39,045 nt of DNA from contig JALXBF010000166.1 in assembly GCA_026991575.1 (NCBI GenBank), forward strand, positions 1-39,045, in the 5' to 3' direction. Below are positions 1 through 39,045 of this stretch, piece after piece; the stretch's first letter is position 1; every line of letters begins with the position of its first letter. The position numbers and the translations under genes are program-made. The notes beneath the pieces were generated by a model. The model was given only the letters and a program-made list of their open reading frames with translations, had not been told where the DNA came from and did not search any database. Source of the stretch: Planctomycetota bacterium. GTDB lineage: Bacteria > Planctomycetota > Planctomycetia > JALXBF01.

Positions 1-910
1 TCTTGTGATTCGGCCGCTTGGAGAAGCCGATCCCTGTGCCTCGACCGTTATGGGCGAGCCACCAGAGCTCACCTTTGAAGCTCCACTGGGCCAGGGTCGA
101 GTCATCGCAGACTTTCTCGAACCACTTGTCCCCTTCGCGCTGAGCCCAACGGCCGTTGCCTGGGTAGCGGATCGAGTGCGGCGAGACCCAGGTCCAGGAC
201 AGAGGGTCGCGGTTGGCCCATTGGGTGCGACGCGGGCCTTGCGGAATCCACTGCATGCTCCCGCGCACCCACTCAGAGAACGCTGCCGTGAATGCTGTGC
301 CATCCACGATGTCGCGCAGCGCGATCGGCTTGTTGAACGCCCAGTCCCAACCGGGCTGGTAGACGATGCCGTTGGTGCGCCAGTTGTTGTAGTACCGCTC
401 CGTGCCGTGGTTGGGCGCGTAGTTTTGAGACGTTGCCTCGGGGATGCGATGATCAAAGTGAGGATCCGATGGGCAGATGAACGTCTCGATCCGGGCCCGG
501 CGGAGCGTTCGGTTTGCGTCACTGCGCCATGCGCGGCTTCGCGGGATCGTGGGCGGTTCACCGTATGCGCGCAGATCAAGGTTGGCGGCGTTGTAGATAT
601 CGGCCCGGTCCAGGTAGGGCAGCAGGAAGACCTTCATGGACCAGTGCTGCTCGCCACCAGCTGCCCAGCGCCTGGAAGCACGGCCGCGGATGGCACGCAT
701 GCCGTCGGGCGGGAAGTAACCATGCGACTGGTGGTAGTTGTGTAGAGCCAGGCCAATCTGTTTTAGGTTGTTTTGACATTGCGCGCGGCGCGCCGCTTCG
801 CGAGCCATCTGCACAGCCGGGAGCAGCAACGCAATGAGCACCGCGATGATCGCGATGACAACCAACAGCTCGATGAGCGTGAACGCTCGTCTCGCGGAGC
901 AACGGGTCAT
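1..910 (-). CDS. DUF1559 family prepilin-type N-terminal cleavage/methylation protein (3' end runs off the window)
   Basis: Absent from the ORF track because it has no stop in the window. Manual minus-strand translation from ATG at 910 gives [60 protein letters not shown]...FICPSD...[13 protein letters not shown], the hallmark DUF1559 motifs. GGAGG RBS at 920-916. Confidence 0.95.
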
Positions 911-1242
911 GACAACCTCCCCGGGCAAAGAGCCCGAACAACCTGGAAAAAACGCCATGGACAATCTCTCGGGCGGGCTTCCGCACGCTCGTGCTCGCCC
1001 CGGTCGCGCCAACCGGCGCTGATGGCACGACTGCCGAGGAAAAAGAACACTGCAATGGGCACCAGCCGACAAGCCGGAGCACGCGGCCGGGTGAGATGAG
1101 CGCAACCTGGAATCGCTGACTACGACGCTGCCCACGAACATTGCACGGATCACATCCGCGGCGTTCCCAAAGCCTCGTGGGCGGCTCGTCAGGATAATGA
1201 CCGTGACCCCGCATAAGAGCGAGCCGCCCCATCGGCGCCGAC

Positions 1243-1271
1243 AGTCTACCAACCTCAGGAAGCCGTGTCAA
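1243..1271 (-). promoter_or_regulatory. sigma70-type promoter (TTGACA-17 nt-TAGACT, extended -10 TGn) pointing at the DUF1559 gene
   Basis: The plus strand has TGTCAA at 1266-1271 and AGTCTA at 1243-1248 with an exact 17-nt spacer. TG precedes the -10 box on the minus strand. Confidence 0.7.
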
Positions 1272-1445
1272 GCGCCTAAGTCGCGTTGTTTCGGGGCAAT
1301 GTTGCCGGGCCGGCAATCGCGCGCCGGTCGCTGCTGCGGGCGCTAGCCCGCTGTGGTCGGGTGCGTTTTGCCGGGCCGCGAGCGGTTAGAATTAGCGGAT
1401 GTGATTTGGGTCATAGGCAAGCATGTTTTTTTGCGGAGGTCTGTG

Positions 1446-2393
1446 TTGAGTGTCGCCGCCGAATCAGCTCGGATTGTCAGCCAGCTCATCGACAACATCG
1501 GTCAGGCACTTCTGGGCAAACGGGACGTGATCCGGATGGCGGTCATTGGTTTATTGGCCGACGGACATGTCCTGATCGAGGACGTGCCCGGTGTCGGTAA
1601 GACGCTGCTGGGCCGGGCGCTGGCCCGATCGATTTCGGGCACGTTCCGTCGGATTCAGTTCACGCCTGACCTGCTGCCCAGCGACATTCTGGGGACGAAC
1701 GTGTGGAATGCTCAGTCGGCTACGTTCGTTTTCAAGCCTGGGCCGGTGTTCGCCAACGTCATCCTGGCCGACGAAATCAACCGCACCACGCCGCGCACGC
1801 AGAGTGCGCTGCTGGAGGCAATGAACGACCGACAGGTTTCGATTGACGGCACGACGCACGAGTTGCCCGCGCCGTTTCTGGTCTTCGCCACGCAGAACCC
1901 GTTCGAATTCGAAGGCACGTATCCGCTGCCGGAAAGCCAGCTGGACCGGTTTATGCTCCGGATTCGTGTGGGCTACCCGCCGCGGGACGAGGAGCTGCGG
2001 ATGCTGCGGGAGCATCGTGAGGGCGAGCCGATCGATCGCGTCAGGACGCTGATCAGTCCCGAGGAGGTGCTGCAGTTGCAGCAGCAGGTACGTGCCGTGG
2101 AGGTGCACGATGATCTGGCCGGCTACCTGCTGGATATCGTCCAGGCGACGCGCGAGAACGAGCACCTGTCGGTTGGGGCCAGTCCGCGTGCTGCGCTGAA
2201 CCTGTACCGAGCGGCGCAGGCGGCCGCGTTTGTCGACGGGCGTGACTACGTGACGCCCGATGACATCAAGTCGCTTGCCGTGCCAGTGCTTGCCCACCGG
2301 GTCATCGCATCCTCTCAGCTTTATGGTGCCGGGTCCACGTTTGTTGAGCAAGTGATCCGGGACATTCTCGACAGCGTGCCCGTGCCGGAGTAG
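1446..2393 (+). CDS. moxR: MoxR family AAA+ ATPase
   Basis: Motifs EDVPGVGKT (Walker A), RIQFTPDLLPSD, LADEINR (Walker B), ATQNPFEFEGTYPLPESQLDRF and GASPRA. GGAGGT at 1435-1440 favours a start at GTG 1443 or TTG 1446 over 1353. Confidence 0.95.
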   Translation: MSVAAESARIVSQLIDNIGQALLGKRDVIRMAVIGLLADGHVLIEDVPGVGKTLLGRALARSISGTFRRIQFTPDLLPSDILGTNVWNAQSATFVFKPGPVFANVILADEINRTTPRTQSALLEAMNDRQVSIDGTTHELPAPFLVFATQNPFEFEGTYPLPESQLDRFMLRIRVGYPPRDEELRMLREHREGEPIDRVRTLISPEEVLQLQQQVRAVEVHDDLAGYLLDIVQATRENEHLSVGASPRAALNLYRAAQAAAFVDGRDYVTPDDIKSLAVPVLAHRVIASSQLYGAGSTFVEQVIRDILDSVPVPE

Positions 2394-2427
2394 GCCGCCG
2401 CAGGGCCGGGGGTGAACGCTCGTGGCT

Positions 2428-3672
2428 ATGGCCTCTGAAGCGTACGAAGAACGCTCTGCCAGAGCCGGGCGGCCGTGGTCGTGGCGGATCCGGCCGGAAG
2501 GGTGGCTCTGCGCCTTGCTGTTTGTGTGGGCTCTCTTGGCCAGTGCCGCGTCGCGCGCGAACCTGATGATCCTGCTGGCCGCGTTGGTCTCCGGCATGCT
2601 CGTCGTCGGTGCGGTGGTGCCGCTGTTCGGTGGCCGCTCGTTGAAGCTGCGCGTCGAGCTTCCGGAGCGCGTGTTCGCCGGTCAGCCCACGCTGGTCCAT
2701 GTCGAGCTGCGAAACCTGTCGCGCTGGTGGGGGGCTTCCGGCAAGGGGGTGCGGTTGGCGGTCGAGCCGGCTGCGATCCGGCCGCTGGCGCGCCACTTCT
2801 GGTGGATACCCCCCCGCGGATCGGCCAGCTGGAGCCGCACCGTGGTGTTTGACCGACGTGGCGAATACTTCTGGCTTCCCCCGGTGATTGTCAACACCTA
2901 CCCGTTTGGCTTTGCCGAATACTGCCGTGTCCCTAGCCAACACCAACACCGCCGTCGCCTGGTCGTCTACCCCCCCTTGGGCCAGCTGAACACCCAGTTC
3001 TTCGAGCAAGAACTGGGCGTGCGGCTCACCCAGACCGTGACGACGCCCGATCAGACGTCGCGCGAACAGGAGTTTCGTGGGCTGCGCGAGTATCGCGAGG
3101 GTGACTCTGCCCGCTGGATCCACTGGCCGACGACCGCCCGAAAGGGCACGCTAATGGTGCGTGAATTCGAAATCCCCCAGCACAACCGCATCCTGCTGGT
3201 GCTCGTGCCCTGGTTGGCTCGCGACGGCGATGACGCGGCGCGAAACAACGTGGAAGTGGCGGTCAGCTTGGCGGCAACCGCACTCTACGAGTTGTCGCGG
3301 CGGCCCCATACCCGCGTGGGATTGCTGATCGTGGGCAAACTGCCCCAGGCGTTCGGTCACAGTGGGGAAAACCCATCGCTGGCCATTGCCCTCGAGGCTC
3401 TCGCGCTGTTGAAACCAGTGGCGGAACCGGACTTTCAGGCAGCCGCCGATCTGCTCCGTCGCATTGCCGGACCCGGGGTACAGGTGTCCGTGATCACCAC
3501 GGCTGCCCCACAGGCGATTCCAGGATGCCAGCGGCTGATGACGGGCCGCCCAGGGCACCGTGGCACCTTGCTGCTCAACGTAGCCGACCGCCGCAGCCTG
3601 CTTAGCTACTTTGTGCCCCCGCCGAACTTGCTGTCTACGACGGGTGGAGACGATGAGAATCGCGCGAGTTGA
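2428..3672 (+). CDS. DUF58 domain membrane protein (MoxR-associated)
   Basis: Two N-terminal hydrophobic segments, YPFGF, and the EFRGLREYREGDSARWIHWPTTARKGTLMVREFE DUF58 signature. Lies between MoxR and a transglutaminase gene. Confidence 0.9.
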   Translation: MASEAYEERSARAGRPWSWRIRPEGWLCALLFVWALLASAASRANLMILLAALVSGMLVVGAVVPLFGGRSLKLRVELPERVFAGQPTLVHVELRNLSRWWGASGKGVRLAVEPAAIRPLARHFWWIPPRGSASWSRTVVFDRRGEYFWLPPVIVNTYPFGFAEYCRVPSQHQHRRRLVVYPPLGQLNTQFFEQELGVRLTQTVTTPDQTSREQEFRGLREYREGDSARWIHWPTTARKGTLMVREFEIPQHNRILLVLVPWLARDGDDAARNNVEVAVSLAATALYELSRRPHTRVGLLIVGKLPQAFGHSGENPSLAIALEALALLKPVAEPDFQAAADLLRRIAGPGVQVSVITTAAPQAIPGCQRLMTGRPGHRGTLLLNVADRRSLLSYFVPPPNLLSTTGGDDENRAS

Positions 3673-5851
3673 GCTACTGCGCCTGAGCACCTACGTGCTC
3701 GCTTGCGTCGGCTCGGTCTCGCTCTACCTGGCCGAAGAAGAAGGGATCCTGCCGTACGGCTGGATCGTCGTCATCGCGGCCGTCCTTGCCTACGCGCTCT
3801 GCGACTACCGCGGCTTGATCCGCGTCCCCGATCAGCTTGATGGACTGCTTGCCACACTCGTGCTCGGGTTGCTGGTGTTTGACGCCGGCATCCGGCAGCA
3901 GCCGATCGCTCAAGCCCTCGGACACGTGCTCGTGCTGTTGCAGGTGTTGCTTTTCTTCCACCGCAAGACCGTGCGCACCTACCTGCTGATGGCCGGTATC
4001 AGCCTGCCGCAGATGGCCATAGGAGCGATTGTCAACAACCAGTTCTACTACGGTGTGCTGCTTGCGGTCTACGTCGTCCTTTCGGCCGTCGTGCTTGCCC
4101 AGCTGCATGCCCTCTTTGTGGTCTCCGCAGCACAGCGTCAGGAGGCGCTGCAGGAACCCGTTCGGCTCGCACTGCTCAGCCGGCTGAGCCTCATTGGGCT
4201 ACTGACCGGTGTCGTCGGCGTGGGTTCCTTCCTTCTGATCCCTCGTCAGGGCCGGCCCAACTGGAGCTCGCTGGAGTTCACCAGTGGCGAGAACCTGACC
4301 GGATTCGACGAGGAGGTCACGCTGGGGGACCTGGGCACGATCTTGAAGAACGACAATGAGGTGATGTCCGTCCAGCTTACCGACCAGAATGGCAACCCGT
4401 ACACGCCGCCGGACGAGCCGTTGTGGCGGGGCATCACGCTAACCCACTATGAGAACGGCAAGTGGTCCGCGCCTCAGCAGACACGTACCGGCCGACCACT
4501 GCCGCACCCTGAAGAGCTGCCGAAGGATCGGCCGCTCATCGTCCAGGAGATCACACTCCAGCCAATCCGCACCGACTTCTGTTTCGCCTTCTGGCCCCCC
4601 CTCTATGGCTGGGCGCGAGGGGGCGGCACGATCAACTTCAACTCGTACGGCAACGCGCTGCTGCAGGAAGAGCGCGTCGAGTTGACGCCGTTCGACTACG
4701 TGGTCGTCTCACCCATGGGAGCCGACCTGGGCAAGATTGGCTTTCCCATGACGCGCGCCGAACGTAGGCCGGAAATCTGGAACAGTCTCGTCGGGCTCTC
4801 GCGGGAACTGCGCCAGGAGCTGTCGCAGTACATCGAGGAGAACATCGCGCCGCTGGAAGAACTCCGCAGTCTACCGGTGCAGCAACGGTGCGAACGATTG
4901 ACCGACTACCTGCGCGCCACAGGCGGCTTCACCTACACGCTCGACCAGCAGGTGGTCGATCCGAACGTGGATCCCGTGATCGACTTCCTGCGGAACCGCA
5001 AGGCGGGACACTGCGAGTACTTTGCCTCCGCCCTGGCACTCATGCTCCGTACACTGGACGTTCCCACGAGGATCGTTAACGGGTTCAAGGGGGCCGATAT
5101 CAGCCAGGTGGTGACCCGGTTCTACGTGGTGCGCCAGATGCACGCGCACAGCTGGGTGGAGGCGGCAGTCCCTGACCCGCAGGCCCGACCGACTGGGTAC
5201 CGCTGGATTGTGCTGGACCCAACGCCAGGCGGAGCACGTCGGCAGCAAGTGGCCCAGATCGCCGCACAGCGAGGATTCTGGAAGCGCTTCCGCGACGCAG
5301 CGCGCCAGATCTGGTCGCGCTACATCCTGAACTTCGACTTCTCCGAGCAGCAAGAGCTCATCTATCAGCCGATGCGTGAGCTGGTTGCCACGACCGTCGG
5401 CGGACTGCAGCAGTGGGCAGAACGGCTCCGCAGGGGGGACGGGCAAGCCTGGGTAACGCTAACCGTTACGCTCCTGGCATCAGGGCTATCGCTCACCGGC
5501 TTTGTCTGGTTCGTGCGGCGACGACGGCGCCGTGACGTAACCCGACCGCGGCGTGGCCGACGCGCGCCGGCCCGCTACTACCTGCTCGTGCGTCGCTTCC
5601 TGCGCCTGGCACGCCGCCTCGGGGTACGGCGCCAACCTGCCGACACGATGCTGGAGGTCGCCGTGCGCGTCCAGCAGGCCCTCTCCGAACGCGGCCTCGA
5701 TGCCGACCGTTGCGGCGTCCCGGTTGAGCTGGTCCGCCAGCTCTACCTGCTCCGCTTCCGCCCGGGTACGAACGGCGAGGTCACCGAGCGGGCGAGTCGA
5801 CTGCTGGCTGAGCTGCGTGAACTGGCCCGCCGGCCGCATGCCGCATCCTGA
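3653..5851 (+). CDS. DUF3488/transglutaminase-like membrane protein (TgpA-like)
   Basis: Multi-pass N-terminus, LTGFDEEVTLG, PLWRG, and catalytic-triad motifs GHCEYFASA (Cys), HAHSWVE (His) and LDPTP (Asp), plus a C-terminal TM. ATG 3653 follows GGAG and overlaps the DUF58 gene end. Confidence 0.92.
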   Translation: MRIARVELLRLSTYVLACVGSVSLYLAEEEGILPYGWIVVIAAVLAYALCDYRGLIRVPDQLDGLLATLVLGLLVFDAGIRQQPIAQALGHVLVLLQVLLFFHRKTVRTYLLMAGISLPQMAIGAIVNNQFYYGVLLAVYVVLSAVVLAQLHALFVVSAAQRQEALQEPVRLALLSRLSLIGLLTGVVGVGSFLLIPRQGRPNWSSLEFTSGENLTGFDEEVTLGDLGTILKNDNEVMSVQLTDQNGNPYTPPDEPLWRGITLTHYENGKWSAPQQTRTGRPLPHPEELPKDRPLIVQEITLQPIRTDFCFAFWPPLYGWARGGGTINFNSYGNALLQEERVELTPFDYVVVSPMGADLGKIGFPMTRAERRPEIWNSLVGLSRELRQELSQYIEENIAPLEELRSLPVQQRCERLTDYLRATGGFTYTLDQQVVDPNVDPVIDFLRNRKAGHCEYFASALALMLRTLDVPTRIVNGFKGADISQVVTRFYVVRQMHAHSWVEAAVPDPQARPTGYRWIVLDPTPGGARRQQVAQIAAQRGFWKRFRDAARQIWSRYILNFDFSEQQELIYQPMRELVATTVGGLQQWAERLRRGDGQAWVTLTVTLLASGLSLTGFVWFVRRRRRRDVTRPRRGRRAPARYYLLVRRFLRLARRLGVRRQPADTMLEVAVRVQQALSERGLDADRCGVPVELVRQLYLLRFRPGTNGEVTERASRLLAELRELARRPHAAS

Positions 5852-6032
5852 CGGCGGCACGCGCCCTCTACCTGCGCGGACACACTGCAGTGGGCGCTGC
5901 AGGCATCTCAGCACGCGGCATGCCGTGTGCTGGCGCGTCACGCTACACTTCTTCTGCTGATCTGATCGCCACGAGACGGCCCGCGCGCGTGTGGCCGACT
6001 TGTGCAGACAATCCCTGGGCCGGAGACCCACG

Positions 6033-7079
6033 ATGCTGCGCATAGGCCTCATTGGTTTCAGCGGCTGCGGCAAGACCACCGTCTTCCGGCTGCTGACGGG
6101 AGCCAACCCGGATCCGGCAGCCGTGAGCCGTACGGGACAGGTGGCCGTCATGGAGGTGCCGGACCAGCGGCTGCCGCAACTGCAGCGCGTCTTCGAAGCG
6201 GAGCGGGCGGTGCCGCCGGCGCTGGAACTGCTGGACACGCCGGGCATCGATCCCACGGGCACCCACACCGCCGCTCATACGCTCGGCTTGCTGCGGGCAA
6301 CCGACGGCCTGATCTACGTCGTCCCCCTACGGGGCAACCCGGCCGGCAGGGAGGCGTTCCGGCGACTCTTCGGCCTGGTCTGCGATGCCGACCAGGCAGT
6401 GCTGGAAGGACGGCTGGAGCGGATCGACACGGCGTTGAAGAAGCCCAAGCCGGCAGCCGAGCGCCAGGAGTTGCTCAAAGAAAAGGACGATATCGAGCGG
6501 ATGATCGGTCGTCTACGGCAGCGCGCGGCGGTCGAGCCGGCTGACGCAGCTGCCGCGTTCCGCCGGGGCTATCCGTTGTTGTCGGCCAAGCCGTTCTGTG
6601 TGTTGGTTAACGTGAACGATGACACGGCGTTGGCCGAGGCTGACCGAATCGTGCAGCAGGAGTTTGCCGGTACCGGCACCGTGGTGATCAACGCGGGGCT
6701 TGAGGCGGAGCTGCGCGAGCTCGAGCCGGAGGAGCGAGCGGAGTTCGTCGAATCGTACCAGCTGGATCAGGGGGGGTTACGATCCGAGACATTGCCCCGG
6801 CAGCTCCCGGAACGACTTGGTCTGGTCACGTTCTACACCGGGAACCGCAAGGAGCTGCGCGCGTGGCTGGTGCCCCGCTGTACGACTGCCCTGCGGGCAG
6901 CAGGCCTGATCCACTCGGACATGGAGCGGGGGTTCATCCGGGCCGAAGTCGCCCGCGCCGAGCGGCTCGTGGCGATCGGCTCTGACCGGGAGGCTCACCG
7001 CCAGGGGGCGTATCACAGCGAAGGTAAGGATTACCATGTTCGTGACGGCGACGTGTTGCTGATTCGATTCTCGGTTTGA
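6033..7079 (+). CDS. ychF: YchF/Obg-family NTPase with C-terminal DUF933/TGS domain (divergent)
   Basis: Motifs IGLIGFSGCGKTT (G1), DTPG (G3), LLSAKP..VLVNVND (G4), and the C-terminal AAGLIHSDMERGFIRAEV...EGKDYHVRDGDVLLIRF. ATG 6033 follows GGAG. Confidence 0.85.
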   Translation: MLRIGLIGFSGCGKTTVFRLLTGANPDPAAVSRTGQVAVMEVPDQRLPQLQRVFEAERAVPPALELLDTPGIDPTGTHTAAHTLGLLRATDGLIYVVPLRGNPAGREAFRRLFGLVCDADQAVLEGRLERIDTALKKPKPAAERQELLKEKDDIERMIGRLRQRAAVEPADAAAAFRRGYPLLSAKPFCVLVNVNDDTALAEADRIVQQEFAGTGTVVINAGLEAELRELEPEERAEFVESYQLDQGGLRSETLPRQLPERLGLVTFYTGNRKELRAWLVPRCTTALRAAGLIHSDMERGFIRAEVARAERLVAIGSDREAHRQGAYHSEGKDYHVRDGDVLLIRFSV

Positions 7080-7089
7080 GGCTTGCGGA

Positions 7090-7533
7090 ATGCTTGAGCT
7101 GCTGGCACATTTACTGCGTCGGCTGCGCGACGGGCGTGTACGCGAACGTTGTGGCACGCCGGTCTGGTTCCGGTGTCAGGTTGGCGTGCCTGCCCCGGTT
7201 GATGCCGACCGGTGGCTGGCTTCGTTGATCGAGTTGGCCGTTGGCTGGCTCGGGGCTGAACCGGAGTCGATCGAGGCGGTGCGCGGTACGTGTGAAGGAC
7301 AGCACGCGTGGCTGTGTCGCTTCAGCCAGGGCCAGGCTGCGCTGTTGGTGCTGGCTACCGTGCCCTCGCCGTCGGAGCGCTTTCTGCTATGCGACGCGCT
7401 GGGGCAACACGGCGCGGTGTACCTGGAGGAAGTTCCGGTCGCCGCTGGCTGGACATTGGAGCCGTTGCCTGCAGAGGCCTCTCCGGTCGGCAACAAGTGG
7501 GTGGGACGTGTGGTGGAGGTGATCGGTGGCTAA
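7090..7533 (+). CDS. hypothetical protein (possibly a degenerate Gfo/Idh/MocA C-terminal-like domain)
   Basis: A 147-aa ORF that fills the gap exactly: it starts 10 nt after the ychF-like stop and its stop overlaps the next start by 8 nt. Confidence 0.6.
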   Translation: MLELLAHLLRRLRDGRVRERCGTPVWFRCQVGVPAPVDADRWLASLIELAVGWLGAEPESIEAVRGTCEGQHAWLCRFSQGQAALLVLATVPSPSERFLLCDALGQHGAVYLEEVPVAAGWTLEPLPAEASPVGNKWVGRVVEVIGG

Positions 7534-8665
7534 GTATCGGGTCTTGCTCGTAACCGGTGGACGGACGCACCAGGAGAACTATGCCGCCTCGTTCCGGGCG
7601 GATGCTCGAGCCGAGGTCGTGGCGGTGGCGGACGAGCGAGGGCTGTCGCCGTATCGCCAGAAACACAACCGTGCGCTTGCGGACCAGTTGCGCGTGCCGT
7701 ACATCGAGGGCCTGGAGGAAGCGTTTCGGCGGACGGAACCGGACGTGGTTTCCATTTGTGCCGAACCCCAGCGGCGTGCTCGGGTAATCGCTCGGTGTAT
7801 GGAACTGGGCGCTAAGGCCCTGTATCTGGACAAGTCGTTATGTGCGGAGCTGGAGCGGGCGATCCAGCTGGCCGAGGAGGCCGACCGTCGTCACGTGTTC
7901 ACGCACATGTACACCAACAACACGCAGCCTTGGGCACGGGCGGCGGCCGAGCAGGTGCGTGGTGGTGTGCTGGGCCAAATCCGTGCCGTGCATGCGGACG
8001 CGTTCTTCGCCAAGGGTAAGCCGGGCACTGCGCAGCTGAGTCGACGGCGTGAGCTGTATCCGCCCACGCCCGGTTCCTTCCAGACGCTTATTGCCAAACG
8101 CGAATTGGACAACATCGGCGTTTATCCGTTGATGATGATCACCTGGCTAACTGGCCAGCGTGTGCGCGAGGTGCTGGCTGTGACCGCCAACTATTTCTTC
8201 CGTGAACACCAGCAGGAGAATGTAGAGGATTTTGCTGGCGTGCTCGGCACGTTGAGCTCTGGAGCCGTGTTCTCGATCAGTTGTGGCCGTATCGGATGGA
8301 CCAGCCATCCCGCTGCGGGCACGAACCGAATCACCCTGGTCGGCGACCGAGCCAGTGCTACCTATGACATGAACCGCTGCCGCCTGTACCAGGCTGACGA
8401 TGGCCCGCCGTGGCAGCCGCCGGAGCCGCATCCGGAGGACCCGATGTTCTTCTGGGCGAGCACACAGGAGGCAGCTGGAGTCCGGCCGAAGCGCGTCTGG
8501 CTACCGTTAAACGGCGATCCCGACGCGGACGTCCGCTACTTTCTGGACTGTCTGGACCGGAACCAGCCGAGCGAAATGGATATCCACCGCGCAGCCCATG
8601 CAACCGAGGTGATCTTTGCGTGCTATCGCGCGGCGGCGACCGGGCGCCCGCAGCGTGTCACCTGA
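7526..8665 (+). CDS. Gfo/Idh/MocA family NAD(P)-dependent oxidoreductase
   Basis: Motifs AEVVAVAD, PDVVSIC, YLDKSL (EKP-equivalent), GVLGQIRAVH, ELDNIGVYP and VEDFA, plus a C-terminal EVIFACYRAAATGRP typical of the family. Confidence 0.88.
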   Translation: MAKYRVLLVTGGRTHQENYAASFRADARAEVVAVADERGLSPYRQKHNRALADQLRVPYIEGLEEAFRRTEPDVVSICAEPQRRARVIARCMELGAKALYLDKSLCAELERAIQLAEEADRRHVFTHMYTNNTQPWARAAAEQVRGGVLGQIRAVHADAFFAKGKPGTAQLSRRRELYPPTPGSFQTLIAKRELDNIGVYPLMMITWLTGQRVREVLAVTANYFFREHQQENVEDFAGVLGTLSSGAVFSISCGRIGWTSHPAAGTNRITLVGDRASATYDMNRCRLYQADDGPPWQPPEPHPEDPMFFWASTQEAAGVRPKRVWLPLNGDPDADVRYFLDCLDRNQPSEMDIHRAAHATEVIFACYRAAATGRPQRVT

Positions 8666-8674
8666 GCCGTGAAG

Positions 8675-9709
8675 CTAGAAGTTTCCGTCGCGTACCCAGA
8701 ACTTGGTGGGTTTGTCCCACACGTTGCCGCCTTGCAGGATCCAGTCCGCCACAAGGTCCACCAGTTCGCTGGCAGTCAACTCGGGCGGTCCGAACAGCTC
8801 ATGGCACCGTGAGGCGTCCGATAGGTAGGCGGTCTCGGCTGGGGTTCCGCTAAACCGCGGCTCAACGCCTAGGCGTTGCGCTAGTTGCTCTGCGACGGCA
8901 CGCACGGCGAGTTTCTCGGGGCCGGTCACGTTGAGTATTTCCGGAGGGCTAGCGGCCAGCGAGAACGCACGTAAGGCGACTTCGTTTGCGTAGCGCTGCC
9001 ACACGAAGTTGACGTAACCCATCTGCAGGGGGACCGGTTTACCGGCCAGCAGCATGCGTGCAATGTCGACGGGCACGCCGTAACGCAGGTCGACGGCGTA
9101 GTTGAGCCGGAGGAACACGACCGGCGTGCCGTGCACTTTGGAGACGAAGCGCACCAGCAGCTCGCGTCCACACGCGGCCTCCGCGTACATGCCCAGCGGC
9201 TGGCACGGTGTTTTCTCGTTGGCCCCCGGGCCTGAGACCGGCACCATCGGGTAGACATTGCCCGTGCTGAAGCAGACAATCCGGCTCTGGCGATACCGCT
9301 CGACCAGACTGGCGTGCAGATATGCGTTGCGTCCCCAGAATTCGGCCGGGTCGCGTTCTCCGGCCGCGAACTTGTAGCCCAGCATCAGGACCACTTCACT
9401 GGCCTCGGGCAGGTGGTTGCGTGCCTCGGGGTCAAGCAGGTCGCAGCGGACCGTGCGCACGCCGGCCTGCTCCAGCTCGGTCCGCACCGTTTCGTCGCTG
9501 AACCGCGACACCGCGACGACCTCGTAGTCATCACGGCCTGCTGCGTCGGCGGCGCGCCGGGCCATGCGTGCCAGGCTCGGCCCCATCTTGCCCCCAGCAC
9601 CCAGCAGCACCATGCGGTTGCCCAGCGAGCGCGCAAACGCGACCAACGCCGGACTTGGTCGAGAAAGTGCTTCTTCCAGTTCGGCTTCAGTCCTGGGACA
9701 GCGAATCAT
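8675..9709 (-). CDS. NAD-dependent epimerase/dehydratase family protein
   Basis: Rossmann motif LGAGGKMGPSL, FSTGNVYP, YAEACGRE, RLNYAVDLRYGV and GYVNFVWQ. Confidence 0.9.
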   Translation of the reverse strand: MIRCPRTEAELEEALSRPSPALVAFARSLGNRMVLLGAGGKMGPSLARMARRAADAAGRDDYEVVAVSRFSDETVRTELEQAGVRTVRCDLLDPEARNHLPEASEVVLMLGYKFAAGERDPAEFWGRNAYLHASLVERYRQSRIVCFSTGNVYPMVPVSGPGANEKTPCQPLGMYAEAACGRELLVRFVSKVHGTPVVFLRLNYAVDLRYGVPVDIARMLLAGKPVPLQMGYVNFVWQRYANEVALRAFSLAASPPEILNVTGPEKLAVRAVAEQLAQRLGVEPRFSGTPAETAYLSDASRCHELFGPPELTASELVDLVADWILQGGNVWDKPTKFWVRDGNF

Positions 9710-9861
9710 CGCGGTAATGCTCCCGGTCCTGTCGCGTGAATCTTACCGGGGCAGCGCCGGCCGGACGCCGCGGGTTCAACGTAGGGTAAGGTAGAATGCG
9801 CACGGACTGCTGGCACGGCGTTTGCCTGTCAGCCCGGACCGTATCGAGCGGGAGTCACATC

Positions 9862-11592
9862 ATGCCCAAGAAGACGCTGGCCAAACGCACCGATCAGGCC
9901 AATAAGCAGGCGGGCAAAGCTCAGGGCCGTGACAAGCGCGACGGCACGCCCGCCAAGCCTGCCACGCTGGGACAGTACCTGATCCGACGTCTGCACGACC
10001 TGGGTGTGCGCCACATCTTCGGGGTCCCCGGCGACTACGTGCTCACGTTCTACAAGATGCTCGAGGAGAGTCCCATTACGGTCGTGGGCACGACACGTGA
10101 GGACTGCGCCGGGCTGGCCGCCGACGCGTACGCCCGGCTCCGTGGTCTTGGTGTGGTCTGCGTCACGTATGGCGTCGGTGGCTTTAACCTGTGCAATGCC
10201 GTGGCCCAGGCCTATGCGGAAGAGTCACCTGTCGTGGTGATTTCTGGAGCGCCGGGTGTCAACGAGCGGGCCACGAATGCGTTCCTGCACCATCGCGTCG
10301 GCGAGTTTACGACCCAAAAAGAAGTCTTCGAGAAGATCACCGTTGCCAGCACGATCCTCGATGACCGGTTAACCGCGTTTCGTGAAATCGATCGCGTCCT
10401 GGAAGCCTGTCTCCGCTACAAGCGGCCCGTGTACATCGAGCTGCCACGCGACCAGGTCAACGCCGAGCCGCTTTACGACCATCAGCCTTCCGTCGAGCGG
10501 CTCACCAGCGACCGACGAGCCTTGCGCGAGGCCATCGAGGAGACCGTGCAGATGATCCGGCAAGCGAAGCGGCCGGTGGTCCTGGTCGGCGTGGAGATTC
10601 ACCGCTTCGGCCTGCACAATGAATTGATGCAGTTCGTCGAGCGGGCCAACATCGCCATGGCCTCCACGCTGCTTGGTAAGTCGGCGGTGGCCGAGAGCCA
10701 TCCGCTGCACGTCGGAATCTACGAGGGCAAGATGTGCCGTGAGGAGGTGCGCCAGTTTGTGGAGAACTCCGATTGCATTCTCCTACTCGGCTGCTTCCTC
10801 ACCGACGTAGATCTCGGCGGCGAACTGACCCGCTTCCCCGAGGACCGCAGCATCTGTGCGACATCCGACGGCATCCGCATTCGCCATCACGTGTACCGTG
10901 ACGTGCTCCTGACCGACTTCATGAAGGCTCTGGCCCGCCACGAGGACCTACCGCGCAAGGACGATGCCGAGCATCCGACGGTGTCGCGGCCGCAGCCGTT
11001 CGTTTGCCGGCCGAACCAGCCGGTCACGATCCGGCGGCTGTACCAGAAGCTGAATGACATCCTGCAAGAGAACATGGTCGTGATCTGCGACATCGGCGAC
11101 GCGCTGTTTGCTGCCTCGGAGTTGGTTACCCGCCAGCGTACCGAATTCATCAGCCCGGCCTACTACACGTCCATGGGGTTTGCAGTGCCGGCAGCCGTGG
11201 GCGCCTGTTTTGCACGCTCCGACCTGCGCCCACTGTGCATCGTGGGTGACGGTGCCTTCCAAATGACCGGTATGGAGCTGTCCACGATCGTGCGGTACGG
11301 TTTCAACCCGATCGTCATCGTCTTGAACAACCGTGGCTACACGACCGAGCGGTACATCCTTGATGGCAGTTTCAACGACATCCACCCGTGGCAGTATCAT
11401 CGCATCCCGGAGGTGCTGGGCGGAGGGTGGGGCTTTGAGGTGCGCACGGAGGGGGAGCTGGAGGACGCACTCCGAGCGGCGTTGGCCAACACGTCCAGCT
11501 TCAGCCTGCTCAACGTCCACCTGGATCCGTGGGACTGCAGCCCAGCTTTGGAGCGGCTCGGTAAGCGGCTGCAGCGCCGGGTACGCGGCTAA
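9862..11592 (+). CDS. thiamine-diphosphate-dependent 2-oxoacid decarboxylase (pyruvate/indolepyruvate decarboxylase family)
   Basis: Motifs IFGVPGDY, ADAYAR, VTYGVGG, LHH, the ThDP-binding GDGAFQMT...LNNRGYTTER, and FNDIHPWQY. ATG 9862 follows GGAG. Confidence 0.92.
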   Translation: MPKKTLAKRTDQANKQAGKAQGRDKRDGTPAKPATLGQYLIRRLHDLGVRHIFGVPGDYVLTFYKMLEESPITVVGTTREDCAGLAADAYARLRGLGVVCVTYGVGGFNLCNAVAQAYAEESPVVVISGAPGVNERATNAFLHHRVGEFTTQKEVFEKITVASTILDDRLTAFREIDRVLEACLRYKRPVYIELPRDQVNAEPLYDHQPSVERLTSDRRALREAIEETVQMIRQAKRPVVLVGVEIHRFGLHNELMQFVERANIAMASTLLGKSAVAESHPLHVGIYEGKMCREEVRQFVENSDCILLLGCFLTDVDLGGELTRFPEDRSICATSDGIRIRHHVYRDVLLTDFMKALARHEDLPRKDDAEHPTVSRPQPFVCRPNQPVTIRRLYQKLNDILQENMVVICDIGDALFAASELVTRQRTEFISPAYYTSMGFAVPAAVGACFARSDLRPLCIVGDGAFQMTGMELSTIVRYGFNPIVIVLNNRGYTTERYILDGSFNDIHPWQYHRIPEVLGGGWGFEVRTEGELEDALRAALANTSSFSLLNVHLDPWDCSPALERLGKRLQRRVRG

Positions 11593-11618
11593 GCCCGCCG
11601 CCGCCGGTATCGCGGCAC

Positions 11619-13661
11619 TCAAGGTTGCCTGATCTGGCGGTACAGCAGTGCCCAGATGGCGGCTAGCGCGACCAGCAGAGCAGCGCTGGTGATGAGGCCG
11701 CGGTTGATGAGGCTGTCGCGCAGCGGCGACATAGGCCGCAGGGCGCTCTGGCGGCTTTCAGCGGCGACGACCGCCCAGTCGACCCGGGTGCCTGGCCGCG
11801 GCGACCGTACAAGCTGAATAGCCACAAGCCAGTCGCCGGGCAGCAAGGGGTCGCGTGCATTGCGGAGCTGGACGGCGCCGTCGTTCAGGACGCGCGCAAC
11901 CAGCTCGCCGGAGTACCGGGGCAACGAACCAGCGCGGACGCGGTCCAGACGTCCCACGCTGCTAAGTCTGGGGTGCTGGAGCACTAACCCCACGCGGCCC
12001 GACCAGTCCGGGCGACAGTCGAACAGGGCCAGGAAGCGTTCGCTGGTCTGGCCGCTGCCGGCATGGTTACCCAGCCCGAAGAAGTGGCCGATCTCGACAG
12101 TCATGGCCATGACGCCGATCGGGTCAGCACCTGTGCCCTGGTCCGGCCAGATCGGGACCGATAGGGCGATCATCGGCGTGTGCGTTGCCTGGCTGATGAA
12201 GACAATGGATCGGTGAGGCTGGCGGATGGGCCGAAGCTGCGGTGACGGTGCTGTCAGATCCTGGCCAAGACCGTGGAAGTAGTCCCGGAAGGAGAAGTCT
12301 CGGCCCATGGTCTCCCGCTGCAGCGGGCTGCGTGCAATCTGGCGACCGCGCTGGTCGGTGACGAACCAGCTACGTGCTTGAGCGGTGACCTTGTGCGCCT
12401 CATGAAGGTGCTCGAGCCGTTGCTGGAGAGCTGCCAGCGGTAGTCGATCGCGCGGTAGCTCCTGGCTGGCGTGAACCAGAGCGATCAGTTGCGGATCGCC
12501 CGCAGCGGCTTCCAGGATGCGCCACCGGCGGTCAAGTTCCTGGCCCACCGAGCGGCTGGCCAACTCCGCGACCAGTGAGCTCCGGTACAGGGCATTGCTG
12601 ACAGAGACGGCCTCGGCTTGCCGCAGCGCCACGAAGATGCCTTGCCACACGAAGAACATCACGCCAATGGCGAGAATGGTGGGTAGCAGACCGCCGAGGA
12701 CGACCAGAGGCCGCCGGGCCCGGGCCCGCTCACGCTCCTGCAGCGCCTCCAACACGGCTTCCGCGCTCGAAAACCTTCGGGCCGGATCGGTTGCCAGGCA
12801 GCGGTCGATGATGCGTGCCAGGTGACGATCCACGCCTGGTACCCGGTAGTGTTCTCTGGGGGGCGGGGCGTGCGTGATGAGCTCGCGGTAGACGCGGAGC
12901 CGCTCGGCCAGATTACCTGCGTCACGAAGTCGGCGTCGCGCCTCTGGTGTATCGTGTGGCGGCCGACCCACGAGCATCTGGTACAGAAGTGCTCCCAGCG
13001 CGTAGACGTCCCAGCGAGTGTCGGGCAGGCCCTGCTCTAGCTGGGCCTGTTCCGGCGGCATATAGAAGAAGGTACCGAGAGCAGGGGAGACCTCTTCGCG
13101 GAGCTGAGCCTGGCCGAAGTCGGCCAGCATTGGTTCACCGCGCGCGGTTAACAGCACGTTGCCAGGCTTCAGGTCGCAGTGCCGGATGCCGCGTGCATGG
13201 ACGTAGGCCAGCGCCTGTGTCAGTCGGCGAAAAAGCGCGACGGCTTCGCCGACCGCCAGCGGGCCGCGCTCAAGCCGCTGTGCCAGCGATTCTCCCTCAA
13301 TGTAGTCCATCACGTAGTAGGGCGGGCTAGCGGCAGCATTCACGTCGATGAGCCGGACGATGCCCGGATCTGCCTGGAGCAGCGCCAACTGCTGGATCTC
13401 TGCCTGCAGGAACTCCCAGCGATTACCCACCGCGTACGACAGGAACTTGATGGCGACCTTCACACCGGTGCGAACGTCCCGTGCCAGCCACACCTCCCCG
13501 TAGGTGCCGGCGCCGAGTAGCCGTTCCAGCTCGTAGCCGGGCACGTGGGGTGCGCTTCGGCTCAGGGCCCGAGCTCGTGCCTGAGCCTCCTCGCCTTGTG
13601 CAACGGTGCCGTCCAGCGACGGCGCACTGCTGTTTGGTTCGGCGGCGAAGTTCATCGTCAC
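11619..13661 (-). CDS. membrane Ser/Thr protein kinase with extracytoplasmic Cache-like sensor domain
   Basis: Kinase motifs LGAGTYGEV, VAIK, HCDLKPGN, DFG, GTFFYMPPE and DVYALG. Then a TM helix, a Cache-like region (WFVTDQRGRQIARSP...GRDFSFRDYF...SIVFISQAT...IALSVPI) and a C-terminal TM helix. Confidence 0.9.
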   Translation of the reverse strand: MTMNFAAEPNSSAPSLDGTVAQGEEAQARARALSRSAPHVPGYELERLLGAGTYGEVWLARDVRTGVKVAIKFLSYAVGNRWEFLQAEIQQLALLQADPGIVRLIDVNAAASPPYYVMDYIEGESLAQRLERGPLAVGEAVALFRRLTQALAYVHARGIRHCDLKPGNVLLTARGEPMLADFGQAQLREEVSPALGTFFYMPPEQAQLEQGLPDTRWDVYALGALLYQMLVGRPPHDTPEARRRLRDAGNLAERLRVYRELITHAPPPREHYRVPGVDRHLARIIDRCLATDPARRFSSAEAVLEALQERERARARRPLVVLGGLLPTILAIGVMFFVWQGIFVALRQAEAVSVSNALYRSSLVAELASRSVGQELDRRWRILEAAAGDPQLIALVHASQELPRDRLPLAALQQRLEHLHEAHKVTAQARSWFVTDQRGRQIARSPLQRETMGRDFSFRDYFHGLGQDLTAPSPQLRPIRQPHRSIVFISQATHTPMIALSVPIWPDQGTGADPIGVMAMTVEIGHFFGLGNHAGSGQTSERFLALFDCRPDWSGRVGLVLQHPRLSSVGRLDRVRAGSLPRYSGELVARVLNDGAVQLRNARDPLLPGDWLVAIQLVRSPRPGTRVDWAVVAAESRQSALRPMSPLRDSLINRGLITSAALLVALAAIWALLYRQIRQP

Positions 13662-15322
13662 GGGGCTGGCCTAGCGGAGGGCAACGGGTTTTCCGGCACG
13701 GGCGGCGGCACGTTGAGCCAACGGGCAAGCGTTGCTGCAAACTGGGTGACCGAGCTGCGGTGATCGATCACTGCCGGACGCAGGGCGGGATGACGCAGCA
13801 CGATCGGGACGTTGGCATCATAGGCGTGCGGGGAACCGTGAGTGGAGCCGGTGCTGCGCGCCGAGGTGCTCGGGATGCTCAAGGCACGGAGGACGACCGC
13901 CACGTCGGCGTCCCAATCGGGTGCCAGCGCCCAATACAGGGCACGAGCATATGGGTCGGTACGGTCAAAGACGCCCTCTTGCAGCTTCGTGGCATCATAA
14001 ACGGCAAACACCTCGGAACGCCGCCGTAGCAGGCTAATGAACCGCGCACGCGCAGCGGCGCGGGACAGCCCCGCATACTCGGCCGCAGCAGGGTTAAGAA
14101 ACAGGAACGCACCGGTGATGCGAGCAATGAGGCGAGGTGGCCGACCGGCAGCTTGCTCCTGTTGCTTCACGACGCCGGCAAAGAACTCGCGTTCCACCTC
14201 CTTTAGCACCTTCTGCACCACGACACGATGGGCGGGGTAGCCGACGCTTGCCGCTACCTCCGGAGCCGCTACCACGCCATGATCGGCGCTTAGCGCCGCC
14301 GCCCAGCCATCAGCGCCGAGCTTCTCGTCCAGGAAACGGAAAAACTCTCCGAGCGCCTGTCCCGTACGCAGGAGGCAGTCCTGGTACTCCAGGCTAAGCG
14401 GGCCGTACGCGTGGCCCACGGTGTCGGTGGCGCTGAGACAGAGCCAGAGTAGATCTGGCGTGTCGTCACCGCCAAGTTGCTCGGCTTTGACTGCCTCTTG
14501 CGCGACACGCAGCGTGAGCTCGTTCACGAACGGTGTTATGCGTAACACGGAACGAACCGCGTCTGAATCGGGTAGCTCATGGGGAAACTGCCCAGCTGCC
14601 CCTTGAGGCTCACCCGGCCGCTGGTCCGCTCCGGCTGGATAGCGTCCCGCGGGTAGCAGTAGTTGCCAACGGCGGCCGCGATAAAGCGAAGCGTTCAGCT
14701 TCTTGTTTGTAGCTTCCAACCACTCCGGCAGCTGGCCATCACGGTGGTAAAACCTGCTGGAGACGAAGCCCCCCGTCTGGCTGCTGTACCAGTAGGCCTT
14801 GCCCGCGTAGCCGGCTGTAAGAACTGCTGCGCGATCCTTGCCGGAGAACGATAACACCTTTGCCCGCCCGGAACTGAACGTCGCTAATACATCGCCCACC
14901 GTGGGCACGCGGAGCCGGCGCGGACTGGCGCCCTGGCCGGCCGCACCAACCAGCGGAAACTCAGGATCGGCAACACAGTACACGGTCCGCCCCTCGGCAG
15001 GATCAAACCAGCTGTTGCCATAGATGCCGCTGAACCGGGGAGGCGCACCGGTTGACAAGAGACTGTGGCCGATGGCGGTCACAGTGGTGGCCTGCGGGTA
15101 GAAAGCGTTTCGATACCAGATCCCTTCGCTTATCAAGCGACGCAGACCCGAGTCGTCCGGCAGGATCGGCGCCACGCGTTCTAGGATCCACTCCGGGAAC
15201 TGGTCCAGGACGACGACCACGACCAAGCGAACGCGGGCCGGCTGAGAGGCTGCGGGCAGGTTGCCCACGGTCGGAACAAGGAGCAAGAGGATGGCGATGG
15301 TTAACCGGGTGAAACGAAGCAT
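13658..15322 (-). CDS. alkaline phosphatase superfamily protein, PafA/nucleotide pyrophosphatase type, secreted
   Basis: Signal peptide, VVVVLDQF, TTVTAIGHS (Thr nucleophile motif), SGKDRAA, SATDTVGHAYGP, SADHG and THGSPHAYD. AGGAGG lies upstream of ATG 15322. 4-nt overlap with the kinase start. Confidence 0.9.
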   Translation of the reverse strand: MLRFTRLTIAILLLLVPTVGNLPAASQPARVRLVVVVVLDQFPEWILERVAPILPDDSGLRRLISEGIWYRNAFYPQATTVTAIGHSLLSTGAPPRFSGIYGNSWFDPAEGRTVYCVADPEFPLVGAAGQGASPRRLRVPTVGDVLATFSSGRAKVLSFSGKDRAAVLTAGYAGKAYWYSSQTGGFVSSRFYHRDGQLPEWLEATNKKLNASLYRGRRWQLLLPAGRYPAGADQRPGEPQGAAGQFPHELPDSDAVRSVLRITPFVNELTLRVAQEAVKAEQLGGDDTPDLLWLCLSATDTVGHAYGPLSLEYQDCLLRTGQALGEFFRFLDEKLGADGWAAALSADHGVVAAPEVAASVGYPAHRVVVQKVLKEVEREFFAGVVKQQEQAAGRPPRLIARITGAFLFLNPAAAEYAGLSRAAARARFISLLRRRSEVFAVYDATKLQEGVFDRTDPYARALYWALAPDWDADVAVVLRALSIPSTSARSTGSTHGSPHAYDANVPIVLRHPALRPAVIDHRSSVTQFAATLARWLNVPPPVPENPLPSARPAP

Positions 15323-15687
15323 CGATGGCCTCCTGGTGGGGACTACGAATGCGCCTCCGCCTGGCAGGTGTTGCGTCACCACAACGTGCAGCCCATTGTA
15401 AGCGAACGGCCCCGGTTGCTCCGGCCTGCCCCACGCATCTCGGCTCACGCAAAGCCGACCGGAGAATCGACCGACCGGCCATCATCGTGGTCGTCGCGAT
15501 CGAGTGGAAAGCCGGTACGGCCGGCCGTGTCGGTCATGCCACTCGGGCCGAGTAAGCCGATCGACCGCGTCGAGGGCAGGCGATGTCTGAGCTGGACCTC
15601 GTCAGCCGGGGGACGTCCCAGCGGCCGGGTTGAGCTAGAATGAAGGGAGAAGGCCAGCGGTCAGTGCGACATGGTGGAGGCGTTACC

Positions 15688-16308
15688 ATGGCACGTCTGA
15701 GGCAAACGGTAGCGCTGGCCGCGATCGGGCTAGCAGCTTGCCTGCTTGCTGCGCCGGTCGCTTACGCGCAGCGGGATCACGATGCAGATGGCGGGCACCG
15801 AGGCACGGTAGGGCACCTTCGCCACGGGCAGCATCACCACGGGCACATCCATCATGCCGGATGTGCACACTTGCATGTGGGGTGGCTGTGCCCGTTCGGA
15901 ACAGTGGGCGTTGGCTATCATGCGTTTCCGGTGCCAGCAGTTATGGTTTTTGCAACCCCCTGGGGCTATGGCTACACCGCCTACCCGGCTCTCGGGTGGT
16001 ACGGTGCTGTCTACCGCCAGTACCTTCCTTCGTACCTCGTGACGCTATATGGCTTCAATTGGTACGGCGCGCCGGTGGTCGCGCCCGTATATGGCTGGTA
16101 TCCGTACGCGTTGGGAGCCTACGGGTACGCCCTCTCCTACCGCGGCTTTGTTAATCCGCCGGGCACGTCCGTGTACCAGTACCGGCACCGCACTCAGGTT
16201 TACGGCTCGCTGGTGATCTCAATCCTGCGGCATCAGCCCGCGGTATCGCACCGGGCCGTGCCCAGGGTGCGACCTGCCTGGGGGCACTTCCGTACCGGAC
16301 AGCGCTGA
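15688..16308 (+). CDS. secreted low-complexity protein (His-rich N-terminus, Tyr/Gly/Pro-rich core)
   Basis: GGAGG RBS before ATG 15688, a signal peptide ending in AYA, HGQHHHGHIHH, then many YG/GY/WYG units. Confidence 0.65.
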   Translation: MARLRQTVALAAIGLAACLLAAPVAYAQRDHDADGGHRGTVGHLRHGQHHHGHIHHAGCAHLHVGWLCPFGTVGVGYHAFPVPAVMVFATPWGYGYTAYPALGWYGAVYRQYLPSYLVTLYGFNWYGAPVVAPVYGWYPYALGAYGYALSYRGFVNPPGTSVYQYRHRTQVYGSLVISILRHQPAVSHRAVPRVRPAWGHFRTGQR

Positions 16309-16497
16309 TGTATGCTTACGTGCCCACGCCGCTGGGCAATCGCAGTGCCGCATCGAGCCTCTGGGCGATCTGTGCGGGCAGCCAACGGTTGCGTGCGCGG
16401 CTGCGGTTGGGTAAGCTCCGGTGCGAAGAGGTCGCCTCTCGGGGACCAGCCACGCGCGAACTTGCGTGCCCCGGCCGATCTGCCAGGCTAACAGGTC

Positions 16498-16526
16498 TTG
16501 CAATCGGCGGTGCCGGGGGGTAAGAT
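16498..16526 (+). promoter_or_regulatory. sigma70-type promoter (TTGCAA-17 nt-TAAGAT)
   Basis: TTGCAA at 16498-16503 and TAAGAT at 16521-16526 with an exact 17-nt spacer, in the gap between convergent genes. Confidence 0.6.
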
Positions 16527-16532
16527 GTTTGC

Positions 16533-16612
16533 TACTTTAGAGGAGTCAACGCCACAGGGGCCCGGGTGCGGTTTGGGGTGGCGCCCATCCGGGTTTCCCT
16601 GTGGCGTCTTTT
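16533..16612 (+). ncRNA. candidate small RNA (~80 nt), family not recognised
   Basis: Bounded by the promoter above and a terminator-like hairpin. No credible plus-strand CDS follows. Confidence 0.45.
16549..16612 (+). terminator. intrinsic terminator-like hairpin
   Basis: ACGCCACAGGG (16549-16559) pairs perfectly with CCCTGTGGCGT (16597-16607). An inner stem forms at 16560-16568/16586-16594. CTTTT follows on the plus strand only. Confidence 0.65.
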
Positions 16613-16623
16613 GTGCCCGACGG

Positions 16624-18183
16624 TCACCACTGTGTGATGGCGCGCCACAGGATTCGTTCCCCAGTAGGCCAACCCTTTTCCCGTTCTAATTCGGGATAGA
16701 AGCGGCGATAGATCAAGATCACTTCGGTCGTTCCGGCTGCGGCTTCGCCGGCGGCAAAAACAAACTCACCGCGTACGGTAGTAGCCGGTGCCAGCGTCGT
16801 ATCGACCTCACGGTCCGCCAACCAGAAGGGGGCCAGCCGGTTCCGGTGGTAGAAAACTCTGCCGAAAAACAACCCGGGCTTGCCCGCAAGCTCATAACCG
16901 AGCGATGCGGACCAGCCTGCCACGTCCGGCAGCACAGGCCCGGCTAGTCGGCGCAGCGCCATGCCGTGCCGGTCATAGGCTTGCACCAGCAGGAGGAAGT
17001 GTCGCTGAGGGAATCCGGTGGGCACGCGGTGACCGACCGCGCCGGCGCGGGCTGTGACGGTGACCTTCAGTTGGCCGTTGGCCAAGCTGCTGCGGACCTC
17101 GTCAACGCGCAAGGCACGGGACAACATGGCCGGATCGTCGCCACCTGGGAAGCGATGACTGGCGAGCTGCTCCCGTGGTCGCTCGATCCCGCCGCGCCCC
17201 GGTGCGGTATTCGATCGCCCGGTCGGGGGTGGCATGTGGCAGTGCTGGCAACTCTTGCCCTGGCGTGCAGCCGGGCTGCGCAGCCACTCACTGTAGGTAC
17301 GGTAAACGTGCACCCCGAGCAGCAGGCCTTCGTGACACGGCGCACAGTAGCGGGCGTCGCTGTAGACAGGCGCGTAGGCATCGCCTTCTGAGATCGCATC
17401 GGGGAGTGGGCCGAAGAAAGCCTGCTGATGATCGGGTGGCGTCAGGATCCGGTAGGCGTGTACGCCGTGCTGAAGCGGTAGCTTGCTGACGTCAACGTCG
17501 ACCACCTTGTGGCACAGGTCGCAGTGGATGCCTTCGCGCGCGACTCCGGTCAGCCGTCTGGGATCGGCCATGGCCGGGTCACCCAGGGCTGCTTGCGGAA
17601 AGTGGCACGGGGCGCAGACGCCTCGGACGTCGGGCCGGTCGCGGAAGAAAGCCCACCGCGGGGGAGCATCATCACGGCGGGTGCCGGTGCCATAAAGCAC
17701 ATCGAGAAGCTGCTCGTTGATGGCACTGGTAGCGTGCCGCGACGCAGCCCACTCACGGTACAGTTGCAGGTGGCAGTGACCGCACGCATGCGACTCATCC
17801 GCCTCCGGGCTGGGATCCACCCACCGGTAGCCAGGGCGGGAAGCCGGTAGGCGGCGCAGGCGCAGGATGATTGGATCGGTCAACACGCTGGTGCCGGAGT
17901 TGTAATAGCCAGGCGCAGCGGCCGTCACGGTCGCGCCTTCGGGCAGCTGCTCGGGCACGTGCAACCGGAAGCTGCCATCCGCATCTGCCACAGTGCCATG
18001 CCGGCTTCCCTGCAGACGCACCAGGGCACCGGCGACAGGCTGCCCCTGCTCATCAACCACGGTGCCGCGTACCAATGGTGTGGTCGGTGCCTGGGCCGAC
18101 ACGACAAGCGCGGCGCCGAAGAGCAAGACAACGCCCAGCGCGAACCGCTCGATGTGTCGTCGTGACCGCTCAGAATGGCTCAT
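16624..18183 (-). CDS. periplasmic multiheme (5 x CxxCH) cytochrome c with N-terminal carboxypeptidase-regulatory-like beta-sandwich
   Basis: Signal peptide, VRGTVVDEQGQPVAGALV...ADGSF, heme motifs CGHCH, CAPCH, CDLCH, CAPCH and CQHCH, plus EWAASRHA, TYSEW and GHRVPTG. Confidence 0.9.
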   Translation of the reverse strand: MSHSERSRRHIERFALGVVLLFGAALVVSAQAPTTPLVRGTVVDEQGQPVAGALVRLQGSRHGTVADADGSFRLHVPEQLPEGATVTAAAPGYYNSGTSVLTDPIILRLRRLPASRPGYRWVDPSPEADESHACGHCHLQLYREWAASRHATSAINEQLLDVLYGTGTRRDDAPPRWAFFRDRPDVRGVCAPCHFPQAALGDPAMADPRRLTGVAREGIHCDLCHKVVDVDVSKLPLQHGVHAYRILTPPDHQQAFFGPLPDAISEGDAYAPVYSDARYCAPCHEGLLLGVHVYRTYSEWLRSPAARQGKSCQHCHMPPPTGRSNTAPGRGGIERPREQLASHRFPGGDDPAMLSRALRVDEVRSSLANGQLKVTVTARAGAVGHRVPTGFPQRHFLLLVQAYDRHGMALRRLAGPVLPDVAGWSASLGYELAGKPGLFFGRVFYHRNRLAPFWLADREVDTTLAPATTVRGEFVFAAGEAAAGTTEVILIYRRFYPELEREKGWPTGERILWRAITQW

Positions 18184-18210
18184 CTTCTCACGCTGGGGCG
18201 TTCGATGGCT

Positions 18211-19317
18211 TTACCTGTCCGACCCGCTACTCTTGGTCTGCTCCTCCCGCGCGTGTGCTTGCTGCTCTGCCCACCAGGCACGCCACCGCCGTATGCTGGC
18301 CTCGACTTGCTCACGTGTTGCTCCCGGTGGCGGCCCGAACAAGCGACGGGTGATGCGAGTCAAGGCCGTAGCTGCTTCCTGCCGCAGTTGCTCGTTGTTG
18401 GTCGATAGCAGTTCGATGAGTACCGGAACGGCCCGCCTGGCACGGAGCCGTCCAAGCGTTCGGACGGCGGTGATGCGATGGCTGGTGGGCAGTGCCGGGT
18501 TGGCGGCGGCCGTCATGAGGCTGTCCAGGTGAGCCGTCAACTCAGCGGCCCTGCTCTCCCGCGCCGCTCGCTCCAGGGTGCGCAGCTCGCTGGAGGACAA
18601 GGAACCGGCACGGAGCCCGGCAACGAGCCGTGCAAGCGAGGTGCTCTCAGCACCGGGGCCGCTGGCTGGTGGCACAACCGATGGGCCAGCTGCCGGCTGG
18701 TTGGCCGTTTCGCCGCGCAGGATCCGGAGCAGGTCACCGTCAACGGCCGCCACGCTCTGCTGGCCCCGCTTTCGCATTCGCCGCAGCAGTTGGAGCCGGC
18801 TGTACTTGCGAAGTTTCGTTCGAAGAACCTGGTTCCGCGCGGCGCGGAGCGCGCTGTTGATGTAGTGGCCGTATGGACCGCGGCCGGGATCCAAATGACG
18901 CAGAACGTACTCTCCTAACGCGGGATCGTCGGCTCGTCTCAGCAGCGCGCGCAACTTGCTGCTGAAGGCCACCACCGGACAACTGGCCCCCTGGCGGACC
19001 GCCCGGTTCAGCCCGCGCACGATTGCCGGAATCGCCGCAGGATCCCGTAATCGTTCCCAGCGTGCCCGAGCCTGGACGGCCTGGGGTCCCCGTAGAACGC
19101 CGACGTCGTAGGCGTAAAAATCGTCCACCACACCCTGGTACCGTGCCGCCTGCCGCTCAAGTTCCCGGTCTCTGTCCTCGACGTTGGCCGATGCTCGGTC
19201 TGCATCCCGAGTGGCTCTGGACCGATCAACCTGGGCGTTGCCAGGCTCAGCGGCCGCAACAGTAACGAACAGACAGACGACGAAAACCAGACATGACCGC
19301 AAGCACGTCTGTGCCAT
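18211..19317 (-). CDS. secreted HEAT/PBS-lyase repeat protein
   Basis: Signal peptide after a GGAGG RBS (ATG 19317). C-terminal RITAVRTLGRLRARRAVPVLIELL...LRQEAATALTRIT...WRAWW. Confidence 0.75.
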   Translation of the reverse strand: MAQTCLRSCLVFVVCLFVTVAAAEPGNAQVDRSRATRDADRASANVEDRDRELERQAARYQGVVDDFYAYDVGVLRGPQAVQARARWERLRDPAAIPAIVRGLNRAVRQGASCPVVAFSSKLRALLRRADDPALGEYVLRHLDPGRGPYGHYINSALRAARNQVLRTKLRKYSRLQLLRRMRKRGQQSVAAVDGDLLRILRGETANQPAAGPSVVPPASGPGAESTSLARLVAGLRAGSLSSSELRTLERAARESRAAELTAHLDSLMTAAANPALPTSHRITAVRTLGRLRARRAVPVLIELLSTNNEQLRQEAATALTRITRRLFGPPPGATREQVEASIRRWRAWWAEQQAHAREEQTKSSGSDR

Positions 19318-19418
19318 TGCTTCTCCTCCGGCACGATCGCCGGGCTCTTCCCTAGCGACCAGACTACCTCTGCCGAGCGTGCGATGCAACTGGTGGGCCG
19401 GTTAGAAGCTGACTTCAC

Positions 19419-20468
19419 CTACGACGACCACGCTCCGGTGCGGACAAGCTCGTAAAGTTCGTCCGGCGTTGCGGTGCCCGTTTCGCCCAGTTTACGGATC
19501 GTGATCGACGCAACGGCGATCCCCAGCAGCGCTGCCTTGCGCAGTGGCCAACCGACGGCCAAGCCGGCGGCGACAGCCGCAAGCACCGAGTCGCCGGCTC
19601 CGACCGTGTCGATCGGATCGGGCACGCTGATTGCGGGTAAGTGATCTGTGCCATCCTCGGTGCAGAGTACCAGCCCGTCGGGCCCGGCGGTGCAGATCAC
19701 CGGACAGCCAGAATGTTCCGCCAGCGTGCGCGCCAGCCATTCCGAAGAGGCATCGGCGTCGATTGTGGTGTCCGCCAGTTCGGCCAGGGCTCGCGTACAT
19801 TCGGAGGTGTTGCCGTGCAAGATGACATTGTGGAACTTACCCAGCCGCTCGCGGCTTTCGACCAGCACCGGCTTCTTGGCGCGGCGAACCGCCAGCTCGC
19901 AGAGCCGCTCGCGCAGTGCCACCCCGAGCACGCCGCATTCCGGCTCCTGAACCTGGTCCACGGCCACCACCACGTCCGCTTCGTCGAACGCTTCGTCCAG
20001 ATGCCGGGCGAGATCACGGACGACGGTGGGGGGGGTGGGCGTGCGGTTCTTGATGTCCAGGCGGTTCAGTTCACGCGGCGGCGACTCGTTGGTGACGAGC
20101 GGTTTCATGTACGTGGGCGTGCGCCTGAGTTCCGTACGAAGCACGTGGCGGAGGTTGAGTCCGGGGCTCTGTTCCAGAGCCCGGCATAGAGCCCAGCCTT
20201 CCGGATCGATACCGACGAACGCTACCGGCAGGATCCTGCCCACACCGAGGCTTGCCAGGTTATTTGTGACGGTTCCGGCCGCACCTGGGCATTCGCGCGT
20301 GCGCACCACCTGGTAAGCGTCCAGGCCGGTTTCTAGGGACATTTCGGTCAGGCGGCTGTCGATGTCGAAATAGCGGTCCAGAAACAAGTCTCCCACCACA
20401 GCCACCGTCACCGAAGGGACTCGCGCAAAGAATTCGTCCAAGTCTTGTTCGGACAACCGAGCTGGCAT
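19419..20468 (-). CDS. PfkB-family sugar kinase, HldE/RfaE kinase-domain-like
   Basis: VAVVGDLFLDRY, PGAAGTVTNNLASLG and the PfkB signature DTVGAGDS, ending in TIRKLGETGTATPDEL. ATG 20468 follows GAGG. Confidence 0.88.
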   Translation of the reverse strand: MPARLSEQDLDEFFARVPSVTVAVVGDLFLDRYFDIDSRLTEMSLETGLDAYQVVRTRECPGAAGTVTNNLASLGVGRILPVAFVGIDPEGWALCRALEQSPGLNLRHVLRTELRRTPTYMKPLVTNESPPRELNRLDIKNRTPTPPTVVRDLARHLDEAFDEADVVVAVDQVQEPECGVLGVALRERLCELAVRRAKKPVLVESRERLGKFHNVILHGNTSECTRALAELADTTIDADASSEWLARTLAEHSGCPVICTAGPDGLVLCTEDGTDHLPAISVPDPIDTVGAGDSVLAAVAAGLAVGWPLRKAALLGIAVASITIRKLGETGTATPDELYELVRTGAWSS

Positions 20469-20638
20469 AGGCCAGGACCTCACAATCGCACGGTACCGTA
20501 CCAGGAACGAGCCACGGGCGGCCGTGTGCCGCGGTGCCCGACGGTAGCTTACGGCAAGCAATCTTAGCGACATGGTCTGGACTGACGAGGCCTGGTAGGA
20601 CGTTGGCCAGGGGTGCGGCTGCCATTCCGATAGATCGA

Positions 20639-22435
20639 CTAGCCGTCCAGCGGCAGGATTCCGTCCCAGTCCGGAGGTGGGCTGTAGCCGAGCTTCTTCA
20701 GCATGGGCAGCAGCCGCTGGGCCACCGGATCGTGACCGAGCCGGTGCAGGATCTCAGCAGCGAGCGCCCAGTTGCCCGCCTCGATCTGTTGCACGGCCCG
20801 CTCCAAGTCGCTCGGCTGGCTGCCGAGCAGGCCTGCGTCCGCGAGGGTTTCGGCGGGCAGCAACTCGTAGATCTCGACTGCTCGATCCATACCTTGCGGT
20901 CGCACGCGACCCAGCCGCCGGATCAGCGCCCAGTGCTCCGGGTTGGCCGCGCGCAGGCGTCGGGCGGTCGCTTCGTCAAGCAGGATGGTTGCCCCGGTCT
21001 GCTTGGTAAGTGTCTCCAGCCGGGCGGCTAGGTTCACGGGTGGTCCGTACACGGTGACCTTGAACTGTTCGGGCGTGCCGAGCCGTCCGGCAATGGCTCG
21101 CCCCGAGGCGATACCGATGCCGCAGCGGAACGCATGCAGCGGGTGGCCGGGTTGATCGGCCAGCGCTTCGAAGCGGCGTCGGATGGCCAGGGCGGCTCGC
21201 GCTGCTTTTTCCGCGCCCTGGCGGTCCACAATCGGCCAGCCCCAGAAGCCCATGGCCGCGTCGCCGTGGAAGTCACCAAGGACACCGCCGAAGTCGGCGA
21301 TGCAGTGGCTCATAATGCTGAGCGCGTCGCAGAGCCGATGCCAGAGACCCTGCAGGTCGTGCTCCCACCGGTCCGCGAACCGGCTAGAGCCGCGCAGATC
21401 GCAGAATAGGACCGTGACCTCCACCTCGCGAGGCCGTAGCACTTCCTCAAGGTCGGCGCTGTGCGAGAGCAACGTCAGGATCGGCCGAGGGAAGAACTGG
21501 ACCAGAACGGACTGGCGCCGCTGCAGGTGATACAGTCGTCGCAGCGCTGCGTGCACGCGCGCGACCAGGTCGACGTAGTCGACCTCCGGCTTCAGCAGGG
21601 ACAGGCGTTGTTGTTCTGGGAGCTGTTGCTGGCCGAGCCGGCCGGCAACGTACAGTGCCAGGTCTGGTTCGGTCGGCTCCAATAATGGCACGCACAGGGC
21701 CCAGTCCAGGTGGGCAGAGGCGGTGTACTGAGGATCTATGTCGGCCGCTGCTTCGGCAGGGGCGTTCCAGAGGTGGACGACGTTCTTGCGCATGACGTGC
21801 ACGGCGCTCCAGACCAGGCGTCGCGAAGGGTGGGGGGCAAAGCTGGGGCGGCGCGGGTCGAGCCAGGCCAATAGCCTGACCTGCGGCTCGTTGCCACTAC
21901 CCTCCGCCTGCACCAGGGCAGCCCAGTCGGCGTGGCTGACGCCAGCAAGGACGACTTCCAGCGTCTTGCGATTCAGCTCATCGAGCTCCGCAGCTGCGCT
22001 CAGCAGCTCCGGTAGCTTGCTCAACAGCGCCCGGGCCGGATGTCCTTCGGCTGCGGTGGGCTGCTGCAAGTCGGCGATCGGGTACACGAATTCGGCAAAC
22101 TCCGGGGTGCTTGCCGCTGGCGCGGTCTCTTCTGCCTCATGCCGCACCTCAAAGATCGTCTCCCCGATGACGAACCGCTCCCCGGCCGCGACCGTGAACT
22201 CATCCACGGCCCGTCCACGCCAGAAGATCGGGTTGGTAGCCTGCGGATGACGCCGCACCCAGAGCCGGCCGGCCTTCCAGTGGAGAACGGCGTGCAACCG
22301 GGAGATGTAAGGATCCCAGTCGACGACCCAATCCGCCTGGGCACGGCAGCGGCCAAGCGTGTAGGTTTTCCCCTCCGAAAGAGTTTGTACCCACCAGTGA
22401 TGGCCACCTTCTGACCGGGCGCGTAACTCAGCCAC
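20639..22435 (-). CDS. FHA domain - GAF-like - class III nucleotide cyclase
   Basis: FHA motifs LGR, ISRLHA and TNPIF. Cyclase motifs VTVLFCDLRGSS, GDFHGDAAMGFWGWP, GIGIASG and TVYGPPVNLAARLE. Confidence 0.9.
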   Translation of the reverse strand: MAELRARSEGGHHWWVQTLSEGKTYTLGRCRAQADWVVDWDPYISRLHAVLHWKAGRLWVRRHPQATNPIFWRGRAVDEFTVAAGERFVIGETIFEVRHEAEETAPAASTPEFAEFVYPIADLQQPTAAEGHPARALLSKLPELLSAAAELDELNRKTLEVVLAGVSHADWAALVQAEGSGNEPQVRLLAWLDPRRPSFAPHPSRRLVWSAVHVMRKNVVHLWNAPAEAAADIDPQYTASAHLDWALCVPLLEPTEPDLALYVAGRLGQQQLPEQQRLSLLKPEVDYVDLVARVHAALRRLYHLQRRQSVLVQFFPRPILTLLSHSADLEEVLRPREVEVTVLFCDLRGSSRFADRWEHDLQGLWHRLCDALSIMSHCIADFGGVLGDFHGDAAMGFWGWPIVDRQGAEKAARAALAIRRRFEALADQPGHPLHAFRCGIGIASGRAIAGRLGTPEQFKVTVYGPPVNLAARLETLTKQTGATILLDEATARRLRAANPEHWALIRRLGRVRPQGMDRAVEIYELLPAETLADAGLLGSQPSDLERAVQQIEAGNWALAAEILHRLGHDPVAQRLLPMLKKLGYSPPPDWDGILPLDG

Positions 22436-22700
22436 CGATCTGCTCCAATCGCTGCCTTCCTCCCAATCCTACCGGGCCGACACAGGCGCGCAGCGCCGCG
22501 CAACCGTTCCCACCGCCAAAATCTTCAACACCGCTCCACCCGGCGGACGAAAAAAACGGTGAGCCCGGCTTCGCGGTGGCCAGGCCCGCAGTCGGTATGC
22601 CCGCCCACAGTGTGCTCCAGAAGCACTGTGGTGATTGACGTACCAGCCTGTCGACCGGCAACGTACTCGGCAGGGGGAAGCGGTCAAGGAGACCGTGCCG

Positions 22701-25700
22701 ATGCAGTCCAGATCTTCAGGACGCTTGCGGGGAGCATTCCTCTGGTGGTCACTGGCTTGTGGCCTCATCCTGAGCACCGTCGGCGGCTGCAGTCGAAAGT
22801 ACTATCGCCTGCAGGCCGACGCGGAAGCTTACCAACTCATCCAGGAGAAGGGCACCGACGAGCGGTGGGCACGACGTGAGTTCTCCGTCTATCCGGACGT
22901 GCGGTCGCGGTTCTACGACCCGTACGATCCGGATTACCCGCCGATGCCCCCAGACGATCCGGAGTCGCATCAGTTCATGCACGAAGTCTACGGCATGAAG
23001 GGTTCCAAACACTGGCACGATTACGGTGATCGGGTCGGCCTGGAAAACCCGTACTGGCGTGACTACCTTGAGCAGTTCATGCGGCGTGACGAGGACGGCT
23101 ACTACATCCTGGACTTGGATGCCACGATCCAGCTGGCCCTGCTGCACTCGCCCGACTACCAGCGAAACCTGGAAGAACTCTACCTGTCGGCCCTGGACGT
23201 TGCTTTCGAGCGATTCCGGTTCGACACCCAGTTCTTCGGCGGCAATCTAACAAACTGGTTCAGCCGCGGTCCACGCCACCCCCAGGCATTCGGCGGCCAG
23301 AGCAGCAGCCAGTTGAGTACCCGTACGTACCTGGGCCGCGGGGGCACGCGTACCCTTGGGGCCGTGGCCGGGATCCAGAAGCTGCTGCCCACCGGCGGAC
23401 AACTGCTGGCAAACTTCGCCAACAGCTTCGTCTGGGAATTCGCCGGCTCAGACCAGAACCTTCAGGCACGCAGCGTGTTCAGCTTTACGTTCATTCAACC
23501 GCTGCTGCGCGCAGGCGGCCGCGACGTGGTGCTCGAGCGGTTGACGATTGCCGAGCGGGCCCTCCTGGCAAACCTCCGTCAGATGGCCCGCTACGAGAAG
23601 CGCTTCTATGCGGACCTGTACTACGGCGGTGGCACCGGTAGTGGGCCGCGGCGGCGCGGTGGCTTCCTCGGTGGTGCCGGTCTGACAGGCTTCGTTGGCC
23701 TGGGTGCGGGCGGCTTTGGAAGCGTCGGCGAGGCGGTCGGCTTCGGCCGCTTCGGCGGTTTCGTGGGCGGCGGAGCTGCCGCTGGTGGTGCAGCCGGCGC
23801 CGGCTTTGCGGCGGGCGTCGCCGTGAACGTCGGCGGCTTCTACGGGCTGGTCCAGCGGATGCAGCAGATCCGTAACCGTGAAGCGAACCTGCAAGCTCAG
23901 TTCGATAACCTCGCCCGTGTGGAAGCTCTGTTCGAGGCCGGCCGAATTGACCGGCTGCAAGTCGACCAGTTCCGCCAGAACGTTCAGTCGGCACGGAGCC
24001 AGTACCTTGATGCGCTCGTCTCATTCCAACGCACATTGGAGAGCTTCTTGACCCGCACGCTCGGCCTACCACCAGACCTGCCGGTCAAGGTAGACGAAGA
24101 GGCGCTGCGGCCGTTCCAGTTCATGGCTCCGGAGGTCACGGCGCTGCAGCGCGAGGTGCGGGCTTACTTGGACGAGGTTCGCGGTGCGGAGTCTCCCAGC
24201 GGCGACCAGATCCGCCGCTGGATCGAACAGTTCCGCTCGTTTCGCGAGCAGATCGGCGACCAGCTAGCGGCGATTGCTGAGGATGTGCAGCGGGCTGAGG
24301 CACTCAGCGACGAACGGCTCCGTCACCTGGAGAGCGAAGAGGAGCGGCGGGAATTCCTCGATCAGCTCAAGACCGTGCACGAACGCTACGAAGAGCTCAT
24401 CAGCCGATTCCAGGCCACCGAAGCCCACGCGGCCGAAGTCGAACAACTGCTCGCCGAAGGCGACGTCGCGGCTGCCCACAACCGGCTGACCGCGTTCACG
24501 GACGAACTCAGCGTCCTGCTGCTGGACATGCCACTGGTGCAGGCCGCAGCCCGCCTGGAGACACTCATCCTGCAGCCGGTCGAACTCGACTCCGAACGCG
24601 CCTTCCGTATCGCCCTGGCAAACCGGCTCGACATCATGAACCAGCGCGCCGAGGTGGTCGATCAGTGGCGGCTGATTGCGTTCAACGCCGACGACCTCGA
24701 GAGCGACCTGGACATCGAATTCGGCGGCGAGATCAACACCGTGGACCGCAACATCGCCAAGTTCCGCGGCAAGGCGGGTCAGTTGACCGCTGCCCTGCAG
24801 TTCGATGCCCCGCTGACCCGTCTGGGTGAGCGGAACGAGTACCGCCAGGCCTTGATCGACTACCAACGGGTCCGCCGCGACTACATCGGGTTCCTGGACG
24901 CCGTCCATGCCAGTCTCCGCGACCTGCTACGACGGATCGACCAGTTCAAACAGGAGATGGAACTGCGCCGACGCGCCATGCGGATTGCCATCCGAACGAT
25001 GGACCTGACCCAGGAGCAGCTGCGGCAACCACCGCGCGTCACGGAAGGTCAGACGACCACGGGGCTCGGGCCCACCGCCGTGCGCGACCTGCTGGCCGCT
25101 TTCTCCGACTTGCTGAACACGCAGAACGACGTCATGGGTACCTACCTGAACTACGAAGCCCTCCGCATGCAGCTGTACATTGACCTTGGCATTGCCAAGT
25201 TCGACGAGCGCGGCCACTGGATTGACGAGCCGCTGGAGGACGCTCTCTACGGCGTCCCCGAGATGGATCCGTACGGGCCACCGCTGTGCCCGCTGGGCCA
25301 CTACGTCCCGCCGCCCGATCCGGCGGGAGCAGATCCCCACGAGTGTACGCCCGACTGCACGCACCCACAACCCGAGGATGGCGGCGCGCTGCCGCCCAGC
25401 GAACTCTGCCCCCACTGCACCGAGATCCGCTACTACCACACCCACGTGCGGAAGGCTTCTTCGAACCAGGACAACATCCAGCACGCCGTTGCGCGACAAC
25501 GGCCGCAGCGCAAGCCTGCCGTTCGGCTGGGCCTTTTCCAGCCCAACGCTCACAGCAGCAGCAGGACCGCCCGCCTGTCACCGAACGCTCCCGTGGTGCC
25601 CGCTGGCAAGGAACGCCCCCTCGTGGATAAGCCCCCGGTCGGGCTGCGCGACGTGATTCGCCGTATGCGGCCCGGACGTTCTGGGCCAGTTGGCCGTGGC

Positions 25701-26057
25701 GCTCACAGCCCGCCAAACGTCCTGCAAGTCCCCCGTGCACTGCCACTGGGGCCGATCCGTTCGGCCAAGCCAGCAACCTCTCCGCGATCGGTCCCTAGCG
25801 GAGCTCCCTCCCCGAGCCGCAAACCTACCTCGGCACCGTCTCCGCCACCACCAGCCGTGCGGCGTTGCCCAGTTTGCGGTCGTGCCGTAGGCAGCGGCTC
25901 CAGCGGCCTCCGCACCCATCAACGACACGGTGGTGCTCAGGGTGTGGTTCAGACTGCCAGTGCTGGTCCGGCGGCTGTGTCGGACTGCAACAAGGGCGGT
26001 TCGTCACACTGGGGCAGTCTTCAGCGTGAGTGGCGGGACGCGCAGGCAATCCGCTGA
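22701..26057 (+). CDS. very large TolC-like outer-membrane efflux lipoprotein (planctomycete type)
   Basis: Lipobox-like VGGC, LALLHSPDYQRNLEELYLSALDV, FIQPLLRAGG, ALANRLDIMNQRA and FDAPLTRLGERNEYR. Sits directly upstream of adaptor and ABC genes. AAGGAG at 22686-22691. Confidence 0.8.
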   Translation: MQSRSSGRLRGAFLWWSLACGLILSTVGGCSRKYYRLQADAEAYQLIQEKGTDERWARREFSVYPDVRSRFYDPYDPDYPPMPPDDPESHQFMHEVYGMKGSKHWHDYGDRVGLENPYWRDYLEQFMRRDEDGYYILDLDATIQLALLHSPDYQRNLEELYLSALDVAFERFRFDTQFFGGNLTNWFSRGPRHPQAFGGQSSSQLSTRTYLGRGGTRTLGAVAGIQKLLPTGGQLLANFANSFVWEFAGSDQNLQARSVFSFTFIQPLLRAGGRDVVLERLTIAERALLANLRQMARYEKRFYADLYYGGGTGSGPRRRGGFLGGAGLTGFVGLGAGGFGSVGEAVGFGRFGGFVGGGAAAGGAAGAGFAAGVAVNVGGFYGLVQRMQQIRNREANLQAQFDNLARVEALFEAGRIDRLQVDQFRQNVQSARSQYLDALVSFQRTLESFLTRTLGLPPDLPVKVDEEALRPFQFMAPEVTALQREVRAYLDEVRGAESPSGDQIRRWIEQFRSFREQIGDQLAAIAEDVQRAEALSDERLRHLESEEERREFLDQLKTVHERYEELISRFQATEAHAAEVEQLLAEGDVAAAHNRLTAFTDELSVLLLDMPLVQAAARLETLILQPVELDSERAFRIALANRLDIMNQRAEVVDQWRLIAFNADDLESDLDIEFGGEINTVDRNIAKFRGKAGQLTAALQFDAPLTRLGERNEYRQALIDYQRVRRDYIGFLDAVHASLRDLLRRIDQFKQEMELRRRAMRIAIRTMDLTQEQLRQPPRVTEGQTTTGLGPTAVRDLLAAFSDLLNTQNDVMGTYLNYEALRMQLYIDLGIAKFDERGHWIDEPLEDALYGVPEMDPYGPPLCPLGHYVPPPDPAGADPHECTPDCTHPQPEDGGALPPSELCPHCTEIRYYHTHVRKASSNQDNIQHAVARQRPQRKPAVRLGLFQPNAHSSSRTARLSPNAPVVPAGKERPLVDKPPVGLRDVIRRMRPGRSGPVGRGAHSPPNVLQVPRALPLGPIRSAKPATSPRSVPSGAPSPSRKPTSAPSPPPPAVRRCPVCGRAVGSGSSGLRTHQRHGGAQGVVQTASAGPAAVSDCNKGGSSHWGSLQREWRDAQAIR

Positions 26058-26427
26058 CTTTGGAAGTTAAGCACTTCTTTGAGTCACCTTTGTTCGCGGC
26101 CGCAGACCGCGCCGTGCCGGAAACGTGGCGCGACAGCGCGCGGTTTGTCGCTTGATATGGGTAGGGGTGTGTGGGGTCGGGGTCGTTCTACCGCTCGTTG
26201 CGCACGTTAGGCCGTCTGGGCGGGTAGAATGGCTCTAGTATGGCCATCGGTGCACAGCGTTCCCCGTTAGCGGCATTCCCCATGTTCAACCTGGGCGTTC
26301 TGTAGGCTCTGGGCGTTGTTGGGCCTGGTCGTAGCGTATAACCGGTGACAGCGCCCGTCGGAGTGTGATCGGGCGGACTTACGCAAGCAGCGGGAGCGGT
26401 GAGCGCCGCGCATTGTGGAGACAGGTC

Positions 26428-28446
26428 ATGAGCAAGTCGGTAGGGTCGGCAACGGGTCGGAGCAGACTTGGGCAGGCATTGCGTTGGATTGTGCTGGCTG
26501 GTGCGGCCACGGGTCTGGCGGGCATTGCCGCCTTCACGCTAGGGGACCTCACTGGGGGCCCCGCACTGGAGGAGCTGGTGCTGACGCCGGTCGAGCGGCA
26601 GGATGTGGACATTGTCATCGTGGAGCGGGGCACGCTGGAAGCCGGGCGTAGCCAGGATTTGGTTTGCGAGGTTGAGAGCCGTAGTCCCGGAGCGCCGGCC
26701 ACGACAATCAAGTGGATCATTCCAGAGGGCACCTCGGTCAAAAAGGGCGATCTGGTATGCGAGCTGGATTCCGCAGCGTTGGAGGATGCCATACGTGCGC
26801 AGCGGATCAAGGTCGAGCAGGCCAAGGCGGCGCTGACGGCCGCGGAAGCGGATCTGGAGATCGTGCGGAGCCAGAACGAGTCGGACATCAAGGCTGCTGA
26901 GCGAACTGTGCAGCTTGCTGAGATCGACCTGAAGAAGTACCTGGAAGGGGACTATCCCAAAGAGCGACGCACGATCGAGGGCAACATTCTGATTGCGCGC
27001 GAGGAGCTACGTCGGGCCGAGGAACGGCTGAAGTATACGGAGCGGCTGTACAAGAAGGGCTTCGTCAGCGCGACGGACGTGGAAGCAGACCGGCTGGCGG
27101 TCATGCGGGCGCGCAACACACTGGAGATGGCCGAGGAAGAGCTGCGCGTGCTGGAGCAGTATACCAAGCCACGTACGGTGACCGAGTTGCAAGGTGCGTT
27201 GGAAGAGGCGAAGCGGGCACTGGAGCGGGTCAAGACCCAGGCGAAGGCCAAGGAGGCCCAGGCGCAGGATACGCTGCTTGCGCAGAAAGCGACCTACGAG
27301 ACAGAGCTGTCCACGCTGAAGAACCTCGAGTACCAGCTCAGCAAGTGCAAGCTATACGCACCCTGTGACGGCATGGTCGTGTATGCGAACGAGCGGTCCC
27401 GCTGGCGTCAGGAGGTGCAGATTGAGGAAGGGGCCTCAGTTCGGGAGGGACAGAAGATCATCCGCATCCCGGACTTGAGCTCTATGCAGGTCAATGTCAA
27501 AGTCCACGAAGCGAAGGTCTCGTATGTACGGCCCGGTCAGCCGGCGATCGTGCGGGTCGAGTCCAGACCGGACGTGGCCTTGAGAGGGCGGGTCAAGTCG
27601 GTGGCCACGATGGCGGACGCTCAGAGCTGGTTCTCGACGGGTGTCCAGGTGTTCACCGTGTTGGTCGCCCTCGACGATCCACCTGAGTGGCTCAAGCCCG
27701 GCATGACGGCCAACGTGCAGATTCTGGCCGACCGGGTCGAGGATGTTCTGGCTGTGCCGGTGCATGCTGTGATCGAGGTGAACGGCAGTTACTTCTGCTT
27801 TGTCAAGCGGGGTGCGGGCATGCCGGAGCCGGTCGAGGTCGTGCTCGGGCCCAGCAACGACAAACTGGTCGTCGTCGAATCGGGCCTGAAGGAAGGCGAC
27901 CTGGTGGTCAACAACGTCCTGTCAGTTGCCGACGACGCGGTGCTGAAGCGGTTGCGTGAAAGGACGAAGGGCTCGGCAGTTGCGGCGCAGGATCGAAAGC
28001 TCTTCAAGACGCTCTCCCGCCAGAGCGCCGGCGGTAGGGGGGCTATTGCTCAGCATGGTACGGCCGCTGGCCCCGGAGCGGTAGCTCACGGTGGTGGCGG
28101 GCCAGCTGCTGGGCCGGGCGGTAGGCCGTCCGCTGGGGACGGGCGTAAGCGGCGCGCCGGCTCAGGGGGTGGTCCAGGGGGCGGTCGTTTTCAGCTGCCT
28201 GCTTCTGGCGCAGCGTACATCGCCCGCTACGACAAGAACGGTGATGGCAAGCTCACGGAGGACGAGCTACCGGAGCGGGCACGGCGCCGATTTGCCCAAA
28301 TGGATAGCAACGGAGACGGTGTCATCGACCAGGCGGAAGCCGACGCGCTGGTGCGTCGCATTCGCGAAATGATCAAACGTTTCCGCCAGCAGGGAGGCGG
28401 GGGGCCTGGTGGCTTCCCGGGTGGTCCTGGCGGGGGGCCGCGCTAG
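26428..28446 (+). CDS. periplasmic adaptor (membrane fusion protein, HlyD/MacA-like) with C-terminal EF-hand pair
   Basis: N-terminal TM, lipoyl-like IIPEGTSVKKGDLVCELD, a long coiled coil, LYAPCDGMVVY, LKPGMTANVQI and SGLKEGDLVV. EF-hand loops DKNGDGKLTEDE and DSNGDGVIDQAE. Confidence 0.92.
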   Translation: MSKSVGSATGRSRLGQALRWIVLAGAATGLAGIAAFTLGDLTGGPALEELVLTPVERQDVDIVIVERGTLEAGRSQDLVCEVESRSPGAPATTIKWIIPEGTSVKKGDLVCELDSAALEDAIRAQRIKVEQAKAALTAAEADLEIVRSQNESDIKAAERTVQLAEIDLKKYLEGDYPKERRTIEGNILIAREELRRAEERLKYTERLYKKGFVSATDVEADRLAVMRARNTLEMAEEELRVLEQYTKPRTVTELQGALEEAKRALERVKTQAKAKEAQAQDTLLAQKATYETELSTLKNLEYQLSKCKLYAPCDGMVVYANERSRWRQEVQIEEGASVREGQKIIRIPDLSSMQVNVKVHEAKVSYVRPGQPAIVRVESRPDVALRGRVKSVATMADAQSWFSTGVQVFTVLVALDDPPEWLKPGMTANVQILADRVEDVLAVPVHAVIEVNGSYFCFVKRGAGMPEPVEVVLGPSNDKLVVVESGLKEGDLVVNNVLSVADDAVLKRLRERTKGSAVAAQDRKLFKTLSRQSAGGRGAIAQHGTAAGPGAVAHGGGGPAAGPGGRPSAGDGRKRRAGSGGGPGGGRFQLPASGAAYIARYDKNGDGKLTEDELPERARRRFAQMDSNGDGVIDQAEADALVRRIREMIKRFRQQGGGGPGGFPGGPGGGPR

Positions 28447-28499
28447 GCTAAGCGTGGCAACGGTGACAGAGGCACGCCAGTGACGAGCGAGAGGGCAAG

Positions 28500-29795
28500 A
28501 TGAGTGCTGGGCCGTCTCTTGGACTTGTCGTCCAGATGGGGCTGAAGAGCCTCTGGATGCACAAGGTCCGCAGTCTGCTTGCGGGCCTGGGCATCGTTAT
28601 TGGCACGGCCGCCGTCATCTCGCTGCTGACCATCGGTGCCGGGTCGCGCAAGGAAGCGCTGGAGGCAATCAAGGCTTTGGGCGCGACGAACTTGATCGTC
28701 GCTAGCGTCAAGCCGCCGCAGGATTCGTCTGACGCGACCCGTCGAGCGCGTATCCTGAAGTACGGCCTCACCTGGGAAGATTACGAACGCTTCGCGGCCA
28801 TCCCGACCGTGTGGCGCGCGCTGCCAATCCGGGCGTTCCCAGCCGAGATCTGGTACCTGGAAAACAAGTTTGACGGCCGTGTCGTAGCAACCACACCGCG
28901 CTACGCGGAAATGAATCGGCTCCACCTCTTATCGGGCAGGTTCCTGACGGACCGAGACGAGGACACGTTCGATAACGTGGCCGTGCTCGGCTTTGACGTC
29001 GCGCGCGAGCTGTTCCGATATGAGGATCCGATCGGCAAGTCGATCAAGATGGGGAACCACTACTATCGGGTCGTCGGTGTCATGGACTATCGGATCCCGT
29101 CGGCTGGTATCGGTGGTAGTCTGGCACGCGAGGACTACAACAAGGACGTCTACATCCCGCTGTCAACGTGCCGCGCGCGGTTCGGAGCGTGGATCATCGA
29201 TCGACGTTCTGGTCAGTTCACTGCTGAGGAGCTAGAGCTGAGTCAGGTAACGTTGTCGGTGCGCGATGTTGATGACGTGCGCCCGACGGCGGCCATTCTG
29301 AAAACGCTCCTAGAAAAGTACCACGATCAACCCGACTATCAGATCACCGTCCCGCTGGATCTGCTTGAGGATGCCGAACGGACTGCCCTCTTATGGGCCG
29401 TTTTCCTCGGGGTTGTTGCCGGTATTTCGCTCCTGGTTGGCGGCATTGGCATTGCCAACATCATGCTTGCCACCGTCATGGAACGGACCCGGGAAATCGG
29501 TATTCGACGGGCGATCGGTGCCAAGCAACGGCACATTGCGCAGCAGTTCCTGGTCGAAGCAGTCATTCTGACGGCCATCGGCGGCGTGGTCGGCCTGGTG
29601 CTCGGGGTGGTGACACCCGAACTCATTGCGTTCGTGGCTGATGCGCTGTTCGATTATCAGGTGCGGACGCAGATTCTCTGGTGGAGTTTGCCGATGGCAC
29701 CGGCCATTGCCGTGGTCGTCGGCGTGCTGTCCGGACTGTACCCGGCCCGGCGGGCCGCGCTGATGGACCCGATCGAAGCGTTGCGGCACGAGTAG
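28500..29795 (+). CDS. MacB/FtsX-family ABC transporter permease
   Basis: RSLLAGLGIVIGTAAVI, a periplasmic domain, ISLLVGGIGIANIMLATVMERTREIGIRRAIGA and GLYPARRAALMDPIEALRHE. Confidence 0.95.
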   Translation: MSAGPSLGLVVQMGLKSLWMHKVRSLLAGLGIVIGTAAVISLLTIGAGSRKEALEAIKALGATNLIVASVKPPQDSSDATRRARILKYGLTWEDYERFAAIPTVWRALPIRAFPAEIWYLENKFDGRVVATTPRYAEMNRLHLLSGRFLTDRDEDTFDNVAVLGFDVARELFRYEDPIGKSIKMGNHYYRVVGVMDYRIPSAGIGGSLAREDYNKDVYIPLSTCRARFGAWIIDRRSGQFTAEELELSQVTLSVRDVDDVRPTAAILKTLLEKYHDQPDYQITVPLDLLEDAERTALLWAVFLGVVAGISLLVGGIGIANIMLATVMERTREIGIRRAIGAKQRHIAQQFLVEAVILTAIGGVVGLVLGVVTPELIAFVADALFDYQVRTQILWWSLPMAPAIAVVVGVLSGLYPARRAALMDPIEALRHE

Positions 29796-29843
29796 CCGAA
29801 CTGGTTCCGCTCACCAGGTAGCACGAAACAAGAAGACTGTGCT

Positions 29844-30674
29844 ATGACCGTACAGCCAAGTCAGATCACCGAGCGAGAACGGCAGCCTGACGCAGGTTTG
29901 CAGACCTCCGGAGAGCCCGTCGTTCGCATCGTCGACATCCACAAGGACTATTACCTAGGTAGTGTCGTCGTGCCGGCGCTGCGCGGGGTCTCGCTGGAAG
30001 TGTACCCCGGTGAGTTCATCGCGATCATGGGCGCGTCCGGTTCGGGAAAATCGACGCTGCTAAACCTGCTTGGCTGCCTGGACCGCCCCACGCGTGGCCA
30101 GTATTACCTGGGCGGGCGAAACGTCGCAAATCTCAGCGATGATGAACTTTCTGAGATCCGCAGCCGCTACATCGGGTTCATCTTTCAGTCCTACAACCTC
30201 ATTCCTCAGCTGACCGCGTTCGAGAACATCGAGGTGCCGCTCTATTACCAGGGTAACGTAAGCCCTGAGTCGAAGCAGCGGGTTGTCGAGCTGGCACGTC
30301 TGGTAGGCTTGGAGCGGTGGCTAAACCACAAACCAACCCAACTCTCCGGTGGCCAGCAGCAGCGCGTTGCGATTGCCCGCGCATTGATCAACGATCCGTA
30401 CATCATCCTAGCCGATGAGCCAACCGGGAACCTGGACACGAGCACCAGTTACGAGATCATGAAACTGCTCGTACAACTCAACGACATGGGGAAGACGATC
30501 ATCATGGTCACGCACGAACCGGACATTGCTGCATACGCCAAGCGTGCGGTGCACATGCGTGACGGTAAGATCATCAAGGACGAGCCGATAACGCAGCGAC
30601 GGGTCACTTCAGATGGCCCCGTGCCGGCCGGCGCACAGCTCACCGCCAGTGCGGGCCAGGACGCGGGCGAGTAG
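29844..30674 (+). CDS. MacB/LolD-type ABC transporter ATP-binding protein
   Basis: [44 protein letters not shown] and VTHE. Confidence 0.96.
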
Positions 30675-30725
30675 AGGGTGCGACTGGATGCTGCCCGCCG
30701 GTGAGCTTCCAAGTCTGGGGCTGGC

Positions 30726-31931
30726 ATGAAGCAGAGTACAGCGTACACCAACGCCGCTGTCCCGCCGCACGACGGACACACCGTCACGGCGCACGGGGCG
30801 CGGCGCCGCCGGTTGGTTTTTCTTGTGACCATCGCCGTACTGATTCCTGTGTGCGGCTGGCGGCTCCAGCAATTGGCCCGGCAACCGGCCGCCACCGATG
30901 GTTCGGTGGATCCGCGCTGGTTGCTCCGCTGCTACACGCGAGCACGCCGGACGTTTGCTCCAGGTGATCGCACCGGTGTCCTCCCAGGCCATCTCTACGG
31001 ACGACCGATTCTGTTGGCTGTCCAGCTTGCTCGGGATCCTGACGCCGGGTACTGGCCGCTCGTGGCGATGGTTACCGGTGCTGATTTTCTAGCCGCCCAT
31101 CGTGCGGAGGCTGCCGTGGAATTGGTGCGACGCTACGCTGATCGGAAGGAACATCTCGTCCGCCTTTTCCTCGGCACCTCTGATCAGTCGTTTTACGACC
31201 CCCGGCCGATGTACCAAGCGCTGTTACGCGAGAGCTCGCTGGACGATCTGCTTCGTGCCGTCATCTGCTACAGCTACGCGGAATGGCTGGCGCGCTACCA
31301 GCCACGTTCCGTTGCGCGCGACGAACAGATCCGACGGCTCTGTCAGACTGCCTTGGAGCATGGCGCCGAGAAGGTGCGCCATCCGATCTTTCCCCCGTAT
31401 ACGCTGGCGGATATGGCATCCATGCTGGTGCGGGAAGTGGACGCTGTGCGTCCGGGTAAGCCGGCCCCCTCGATTCGCGGCGTCGATCTGGCCGGTCGCA
31501 AGATGAGTCTCGAGGACTTTCGCGGAAAGGTCGTGCTGCTGTACTTTTGGGGAGCTTGGTGACCGGTTTGCGCCGCGTGGCGCGACTGCGAGCGGTCGCT
31601 CGCTGAAATGTTCCCCCCGGAGAAGGTTGCCCTATTGGGAGTGAACAGCGACCCAGACCCCAGGGTTGCTGCTGCCGACCTGGTCCGGGGATGGCGCTCC
31701 TGGTGGGACGGCGGTACCACAGGCCAGATCGCACGTGACTACGCTGTGGTTGTCTACCCGACGCTCTTTGTCATTGACCAGCAAGGCGTGATTGTGGCGC
31801 GGTTTGAGAAGAACCAGTTCGACCAGCGGCTGTGTGACCGCGTTAAGAAACTGGTGCAGGACCTCTTGGACCGCCCGCCCGATCCGGCTGCGGCCGACGC
31901 GGTCCAGGGCAACTGCATGGAGGGCAGCTGA
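30726..31931 (+). CDS. TlpA/redoxin-family thiol-disulfide oxidoreductase with in-frame TGA (UxxC, probable selenocysteine at codon 279)
   Basis: ORFs 30726-31562 and 31608-31931 are in the same frame and separated only by TGA at 31560-31562. Readthrough gives PGKPAPSIRGVDLAGRKMSLEDFRGKVVLLYFWGAW-U-PVCAAWRDCERSLAEMFPPEKVALLGVNSD...YAVVVYPTLFVIDQQGVI, a complete thioredoxin fold (401 aa). Confidence 0.85.
31560..31598 (+). promoter_or_regulatory. SECIS-like stem-loop immediately 3' of the in-frame UGA
   Basis: Upper stem GCGCC (31570-31574)/GGCGC (31579-31583) with a GCGU loop. Lower stem UGACCG (31560-31565)/CGGUCG (31593-31598). Confidence 0.5.
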
Positions 31932-32344
31932 AAGCGGTTTCTGTTCGGCTGGCGGCCAGGTCACTTGCAGTCCCTCGTGCCCGAGCGCCCACGTCCGACA
32001 TCCCCTCAGACCCCGTCCGACCGATGCCTGTGGCTACTTTGGCCCTCCTGGGCCTGGCACGTCAGGCCGGTGCTCGCTACGGTCTGAGTGGGGACGGGCC
32101 AACGAGCCGAACCTTGCTTGGCGCCCTCATCAGACGTGCTATCGTTGCTTGACGGTAACCACGGCGATCGACCCACCGCCGTCGGACCTATCTGGCGCCA
32201 CCCATCCCCGTTTGTTGCCCTTGTGCGACTGAAGTACATCGGTTCCTGCCGCGGCGTGCCGTATGTGGTCCGGTAGTGCCGTGTCAGGGACCGCGTGACC
32301 GCGAGCGTAACGGGCGACCAACCAGAGGCGAGGTGAGGAAGAGC

Positions 32345-33742
32345 ATGCTTACCAGCGTGATTCATGCCACAGCCAACACGCCTGCATCCGGTGGCGGCAG
32401 CAGTGCGTGCAGCCTGCGTGAGGGCACCTTGCGGCGCTTTGCCCGTCAGATCCTCGATGTGGTGCCCGTCAACGTGATGATCGCTGATAGCCAACTGCGA
32501 CTGCGTTACCTTAACCCAGCGGCCATCGCCGCCTTCCAGCAGATTCGACACCTGCTGCCCGTACCGCCGGAGCAGATGATCGGGCAATGCATCGATATCT
32601 TCCACAAGGATCCCCAGCGGGTGCGCCGCATCCTGGCCGACCCTAGCCGCCTGCCCCATTCGGCTCGATTCACCATCGGGGACGAGACGATTGCCCAGAC
32701 GGTCTACCCCCTGCGCGACCGCATGGGACGCATTGTCGGCTACGTGTCGATCTGGCGGCTGGCTACCAAGGAGCTGGAAGCGGAGCGTTACCAGCGCACC
32801 CTGCATGAGGTGCTCAGTCGTGTGTCCCGACTTGCCGCCGTTATCACGGAGTCCGCTGAGGAGCTAAGCCGGGTCAGTCGCGAGATGTCGGCCAACGCCG
32901 GTGAAACCTCAACACAGGCGCAAGCGGTCTCCGAGTCCGCCCGACAGGTCAGCGCCAGCGCGAACGCGGTGGCAGCCGCCGTGGAACAGCTGCGCGCGAG
33001 TATCGAGGAAATTGCTCACAATGCGGCGCAGTCCACGCGGGTTGTTGGCGAGGCCAATCGGATAGCGGATCAAGCCAGCAGGACCGTGTCCCGTCTGGGC
33101 GAGTCAAGCGCTGAGATTGGCGAGGTGGTCAAGATGATCACATCCATTGCCCAGCAAACCAGCCTGCTGGCGCTGAACGCCACGATTGAAGCGGCTCGGG
33201 CAGGCGAAGCCGGCAAAGGCTTCGCGGTGGTGGCTAATGAAGTTAAGGAGCTCGCCAAGGAAACGGCGCAGGCCACCGAGGAGATCGGGCACAAGGTGCA
33301 CAGCATACAGGAAGCAACCGAGGCAGCAATCACGGCGATTGATCAAATTACTTCCATCATGAAACAGGTCGACGAAGCTTCGACCACGATTGCCAGCGCT
33401 GTCGAAGAGCAATCGATCACGGTCCAGGAGATCAGCCAGAACGTGGCCCACGCGGCGCAGGGCACGCAGCAGATTGCCGACAACACGGGCGCGGTCGCTC
33501 AGCTGGCGGAAGGGGCCAGCCGTGGTGCGGCGACCGTGCTTGACGCGGCCGCCCAGCTGACTGAGCTGGCCCAGGAAGTGGACGCCCTGCTGCGCAGCGT
33601 TCAGACGACGCGCAATGGCGTCGGGCAGAGCAGTGGCGCGAAACGGGCCGACTTACGGCAGGCGGCTGAGCCGCAGAAGGAACCGGCGGGCTATGCGCTC
33701 GGCACCGCGGCGCGCGAATTCGCCGCCAGCGCGAACCGGTAG
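32345..33742 (+). CDS. soluble methyl-accepting chemotaxis protein with Aer2-like PAS domain
   Basis: PAS domain [16 protein letters not shown]...IDIFHKDP...YVSIW and the MCP hairpin [37 protein letters not shown]. No TM segment. GAGG precedes ATG 32345. Confidence 0.93.
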
Positions 33743-33914
33743 CGGCTGCTACCGGTCCCGGCGGAGCCGTACGGCACGTGTCTTTCCCGGTGCCTCTACC
33801 CAAGCGTATGCAGTCAAGCCGGGTAGGCACAAACCGGTAGCTGGCGGCTTCGTGATGCCGGTCCGATAAGGGCATCACGCTGCGCGGCACGTGGGCCACG
33901 AACTGTCGCCTTCT

Positions 33915-33948
33915 CGTGCCACGGGCAGGTTCACCTGCCCGTGGCACG
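33915..33948. repeat. perfect 16-bp inverted repeat (REP-like palindrome)
   Basis: CGTGCCACGGGCAGGT-TC-ACCTGCCCGTGGCACG, intergenic. Confidence 0.8.
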
Positions 33949-34248
33949 GGGCCTGCGCAGCCGCCAGAGTACCACTAGGCTCCTGTCCCGCGATCAGACG
34001 ACGTGAGGCAACGTTGCGTATCGCCGCTTGGTCGCTACGGACCGTCCTCGGGCGCAAGGGCGCGCCTCTCGCTGGGGCTTCAGGCTCGCTTAGCCCTACT
34101 GCTCCCCTCGGTTGCTTGCTCGCGTGCAGGTGGGCACGGAACTCCCCCTGTTTCGCTCCTGCGCATGTGCCCGCCTGGTGGCTCTCATGGCGATAGAATC
34201 AACACACGCGACTGCCATTGGTCGTACCCTGTGAGAGGCAGCGACTCG

Positions 34249-35301
34249 ATGATGCGTCAAATCCTCCTGGTATTCGTGTTGGCCGCAGGCCTTGGCGCCG
34301 GGCCGCTGCACGGGCAGACGGACCCGCTGCGCATCGTGGTCACGGACATGGAAGGGGGGGCAGGGACGCTGATCGTGACGCCGGACGGCGAGAGTGTCCT
34401 GATCGATTGCGGCTCCCATCGATCCGATGCCCGTGACGCGAAACGTATCGCCGACGCAGCGCGCCGGCTGGGCGTTGCCAAGATCGACCACCTGGTCATC
34501 ACGCACTTTCATCGCGATCACTGGGGTGGCCTGGGGCAGCTTGCCGAACGCATCGCCATTGAGCGGTTCTACGACCATGGCGTGCGAGACCGGCTACCGG
34601 AGGATCCGCAGTACCCACGGTACCTGGCCGTCTATCGCCGCCTTAGCGCAGGGAAGCGACGTACGTTGCGGCCCGGTGACAGCATTCCGCTGCGCGGCCA
34701 TGTGCGACTTCGCTGTGTTGCTTCGGACGGTGAGGTGCTGGGTGGAGGTAGCGACGAATGCCGGCGGCATCCGGCGGCGCCACCGGATCCGACGGATAAC
34801 GCTCGCAGCATTGCCCTCGTACTGGAACTGGCCCGCTTCCGGGCGTTTTTCGGTGGAGACATCACTCGCAACGTCGAACACGCGTTGGTCTGTCCAGTGA
34901 ACCGCGTGGGTGAGGTCGACCTGTACCAGGCTGACCACCACGGGTTACAGTCCAGCAATCACCCGCTGTTGCTTGAGCGGTTGAATCCCACGGTCGTCGT
35001 GATGCATAACGGAAAGCGCAAGGGGGGTGGCAAAGCGACGATGACGGCGTTTCGCCGTGCCCGTGCATTGGAAGCGATCTTCCAGCTACACAAGAGCTTG
35101 CGGTATCCAGCGTGGAACGTGCCTGATCGGTTCATCGCGAACGTGGCACCCGACGCATCGGGCACCCCGATCGTTGTTTCGGTAACGGCACGGCAGGATC
35201 GGTTTTGCGTGCGGCTCGGCTTTGACGGTTCCCCCGTGTCGTTTAGGATCCGCCCTGGGAAACAAGCTCCTGTCGCGCAAGCTCCCGTCGAACAACCATG
35301 A
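34249..35301 (+). CDS. secreted metallo-beta-lactamase-fold hydrolase (ComEC/Rec2 C-terminal-like)
   Basis: Signal peptide, DMEGGAGTLIVTPDGESVLIDCG, THFHRDHWGG (HxHxDH), NARSI, GGDI and DHHG. GAGAGG precedes ATG 34249. Confidence 0.88.
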   Translation: MMRQILLVFVLAAGLGAGPLHGQTDPLRIVVTDMEGGAGTLIVTPDGESVLIDCGSHRSDARDAKRIADAARRLGVAKIDHLVITHFHRDHWGGLGQLAERIAIERFYDHGVRDRLPEDPQYPRYLAVYRRLSAGKRRTLRPGDSIPLRGHVRLRCVASDGEVLGGGSDECRRHPAAPPDPTDNARSIALVLELARFRAFFGGDITRNVEHALVCPVNRVGEVDLYQADHHGLQSSNHPLLLERLNPTVVVMHNGKRKGGGKATMTAFRRARALEAIFQLHKSLRYPAWNVPDRFIANVAPDASGTPIVVSVTARQDRFCVRLGFDGSPVSFRIRPGKQAPVAQAPVEQP

Positions 35302-36209
35302 CCGCTACGAACGTCGGTCCCCTGCCGGGTGCTTCACGACCTGTGCCTTTTTTTATCCGGCCGCTGCGACCGTTGCCCGACCGGCCGGCGTTTCGCGCTG
35401 CGCTGTTTGACTTCGATGGCACGCTGTCGTTGATTCGGGGGGGCTGGCAGTACGTGATGATCCCGATGATGGTCGAGGTGCTGCGCACCGAGACGGCGAC
35501 GACGGAGAGTGACGAGCAACTGGAGGCAGTCGTCACGGACTTCGTGGTCCGGCTCACCGGACGGCAGACCATCTACCAGATGATCCAGCTCGCCGAGGAG
35601 GTGAAGCGGCGCGGTGGCCGGCCCCGAGATCCGCTTGAGTACAAGCGCATGTACCATGACCGGCTGCTTGAACGTATCCGGCACCGCCTGGAGGGCCTGC
35701 GCAACGGTACGATCTCGGTCGAAGAGATGACGTTGCCGGGCACGTTCGACTTCTTGCGTCTGCTGCGCGACCGCGGCGTGACGCTGTACCTGGCGAGCGG
35801 CACCGACCTGGTGTACGTCCAGCAAGAGGTAGATTTGCTCCAGCTCCGTCCGTTCTTCGAGCCGCACATCTACGGAGCGTTGGACCAGTACCAACTCTTT
35901 TCGAAACGCAAGGTGATCCAACACATCCTTGCCACGGAACGGCTCTCCGGAGAGCAGCTCCTTGGTGTCGGGGATGGTTTCGTTGAGATCGAGGAGGTGG
36001 CCAAGGTCGGTGGCATCACCGTTGGCGTTGCCAGTGACGAGCTCTGCCGCGGTGGGCTCTCGGAGTGGAAGGTGACGCGACTGCGCGAGGCAGGCGCTAA
36101 CCTGATCGTGCCGCACTACGGGGCGCCCGAGAAGCTAGTTGCTTACCTCTGGAACGAACCGGGGGCAAGACAGCTGTGTACGACGAATTCGACCGAACCA
36201 AGCTGCTGA
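35298..36209 (+). CDS. HAD-family hydrolase (phosphatase)
   Basis: Motif I LFDFDGTLS, motif II LASGT, motif III SK and motif IV GVGDGFVE. ATGA overlap with the MBL gene. Confidence 0.9.
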   Translation: MTATNVGPLPGASRPVPFFIRPLRPLPDRPAFRAALFDFDGTLSLIRGGWQYVMIPMMVEVLRTETATTESDEQLEAVVTDFVVRLTGRQTIYQMIQLAEEVKRRGGRPRDPLEYKRMYHDRLLERIRHRLEGLRNGTISVEEMTLPGTFDFLRLLRDRGVTLYLASGTDLVYVQQEVDLLQLRPFFEPHIYGALDQYQLFSKRKVIQHILATERLSGEQLLGVGDGFVEIEEVAKVGGITVGVASDELCRGGLSEWKVTRLREAGANLIVPHYGAPEKLVAYLWNEPGARQLCTTNSTEPSC

Positions 36210-37165
36210 TCAAGCCACTGGCCGAACGGCGACACGACCTGACCGTTGATACGCTGCTCGATCCGGCCACGGTCCGGCCCGTTCTGGAAAGCGAACCGCT
36301 GGCGGCCATCGCTGGTCGAATCCGCCGGGCTGCCGAGCTGCGACGCCGGACCGATGGCCGCCAGGGGGCGGTGATCCTGCTGATGGGGGCCCATGTGCTG
36401 CGCCGCGGCGCTGGTCCGTTGATCATCGACCTGATCCGTCGCGGACTTATCACGCACGTGGCGATGAACGGTGCCGGTCCGATCCACGAGTGGGAGTTGG
36501 CGCGTATCGGGGCAACGACCGAGAGCGTAGCCCGCTACATCCGGAGCGGTGAGTTCGGGCTGTGGCGCGAGACCGGCGAGCTGAACGACGTGATCCGACA
36601 GGCAGCCGAGCGGGGGATGGGGCTAGGTGAGGCGATCGGCAAGGCGATTGAGGAAAGCAATTGGCCGTGGAAACACACCAGCGTGCTGGCGGCAGCGTAC
36701 CGTCACCGGATCCCGGCAACGGTCCACGTCGGGATCGGCTACGACATCATCCACGAGCATCCCAACTGTGACGGCGCTGCCCTGGGTGCGACAAGCTACC
36801 GCGATTTCCTCCGGCTGGCCGCGTCGGTGATGAAGCTTGAGGGGGGAGTGCTCCTGTGCGCCGGGACCGCTGTCATGGGGCCTGAGGTCTACCTGAAGGC
36901 CCTGGCCATGGCCCGGAACGTGCTGCACCAGGAAGGTCGCCGGCTGTGCCACTTCACCACGGGGGTCTTCGACATTCAGCCGTTGCCGGAGGGAAGACCA
37001 CAGGCAGAACCTCCCCGGGACGATCCACGCTACTACTACCGGCCCTGGAAGACGGTCCTCGTGCGCACGGTTGCCGACGGAGGAGAAGGCTACTACGTTC
37101 GCGGCGACCACCGTGACGTCTTCAGCACACTGTACGCATTGTGCGTGCGTTCAGGGGAGCCGTAG
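36176..37165 (+). CDS. deoxyhypusine-synthase-like fold protein of unknown function
   Basis: VILLMGAHV, LITHVAMNGAGPIHEWE, GLGEAIG, SVLAAAYRHRIPATVHVGIGYDIIH, GTAVMGPEVYLKAL and GDH. Overlaps the HAD gene end. Confidence 0.7.
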   Translation: MYDEFDRTKLLIKPLAERRHDLTVDTLLDPATVRPVLESEPLAAIAGRIRRAAELRRRTDGRQGAVILLMGAHVLRRGAGPLIIDLIRRGLITHVAMNGAGPIHEWELARIGATTESVARYIRSGEFGLWRETGELNDVIRQAAERGMGLGEAIGKAIEESNWPWKHTSVLAAAYRHRIPATVHVGIGYDIIHEHPNCDGAALGATSYRDFLRLAASVMKLEGGVLLCAGTAVMGPEVYLKALAMARNVLHQEGRRLCHFTTGVFDIQPLPEGRPQAEPPRDDPRYYYRPWKTVLVRTVADGGEGYYVRGDHRDVFSTLYALCVRSGEP

Positions 37166-37359
37166 CGTGCACGTACTCCCCCTCCATCACGTTGGTGAAA
37201 GCCCGTGGGTGGGGGACGCAGGCAACGGAGGGCGGCGTTCGGATAGCAAGCCCTTGCATTAAGGGCCTAATTGCCCGTCCGTCCGAGGCCAGCTCTGGAG
37301 GGGCCTCTGTTGCCGCAAGGCCTGCCTGCTCCGAGGTGATGCCAGGGCTCGGCTTCAGG

Positions 37360-39045
37360 CTAGGGCACAGGCCGGGTCGAGCCAGTCGGCGTGGTCAACT
37401 CGTGTTCGAGCTGCTGTATTCTTGGATCGCGCGGTGCCCGGTCCTTTGCACGGCGAAGCCAACGCCGTGCCGTCTCGCGGTCGCCTGCGTCCAGAGCAAG
37501 TGAGGTCAGGGCGATGTACAGTTCGACGTTGCGCGGAAAGAACTGCAAAGCTTCCGTCAGCAGATTCATGGCTTCGTCGTGCCGCCGCTGAGCGGCCAAC
37601 GCTCGGGCAAGCGTGATGAGCGGCAAGGGATCCAGTGGGTCCCAGCGGCGCGCGTTCATGGCAGCCTGCGTCGCTTCCTCCAAGTCCTTCTGTTGATGAA
37701 GCAAGCTGGCGGCCAGCAGCTGCCAGCCCAAGGCCTTCGACGGGTTGGCTCTGACGACCCGACGTGCCAACCGCTCAGCGCCAAGCTGGTTGCCGGCCGC
37801 AAGCTCCGCCTGGCATTGAGCCAGCGCTGCGTCCAGAGATTCTGGAGCTAGCGTGAGCAGCTCCCGAGAAGCTTTGGCCGCGGCCGCCAGATCACCGCGC
37901 TGCAGAGCGTAGTGGATGTAGTCCAGGTAAAGGTCCAGAATCTCCTCTTCATTCAGCAGCCTTCGTAGCTCGGGATCAGAGGCAAGCGCCATGGCATTCG
38001 CGCAGAGACGGTACGCTTGTTCGCTTGCCCCTAAGTCCGCCAGTGCCAGACTTGCCCAGTACAACCAGCGAGGGTTGCTCGGATCAGACCGCCGCGCCTC
38101 GCTCAGCAGTCTCAGGCCCCGTTCCAGGTAATCCGCCCGCTGCCACGTATGGCCGTACATCACGTGCGCAATGCCCCGCTCGCCCGCTGTGGCCACGCCA
38201 AAGAAGTCGATCAGGGCCACGTACCGCGGTGGCGGACCGGGCGGCCCGTCCCGCTCCGCAGGCGACCGATAGATGGCGTCGCGACGGATCCAGTGATCCG
38301 TGGTGGTCGTGTGCTCGATGTCCTTCGGATCCCGCTTCGGCATATGGCAGGCTACGCAGTCGGAGGCGCGGTGGGCTTGGCGGAATAGCTGAAAGTCGAC
38401 ACCCTCGATTGCAGGCGTAGCCGGCCGCGTGCATTTCTCCGGCCTGTGACAGGAGAGGCACCTGGCGTTGTACTCCGTGCGACTCAGTTCCCAGCTCGGC
38501 CGATGAGCGTCATGGCAGTACGTGCAGGTCAGTTGGCCCGCCGTCTGCGTGTAGCACCGACTGAGCGCCATACGGGTTCCATGGCTCACTGCGCTGATTT
38601 GTTCGCCAGACTGGCCGGCCAGTGTGAAATCCAGGCGGTAAAGCGACAGGGGTTGGCCCGGCTCGAAGTCAAACGGCCCTACACCGCTTCTGAGCACCGT
38701 GGCGACTTCCGTCGAGAGATGACATTGCAGACAGACATCTTGTTGGAGCGCCGCGGGCAGGTGAGCCGGGTTGACGATCGTGAAGTCTTTGCCCAACGGT
38801 GGGCGGTTCGGGGGGTCCTTGCGCCGTTCGGCAACGTGCAGCGCTCCCGGACCATGGCACCGTTCACATCCGATGCCTTGCGGCAGTGGCTTGCGGTACC
38901 TGTTCTCGGAGAATGCCACGTAGTCCGCGTAGTTGTTGTGGCAAGCCATGCACCGCGGAATGACCGGCCGACCAAAGCGGTGGTTCTTATAGCGATAACC
39001 CGGGCTGAGTGCCCACTGCTGCGGATAGCTGTACCACGAAACCGG
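37360..39045 (-). CDS. multiheme cytochrome c fused to TPR repeats (5' end outside the window)
   Basis: The frame stays open to the window edge (PVSWYSYPQQWALSPGY...PRCMACH). Heme motifs CMACH, CERCH, CLQCH, CTYCH, CLSCH and CVACH, then TDHWI and C-terminal TPR-like helices. Confidence 0.9.
   Translation of the reverse strand, partial: PVSWYSYPQQWALSPGYRYKNHRFGRPVIPRCMACHNNYADYVAFSENRYRKPLPQGIGCERCHGPGALHVAERRKDPPNRPPLGKDFTIVNPAHLPAALQQDVCLQCHLSTEVATVLRSGVGPFDFEPGQPLSLYRLDFTLAGQSGEQISAVSHGTRMALSRCYTQTAGQLTCTYCHDAHRPSWELSRTEYNARCLSCHRPEKCTRPATPAIEGVDFQLFRQAHRASDCVACHMPKRDPKDIEHTTTTDHWIRRDAIYRSPAERDGPPGPPPRYVALIDFFGVATAGERGIAHVMYGHTWQRADYLERGLRLLSEARRSDPSNPRWLYWASLALADLGASEQAYRLCANAMALASDPELRRLLNEEEILDLYLDYIHYALQRGDLAAAAKASRELLTLAPESLDAALAQCQAELAAGNQLGAERLARRVVRANPSKALGWQLLAASLLHQQKDLEEATQAAMNARRWDPLDPLPLITLARALAAQRRHDEAMNLLTEALQFFPRNVELYIALTSLALDAGDRETARRWLRRAKDRAPRDPRIQQLEHELTTPTGSTRPVP

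Follow-up and report, generated by a model that had tools for sequence, protein, structure and literature searches.

A candidate family-restricted small RNA gene facing a multiheme-cytochrome operon in an uncultured lineage of Planctomycetota

Results

The whole stretch of DNA that was analysed, which we call the window (39,045 nt), is one contig (C166) of a planctomycete MAG of 4.96 Mb in 191 contigs, with 64% G+C and a completeness of 97.8% (G000, hereafter the source genome). Genes in it were called by a crude procedure of our own (3280 genes, 81% coding). PSD1/DUF1553 domains occur 21 times in the genome, and a sequencing run matching the lineage of the window is labelled “hydrothermal vent metagenome.” The unit studied here occupies a 315-nt gap between an open frame on the plus strand (15688–16308) and a gene on the minus strand (16624–18183), a convergent gene pair. 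It had been predicted from the window alone as a stand-alone small RNA with a promoter motif, a short unpaired segment, a two-tier hairpin, and a U-tract, and all of these parts were found where the prediction had placed them. The features of the locus are as follows.

15688–16308, plus strand: Tyr/Gly/Trp-rich protein whose N-terminus reads as signal-peptide-like, ending 240 nt upstream of the hairpin
16389–16417, plus strand: second, weaker promoter-like motif, TTGCGT-17-TAAGCT (8.8 bits in the PWM described below), absent from the original prediction
16498–16503, plus strand: −35-like hexamer TTGCAA, read in the sequence
16504–16520, plus strand: spacer of 17 nt, a length also found in the sister genus
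16521–16526, plus strand: −10-like hexamer TAAGAT, read in the sequence
about 16531–16534 (putative transcription start) to 16548, plus strand: unpaired 5' tail with AGAGGAG
16549–16607, plus strand: two-tier hairpin from folding, doubling as a candidate intrinsic terminator stem
16557–16585, plus strand: conserved core of 29 nt, comprising the G-rich 5' arm and the apical loop, GGGGCCCGGGTGCGGTTTGGGGTGGCGCC, from local alignment to the sister genus
16608–16616, plus strand: U-tract CTTTTGTGC, read in the sequence
16624–18183, minus strand: gene for a 519-aa protein containing five CXXCH motifs, convergent with the unit and closing a conserved operon

The transcription start is placed solely by its spacing downstream of the −10 box. 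The unit occurs once in the source genome and once in the genome of the sister genus (G001, described below), so it is not a repeat.

The 519-aa neighbor matches the Pfam families CarboxypepD_reg and cytochrome c7-like, and has a weak NCBIfam match to an ExtKL-type multiheme cytochrome (37 bits against a cut-off of 250). Orthologues were recovered by a six-frame protein search in the sister-genus genome (46–47% identity) and in two further genomes, G003 (44%) and G002 (39%), while a search of genome and metagenome contig collections with the same protein returned only distant domain matches, at 28% identity or less over long stretches. The order of the operon is common to the window and the sister-genus contig, with a p384 protein (PfkB/RfaE-like kinase) at 61% identity, a HEAT-repeat protein at 50%, and the cytochrome at 46%. 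No hairpin with a T-run was found on the operon strand past the stop codon of the operon, in the window or in the sister genus, and the operon mRNA therefore very probably enters the candidate RNA gene. On the other side of the gap, the frame at 15688–16308 has a weakly positive coding score; its product has no Pfam or NCBIfam match, and no orthologue at E ≤ 1e-5 was found in 30 relatives, the sister-genus genome among them. Since no other hairpin with a T-run was found 3' of this frame on the plus strand, its transcripts probably end at the candidate hairpin too.

The plus-strand hairpin consists of an outer stem of 11 perfect pairs, a UU bulge, an inner stem of 9 pairs including 2 G·U, and 2–3 apical pairs, and on its own it folds at −41.5 kcal/mol (z −4.6). 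The predicted 80-nt RNA as a whole folds at −42.7 kcal/mol (z −4.2), which none of 200 shuffles equaled. Its 16-nt segment TACTTTAGAGGAGTCA at 16533–16548 stays unpaired in the centroid fold, and the −10 box lies 22 nt from the hairpin. Right after the hairpin, from 16607/16608, comes TCTTTTGTG; the tail beyond the hairpin on the opposite strand reads TTGACTCCTCT and has no T-run. A stable GC-rich hairpin followed by a U-tract, the make-up of an intrinsic terminator, is thus present in the window, and it is present in the sister genus as well. The tRNA and tmRNA genes of the source genome end in a hairpin followed by T4–T7, so that canonical terminators of the hairpin-plus-T4–7 type are in use in this organism. 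The candidate resembles these and other Rho-independent terminators in that a GC-rich stem-loop stands directly before a T-run, and differs from the tRNA and tmRNA terminators (8–13 pairs) in having about 24 pairs in two tiers. A genome-wide census of TTTT behind a folded hairpin (≤ −15 kcal/mol) proved too unspecific to be of use, with 1432 cases in genes against 453 outside them, and the distances derived from it were discarded.

These properties would suit a plain intrinsic terminator serving the upstream plus-strand gene, both convergent genes, or both, with the promoter motif arising by chance. The hairpin plus TCTTTT looks like the tRNA and tmRNA terminators and sits in a convergent gap. 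A plus-strand transcript leaving 15688–16308 would meet no T-run-tailed hairpin before it, and similarly long hairpin terminators occur elsewhere in the source genome (e.g., on contigs C188 and C179). The weight of such a reading depends on the promoter motif and on what is conserved, both of which are treated below.

To place the promoter-like element among those of its own genome, a reference set was assembled from 52 tRNA genes with 90 nt upstream of each, together with the genes for 6S RNA, RNase P RNA, tmRNA, and SRP RNA (n = 56). The strict form TTGNNN-N16–18-TANNNT stands upstream of 22 of the 56 genes. The usual promoter of tRNA and non-coding RNA genes in the source genome is TTGAC[CA] or TTGCC, then 17 nt, then TAGAAT, TAGACT, or TAAGAT. 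−35 boxes of the TTGC type precede several tRNA genes and the 6S RNA gene, the latter having TTGCCC-17-TACGCT, and tRNA-Phe is preceded by TTGCCA-16-TAAGAT, whose −10 hexamer is identical to that of the candidate. A PWM was trained on 21 of the 23 motif matches at tRNA and 6S genes, two dubious ones having been dropped; the spacer measures 17 nt in 13 of these 21 promoters. With this matrix the candidate promoter scores 13.9 bits and its sister-genus counterpart 12.1 bits, both at or under the bottom of the range spanned by the 21 training promoters (12.5–20.5 bits).

Across the source genome, matches of at least 13.9 bits occur, per kb and per strand, at 0.19 in divergent gaps and 0.15 on the sense strand of tandem gaps, compared with 0.023 in convergent gaps and 0.026 on the antisense strand of tandem gaps. 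Gaps in which a promoter is expected are thus 6–8 times richer in such matches than convergent or antisense-tandem ones. A match of this strength was found in 7 of 442 convergent gaps, where the rate in coding sequence would by our own arithmetic predict about 3.7, a count that leaves room for a chance motif above a plain terminator. Of 5000 dinucleotide-shuffled versions of the window gap, 44 placed the strict motif 5–40 nt ahead of the hairpin. When promoter and terminator calls separated by 15–300 nt free of annotated features were paired genome-wide, 20 same-strand pairs were obtained against 7 in the opposite-strand control, so about 7 of the 20 are expected by chance. A generic sigma-70 promoter and terminator scan called neither the promoter nor the hairpin. 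The candidate promoter matches only 8 of 12 positions of the E. coli consensus, and the hairpin was missed because its loop is larger than the limit of the scanner. Judged on the source genome alone, the promoter motif seems credible and is far from proven.

The decisive comparison is with the only other genome of the family, which belongs to a different genus. There, on the strand opposite to the cytochrome gene, TTGCGA-17-TACCAT is followed by 9 nt, a 50-nt hairpin, and then CTTTTATTT. The unit adjoins the orthologous cytochrome operon in the same order, strand, and position as in the window, 21 nt from the cytochrome stop codon as against 16 nt in the window. Local alignment of the core gives 27 of 30 identical columns with a single 1-nt indel, and a score of 43 compared with 20.5 ± 2.3 (maximum 29) for 300 shuffles; within the apical loop 12 of 13 columns are identical. 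The second-best collinear alignment is the −35 flank AACAG(G)TCTTGC, whose score of 23 (shuffles 19.6 ± 2.3) is not significant alone. The spacers of the two genomes differ by indels around a common TCGGCG, yet both measure 17 nt. In the sister genus the motif is the only strict one on either strand of the 584-nt region (one of four on the 6248-nt contig), and 63 of 5000 dinucleotide-shuffled versions of the region place such a motif 5–40 nt ahead of the hairpin. The weaker motif at 16389–16417 has no counterpart in that 584-nt region. At the level of sequence, then, the unit has a predicted promoter of its own, as judged from the PWM score, the recurrence in the sister genus, and the shuffles.

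The two hairpins share 15 pairs, of which 8 are invariant, 5 differ on one side through G·U, 2 are compensatory, and none is broken; when the 3' partners are slid by 1–3 columns, only 32–67% of cells pair. Two sequences give covariation no power, and 129 of 500 column shuffles reached the observed values. Conservation with structure-preserving substitutions is accordingly seen in two genomes only, with weak statistics. Reading each hairpin by hand in its own best register pointed to as many as four compensatory pairs.

The fold depends on the strand because of the G·U pairs. The sister-genus hairpin has −31.7 kcal/mol (z −3.8) on the candidate RNA strand compared with −13.1 kcal/mol (z −1.2) on the operon strand, and the window hairpin has −41.5 compared with −34.0 kcal/mol. 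Promoter, stable fold, and U-tract together therefore point to an RNA made from the plus strand of the window. We considered whether the conserved element might instead act on the minus strand, whether as a structure in the operon 3'-UTR, as a C-rich site for Rho loading, or as a hairpin of the SECIS type following a UGA codon. The core is C-rich on that strand, the TGA of the cytochrome gene lies 16 nt before the hairpin, the source genome has a tRNA-SeC, and the 519-aa protein is weakly similar to ExtKL (seleno)cytochromes. Against this, the G·U pairs of the plus strand become A·C mismatches on the minus strand, where the sister-genus hairpin is the unstable one just given, and the U-tract is absent from that strand in both genomes. 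The sister genus also has an in-frame TAA 5 codons past the TGA and before the hairpin, which, with the poor stability on the coding strand, led us to reject a bacterial SECIS element. An operon-strand element of any of these kinds is therefore very unlikely. That instability also means that the hairpin is not the terminator of the operon in the sister genus, which weakens a terminator-only reading in which it serves both genes.

A site acting as DNA, for binding or recombination, has in its favor the single copy per genome, the location in a convergent gap, and short palindromes in the core (GGGCCC, CCCGGG, GGCGCC). The substitutions keep RNA pairing through G·U on one strand only, which a DNA site would not need, and in both genomes promoter and U-tract flank the core on the same strand; the core also looks unlike AT-rich dif sites or attC R boxes. 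We regard a DNA-level site as highly improbable.

The distribution of change within the hairpin is uneven: the 3' arm differs in 8 of 16 columns, the 5' arm and loop together in 3 of 28 (Fisher p 0.009). Part, and perhaps much, of this asymmetry can in our reading be neutral, because C and U are interchangeable opposite G, and it is the near-identical loop of 12–13 nt that needs a functional explanation. The 5' tail behaves differently. The original prediction had made it an exposed, GGA-containing segment acting as a seed or protein decoy, and the comparison lends that role no support: the −10 box and the hairpin are 22 nt apart in the window and only 9 nt apart in the sister genus, the GGA is missing from its RNA, and what is conserved is the 5' arm of the hairpin together with the apical loop.

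A different account of the same conservation is that the hairpin belongs to the 3' end of the upstream mRNA, either as a structured 3'-UTR element or as a small RNA processed from the 3'-UTR, with no promoter of its own. Conservation, strand, and U-tract would fit this equally well, and the co-oriented gene that stops 240 nt before the hairpin is separated from it by no other hairpin with a T-run. In the sister genus, too, an open frame of similar composition lies on that strand and runs off the contig end; its stop codon is about 194 nt from the −35 box, as against 190 nt in the window. The two frames nevertheless show no significant similarity (E 0.39), and the window protein has no sister-genus orthologue at the threshold given above. 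The stretch from stop codon to −35 box is wholly unconserved, which would be odd for one functional UTR, and the promoter motif with its kept 17-nt spacer is left unexplained. We therefore consider a promoterless 3'-UTR origin unlikely, and continue with a unit transcribed on its own.

To gauge how much conservation an ordinary terminator shows over the same distance, four strong hairpin-plus-T terminators lying 23–44 nt after a gene in the source genome were taken as controls, three of them in convergent gaps. Their genes have sister-genus orthologues at 53, 86, 82, and 93% protein identity, and the downstream gaps were aligned with the same scoring. Sequence conservation was found at none of the four terminators between the two genomes (scores 17–21, z −0.3 to 0.3), compared with the score of 43 and shuffle maximum of 29 at the candidate. 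One control pair has analogous hairpins at similar places, with a similarity that is not significant. With the controls unconserved, and the candidate conserved beside a gene of only 47% identity, the candidate is exceptional, and the terminator-only reading thereby loses most of its weight. It would also predict no constraint beyond stem stability and U-tract, where in fact loop and 5' arm are conserved: the apical loop, unconstrained in terminators, is the part found nearly identical. The sister-genus promoter motif, at the same place and with the same spacer, is a further point that chance would have to supply. Compared with ordinary terminators, the candidate thus stands apart in that its sequence, loop included, is kept across genera and a promoter-like element lies 22 nt upstream. 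That it is a terminator and nothing else seems improbable to us, and the idea of a stand-alone unit (promoter, hairpin, and U-tract on the plus strand) gains support, by comparative sequence evidence, from its recurrence in the sister genus, the structure-keeping changes, and the non-conserved controls.

The phylogenetic spread of the unit is narrow. A search of 401 genomes of the class recovered the core pattern in 2, and a covariance model (R1) run on 61 genomes gave clear matches only in the source genome (71.9 bits) and the sister-genus genome (67.2 bits); a third match, in G055, was dismissed as noise (21.4 bits, E 0.92). In G002 and G003, which belong to the same order, unrelated hairpins stand behind the orthologous genes. 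A DNA search of 40 relatives at BLAST level yielded no more than three matches, each of 23–26 nt, all of which we take as chance; the two that were examined sit in unrelated sequence, one of these two ending in a stop codon. The search missed the sister-genus homologue. Of the proposal that BLASTn relatives would share the promoter and the 5' segment together with covarying stems, then, the DNA search recovered nothing and the 5' segment did not hold up, whereas the protein-led comparison did reveal a kept promoter and structure-keeping stem changes. Searches of three DNA sequencing runs found the source contig and small near-identical fragments, and no third variant of the locus. As far as these sequence searches reach, the candidate unit is single-copy and confined to one family.

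Nothing at the locus suggests a peptide. All small open reading frames in the 315-nt gap score negatively in a codon model trained on the source genome, among them a 54-aa frame from an ATG at 16525 to 16689, which is not conserved and was rejected. No ATG, GTG, or TTG was found 5–13 nt past the GAGGAG, and a six-frame comparison found no conserved peptide. The earlier statement that no credible plus-strand coding sequence follows the promoter and that the purine-rich segment has no start codon at ribosome-binding distance is thus borne out. With the codon scores, the 1-nt indel inside the conserved core, and the peptide comparison in agreement, the unit reads as non-coding. A search against Rfam had also been proposed; when run over the whole window with the Rfam 15 covariance models it gave no match at gathering thresholds, and at E ≤ 10 over 16250–16750 the only match was to an animal microRNA model (14.9 bits against a cut-off of 78).

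Discussion

We are highly confident that the locus holds a functional, strand-specific RNA hairpin, given the comparative evidence. There is good reason to think that this hairpin is made as a stand-alone small RNA, with transcription starting at the mapped promoter, and the full explanation, in which the unit is a small non-coding RNA gene confined to one family, is in our judgment likely. According to this explanation, the sigma-70-type promoter TTGCAA-17-TAAGAT would fire and transcription would start near 16531–16534. The transcript would have a short 5' tail and one long, very stable hairpin and would end at its own U-tract at about 16612–16616, giving an RNA of about 80 nt in the window and about 62–65 nt in the sister genus. 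The hairpin would be terminator and functional body at once, and selection would keep the G-rich 5' arm and the apical loop of 12–13 nt, UUUGGGGUGGCG, and not the 5' tail. Such a gene would converge on the end of the operon and stop 16–21 nt from its stop codon.

RybB, MicA, and OmrA/B are short enterobacterial sRNAs made of a 5' seed and a terminator hairpin. The candidate shares with them a length in the range of 60–90 nt, a sigma-70-type promoter, a terminator as 3' module, and a syntenic intergenic site; unlike them, it conserves the 5' arm of the hairpin and the loop rather than a 5' single strand, and it has no sequence or Rfam relationship to any of them. Dependence on Hfq was rejected, as Hfq (PF17209) was not found in the source genome at its completeness of 97.8%, in a search whose control run detected Hfq in 5 of 14 reference genomes. 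Sequestration of CsrA was considered as well, with two CsrA homologues encoded in the source genome. RNAs of the CsrB/RsmZ type carry many GGA motifs, mostly in loops; the window RNA resembles them in having GGA in an unpaired segment, but there is just one in the window RNA, none in the sister-genus RNA, and none in the conserved loop, and we rejected this class. A full-text literature search on small RNAs in Planctomycetes surfaced nothing specific.

The closest parallel in arrangement is GadY, a cis-encoded antisense sRNA opposite the 3' end of gadX mRNA in E. coli. Like GadY, the candidate is convergent with a neighboring mRNA and fully complementary to its presumed 3' untranslated end; unlike GadY, it consists of a single hairpin, has no homology to it, and would overlap the neighboring transcript only as both transcripts are predicted. 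Such an action at the 3' end of the operon transcript could take the form of duplex-directed processing or stabilization, or of polymerase collision, with the conserved apical loop as the possible first contact. We tentatively and only weakly favor such a cis-antisense relation. A role of the loop in trans, whether through pairing with another RNA or through protein binding, has about the same probability.

A more elaborate version, in which the unit is a switchable antisense device with a conditional terminator, its G-rich arm and loop serving as binding site for a protein or a small ligand, we regard as quite unlikely. If it were true, failed termination would give a long antisense transcript, driven by the constitutive promoter, through the cytochrome operon, in the manner of an excludon, and a signal would be coupled to expression of a respiratory operon. 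From the evidence at hand the unit is probably a regulatory RNA of ordinary kind, and since a promoter-plus-terminator small RNA is itself ordinary the gain is incremental. It does provide a specific sRNA candidate open to testing, whose promoter, body, and terminator are mapped and which synteny ties to a multiheme-cytochrome operon. It also yields a promoter model for an uncultured family (TTGAC/TTGCC-N17-TAGAAT-like) and a picture of its terminators, and illustrates that conservation at a syntenic position can tell functional hairpins from ordinary terminators.

Target prediction, the remaining suggestion made with the original prediction, gave no lead to a trans role. Over 3157 start codons genome-wide, loop and 5'-tail queries did no better than 5 shuffled queries each. 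Several exact 14-mers in common with other contigs lie in coding sequence, and the three that fall over one and the same part of the loop region are same-sense, so they are not targets. On the operon strand, the only strong complementarity is the antisense overlap itself.

Promoter consensus and further candidate loci

The promoter consensus specific to this genome (G000), which was drawn from 22 of 56 upstream regions of tRNA and ncRNA genes, reads TTGAC[CA]/TTGCC-N17-TA[GA][AG]AT. Its third -10 position is more commonly G or A (TAGAAT, TAGACT, TAAGAT) than the T of E. coli. With the promoter score of the candidate sRNA gene (13.9 bits) used as the threshold, 20 same-strand promoter-to-terminator pairs without an annotated feature inside were found in the genome, compared with 7 in the opposite-strand control. 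The 20 same-strand pairs are thus listed as additional candidates for small RNAs or small ORFs, examples of which are:

Contig C9, 1795-1865
Contig C69, 51051-51088
Contig C109, 23788-23823
Contig C14, 83085-83145

The window itself holds a second promoter-hairpin locus (1040-1275, - strand), with the following features:

1271-1243, - strand: strong promoter match, TTGACA-17-TAGACT (20.0 bits)
1102-1048, - strand: hairpin plus TTCTTTTTCC, ~140 nt downstream of the promoter match

Crude gene calls in the window place no gene between the two, and a GGGCGGCTCG...CGAGCCGCCC stem lies immediately past the start. A DNA search of 10 relatives returned only a single 29-nt match, in relative G007. The locus could represent another small RNA or a leader.

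Genes flanking the candidate sRNA

The upstream gene (15688-16308, + strand) encodes a protein of 206 aa that is rich in Tyr/Gly/Trp/His and whose N-terminus, by eye, looks like a signal peptide. It had no match in Pfam or NCBIfam and no orthologue at E<=1e-5 among 30 relatives; at the equal relative place in G001, the only other genome of the same family, lies a frame of similar composition but without significant similarity.

The convergent 519-aa cytochrome (16624-18183, - strand) combines an N-terminal CarboxypepD_reg-like domain with a region that carries five CXXCH haem motifs. Its likeness to the ExtKL (seleno)cytochrome is weak: it scores 37 bits with that model, whose cut-off is 250. 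Its gene is the last of an operon that also encodes a HEAT-repeat protein and a kinase of PfkB/RfaE-like type; this arrangement is conserved in G001. In G002, a genome of the same order, a large nested palindrome is found where the candidate sRNA would sit (locus L130):

G002:C116, ~20-200 nt past the stop of the cytochrome orthologue: nested palindrome, inner repeat ~29 bp, outer repeat ~18 bp

No T-run accompanies this palindrome; it may be another kind of terminator, or else a hairpin element that is mobile.

Follow-up and report, generated by a model that had tools for sequence, protein, structure and literature searches.

The stretch at 30726–31931 very probably encodes a single selenoprotein of 401 residues, a redoxin predicted to be anchored and outward-facing, in which UGA codon 279 would be recoded to selenocysteine (Sec) by a SECIS element inside the coding sequence. 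This reading comes from sequence comparison. It had been proposed in the first-pass annotation, and the Sec machinery of the genome, Sec and Cys homologs and a hairpin downstream of the UGA all support it. The window, which is the whole stretch of DNA that was analysed, is 39,045 nucleotides long, and the source genome was recovered from hydrothermal-vent metagenomes. Features are listed in Table 1.

Table 1. Features of the predicted selenoprotein gene and its surroundings, in window coordinates.
Feature	Position	Strand	Basis or remark
Upstream genes: HlyD-type membrane-fusion protein (26365–28446), MacB-type permease (28500–29795), ABC ATPase (29844–30674)	26365–30674	+	Pfam
Whole predicted selenoprotein gene	30726–31931	+	401 codons and terminal TGA stop; one internal TGA; Pfam redoxin domains across the break
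Predicted hydrophobic membrane anchor, L30–W45, preceded by RRRR	30813–30860	+	Hydropathy; AlphaFold helix 24–52
All-helical N-domain, aa 63–239	30912–31442	+	Ten helices, pLDDT mostly >90
TlpA/ResA/CcmG-type thioredoxin-fold (redoxin) domain, aa 243–382	31452–31871	+	Pfam, PDB sequence match, Foldseek, VIA
UGA codon 279, predicted to be read as Sec, attacking position of UxxC	31560–31562	+	Aligned with first Cys of WCxxC in solved relatives; homologs have TGA or TGC/TGT
Hairpin 1, secondary SECIS candidate or lower element	31568–31585	+	7-bp stem UUGCGCC/GGCGCGA, loop GCGU, 12 nt after UGA
TGC codon 282, resolving Cys of U-P-V-C	31569–31571	+	Column nearly invariant in alignment A1
Hairpin 2, proposed SECIS	31588–31603	+	6-bp stem GCGAGC/GCUCGC, loop GGUC (31594–31597), 31 nt after UGA
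CCG codon, P345, cis-Pro of thioredoxin fold (VYPT)	31758–31760	+	Column nearly invariant in A1

Reading frame, Sec machinery and homologs

Translated as a single frame, 30726–31931 (+) has 401 residues, and U stands at codon 279 in the context FWGAW-U-PVC. As had been noted from the letters alone, this TGA is the single interruption, with no frameshift and no second internal stop, and the downstream half holds GVNSD and the YPT motif of the cis-Pro. The frame stays open for 122 codons past the TGA with all of the fold motifs intact, and its terminal stop (31929–31931) is also TGA. Under translation table 11 the same DNA is read as two ORFs, at 30726–31562 (278 aa, ending ...LLYFWGAW) and 31608–31931 (107 aa). 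The expectation that annotation pipelines would split the gene was correct; the protein database has the 278-aa product only, and a 291-aa relative (P0003, 58% identical) likewise ends at ...YFWGAW.

The genome encodes the complete set of selA, selB, selD and tRNA-Sec. These are found in one cluster on contig C184, in the order selD-selB-selA-tRNA-Sec(UCA), and all are above their curated cut-offs (selD 358.5 bits, selB 383.5 bits, selA 484.1 bits, tRNA-Sec 73.3 bits), with the tRNA anticodon given as tca by ARAGORN. The first-pass annotation had proposed a genome search for these four, having seen no sel genes in the window, and the cluster does indeed lie on a different contig. This genome has at least five in-frame-TGA genes besides 30726–31931, to which the present locus adds a predicted selenoprotein that would face outward. 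The selD gene itself has one in-frame TGA, as do four other genes of the AhpC/TSA fold, and in the C87 and C65 genes the TGA is at the peroxidatic-Cys position (TPVU and TPGU). TGA is also the commonest stop here, ending 851 of the 1837 open frames that are 400 codons or longer.

The proposed tabulation of TGA against TGC/TGT in homologs gives 7 Sec sites and 17 Cys sites in the same column. TGA at the first CxxC position is found in this gene and in six further homologs (L023, L025, L043, L026, L045 and L047) drawn from five genomes, with TGC or TGT at the 17 other homolog sites. An in-frame UGA opposite Cys in homologs, by which bacterial selenoproteins are recognized, is therefore present. 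Among the 150 matches listed, 15 rows were flagged for TGA; 7 have it at the first CxxC position (this gene included), 7 are Cys forms with a TGA elsewhere and 1 has no alignment. In the alignment to the PDB sequence of 3hdc, U279 pairs with the first Cys of WCPYC. The seven Sec forms fall into one Sec-rich group of the tree, where this protein is a long-branch member, 38% identical to L023 and with PVC in place of GPC. Matches in the genome-contig collection, from which the source genome had been left out, were limited to two distant Helicobacteraceae.

Two patterns illustrate the spread of such sites in the phylum. Of the 401 genomes sampled from the phylum, 68 have the signature TGA-N26-CRAGCGGTCGCTYG and 0 have its reversed control. 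This combination of TGA and hairpin is often found in multiple copies per genome, some of them UxxU, and all 41 signature sites in the fetched loci are in frame, in FWGxW-U-xxC...ERSL contexts. The pattern F-W-x-x-W-TGA-x-x-C occurs in 89 of the 401 genomes, with up to 6 sites in one genome, against 1 match for the reversed pattern. Taken with the TGA in the same column of six other homologs, this phylum-wide pattern means that the TGA at 31560–31562 is beyond chance.

The downstream hairpins and the alternative readings

The first-pass annotation did not look for a SECIS element; a candidate was found at 31588–31603, designated hairpin 2, in a stretch that codes for (C)ERSL(A). In each of the seven Sec forms found by protein homology, a GGUC loop lies exactly 31 nt past the TGA and is closed by a stem of 6 bp or more, although these do not represent seven independent events since the Sec forms share ancestry. 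The GGUC loop is present in 0 of the 17 Cys forms, where the longest stem is 3 bp. Pairing in the seven Sec sequences holds in 95.9% of cells, compared with 14–45% when the arms are slid, and the pairing score was reached by 2 of 500 shuffles. Three of seven pairs are altered on both sides, including a compensatory change from A-U to G-C in the sequence studied here. The arm codons CGG-TCG-CTC are fixed and the flanking third positions are variable. Part of the hairpin's conservation is at the protein level, because the stem overlies the conserved E-R-S-L residues. Other genes in the same genome have loops of GGU at +32 (selD), GGUC at +29 (C190) and GGUUC at +20 (C67), and hairpin 2 is like those of selD and C190 in loop type and spacing. 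The bacterial SECIS as worded in PMC1088965, a stem-loop directly 3' of the UGA whose small apical loop contains a G, is thus found here.

The 71-nt region that surrounds the site has an ordinary folding energy (z -0.49), with 55 of 200 shuffles folding equally well, and the comparative evidence is therefore relied on. Hairpin 2 of this gene is only 6 bp and has a rival 7-bp pairing, GCGACTG-CGAG-CGGTCGC. An Rfam scan of 31450–31750 at E<=10 found no SECIS family, its sole match being a chance miRNA. Loci L050–L079 were chosen by the hairpin itself and for this reason were left out of its support. A genome-wide scan for TGA with a GGTC-loop hairpin returned 63 candidates, mostly in spurious open frames of this 64% GC genome, and was kept only as a lead.

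SelB is unlikely to bind hairpin 1, or the two hairpins together, instead of hairpin 2 alone. Of the two, hairpin 1 forms the stabler local helix in this sequence, with 7 bp. The loop of the E. coli fdhF SECIS also contains GGUC and is nearer to its UGA than the 31 nt seen here, and the distance of hairpin 1 from the UGA is closer to the fdhF spacing. Among the rows listed, Sec forms of the phylum that do not have hairpin 2 have a longer hairpin at the earlier position, and in L045, a UxxU form, the loop there is GGUU. By eye count, the hairpin 2 type is missing at about a third of the F-W-x-x-W-U-x-x-C sites (49 of the 150 listed, some of which belong to other families), so hairpin 2 is not the sole solution in the phylum. 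Against a role for hairpin 1 are its sequence, which is unconserved in the seven Sec forms, its loop in this gene, which is without GG, and the 11-bp extended hairpin 2 of L023, which takes the bases that hairpin 1 would need. It is hairpin 2 that separates Sec from Cys forms and that shares the selD and C190 arrangement.

Three other readings would do away with Sec altogether. The TGA could be a true stop, in which case the locus would make an anchored helical protein of 278 aa and, initiated separately at the ATG of 31608, a second protein of 107 aa. Table 11 does yield both ORFs, and at any UGA termination must compete with Sec insertion. Such a stop, however, would break the thioredoxin fold after strand beta-1, ahead of the active-site helix, and the second Cys and the helix start (PVCAAWRDCERSLAE) would go untranslated; the domain scores as one continuous unit in Pfam and structure searches and the 107-aa piece has no CxxC, making two separate products very unlikely. 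Reading of the UGA as something other than Sec, either by near-cognate insertion of Trp or Cys or because the code is reassigned, is highly improbable. TGA is both this gene's own terminator and the most frequent stop of the genome, and the full Sec machinery, a SECIS-type hairpin with a G-containing loop and Sec/Cys pairing at the redox Cys are hallmarks of Sec recoding. Gene callers do stop at the TGA and the public databases have only the shorter product, as would be seen if a former CxxC redoxin gene had become a pseudogene through a nonsense mutation of its own, or if the TGA were an error of sequencing or assembly. Either is scarcely credible given the same TGA column in six other homologs from five genomes, the phylum-wide signature, the open and motif-bearing frame beyond the TGA and the conserved hairpin that follows it. 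A contig from another sample covers 31484–31626 with zero differences, and a diverged contig from another study has 12 differences over 31521–31604, none of them at 31560–31562. As both of these contigs keep the TGA and P0003 has the identical end ...YFWGAW, the TGA is not an assembly artefact. The private TGC to TGA change that was named at the outset as a possible refutation has itself been largely refuted, with Sec machinery present and six other homologs sharing the TGA.

The predicted protein, its probable operon and its relatives

The C-terminal part scores above the Pfam gathering cut-offs for AhpC-TSA (63.5 bits, cut-off 26; aa 243–358, spanning the TGA), Redoxin (49.6 bits, cut-off 26.6) and Thioredoxin_8 (29.5 bits, cut-off 27), which places it in the TlpA-like/redoxin superfamily. 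The PDB match by sequence is 3hdc (E 3.9e-14), Foldseek matches are to ResA, CcmG and TlpA, and VIA gives Z 20.0 with an rmsd of 1.7 Å over 138 residues to 3gl3, a DsbE-like structure. In the AlphaFold model of the protein (pLDDT 88.9, pTM 0.81) strand 269–275 is followed by helix 280–284, so that the CxxC-type site is at the start of helix 1, and the nearly invariant P345 is in the cis-Pro loop, as is characteristic of thioredoxin folds.

The model also agrees with the earlier description of a membrane-anchored or exported protein, here still a prediction, with a long helical N-terminal region. The top 19-residue hydropathy window begins at residue 30, where RRRR is followed by a 16-residue hydrophobic stretch, and the N-termini of relatives in the clade are signal-peptide-like; the anchor was assigned by sequence inspection, hydropathy and AlphaFold. 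By the positive-inside rule, the topology would be N-in/C-out. The N-domain has 0 Pfam families at E<=1, and L023 is its sole phmmer match (E 4e-7). Folded alone it has a pLDDT of 83.4. In structure searches its best Z is 9.0, to TPR-like and designed helical repeats, which is below the level that the tool treats as meaningful for helical proteins and does not in itself make this a new fold.

The selenoprotein gene is the last of four on the same strand, separated by gaps of 48–56 nt, with no promoter- or terminator-like site in 30500–32400. The order of permease (88% identical), ATPase (81%) and Sec-redoxin is kept in L023, the nearest relative. The gene is probably part of one operon with the MacAB-type efflux pump genes. 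No cytochrome-c-maturation or copper-chaperone gene adjoins it. An MCP-type gene downstream was considered as part of the system and dropped, being unconserved in L023.

If the gene is a selenoprotein gene as proposed, comparative evidence suggests that UGA codon 279 is decoded as Sec through the genome's own SelB and tRNA-Sec(UCA), with the in-CDS stem-loop and its GGUC loop as the recoding signal and putative SelB-binding site. One N-terminal helix would anchor the product in the cytoplasmic membrane and the remainder is predicted to be outside the cytoplasm, as a helical-repeat domain followed by the thioredoxin fold with its W-U-P-V-C site. By analogy with the TlpA/ResA/CcmG family, Sec279 would attack a substrate disulfide or sulfenate, Cys282 would resolve the selenylsulfide and the site may be re-reduced via a CcdA/DsbD-type membrane protein; there are two DsbD_TM genes in the genome. 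Co-transcription with the efflux pump is probable. Were selenium or SelB limiting, translation would be expected to stop at the UGA, giving a product of 278 residues that lacks a working redox fold.

The clade to which this protein belongs escapes the NCBIfam models, and five other members are below every cut-off. This, together with the truncation of the gene and its relatives in public protein sets, indicates a redox-enzyme group that is under-called in the phylum, for which TGA-N26-CRAGCGGTCGCTYG provides a simple and specific recovery signature. A broader reading is more tentative. These genes may form a large clade, perhaps undescribed as such, in a phylum that is probably Planctomycetota, of exported proteins combining helical repeats with a TlpA-like Sec domain, with one SECIS inherited in the E-R-S-L codons, UxxU forms and occasional reversions to Cys. 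The gene studied here would then be a divergent offshoot that has joined a MacAB-type efflux operon in fourth position, its product serving the pump, or what the pump carries, as a dedicated selenol redox partner in the periplasm. Should that possibility hold, the UxxU forms could make a diselenide. An active site that occurs naturally with Sec, Cys or Sec-Sec would allow selenium and sulphur chemistry to be compared. What is known of how selenocysteine is encoded is unchanged by this locus.

Comparison with known systems

Literature searches on Planctomycetota selenoproteins, judged by title and the start of the abstract, found only incidental mentions, and the main texts of deep-Sep and BSepDB contain neither 'Planctomycet' nor 'TlpA'. 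Table S1 of BSepDB has 746 planctomycete-named genome rows, and members of the clade may therefore be included there.

Among redoxins with solved structures, ResA, CcmG/DsbE and TlpA (1su9, 3kh7, 2b1k, 1jfu, 3gl3, 3hdc) share with this protein the fold, a WCxxC-type site where helix 1 begins, the cis-Pro and an N-terminal anchor, predicted here, that puts the domain outside the cytoplasm. Beside the value for 3gl3, fold similarity is Z 17.5 to ResA 2f9s and 14.5 to TlpA 1jfu. This protein differs in having Sec for the attacking Cys and an additional helical domain, and it is below the NCBIfam equivalog cut-offs for ResA (NF002854, 51.5 versus 170), DsbE (TIGR00385, 28.8 versus 123.15) and TlpA (NF047696, 27 versus 230). 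Two NCBIfam families, NF041054 ('ResA-like WAxxUGC motif-containing protein') and NF053656 ('TUGYCR motif thioredoxin fold (seleno)protein'), also combine a ResA-like redoxin fold with an active-site Sec. For the former the score is 21.4 bits against a cut-off of 300, the motif here being GAW-U-PVC and not WAxxUGC, and for the latter 22.4 bits against 100, the TUGYCR motif being absent.

In the review PMC13188914, SaoT (NF040730) is described as a thioredoxin-like selenoprotein of the UxxC type whose gene accompanies ABC-transporter genes, a gene arrangement that is shared here. NF040730 has no match to this protein at E<=0.01, and the transporter is of the efflux type, with a MacB/FtsX permease and HlyD-type adaptor, as opposed to a system that has substrate-binding subunits. 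As in other bacterial SECIS elements, the proposed stem-loop is within the ORF just 3' of the UGA and has a small apical loop containing G.

TlpA-like UxxC selenoproteins have been catalogued since 2005, as the 'Thiol-disulfide isomerase-like protein' family (pfam13905 / cd02966) of Zhang, Fomenko and Gladyshev (2005, PMC1088965), which is also in the tables of the reviews PMC9312934 and PMC13188914. As that family is described, its members share with this protein the TlpA-like fold, Sec as the first residue of UxxC, widespread Cys homologs and a SECIS-like stem-loop just 3' of the UGA with a G in the apical loop. The UxxC in a Thioredoxin_8 domain that defines the 2005 family is found here as U-P-V-C. 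Compared by description only, the membrane anchor and the helical N-domain of about 180 residues are features that the 2005 family description does not mention. The protein adds to this already catalogued TlpA-like UxxC kind.

Reading frame and selenocysteine machinery

The sequence read at 31545–31571 is TTT TGG GGA GCT TGG TGA CCG GTT TGC. Under translation table 11 there are two ORFs here, 30726–31562 (278 aa) and 31608–31931 (107 aa), which on read-through form a single 401-residue frame with the TGA as codon 279, within FWGAW-U-PVC. No other stop interrupts this frame and the terminal stop is likewise TGA. One continuous AhpC-TSA domain (Pfam, 63.5 bits, aa 243–358) spans the TGA above its cut-off, as do Redoxin (49.6 bits) and Thioredoxin_8 (29.5 bits). 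The first-pass annotation, which described one frame broken by one TGA in this motif, is accurate in all details checked.

Independent sequences make an assembly artefact at the TGA very unlikely. The whole stretch is present in one hydrothermal-vent metagenome run, probably its source, and in a further sample of that study a 151-nt contig matches 31484–31626 with zero differences. A 2805-nt contig from another study covers 31521–31604 with 12 differences, none listed at 31560–31562. In addition, P0003, a database relative (58% identical over the N-terminal part), stops at ...YFWGAW, the same residue as the truncated ORF. The genetic code is not reassigned, since TGA is otherwise the commonest stop of this genome, ending 851 of the 1837 open frames with 400 or more codons.

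The genome (4.96 Mb, 191 contigs, rated 97.8% complete; the window is contig C166) was searched for Sec machinery, and selD, selB, selA and tRNA-Sec were found consecutively on one strand of contig C184. The reading of the gene as a selenoprotein, proposed from the window by the first-pass annotation, is supported by this machinery, by the Sec/Cys pair among homologs and by the conserved hairpin 2. Judged from sequence comparison, 30726–31931 is very probably a genuine selenoprotein gene. Five further genes with in-frame TGA are found on contigs C87, C65, C190, C67 and C184; an additional candidate at C22:1066 (+) has an 11-bp hairpin.

Features of the window, the genome, the homologs and the protein model (contigs as C, sampled genomes as G, homolog loci as L)
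Feature	Location	Strand	Details
ORF	22635–26054	+	1140 codons; no Pfam family at E<=1e-6
HlyD-type adaptor with EF-hands	26365–28446	+	first of four genes
MacB_PCD/FtsX permease	28500–29795	+	second of four
ABC ATPase	29844–30674	+	third of four
Redoxin gene	30726–31931	+	W-U-PVC; TGA at first CxxC-type position
Hairpin 1 (secondary candidate)	31568–31585	+	7 bp, loop GCGU
Hairpin 2 (candidate SECIS)	31588–31603	+	stem GCGAGC/GCUCGC; loop GGUC starting 31 nt after UGA
selD	C184:25019–25945	+	358.5 bits (cut-off 125); in-frame TGA at CAG-U-AGK
selB	C184:26206–28098	as selD	383.5 bits (cut-off 242)
selA	C184:28416–29510	as selD	484.1 bits
tRNA-Sec	C184:29695–29790	as selD	73.3 bits (cut-off 47); ARAGORN anticodon tca
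Peroxiredoxin	C87:26427–26807	-	in-frame TGA, FTPV-U-S
BCP-like protein	C65:15988–16371	-	in-frame TGA, STPG-U-T
Redoxin-fold protein	C190:20144–20461	+	in-frame TGA, FSFLQ-U-GGC
Redoxin-fold protein	C67:6017–6283	+	in-frame TGA, RHLN-U-IAC
L023			W-U-LVC; same family
L025, L043			W-U-GPC; same order
L026			G-U-GPC; another family of the class
L045	1219–1230	+	TGA at both motif positions, U-PN-U
L047	1270–1281	+	TGA at both motif positions, U-LT-U
Other UxxU sites	G376:C37:59381–59423; G183:C54:24884–24926; G251:C4:7394230–7394272		
L027, Cys form	G031:C1:3351986–3352537		F-G-C-LPC
Sites lacking hairpin 2 (examples)	G106:C206:5146–7080; G303:C18:176234–177397; G152:C65:10754–10812		
F-W-A-E-W-U-G-G-C	G180:C74:22571–22629; G293:C45:35184–35242; G419:C86:6865–6923		
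F-W-A-E-W-U-P-S-C	G432:C184:48084–48142		
Tandem Sec-redoxin genes	L059:759 and 1797; L060:1500 and 2544	+	
Tandem Sec-redoxin genes	L062:534 and 1500	-	
N-terminal helix (AlphaFold)	aa 24–52		RRRR, then hydrophobic L30–W45
Ten helices (AlphaFold)	aa 63–239		
Thioredoxin fold (AlphaFold)	aa 251–382		Sec immediately before helix 280–284

Sec and Cys forms and the candidate SECIS

A six-frame search of 61 related genomes with the protein produced 413 matches, and 150 of these were listed. In-frame TGA was flagged in 15 of the matches listed, and all 15 were inspected. Seven, this gene included, have the TGA exactly at the first CxxC-type position; seven are Cys forms with TGA elsewhere, mostly as the terminal stop; and for L048 no alignment was obtained. 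TGC or TGT occupies the codon-279 column at 17 homolog sites in 16 loci, a count that omits L030, L031, L036 and L042, which the motif regex missed. The tabulation thus sets 7 Sec sites against 17 Cys sites in the same column, and in a PDB sequence search U279 falls on the first Cys of the 3hdc motif WCPYC. Database Cys-type homologs carry the names Isosphaeraceae and Planctomycetota, pointing to Planctomycetota as the phylum. The UxxU homologs keep the GGUC hairpin, with L045 adding a GGUU-loop hairpin nearer the first UGA; from their motif, these forms could form a diselenide.

The comparative evidence for hairpin 2 as a SECIS is strong. Each of the seven Sec forms, all identified through protein homology, places GGUC exactly 31 nt after the TGA and encloses it in a stem of 6 bp or more, whereas the loop is present at this position in none of the 17 Cys forms, where the longest stem is 3 bp. 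Pairing holds in 95.9% of cells over the seven Sec sequences, falling to 14–45% with the partner slid by 1–3 columns. Both partners are changed in three of the seven pairs: L023 has C-G to U-A and G-C to A-U, and this gene has A-U to G-C. The observed score was attained by only 2 of 500 shuffles. The loop presumably resembles that of E. coli fdhF. Hairpins with a loop of the same kind follow other in-frame TGAs of the genome: GGU at +32 (selD), GGUC at +29 (C190) and GGUUC at +20 (C67).

The seven Sec forms are mutually related and are therefore not seven independent events. Hairpin 2 spans the codons of (H)ERSL(V), a stretch that reads HEREL or HEKAL in the Cys forms. In its favour, CGG-TCG-CTC is invariant there while adjacent third positions vary. 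Conservation of hairpin 2 is partly at the protein level. Folding energy around the UGA is unremarkable against shuffles (z -0.49), and in this gene a rival 7-bp pairing competes with hairpin 2. Also in favour of hairpin 2, its stem in L023 is extended to 11 bp and takes bases needed by hairpin 1.

Distribution in the phylum

The pattern TGA-N26-CRAGCGGTCGCTYG occurs in 68 of 401 evenly drawn phylum genomes (50 of 244 of high quality) and in none of the reversed control. All 41 sites in retrieved loci are in frame in the context FWGxW-U-xxC...ERSL, with approximately 250–350 codons upstream and 100–130 downstream. Because these loci had been selected on the hairpin, a second, hairpin-free search was run. 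F-W-x-x-W-TGA-x-x-C was found in 89 of the 401 genomes, against one reversed-control match. By eye count, 99 of the 150 matches listed (175 in total) have GAGCGGTCGCTCG, 2 have a G.U variant and 49 have neither. These 49 include other families (thioredoxin-like FWAEW-U-GGC) and TlpA-like forms with a longer, earlier hairpin. The hairpin therefore marks one large clade rather than all Sec redoxins of the phylum.

Many sites lacking hairpin 2 show a longer hairpin over R-A-M-x-P-H codons, pointing to a second type of SECIS among related genes. The F-W-A-E-W-U sites, with the classical thioredoxin motif carrying Sec, are probably Sec-thioredoxins. Sec-redoxin genes of this kind are often in tandem pairs or triplets, with three sites within 2 kb on G106:C206 and up to six per genome (G127, G177).

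A tree was made of 34 redoxin domains (7 Sec, 17 Cys and 10 hand-picked from 34 pattern-derived Sec sites). The Sec label requires 3 changes on it, against a shuffled mean of 11.6. This gene and L023 pair at 100/100 on a long branch, and L045 pairs with L047 at 100/98. L027, a Cys form, sits next to the Sec form L026 (support 97/89), an apparent Sec-to-Cys reversion inside the Sec clade. The Sec form L064 is placed outside the Sec group, unsupported.

Gene neighbourhood, predicted fold and known systems

The redoxin gene closes a run of four genes on one strand, spaced 48–56 nt apart, and a search of 30500–32400 turned up no promoter- or terminator-like site. In L023 the permease, ATPase and Sec-redoxin genes follow one another in the same order, at identities of 88%, 81% and 38%, with a different downstream gene. 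Over 28500–31931 the redoxin gene evolves much faster than its probable operon partners. A functional link between the selenoprotein and the efflux pump is possible. The EF-hand calcium-binding motifs of the HlyD-type membrane-fusion protein are near its C-terminus (aa 619–662).

The AlphaFold model (pLDDT 88.9, pTM 0.81) rests on 28 aligned full-length sequences; ORFs at locus edges and those with doubtful starts were excluded. Its redoxin domain is closest to DsbE-like 3gl3 (Z 20.0, rmsd 1.7 A, 138 residues), followed by ResA (Z 17.5), CcmG (16.6) and TlpA (14.5), and Foldseek agrees. The protein is below all NCBIfam equivalog cut-offs, including two ResA-like selenoprotein models, as are five other clade members. 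No Pfam family covers the helical domain, whose sequence resembles L023 only; folded alone, it matched nothing beyond TPR-like repeats of a generic kind (best Z 9.0). Other clade members start with signal-peptide-like sequences, and the family is therefore predicted to act outside the cytoplasm. By analogy with the family, Sec279 would attack, Cys282 would resolve and CcdA/DsbD would re-reduce the site; the products of two DsbD_TM (CcdA/DsbD-type) genes in the genome could be the electron source.

The principle behind the gene, UGA-encoded Sec, is textbook. The finding corrects the annotation. The clade of the gene is large and its members are cut short by pipelines; it is of interest for its neatly conserved candidate SECIS within the ORF and for some UxxU members. 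A literature search found no account of the selenoproteins of the phylum; BSepDB covers 746 planctomycete-named genome rows, and the clade cannot therefore be claimed as undescribed. SaoT is described as a thioredoxin-like UxxC selenoprotein adjoining ABC-transporter genes (PMC13188914), yet this protein does not match the SaoT model. A UxxC 'Thiol-disulfide isomerase-like protein' was named among new selenoprotein families in a 2005 report (PMC1088965), and that family was afterwards mapped to pfam13905 and cd02966, TlpA-like (PMC9312934, PMC13188914). UxxU sequences were reported in 2008 in a Prx-like family (PMC2398784).
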